Positions 1 through 13,121 are shown, counted from the stretch's first letter. The stretch: 13,121 nt of DNA from Vitrella brassicaformis CCMP3155 (GCA_001179505.1 CDMY01000882.1:1-13121), one strand, 5' to 3'. Notes: generated by a model from the sequence alone, not told the origin. Numbers and translations are program-made.

Positions 1-306
1 CGCTGCTGCGGTGCGATTTTAGCCCTCCACCCACCGGCAGCACACACCTGTAAGAACCAGCTGACGTAGTCAGTTGATTTAGTTGGCCTGTCGTGTCTGT
101 CCTTGGTTCTCTTGGGCTTTGAAGTGGTTGTGTTGGGGTGGGTGAGAATCGATGGCTTCCTTGTCGGCCCCATGGAAGGCTTGGCCTTTTGCCACCCACT
201 GGCTGACTTGACTTCGTCGCCGGCCAAGCACGCAACGATTTGCGTGATGGACTGATGCCCCTGTGTGTGTTTATCGCGGCTGGGTGCGTGTATGACTCAG
301 ATGCGC
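1..306 (+). repeat. Left copy of a long inverted repeat, truncated by the window start; partner at 8578-8883
   Basis: 1-306 is the ungapped reverse complement of 8578-8883 (position i pairs with 8884-i). Manual alignment gives 7 substitutions (~97.7%). The ORF track echoes it: MRDGLMPLCVFIAAGCVYDSDA (240+) vs MRDGLMLLCVFIAAGCVYDSDA (8644-). Confidence 0.95.
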
Positions 307-789
307 TCATATACGGGGAGTCCGAGAGGAAACAGCGTGTGTGCCTGTCAGCCAGCCCCTCTTTGGCTGCAGGTGGTACTTCTCGATGGCGTGGAGGTCA
401 AAGCTCACTCAGCATGCAGCTCCTTTTGCCGTGGCTTGTTGGGTGGGGTAGGAGAAGGGCAGGCATTTTGCTGCATAATACGTGTCTGCGTGAGTATGCC
501 GATGGTATCAATCGGTTGACCGATAACAATGGGGGTCGACGGACTCGGTGACACTAGAACCGATCCACCATTTTAGCTGTCTTTGGCTGTGCTCAATTCT
601 CCCTCGGCGTTTTCTGCCTGGCCATGGTCACTTTATGTTCCTGCTGGGGGCTGCGTGGGTGTATGGTGGCTGGCAGTCATGCCCTTGTTGGTACTAGTAC
701 TCTGTCATGGTGGCTTCGGCCGGTGACTGTCTGGGCGGTGGCTGCCTCGCGCCTTGGCGTGACGGTCGACTCACAACGAGGGGGACACG

Positions 790-1022
790 AGAATTGCATT
801 AATTGAGTGATCGACTGTGCTGTGACAGCTATTTACATATTCGTCTCTCGCATATATGCATTCATGTGTCTGACATTGAAGCGTGAGTGAAACGCATTTA
901 CGCATTTACGCTTTGGCTCGCTTTTTTGATCGCGCTCTCTCTTTCATTCTCCGTTGGAATAAAGTTTTTTCTCTGAGTTGAATATCTCCATTGCTCTTCT
1001 TTGAGGACGGTCACAAGCGGCG
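790..1022 (+). promoter_or_regulatory. Putative promoter/5' UTR of the CCp3-like gene
   Basis: AT-richer stretch directly upstream of ATG 1023, including a short direct repeat ACGCATTT-ACGCATTT-ACGC (892-911) and a T/C-rich tract. Support is positional only. Confidence 0.3.
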
Positions 1023-1091
1023 ATGATGACTCGCGTGTGGCGTGTTTGGCTCATCACTCTGCTGACGGTGCTTGTCACTCGTGCGGCTGCC
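1023..1091 (+). other. Signal peptide coding region
   Basis: MMTRVWRVWLITLLTVLVTRAAA followed by QEAEEG: basic N-region, hydrophobic core, AxA cleavage site. Confidence 0.85.
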
Positions 1092-3078
1092 CAAGAGGCC
1101 GAGGAGGGACGTGAGTGGTGAGTCACTCAGTCAGTCACTCACTCAGTCGGTCAGTCCATCACACTCTCTTTCATCTCACAGGTGTGGTGCTGCGGCCGAA
1201 GAGGCATTGCCTGCCTGGGACTACTGCGCTGACGGTGGCAATCCCGTGACCGTCGAGGTCAAGGCGGTGAGTGGCCCGAACCTCGACCCTTCCAGTGACG
1301 TCTTCCTCAAGCTCGTCGGCACCGAAGGAACAACACAAGACATCCGAATCGCAAGTGAGTATGTCACACACACAATGACAGTCTTTCACTCGGCCGCTCA
1401 CTGTCTGCCTGTGTGATGGATGCGTGTCAAGGTGAGGAGGGCGGCACCAAGCGTCGGGTGCAGACGAGTGCGGCTGATGTTGGGCCGCTGGAGGCGGTGA
1501 TAGTGCGGAGCGACAGCAAAGACAAGGCGGCTCACTGGCGCTGCAAGACCATCACCGTCTTCAGCTACTACCGATGGTTCCAGTGCGGCTGCACCGACGA
1601 ACTCTCCGCCGCATCACCATCAGCCGTACGTAACTAACGCATCAGACAGGCGTCCATGCGCACCATGTCTGTCTGTGTGTTGTGGTCAGGAGTACACGTT
1701 GAGTGCGAGTGAGCCCTACGAGGTCACCATCGAAACGGGCGGAGACGACAAAGGTCAACCACACACACACAGCACAACACAACACAACACATGAAGGAAT
1801 GAGTGCACTTCCCTCTCTGTGTCTCTGTGTGTGTGTGTGTGTGTGCAGCGAGTACACAGGGCAGCATCACCGGCGGCACGTCTGCTCACGTGCGCATCCG
1901 GGCGACCAGTGTGGGCAAGATCAAGGCCATCCGCCTCACCAACACGGCCGCAGACGACCCGTGGTTCTGTGACACTCTCAAGCTCAAGCGCCAGGACGGC
2001 AGTGCCGTGAGCTTCCGCGTGCGGCGATGGATCGGCACACCGTACCCCACGACGGCAGAGGTGGGGCTGGGCGAGGAGTCCGGCAGCTGTCACATCAGCT
2101 GCCGGACTCGACTCATCGGTGCCACGGGCAGCACGACACCAGAGGGCCCCAACATGATCAAAGTAACCACACCTGCCGGCCTGCCTGCCCGACACACCTG
2201 ACACATGGATCTCTCTGTTCTGTGTGTGTCATGTGTCTGTTGTGCCGGTCAGGTGTTGTGTCCGTCCAACTACCAGGCAGACGAGGCGCAGTTTGTGTCC
2301 TCGTCCATCTGCGGCGCCACTCTCATCGTCACGGTTTGCAACCACACCAACCACACGCAGCAGCAAAAATACATCACTCTGTCTGTCTCTCTCTGTGTGT
2401 GTGTGTGTGTGCGTGCAGGAGGTCTCTTCATTGGGGACTTTGGGTGAGTTCACGGAGGCGAGTGCCCGGAAGGCGTGTCGGGATATGGGCTGTCATGACG
2501 TCGAGGGGGAGTACTACTGCGCCGTGGCCATGGGCGGCATCCACTGCAAGGGCGACGAGGAGAGCTTCCTCAAGTGCACCTTCGACGTCAAGTGCACCTT
2601 TGGCGCCAACCACATCTTGGACGTGGCCGTCATGTGCACCAACAACCCGCCCGCCAAGACACCCGCCAAGGGCACGCTGCGCATCCTCTCCGCAGCCGGC
2701 GCACACGCCAACGAGGGACGACTCGAGGTGAGAGAGCTAGTGAGGTCGTGGGCATGATCACACACACATACACACACATTCACGCCACGATTTCAATGAT
2801 ATGTCATCCATCTCCATCTCCATGTGTGTGCGTGTGTGTGTAGGTGTATCTGCCGAGCCGTGACCTGTCCAAGTGGTGGTCGACAGTGTGCGACGACAAC
2901 TGGATGGCCGCGAGTGAGCGCATCGCCTGCCTCCAGATGGGCTACGCGGGTGCAGCCAGGGGCGGCGCACACAAAGAAAGCTGCACCGACTACAAAGGAG
3001 TGAACGTATGCGGACCCGCCGGCACAAGGTCAATGCACCACTCACAAAATGGACAGAGAGAGAGGCAGATATGAATGT

Positions 3079-3109
<31 letters not shown>

Positions 3110-6100
3110 GTTTCAGGATTATCTGCCTGATGGACTTCATGTGCGACGGCAGCGAATCACAACTCCTCCAATGCCCATACGTAATTACGTGGACATCCGA
3201 CACACAACACACACAAATGCATCATGCATTTGTGTGTGTCCATCCCTCCATTCCGTTCATCTGTCATTCAGACGACGGGCAGCGACATTTACTGCTCCCA
3301 CGACGAGGACGTTGTCGTGTCGTGTGAGGGCGACAACGGCGATCCCTCGGGCAGCGGACTGCACCAGAAAGACCCCCCGCCCACATTCGTCCACTACTCA
3401 TTCCCCCCCAAGACAAAACTCACTTGCTCCGACACCATCGCCAGCAAGGTAGGTCCACACACACACACAGAGAGAGAGAGAGGAAATGCATGTGATATGT
3501 GTGTGTGTTGATGCAGCTTGGCGGCGGTGGGTTGGTGGGCACCACAGTGGTGGCGACGTGTGAGGGCAGCTGCAGTGATGCAGGGGTCCAAGTGGTGGGG
3601 ACGCTCATCTACAGCGAGGCATCCCCCGTCTGCAAGGCTGCCGTCCATGCTGGCGTCATTGGCGACGGCGGCGGCGACGTCACCCTCACCCTCAAGCACC
3701 CCATCCACCATTACACCGGTCAGTCAGTCTGCCTCACACACACCACACCACACTCGTGGACTGTGTGTGTGGATGTGTGTCGTGGATGCAGGCACTAAGC
3801 GAGGCGAGATCACTTCTGTGTCGGCCGACATCGACGGCAGCAAGAGCTTTGTCGTCTCACGCCCGACGCCAAACGTGCTGGCGCGCCTTGCCGAGACCAA
3901 GCAGCCGCACTATGCCGGCGTGGGCGTCCCCCCTCCCACCACAAGCACAGCCACGACGGCCACGTCCTTCATGGAGGTCAGTGCCACGTCTGCCGCTGCG
4001 CCCACCGCTCTGCCGCACCCGCGGTACGCGCCCGTTGGCTGGCACGGATTCAATGGCGACAACTGGATCGCCGCCAGCGACCTGCCGGGTACAGTACCCT
4101 CACCCCGACACAACACAACACAGCCAACGACACTCCACTGCACTCGTGTGTGTGTGCGTCAGATGCTGACAAGGTGCGTGGGCTGACGAGCTTCTCGGTG
4201 GCGTGCCGTGTGCGTGTAATGGGCGAGCACACACACCGAATCAGCAACGGCTTCAGCCAGTGCAACGGCTTCAGCCTTAGTGTGGGTGACAACGACGAGC
4301 TGGTGTTCGACCAGATCTGCAGCCCATCGCCCGGCGTGACGTCGGGCAGCCGTGTCACCTACTTCCAACCAGGTCAACCACAATCCATCCAACACACACA
4401 CACACACACACGTGTCTGTGTGTCCATGTGGTTAACCAACGATGCAGAGAAGTATGTGGCCATGTACGTCAACGGCCTGGCCACCGACTTCGAGTTCGAG
4501 CTGACCACCCGGCTGGCCATCGGCCGCCTGAGTGGCGACATCACGGCCGTCCACATATACGACTATGTCCTCTCACAAGACGACGTCAACAAGGTGACTG
4601 ACTGACCACACGTGTGAGCGCATCACACGTATCACATCACACTCCCTCTCTGTGTGTGTGTGTGTGTCAGGACATGGACATGTCGTTTGAGCATCCCTTT
4701 GGCGGTGTGGGCACCTCCCGCCGACACACGACCGACGGCCGTCTCTGCACATCTCCGTGCAAGACCTCCCCGCCCCCTCCCGCCACATGCAACGTGACGA
4801 CCGACTCGCTCGGCGGCGGGCGCGTGTCGATGCGCCGGCCGCACCCGCGATACGGCAAGCTCACCACTCGTGTCCTCTTTGGAATCCGCGAGAAGTCAGT
4901 TTCGGCCAGCCCTGCAGGCAGGCACTTCCCGGCATCCATTGTGCAGGACCTCAACGATGTCAGAGGTCAGCCAGCCCATCACCCACAACAGATACAGACA
5001 CACAGACGTGTCTGTGTCTGTCAGAGTATGAGCACAATAGTGGTGGGCAGGGCATGGACGACTCTGACGTCTCGCCGAAGTTCGGTCCCTCCTTAGGCTT
5101 CGGAAAGTCAACGGTACAGACAGACAGACAGACAGAGGCATGGCTGTGCTGCTGTGTTGTGCACAGGGTGTGATCCCTTCTGTCGGCGCGATCGTCCCCG
5201 CGTGGTTCAACGAGATGGTGGTGCGGCCGATCCAGACTCAATGTGCGTAAGGAGATGCGTACACTACACAGGCACACACACATGATTGTTGTTTGACTGC
5301 GTGTGCCTGTGTAGTGTGGCTGCCACGCGTTACCAGGACCCCCACTGACACCACCACCACAGCCACAGCCACAGCAACCACCGCCACGGCCCCGGCCACC
5401 ACCCCTGCCACAGCCACCAACAGAAACCAGCGTCGCAGGGGCAGGCGCGGCCGACGAGGGGGGGGTGCCGTCGGTCAGGTCCGTCGGTTCGTCGATAGAA
5501 CCATCGTCAATCCGGGCGAGACCGAAGAACAGAGAGGTGAGTCGACTGAAGTGACACACGCCACATCATACTCATATCTCTCATGTCTGTCTTTGTCTCT
5601 CTGTGCGTGTGTGTGTGAAGTCGCGAGACACATTCGTCAAACAGCACTTCGAGCGTATAGAGAAATCACCGCAACCCCCGGCTTCAGATTTACGACTGTC
5701 AACATCCACACAACCCCCCCCACAAAAGACACCGACACACATGAGATGTCACGGTGGTGTTTGGTGTGTCAGATAACTGCAGAGGCGCTCGGATGGGAGC
5801 TGCACGACGCGACCCGCGCCCGGGCACCGGCCGGTGCCCGGCGCATGGCCGTTGCCTTCCAGATAACCCCGAGGTGGGACACGCAGCATGCACACGTACA
5901 CACTAGGCACAGCTGCCTCACGCCGAGTGAAACGTTGATGTGTCTCCTCTCGCTGCACAAGGGCGGCCGGATATTTTGAAGTCATGGAGAATCGAGATCT
6001 GACCGAGCAAGAGCTGGACGCCATCAATCGCTTCTTGCAACAGCTGGTGGCGGCGGCAGGTAAGGACACACACGGTAACACACATAACCCTTGTATGTGT

Positions 6101-6364
6101 ATGCCCGTGTGTGTGTGTTTTTTTGTTCAGACGCGTGAAGCGCACTCATCCCACACTCCACACCAACACTCAACCTCGTCAGCTCCGCACGTGCCACAGA
6201 CACGACACAGAGAGACAGACACACCAGCACAACAATGAATGCAGCCGTGTCTGTGTGTGTGCGTATGTGTGTGTGTGCAGGTGTTTGGTTCGACGCTGAC
6301 TGAGTCCAATGCCGACATCGTCTCGTGGGGCATCGACGACGTCACAGTGCACCTGCAGCAGTGA
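1023..6364 (+). CDS. CCp3: Secreted LCCL/scavenger-receptor multidomain adhesin, CCp3/PxSR/LAP1-like, divergent and possibly degenerate. Exons: 1023-1117, 1182-1354, 1432-1625, 1690-1753, 1849-2162, 2253-2333, 2419-2727, 2844-3028, 3117-3180, 3272-3448, 3517-3718, 3792-4088, 4163-4372, 4448-4593, 4671-4965, 5025-5113, 5167-5242, 5315-5536, 5621-5697, 5773-5873, 5962-6059, 6131-6177, 6281-6364
   Basis: Manual GT-AG model with 22 introns of 53-116 nt; all phases are consistent. It gives 1158 aa to TGA 6136-6138, or 1199 aa to TGA 6362-6364 if that stop is read through. Contains a signal peptide, PLAT, SRCR, LCCL and pentraxin motifs (below). The order PLAT-LCCL-SR-SR-LCCL-pentraxin matches the CCp3 family as I recall it. 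Exons after ~4966 are less certain, and the symbol denotes family likeness, not proven orthology. Confidence 0.75.
1244..2040 (+). other. Two PLAT/LH2 domains (exons 2-5); the second is internally shortened
   Basis: First: VTVEV..SDVFLKLVGTEGTT..DVGPLEAVIV..HWRCKTITV. Second: YEVTIETG..ASTQGSI..SVGKIKAIRLTN..DPWFCDTLKL..SFRVRRWIG. Both fit the PLAT pattern. Confidence 0.8.
2419..3330 (+). other. Two scavenger-receptor cysteine-rich (SRCR) domains (exons 7-10); first partial, second complete
   Basis: SR1: ARKACRDMG..IHCKGDEESFLKC..DVAVMC. SR2: GRLEV..WSTVCDDNW..IACLQMGY..FMCDGSESQLLQC..CSHDEDVVVSC. Confidence 0.9.
3517..3860 (+). other. Intact LCCL domain (exons 11-12)
   Basis: CEGSCSDAGVQVVGTLIYSEASPVCKAAVHAGVIGDGGGDVTLTLKHPIHHYTG/TKRGEITS..SFVVS matches the C-xxx-C..GT.IY...S.VC.AAVHAG LCCL signature. 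Confidence 0.92.
4030..4593 (+). other. Pentraxin/LamG-like (concanavalin A-like) domain (exons 12-14)
   Basis: GWHGFNGDNWI..LTSFSV..FSLSVGDNDELVF..VAMYVNG..LAIGR..GDITAVHIYDYVLSQDDV. Confidence 0.75.
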
Positions 6365-6975
6365 ATCGACGGACGGATGAATGGATGGACTGACTGACAC
6401 AGAACTGACTGACAATACGATAGATGCATGGGCGATGGTGGAAGTGAAAGACGAATTAATGGCGGTGCATGATTGTGCATTCAATCGATTCACGTCACAA
6501 CACACACAAAAGTCACACCAGCAGGCCATCAGTCCAACACACAACACAATATATACAGGCCTCGCATGCAGCAGCAGACGTACAGAAAATTGTTGAATGG
6601 ATGTCTTGATGCCTCAGCGTCGGTCGATGGCCTGCCTGACAGACGGACCATTTGCATGCGTCTGCGTGATGATCAATTGCTCGTGTCTATCCATACCAAG
6701 AGTCTTCACTCACTCAAGTGCACACACATACACGTGCATACATACCCACAGAGAGAGAGAGAGAGTGTGTGTGTGCACCCCGTCCGCCATGATGCACACC
6801 CCCATACGGAAAAACCCTTCCTGGCTGCCTGGCTGTCTGTCTGTCTGTCCTGCTACCCATTCACCGCTCTCCCTCCCCCCGCGCGCCACACCATGCCCCC
6901 CAGCACAATCGTCACGGCAGTGCACGCGATGCACCCGATGCTCATGGGAAAGCGACAAAACGGTAAAGCCCGCGA

Positions 6976-8157
6976 TTACATTATGGTGCATCTACTCGTG
7001 TTAGGCGATACCTCCAAACTAGATAACCAATTTCTGTCGTGGTGCCACACCATTGTCCCCAGCTCATCCCCCAGTATTCTCATCACGGTAGCGTACATCT
7101 TGTCGCGAGGGGCCGACTCGGTCGCGTAGATACGAACACGGCTCTCCCTCAATACGATCACTGCCATGTGCCCCTCGCCCAGCACCTCACTGCCCAACAC
7201 CACCAGCCGCTGCTCATGCCTCTTCTCGTCATCCATCCTGTCGAATACGGCGACCCCCGCCCCCCACTTTGCCGCATTGCCGGGAGAGGCAGCAAGCAGC
7301 GCTTTCACACGCCGGCTGGTAGCAGAGGCATCACAGTGCGACCACCAATCTCTGAAGTTGCGGATGCTTTCGCTGGGTAGCCAGCGAAACAGGACGATTG
7401 CCACCATGGATGTGTAGGTGGGGTAGAATAGGGAGTTGGGGCGTGTCCAGCAGTTCTGCTGTGTGGGCGGGTCGGCGGGATCGAATACACGAGAGAAGTG
7501 GCGGGCAGAGTCGAGGAGGGTGACGGGAGAGTAGTCGCCGAGGTCACAAATCTTGTCGCCGTCCATCAGTCGGTGGCGAATGCGAGTAGGGAGAGTGACC
7601 CCCCAGAAGAGTATCCTCCACTGCCGGACGGCTTCCCTCTCACTCATAAATGCCGCCCGGCTGCCGAAGACACCGAAGTTGCCATCACTCAGCACCAGTG
7701 GCCTCTTGCCTCTCAGATGATACAGTATCTCCAGCACAGGTTTCCATCTGGCCCACTTGCCGCCCCTGCCGAGCATAAACAGCCGGCAGTTCAGCTGTTC
7801 GACGAGGCATGCGATGCAGCAGCCGTGGCTGAGTGCGGCAGGGAGGGGCAGCTGGGGGATGACGCAAACCAGCAAGCCACCGAGGCCGAGAGAGGGCAGC
7901 AGCACACCCAACAGGCGCTGCAGGATGGGTAGCATGACGGCTGGCGTGAGTGCGCCATGGCGGGTCTTGTCGATGCGGTGAAAGGCGCACAAGCCGGCGT
8001 AGCTGGTGATGAATTGGGCGATGGCCGGCATGACTGCAGCAGGGACGGCTGAGAGGGGAACGCCCTCTCGCCTTCGCTGCCTCCCACGTGTGACCAGCGA
8101 CACGTAGGCGAAGCATCCCGGGCGGGACGAGGATGTGCTAGACGTGGCAGCTCCCAT
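6976..8157 (-). CDS. Intronless 393-aa hypothetical protein with a predicted N-myristoylation site, an F-box-like segment and a C-terminal CaaX motif
   Basis: Long repeat-free ORF MGAATSS...SRCTIM-TAA. An in-frame TGA lies upstream of ATG 8157 in the same exon, which fixes the start. No catalytic motif recognised. Confidence 0.8.
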   Translation of the reverse strand: MGAATSSTSSSRPGCFAYVSLVTRGRQRRREGVPLSAVPAAVMPAIAQFITSYAGLCAFHRIDKTRHGALTPAVMLPILQRLLGVLLPSLGLGGLLVCVIPQLPLPAALSHGCCIACLVEQLNCRLFMLGRGGKWARWKPVLEILYHLRGKRPLVLSDGNFGVFGSRAAFMSEREAVRQWRILFWGVTLPTRIRHRLMDGDKICDLGDYSPVTLLDSARHFSRVFDPADPPTQQNCWTRPNSLFYPTYTSMVAIVLFRWLPSESIRNFRDWWSHCDASATSRRVKALLAASPGNAAKWGAGVAVFDRMDDEKRHEQRLVVLGSEVLGEGHMAVIVLRESRVRIYATESAPRDKMYATVMRILGDELGTMVWHHDRNWLSSLEVSPNTSRCTIM

Positions 8158-8186
8158 CGCCGTTGTCGGTCTTGAACTTCACAGAT

Positions 8187-8260
8187 CTGCCACAAACACA
8201 CAGACGTCACACAGGCTGTCATCGCCGATGACCTCCCTCCTCCTTCGCACCCTCTCTCAC
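8187..8260 (-). other. 74-nt 5' UTR intron of the 393-aa gene
   Basis: On the - strand: CCAG|GTGAGA...GTCTGTGTGTTTGTGGCAG|ATCTG. The acceptor is 29 nt before the ATG and matches the GU-rich acceptor style of the other introns. Confidence 0.65.
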
Positions 8261-8577
8261 CTGGATCTGTCCGAACGGCGTCACTCAGGGAGATGACGGC
8301 GGAATGGGTGTGGATCGATAGCATCACAGCAGCTCTTCGGGCGCTGCCAGAGGCTCCACACGTACGGCCCTGTTGTCACAAGGTGGAGGGGGAATCGCGG
8401 GACTTCTGCACGCCAAGCTCGCAGCGAGGCCCGAAGCATTTGAAGGCTATTAGGACACTCATCGAAGGCAAAAGGAATGCCAGAGAAGCAGATGAAGCAT
8501 CGAAATGCCGCAAACAGCTTCCATTTTCGTATGTCCAACGTGTGTCTGTCTGCTGTTGCATGTCTGCAGATCTCCCT

Positions 8578-8883
8578 GCGCATCTGAGTCATACACGCAC
8601 CCAGCCGCGATAAACACACACAGGAGCATCAGTCCATCACGCAAATCGTCGTGTGTTTGGCCGGCGACGAAGTCAAGTCAGCCAGTGGGTGGCGAAACGC
8701 CAAGCCTTCCATGGGGCCGACAAGGAAGCCATCGATTCTCACCCACCCCAACACAACCACTTCAAAGCCCAAGAGAACCAAGGACAGACACGACAGGCTA
8801 ACTAAATCAACTGACTACGTCAGCTGGTTCTTACAGGTGTGTGCTGCCGGTGGGTGGAGGGCTAAAATCGCACCGCAGCAGCG
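8578..8883 (-). repeat. Right copy of the long inverted repeat (partner 1-306); outer boundary unknown
   Basis: Reverse complement of 1-306 with 7 mismatches and no gaps. Homology ends sharply inward after ...GACTCAG ATGCGC. Confidence 0.95.
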
Positions 8884-9813
8884 ATCAGATGTCCGCCAAC
8901 GATGGCAGGCAGCGGAACGAGCTGCGCTTTGCCCCCCGCCAGTGGGCAGCAGCGCCGTGTGCTTGTGCAGGTTGTGTATGGTGTGTGCAGTGCGGGGCCG
9001 CCGACCAAAACCGCGGGGCGGACGAGAGGTCGAAGCTGACTGAAATGGCAGTAAGTCAATACATACGTCAACATGCATGGGTCACCCACCATTCAACACG
9101 CTCATCGATCCATCCAACAACCATCGGCCACAGAAGGGCCATTCGCATGAGAGCAAAGAAAGCCCCACCAGCAATGCCCACATCACTCACACACGCAGAC
9201 CGCTGACCACCCACCACCAATCGATGCAGGCACAACCGAGAAGAGGAGAGAAGGCCCACACACACGTTGTGTGCCGTCGATGGATGCATGGGTACCGTAC
9301 ACACCCGCCCGCCACAATCGCCGCACTCTCTGTCACTCCCTCCGCCCAACCACAGCCCTGCTGGCCTGCCTGTCTGCCTCCGCTCAGTCAGTGTCGGTCG
9401 GTCGGCGGCGCATTCGTACGCCCATCCATCCAACCAAACGAATGCGACCTGCACGCGATGCAGCCAGTCATACGAACCGACCTCACTCGAGCCAAAAGGG
9501 CCCTGATGCACGTGTGTGTGTCTGGCTCGTCTGTGTGGGGCGTGGGAGCCATTGCGGAGACCGAAGGAAGCAGCAGTAGAAAGCGTGCATTGGATGCATC
9601 GAAGGGGGCTGACAGAGCACACGGACACGCAATGCAATGCAATGCACGGCCGGCCGCCGTACCACCAGAGAGAGGATAATCAGAAGAGACAGTGTGTGCT
9701 GTTGGTGCGCATGTGTGTGCCTGAGTGGGTGGGTGGGCGTGTCGCGGGCCGCTAACCAAAACCGCTGGATGACAAAAGGAAGCCTGCGAATGAATGGTGG
9801 ACCACAAATGTGG

Positions 9814-9860
9814 AGTCAGTCAGTCAGTTCGTCAGTCAGTCAGTCAGTCAGTCAGTCAGT
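9814..9860. repeat. (AGTC)n microsatellite; further short arrays at 9631-9643 (AATGC), 10071-10090 (GTCA) and 10161-10180 (CCAT)
   Basis: Directly visible simple repeats in a region with no credible coding signal. Confidence 0.9.
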
Positions 9861-10342
9861 AGCAAGCCACACAGATGCCTCGGATCGACCTTTGTGTGCT
9901 CGTGGTGCGCATGTGTGTCTTGGCGGTCCGGGGTGATGTGGTGTGAAGCGGGCCGCACCCAAAACCGCCAAAGCAGGAGAGGAGCAGTGAGTGAGTCTGT
10001 GGGTGCAGTAAGGTAAGCCTATACATCCATATACAGCACATGGTGAGTGGAGTAAGTCGAATAAATACGCAGTCAGTCAGTCAGTCAGTCGTCGACATGG
10101 ATGCACACACACATCTCACGCACTGCACCCAGCCGCACTCACCCAGGCCCCTGACCGACACCATCCATCCATCCATCCACACTCCACCAACCGACCTCCC
10201 GCCCCCGACAAGCACCACCACCACCACCAGCAACCGATTGTTTCGGTCAACGAGAACACCGCCGACGCACATAAGAAGTAGACAGACGGGGAGTAGACAG
10301 CGACAGACACACCACACCCACGCACACGAACGAAAAGGGAGT

Positions 10343-10451
10343 GTCCGCACCATACGGAGGGACGAGAAGAAAACGAGAAAGCGGCGTCCGCACCATACGG
10401 AGGGACGAGAAGAAAACGAGAAAGCAGCGTCCGCACCATACGGAGGGACGA
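10343..10451 (+). repeat. 43-bp tandem repeat, ~2.5 copies
   Basis: Unit GTCCGCACCATACGGAGGGACGAGAAGAAAACGAGAAAGC(G/A)GC at 10343-10385 and 10386-10428, with a partial copy at 10429-10451. Confidence 0.92.
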
Positions 10452-10714
10452 AAAGAATACGACAAAGGAGAAGAAAAGGCAACGGGTAGGGCTGCTGACT
10501 CAAACGCAATACAATACAACACACTAATTAACAAAGGTACATCCATACCATGGACAAAAACAAAAAACAGCCATCCTCCCCCGTCTGTCTACGTATGGAG
10601 GCGCGGGGGCCTCTTCTCGTGGTGGCAGTGGGTGGTGGGTGGTGGGTGGGGTGCTTCTCGTCGGCGGAGAGGGCACAGACGCTGCGGGCGGGCCGATGGC
10701 CGAACGACTTCAGC

Positions 10715-11014
10715 NNNNNNNNNNNNNNNNNNNNNNNNNNNNNNNNNNNNNNNNNNNNNNNNNNNNNNNNNNNNNNNNNNNNNNNNNNNNNNNNNNNNNN
10801 NNNNNNNNNNNNNNNNNNNNNNNNNNNNNNNNNNNNNNNNNNNNNNNNNNNNNNNNNNNNNNNNNNNNNNNNNNNNNNNNNNNNNNNNNNNNNNNNNNNN
10901 NNNNNNNNNNNNNNNNNNNNNNNNNNNNNNNNNNNNNNNNNNNNNNNNNNNNNNNNNNNNNNNNNNNNNNNNNNNNNNNNNNNNNNNNNNNNNNNNNNNN
11001 NNNNNNNNNNNNNN
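10715..11014. other. Assembly gap (300 N)
   Basis: Run of N. ORF-track entries crossing it are not real translations. Confidence 1.
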
Positions 11015-11084
11015 AGACAGAGGCACACAAGTATGTGCACAGGCGAGATGAGCACATCTTTTGCGTGTGGTCGTACGTGCGTAC

Positions 11085-12558
11085 CTCCCGAAGCGCCGAA
11101 GATGACATGTTGACTCCTTGAGTGTTCGCCGGGCGGGAGGCCGCGAAGAGGGGCCGGAAACCGGTTGAGTCGAGCTGCACGTTGAGGCCGCGGCGGGACT
11201 TGCCTGTGGCGACCGCCAGACGGACACCACGGCGCCGCAGGGCATCAAGGAAGTTGCGAGACCCGTCGAAGGGCTTGACCTGACGAAAGACAATGCAATT
11301 GGGACCCATTGCATTGAGTCGATCGAGACATGAATGTATGAAGTGTGAGTCGATCGATGTACATACCTGTGTGTGTCTCGATTTCCCTCCAGTGTGTGCG
11401 GTATGTATGCGGCCTTGATCTCTTCGTGCGTCTCTTGGTCATCGTCCGGACAGAGCACCAGGGGCACGTCATCGATCGACAGGCCAATCGTTTGGCGAAT
11501 CTCTCTCTCCAGACGCCTCTCGTCCATCGGCGGATCAGGGTCATGTCATCGTCACAATCGCCAGAACCATCAGCCGCCTGCCGTCTCCTCTTGTTGTCGC
11601 GAGCGGTCTTCTTGCCCTCCTTGACGGCCCTCACCCAGCACCGGATGATCGACGTCACCGAATCGACCACAGTGCCATCCCTGGTGGTGCACAGCACACG
11701 CAACAACCATTGCGGTGGCACGTGCATACACCGCTGCACACCTGCCCGGGTCACCCACTTACCAGTCGAAGCAGACGCACCGCAGGACGGGCTTGTCGGA
11801 CACCGCCTCCCTCACATCGTGGCCGACACTGTCAGCCGCCTTGTCATGACACGGAGTGGGGTGCGGAGAGGGAGGGGCGCGGTCGGTCTGCACTGATGCC
11901 GCCGCTCGGAGGCCGAATGGTGCAGTGGCTGCGGAGGGAAGGTGGGGCGGCTGCTGGGTGTCTCGCTCGTAGTAGAGCTGGCCTTCCTGTGTGGGCTGCT
12001 GTGACCAACGGGTCTGCCGGATGGCCTCGCCCGTCAATCGCCGAGTGACCAACGGGTTTGCCGGATGGCCTCGCCCGTCAATCGCCGAGTGACCAACGGG
12101 TCTGCCGGATGGCCTCGCCCGTCGATCGCCGAGTGACCAACGGGTTTGCCGGATGGCCTCGCCCGTCGATCGCCGAGTGATTAAGGCCCACAGGCGGATT
12201 GCTGGCATGCGGCCCGGCATCTACAGCGCAGAGACGGCACTCCCGCGGCCTGACACAACCACTCTGACCTGCACACACACACGTGACAGCCATGAGAGCA
12301 CAACAAGAGATGAGAGATGACCTCCGCCGTGTATGTGTGTGTGTGTAGGTCTCGTACCTTCCTCCTCCCAGGCAAGAAGCGGGGAGTCGTAGAGGGATGG
12401 ATGAGTGAATGGGCGGCGGCTGACTGCAGCCGGCCTGCAGAAGGACAACAGGCAGACAGACAGACAGACGAGGAGCTCAGAGAGGTCGACCACATGTGTC
12501 TGTCACGTGTGCACATGTGTGAGTGTTCGCTTGTGTGTGTACCTGGATGAGCAAACAT
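11085..12558 (-). pseudogene. HAD-superfamily (subfamily IA, phosphoglycolate-phosphatase-like) hydrolase with multiple lesions; 3' end lost in the gap. Exons (- strand): 12558-12543, 12434-12358, 12268-11763, 11680-11367, 11279-11085
   Basis: Motif I is split by an intron (CVCFDW|DGTVVDS). Cap helix EIRQTIGLSIDDV and motif II region VKPFDG..LRRRGVRLAVATGKSRRGL are present. Lesions: in-frame TAG at 12221-12223, frameshifts near 11544, 11401-11408 and ~11370. Assembly error next to the gap cannot be excluded. Confidence 0.75.
12001..12180. repeat. 44-bp minisatellite, 4 copies plus 4 nt, inside the HAD exon
   Basis: Unit GTGACCAACGGGT(C/T)TGCCGGATGGCCTCGCCCGTC(A/G)ATCGCCGA starting at 12001, 12045, 12089 and 12133. 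No spacers. Confidence 0.97.
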
Positions 12559-12610
12559 GGCGGGCGGGCCAGCAAACACAGCACACCACACACAGCGGCC
12601 TTCCCGCAGC

Positions 12611-12708
12611 CTGAAGCAGCCAACCGACCAAAGACATCCGTGCATTGCATGTGTGTGTGCGCCAAATGCATGTCCGTATGTACAGCCCTGCAGGCCCTGC
12701 GTACTTAC
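12611..12708 (-). other. Probable 5' UTR intron of the HAD gene
   Basis: On the - strand: ACCG|GTAAGT...GGCTGCTTCAG|GCTG, 98 nt, with a (CA)-rich interior like the other introns. Confidence 0.55.
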
Positions 12709-13121
12709 CGGTCGGTGGAGTGCGTGCTTGGAGGGGGGGAGGGAAGAAGTGCCTATCATTATCTTTTTGGTATTGCCTTCTTGTGGGCCTCTCTTTCCCT
12801 CTCTCGGCCTTCTTTAGGGGGCCTTTGGCTTTGCTTTCCCTCTCTCTCCTCGTCCCTCTCCTCTCCTTGTCTGTCGGGCAGCCAGCCACCGAGTAAAAAC
12901 TGACTAGATGACGTCAGAAATGACAGTAAAATGACTAAAGAATGCAATGACGCACACAGACAGGCCAGACGAACAAAATCGAGAGGGACAGGCAGGCGAA
13001 AACGAAACCCATCGGCCATGCGGACACGTGTGTGTGAGTGTGAGGGGCAGAGCCGTCATCAGCCAGGCCATGAAGGGGGAAAGGGACACACATGCACGCA
13101 GCCATCACACAAAGGTTTTCG

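What the first reader, a model, noticed from the sequence alone, without database searches (positions are those of the whole stretch)
1118..6280. Introns carry self-complementary arms instead of polypyrimidine tracts: possible RNA-structure-assisted splicing system
Seen: most of the 22 introns are AC-rich in the 5' half and GU-rich in the 3' half, and the pairing often includes non-repeat bases. Examples: 3207-3221/3225-3239 (perfect 15 bp, ACACACACAAATGCA); 4988-5001/5008-5021 (14 bp, one G-U, ending at the CAG); 2760-2779/2822-2841 (18 of 20 Watson-Crick plus one G-U); 6066-6075/6105-6114 (ACACACACGG, 10 bp, with an inner 7-bp stem); 6195-6204/6246-6255 (CACAGACACG, 10 bp); 4376-4382/4427-4433. 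The HAD intron has one too (11291-11316). Intron 1 lacks the arms and has a conventional pyrimidine tract. Known: teleost introns with 5' (AC)n and 3' (GT)n pair and splice with reduced U2AF2 dependence. Inference: a convergent, possibly genome-wide equivalent in this alveolate. The unique bases may set register so a GU arm pairs within its own intron rather than across an exon.
Basis: partly seen in the sequence, partly recalled or inferred. Interest (0 to 1): 0.8.

Follow-up and report, generated by a model that had tools for sequence, protein, structure and literature searches.

The report
Polarised AC/GT repeat introns in Vitrella
The short introns of this alga start with AC-type repeats and end with GT-type repeats that could pair. 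The two ends turn up independently of each other, so the hairpins look like a by-product of a UG-rich substitute for the usual pyrimidine tract, not a proven structure-guided splicing system.

Summary

**What is there**
- The + strand gene (PLAT, two SRCR, LCCL) has 22 short GT-AG introns. Ten are seen spliced in RNA contigs.
- 21 of 22 are A+C-rich in the 5' half and G+T-rich in the 3' half.
- Genome-wide (72.7 Mb; an earlier scan note names Vitrella brassicaformis), (AC)5..(GT)5 outnumbers the reverse order 23:1.

**Why the pairing looks generic**
- Swapped arms fold as well as own arms, both here and in 125 modules on another contig. Reversing one arm costs about 1 kcal/mol.
- An upstream (AC)5 is as frequent before a non-complementary (CT)5-CAG end (5.9%) as before (GT)5-CAG (5.3%) or (GT)10-CAG (5.8%).
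- In an 85%-identical paralog, 31 of 42 substituted pairs are broken and 1 is compensated. The I5 and I9 'unique' stems are lost. Arms flip between GT and CT, and between AG and AC.

**Reading**
A-type repeats lie 5' and U-type repeats 3', and they assort independently. The (GU)n tract fills the nearly A-free zone before the 3' splice site. Hairpins are a likely by-product, and teleost-like structure-dependent splicing is not shown.

The scan has noted this pattern many times in this genome. One earlier follow-up reached the same verdict.

The parts
1023..6138 (+). Coding region of the host gene (signal peptide, PLAT, two SRCR, LCCL), 22 exons to the in-frame stop at 6136-6138
   Evidence: The model is frame-consistent. 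Pfam, searched exon by exon: PLAT 1.7e-7 (1851-2162), SRCR (2419-2727, 2844-3026), LCCL 2.4e-15 (3517-3717).
1118..1181 (+). Intron 1 (64 nt): no AC/GT arms, CAGT/CACT repeats, pyrimidine-rich 3' end
   Evidence: model only, no RNA junction
1355..1431 (+). Intron 2 (77 nt), weakly polarised
   Evidence: model only
1626..1689 (+). Intron 3 (64 nt), GT/GTCT-rich 3' half
   Evidence: model only
1754..1848 (+). Intron 4 (95 nt), AC/ACAAC 5' arm, (CT)n(GT)n 3' arm; bridging MFE -38.3
   Evidence: In the paralog much of the GT arm reads CT with no matching 5' change, and the MFE falls to -22.2.
2163..2252 (+). Intron 5 (90 nt); stem with unique CCGGC/GCCGG bases reaching the 3' splice site
   Evidence: The 5' side of this stem is deleted in the paralog.
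2334..2418 (+). Intron 6 (85 nt), AC-rich 5' half, (CT)n(GT)n 3' half, 40-nt A-free tract
2728..2843 (+). Intron 7 (116 nt); arms 2760-2779 / 2822-2841
   Evidence: The real fold (-33.3) is weaker than the arm-reversed control (-42.2).
3029..3116 (+). Intron 8 (88 nt), (AG)n 5' part and long (GT)n 3' arm
   Evidence: RNA contig X5. The paralog has (AC)n where this copy has (AG)n.
3181..3271 (+). Intron 9 (91 nt); local 15-bp perfect palindrome 3207-3221/3225-3239, followed by an ordinary pyrimidine-rich 3' end
   Evidence: RNA junction 3180/3272. The palindrome is not conserved in the paralog.
3449..3516 (+). Intron 10 (68 nt), (AC)n(AG)n ... (GT)n
   Evidence: RNA contig X5
3719..3791 (+). 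Intron 11 (73 nt)
   Evidence: RNA junction
4089..4162 (+). Intron 12 (74 nt), AC-rich 5' half with a short GT arm, weak fold (-12.0)
   Evidence: RNA junction
4373..4447 (+). Intron 13 (75 nt); stem 4376-4382/4427-4433 next to the donor
   Evidence: RNA contig X5
4594..4670 (+). Intron 14 (77 nt)
   Evidence: The paralog has 16 extra nt of CT/GT repeat.
4966..5024 (+). Intron 15 (59 nt); 14-bp hairpin 4988-5001/5008-5021 ending 3 nt before the 3' splice site; z = -5.1
   Evidence: model only
5114..5166 (+). Intron 16 (53 nt), (ACAG)n 5' half
   Evidence: model only
5243..5314 (+). Intron 17 (72 nt); 17-bp perfect stem 5261-5277/5301-5317 that covers the 3' splice site
   Evidence: The frame requires 5243-5314 (and reading); stem; z = -4.9.
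5537..5620 (+). Intron 18 (84 nt), ends AAG
   Evidence: RNA junction. The real fold (-17.3) is much weaker than the arm-reversed control (-30.3).
5698..5772 (+). Intron 19 (75 nt)
   Evidence: RNA junction
5874..5961 (+). Intron 20 (88 nt), AC-rich 5' half, no GT arm, ends AAG
   Evidence: RNA junction
6060..6130 (+). Intron 21 (71 nt); stem 6066-6075/6105-6114, then a T-run before the 3' splice site
   Evidence: RNA junction
6191..6280 (+). Candidate intron 22 (90 nt), after the in-frame stop, so probably a 3'-UTR intron; stem 6195-6204/6246-6255
   Evidence: An X5 contig stops matching near 6285. No listed junction.
11280..11366 (-). Candidate intron of the minus-strand neighbour, with the 9-bp palindrome 11291-11299/11308-11316
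   Evidence: splice sites read from the sequence only
12269..12357 (-). Candidate minus-strand intron with an AC arm 5' and a GT arm 3' in its own direction of transcription
   Evidence: read from the sequence only

Best explanation
The short spliceosomal introns of this genome carry dinucleotide microsatellites whose orientation follows a simple rule. A-containing, U-poor repeats, (AC)n and to a lesser extent (AG)n, occupy the part after the 5' splice site. U-containing, A-poor repeats, mostly (GU)n and some (CU)n, occupy the part before the 3' splice site.

The two ends are filled independently of each other.
- The 3' tract lies between the last A, which is usually in a YNAC-like context and is the probable branch point (inferred), and the 3' splice site. 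It is nearly free of A and of AG. I infer that it acts as this organism's equivalent of the polypyrimidine tract and AG-exclusion zone.
- The 5' tract is a GU-poor zone that offers few decoy donors. It may also act as a CA-rich enhancer (inferred).

Slippage keeps expanding, contracting and inter-converting the repeats. Selection keeps only their orientation.

Because (AC)n and (GU)n happen to be complementary, most introns can fold into a hairpin (predicted). That pairing is generic and 'slippery', it is not tuned intron by intron, and it is not what maintains the pattern.
For: Shown:
- Polarity in 21 of 22 introns, with composition A .36 / T .10 at the 5' end against A .08 / T .41 at the 3' end.
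- Genome-wide 23:1 order bias for AC..GT.
- The same order bias for NON-complementary pairs: AC..CT and AG..GT give 1553/1690 against 139/141 for the reverse order. AG..CT gives 274 against 42.
- (AC)5 upstream is equally frequent before (GT)5-CAG (336/6363), (CT)5-CAG (30/506) and (GT)10-CAG (92/1573). (AG)5 upstream is found in 119/6363 and 6/506. The odds ratio for complementary pairs is 0.56, p=0.24.
- Swapped arms fold as well as own arms. Reversing one arm costs only about 1 kcal/mol.
- Paralog at 85% identity: splice sites are conserved. The arms diverge 10.6-14.2%, with 0.16-0.24 indel nt per site, against 8.3% at third codon positions.
- In the same paralog, GT changes to CT in intron 4 and AG to AC in intron 8 without a matching change in the partner arm. 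Among pairs with substitutions, 1 is compensatory and 31 are broken.
- Runs without any A of 13-40 nt end at the 3' splice site in 14 of 22 introns. No AG lies within 19 nt of any 3' splice site.
- A U2AF large-subunit-like gene is present.
Against: - GU is preferred over CU about 12:1 next to CAG (6363 vs 506), while AC:AG at the 5' end is only about 3:1. So GU is favoured for a reason I have not identified. Pairing with the dominant AC arm is one candidate.
- There is a real, modest excess of true inverted repeats with non-repeat bases over complement-only controls: C22 10-mers 96 vs 59 and 12-mers 34 vs 12; window 25 vs 6 and 14 vs 1.
- A few stems (introns 5, 13, 15, 17) sit right at a splice site.
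- The pattern counts use perfect (XY)5 runs and a CAG anchor without any gene annotation. A co-enrichment below about 1.5-fold would have been missed.
- The branch-point assignment and the protein reader of the GU tract are inferred, not shown.
Confidence: 0.6

Rival explanations
1. Teleost-like structure-assisted splicing. The AC arm pairs with the GU arm as the intron is transcribed. The hairpin brings the two splice sites together and lowers or removes the need for U2AF2. The pairing is generic and needs no fixed register, which would explain the lack of covariation.
For: - The arrangement is the same as in zebrafish.
- Introns fold better than dinucleotide shuffles (mean z -1.5, 9 of 22 below -2).
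- In about half of the introns the MFE helix joins the first and last 15 nt.
- There is a small but significant advantage over arm-reversed controls in 125 C22 modules (-1.0 and -1.2 kcal/mol, p 0.04 and 0.006).
- GU is strongly preferred over CU at the 3' end.
- Paralog introns keep similar folding energy despite heavy turnover.
Against: - The co-occurrence that defines the teleost class is absent: 5.3% vs 5.9% vs 5.8%, odds ratio 0.56.
- Non-complementary AC..CT and AG..GT introns show the same polarity.
- Some introns fold much worse than their arm-reversed versions (introns 7 and 18).
- The GU arm pairs equally well with the next intron's AC arm.
- In the paralog an arm switches GT to CT with the MFE falling from -38 to -22, yet the intron keeps intact splice sites in both copies.
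- A U2AF2-like gene is retained.
Confidence: 0.22
2. A purely mutational by-product. This genome has very active AC/GT and AG/CT microsatellites. A transcription-linked or splice-site-linked mutation bias orients them, and they have no role in splicing.
For: The arms evolve at least as fast as synonymous sites and are full of slippage indels. Individual repeats are not conserved between paralogs. AC..AG..GT modules also occur outside modelled introns, for example 6718-6778.
Against: - A mutation bias tied to the transcribed strand cannot switch sign in the middle of a 53-116-nt intron.
- The switch tracks the splice sites on both strands.
- The GU tracts abut CAG 6363 times per strand against 1834-2794 for the mirrored control.
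- Orientation is kept while the sequence turns over, which indicates selection on orientation.
Confidence: 0.13
3. The introns derive from mobile palindromic elements (introners or MITEs) whose terminal inverted repeats are the arms.
For: Inverted repeats near intron ends occur in another alveolate, Amoebophrya. A few introns here have unique-sequence inverted repeats.
Against: The introns share only low-complexity similarity and form no families. Direct repeats at the boundaries are 0-3 nt in 21 of 22 introns (5 nt in intron 2), as expected from the AG|GT consensus. All splice sites are canonical. The arms are microsatellites, not fixed termini.
Confidence: 0.03

Closest known systems
Teleost and lamprey (AC)m-(GT)n structured introns (Lin et al. 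2016, Genome Res 26:12, PMC4691745)
   Same: AC repeats lie just after the 5' splice site and GT repeats just before the 3' splice site. The arms are complementary and can bridge the intron. Individual instances are not conserved. GT occupies the place of the pyrimidine tract.
   Different: In fish, AC and GT co-occur in the same intron above expectation, long runs with long runs, and U2AF2 independence was shown at the bench. Here co-occurrence is at the level seen with non-complementary CT ends. AG and CT repeats follow the same polarity. The introns are far shorter (53-116 nt). The GT-ended class is much larger: about 12,700 (GT)5-CAG ends in 72.7 Mb. The lineage is an alveolate alga. No biochemistry exists.
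Amoebophrya introner elements with inverted and direct repeats (Farhat et al. 2021, BMC Biol 19:1, PMC7789003)
   Same: An alveolate in which 8-20-nt inverted repeats between the 5' and 3' ends of an intron are proposed to form hairpins that join the exon boundaries.
   Different: Those introns are mostly non-canonical at their splice sites, carry 3-5-nt direct repeats across the boundaries, and part of them form repeated families. Here the splice sites are GT-AG, there are no such direct repeats and no families.
GT-repeat tracts acting at 3' splice sites in vertebrate genes, e.g. (GT)16 before the 3' splice site of human apolipoprotein A-II, as cited in Lin et al. 2016
   Same: A (GU)n tract directly upstream of the 3' splice site that supports splicing in place of a pyrimidine tract (Discussion).
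   Different: Those are single-gene cases. Here it is a genome-wide habit. The reader protein is unknown.

Membership tests
Teleost-type (AC)m-(GT)n structured introns | AC repeats enriched just downstream of the 5' splice site and GT repeats just upstream of the 3' splice site | tested here: met
   21 of 22 introns are polarised. Genome-wide 5430 vs 231. (GT)5 within 6 nt of CAG: 6363 per strand against 1834-2794 for the mirrored control.
Teleost-type (AC)m-(GT)n structured introns | AC and GT arms co-occur in the same intron above independence, long runs with long runs | tested here: not met
   P((AC)5 upstream) is 5.3% for (GT)5-CAG, 5.8% for (GT)10-CAG and 5.9% for non-complementary (CT)5-CAG. 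Odds ratio 0.56, p=0.24. Caveat: perfect runs only, no gene annotation.
Teleost-type (AC)m-(GT)n structured introns | The intron-bridging hairpin is specific to the intron (across the intron, not across the exon) | tested here: not met
   Own arms -23.8, swapped arms -22.4 (p=0.08), arm across the exon -23.2 kcal/mol. On C22, own -27.7 and swapped -27.5 to -28.6.
Teleost-type (AC)m-(GT)n structured introns | Splicing depends on the pairing (disrupt and restore) and does not need U2AF2 | not testable with these tools
   This needs bench work. As a natural proxy, the paralog shows 1 compensatory and 31 broken pairs among 42 substituted pairs. A U2AF large-subunit-like gene is present at G000:C201:36559-38014, at 167.7 + 74.6 bits in two pieces.
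Introner elements with IR + DR (Amoebophrya type) | 8-20-nt inverted repeats joining the 5' and 3' ends of the intron | tested here: inconclusive
   Perfect non-repeat stems of 10 nt or more lie wholly inside 3 introns (9, 21, 22). A fourth, in intron 17, runs 3 nt into the next exon. Most are internal, not terminal.
Introner elements with IR + DR (Amoebophrya type) | 3-5-nt direct repeats overlapping the exon/intron boundaries, and repeated intron families | tested here: not met
   Boundary slide is 0-3 nt in 21 of 22 introns. All-against-all blastn finds only CT/GT low-complexity matches.
LCCL-domain multidomain proteins (host gene only) | LCCL domain combined with SRCR and PLAT domains | tested here: met
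   Pfam, exon by exon: LCCL 56.9 bits, PLAT 32.4 bits, SRCR/SRCR_2 22-27 bits, just under or at the cut-off because the domains are split by introns. Orthology to a particular apicomplexan LCCL protein was not tested.

The most novel reading that the evidence does not exclude
Vitrella has replaced the polypyrimidine tract in a large share of its introns by a (GU)n tract that is read by a UG-specific factor or by a U2AF2 with changed specificity. Generic, register-free AC/GU zippering during transcription then helps to define very short introns. This would be a convergent, much more pervasive version of the fish system in an alveolate, and it would predict that GU, not merely U-richness, is required.
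Probability: 0.25. Interest if true: 0.75.

Novelty: new variant of a known kind. Interest (0 to 1): 0.45.

Why it matters
If the GU tract really stands in for the pyrimidine tract in thousands of introns, Vitrella would be a natural system for asking how 3' splice sites are recognised without a classical U/C tract. It would also allow a test of whether the fish AC/GT hairpin mechanism arose independently outside animals.

On the practical side, gene finders and splice-site models for chromerids should use the polarity (A-type repeats 5', U-type repeats 3').

The negative result matters too. Complementary intron ends alone are not evidence of structure-guided splicing. The CT-ended introns provide a built-in control.

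I found no paper in the searchable library that describes this feature of Vitrella introns.

Tried and rejected
1. Home-made gene finder. I built a periodic Markov model with Viterbi parsing to get an intron set that does not depend on composition. It recovered only 12 of the 22 known introns and made many false calls, so I did not use it. A minimal-intron dynamic programme also failed, because non-coding frames are often open in this GC-rich DNA.
2. More genome sequence. Sample-based tests therefore rest on 200 kb of contig C22 plus the window. Genome-wide tests rest on pattern counts.
3. RNA evidence. Only assembled contigs were on offer, and one run (X5) is evidently RNA. Introns 1-7, 14-17 and 22 have no listed junction.
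4. Forward-strand pattern counts are inflated by one match per start position. I used reverse-strand counts, which are anchored at CAG and give roughly one match per locus.
5. The unanchored 2x2 table of arm types cannot be resolved by strand. It gives only a lower bound on the odds ratio of 0.57.
6. The introner / MITE origin was rejected.
7. The idea that unique bases set the pairing register was rejected.
8. The dinucleotide-shuffle z-score discriminates poorly here, because the shuffles still contain complementary AC and GU dinucleotides (shuffle means around -20 kcal/mol).

Full report
**What is in the window**

The + strand carries a gene starting at 1023. I built its exon-intron model from reading-frame continuity and GT-AG ends. 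The model has 22 introns of 53-116 nt.

Contigs of one public run (X5) are spliced and show introns 8-13 and 18-21 removed exactly. The other runs hold the unspliced DNA.

Exon-by-exon Pfam scans find PLAT, two SRCR pieces and LCCL. The gene is therefore a real, expressed, multidomain LCCL-type gene.

- Intron 17 must be 5243-5314 to keep the frame.
- With the RNA-supported intron 21 the frame stops at 6136-6138, so 'intron 22' (6191-6280) lies in the 3' UTR if it is an intron at all.

**Checking the observation**

There is also a 17-bp perfect stem at 5261-5277/5301-5317 that covers the 3' splice site of intron 17.

21 of 22 introns have more A+C in the 5' half than in the 3' half. Positions +7..+30 are A .36 C .37 G .17 T .10. 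Positions -30..-5 are A .08 C .18 G .33 T .41. Exons are A .20 C .32 G .31 T .16.

Candidate introns of the minus-strand neighbours show the same polarity in their own direction of transcription.

In the whole 72.7-Mb genome, (AC)5 N20-50 (GT)5 is found 5430 times and the reverse order 231 times. The pattern reads the same on both strands, so this is a clean 23:1 polarity.

The scan has recorded the same pattern in more than a dozen other windows.

**Is the pairing more than composition?**

The introns fold better than dinucleotide shuffles (mean z -1.5). Those shuffles destroy the AC-then-GU arrangement, so the test says little.

Three sharper controls:
1. Arm swap. The 5' half of intron i against the 3' half of intron j gives -22.4 kcal/mol on average, against -23.8 for own arms (p=0.08). 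The GU arm pairs as well with the AC arm of the next intron across the exon (-23.2).
2. Arm reversal, which keeps composition, position and repeats. Real minus reversed is -1.2 kcal/mol, p=0.28. Introns 7 and 18 fold much worse than their reversed versions.
3. An independent sample. In 125 AC-then-GT modules on contig C22 (200 kb), real is -27.7, reversed -26.7 and -26.5 (p 0.04 and 0.006), and swapped partners -27.5 to -28.6.

So any AC arm pairs with any GU arm about as well as with its own. The idea that unique bases set the register within an intron is not supported.

A small residue is real. Non-repeat complementary k-mers are 2-4 times commoner within an intron than between introns (p 0.01-0.03). 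True inverted repeats exceed complement-only controls: C22 10-mers 96 vs 59 and 12-mers 34 vs 12; window 25 vs 6 and 14 vs 1. In the window this excess comes mainly from introns 9, 17, 21 and 22.

**Do complementary arms seek each other?**

While listing the C22 modules I saw that (AG)n often follows (AC)n and that (CT)n often precedes (GT)n. This gives a built-in control, because AC pairs with GU but not with CU.

Unanchored counts show that non-complementary orders are polarised too:
- AC..CT and its strand mirror AG..GT: 1553 and 1690, against 139 and 141 for the reverse order.
- AG..CT: 274 against 42.

I then anchored patterns on a CAG acceptor. I used reverse-strand counts, which give about one match per locus.

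| 3' end | Loci per strand | With (AC)5 15-45 nt upstream | With (AG)5 upstream |
|---|---|---|---|
| (GT)5-CAG | 6363 | 336 (5.3%) | 119 (1.9%) |
| (CT)5-CAG | 506 | 30 (5.9%) | 6 (1.2%) |
| (GT)10-CAG | 1573 | 92 (5.8%) | not counted |

The odds ratio for complementary against non-complementary arm types is 0.56 (p=0.24).

In zebrafish the class is defined by co-occurrence of AC and GT above independence, long runs with long runs. That feature is not met here.

A caveat applies. The counts use perfect runs and no annotation, and a few CT-CAG loci may be misoriented. An enrichment below about 1.5-fold cannot be excluded.

**Paralog test**

The genome holds a second copy at G000:C954:10127-12227, 85% identical over 2 kb including introns. 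I aligned introns 4, 5 and 7-14.

Fate of the 249 base pairs of the window's MFE structures in the paralog:
- 170 unchanged
- 37 hit by indels
- 31 broken by substitutions
- 10 kept by a one-sided change
- 1 compensated

Specific changes:
- The unique stem of intron 5 loses its 5' side.
- The 15-bp palindrome of intron 9 is not conserved.
- In intron 4 much of the GT arm reads CT in the paralog, with no change from AC to AG opposite. The MFE falls from -38 to -22.
- In intron 8 an (AG)n stretch corresponds to (AC)n, while the GT arm stays.

Splice sites are conserved. The arms diverge 10.6-14.2% and carry 0.16-0.24 indel nt per site, against 8.3% at third codon positions.

What is kept is A-type sequence on the 5' side and U-type sequence on the 3' side, not complementarity. 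Folding energy stays similar overall, because slippery repeats re-pair in new registers. Lack of covariation alone therefore does not kill a generic hairpin model, but it does kill the register idea.

**Most likely mechanism**

Confidence 0.6; steps marked as inferred are not shown.
- Slippage-prone AC/GT and AG/CT microsatellites fill these short introns.
- Selection fixes their orientation separately at each end.
- The 3' tract runs from the last A to the 3' splice site. That A often sits in a TCAC, TGAC or GCAC context 14-41 nt upstream and is probably the branch point (inferred).
- The tract contains almost no A and no AG within 19 nt.
- I read it as the functional counterpart of the polypyrimidine tract and AG-exclusion zone (inferred).
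- The 5' tract is poor in G and U, so it offers few decoy donors (inferred).
- Hairpins between the two are a by-product of AC being complementary to GU.

One point is left open. GU is preferred over CU about 12:1 next to CAG, while AC:AG is only about 3:1. This points to a GU-specific reader or to some benefit of pairing.

A U2AF large-subunit-like gene is present. I did not analyse its RNA-binding residues.

**Rivals**
- Generic teleost-like hairpin assistance: 0.22.
- Pure mutational by-product: 0.13. This one is weakened because a strand-linked bias cannot flip in mid-intron, and because orientation is kept while the sequence turns over.
- Introner origin: 0.03. There are no families, no boundary direct repeats, and the splice sites are canonical.

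**Novelty and score**

The kind is known from fish (PMC4691745). Hairpin-forming intron ends are known in the alveolate Amoebophrya (PMC7789003). I found no paper describing this in Vitrella.

It is a new variant of a known kind. It stands out for its scale (about 12,700 (GT)5-CAG ends, about 3,100 with ten or more GT units) and for the independence of its two ends.

The scan had already found it repeatedly in this genome. One follow-up (s1-226938) reached the same verdict by another route.
- the CT and AG control,
- the swapped-arm and reversed-arm controls,
- the paralog comparison.

Interest 0.45.

Noticed in passing
window 1-306 and 8578-8883: A 306-nt inverted repeat, 98% complementary, brackets the LCCL-type gene and the next minus-strand gene, with 8271 nt between the arms. 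The left arm starts at base 1 of the contig, so it may extend further or reflect an assembly join.
   Followed up: no
window 6131-6364: With the RNA-supported intron 21, the reading frame stops at 6136-6138.
   Followed up: partly
G000:C954:8627-13727 (L022): A paralog of the gene, 85% identical over window 2333-4784 and 79% over 1686-2297, introns included. It has about 390 extra bases where the window has 2297-2333 (end of exon 6 / start of intron 6). Similarity was not detected beyond window 4784.
   Followed up: partly
window 3045-3142 and 3206-3268: DNA contigs of runs X1-X3 skip 96 and 61 bases at the GT run of intron 8 and at the palindrome of intron 9 ('between: not known'). This is either a length variant or the paralog, or assembly collapse at repeats and hairpins.
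   Followed up: no
It has no evident splice sites on either strand, so such modules are not confined to modelled introns.
   Followed up: no
window 2076-2089/2096-2109 and 5820-5841: Perfect 14-bp and 11-bp hairpin-forming inverted repeats lie inside coding exons 5 and 20.
   Followed up: no
window 11957-12220 and 10329-10467: There are tandem repeats of 44 nt (about 5 copies, 97-98% alike) and of 43 nt (3 copies, 87-91%). The first lies in the region of the minus-strand gene.
   Followed up: no
window 10715-11014: A 300-base run of N (assembly gap or withheld stretch) sits next to the minus-strand gene.
   Followed up: no
window 12269-12357, 12435-12542, 12611-12708 (minus strand): These are candidate GT-AG introns of a minus-strand gene. 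They have AC-rich 5' parts and GT/GTCT-rich 3' parts in their own orientation. They were read from the sequence only, with no RNA check.
   Followed up: partly
G000:C201:36559-38014 (L025), minus strand: A U2AF large-subunit-like gene. Two pieces match TIGR01642 positions 142-266 and 295-510 (74.6 and 167.7 bits). A second, weaker locus is at C294:97096-97917.
   Followed up: no
genome-wide: About 1573 loci per strand end in ten or more GT units before CAG. That is close to the 12 guanosines that the pUG quadruplex fold preferentially incorporates (abstract of PMC12962679, seen). Whether such introns form that fold is untested.
   Followed up: no
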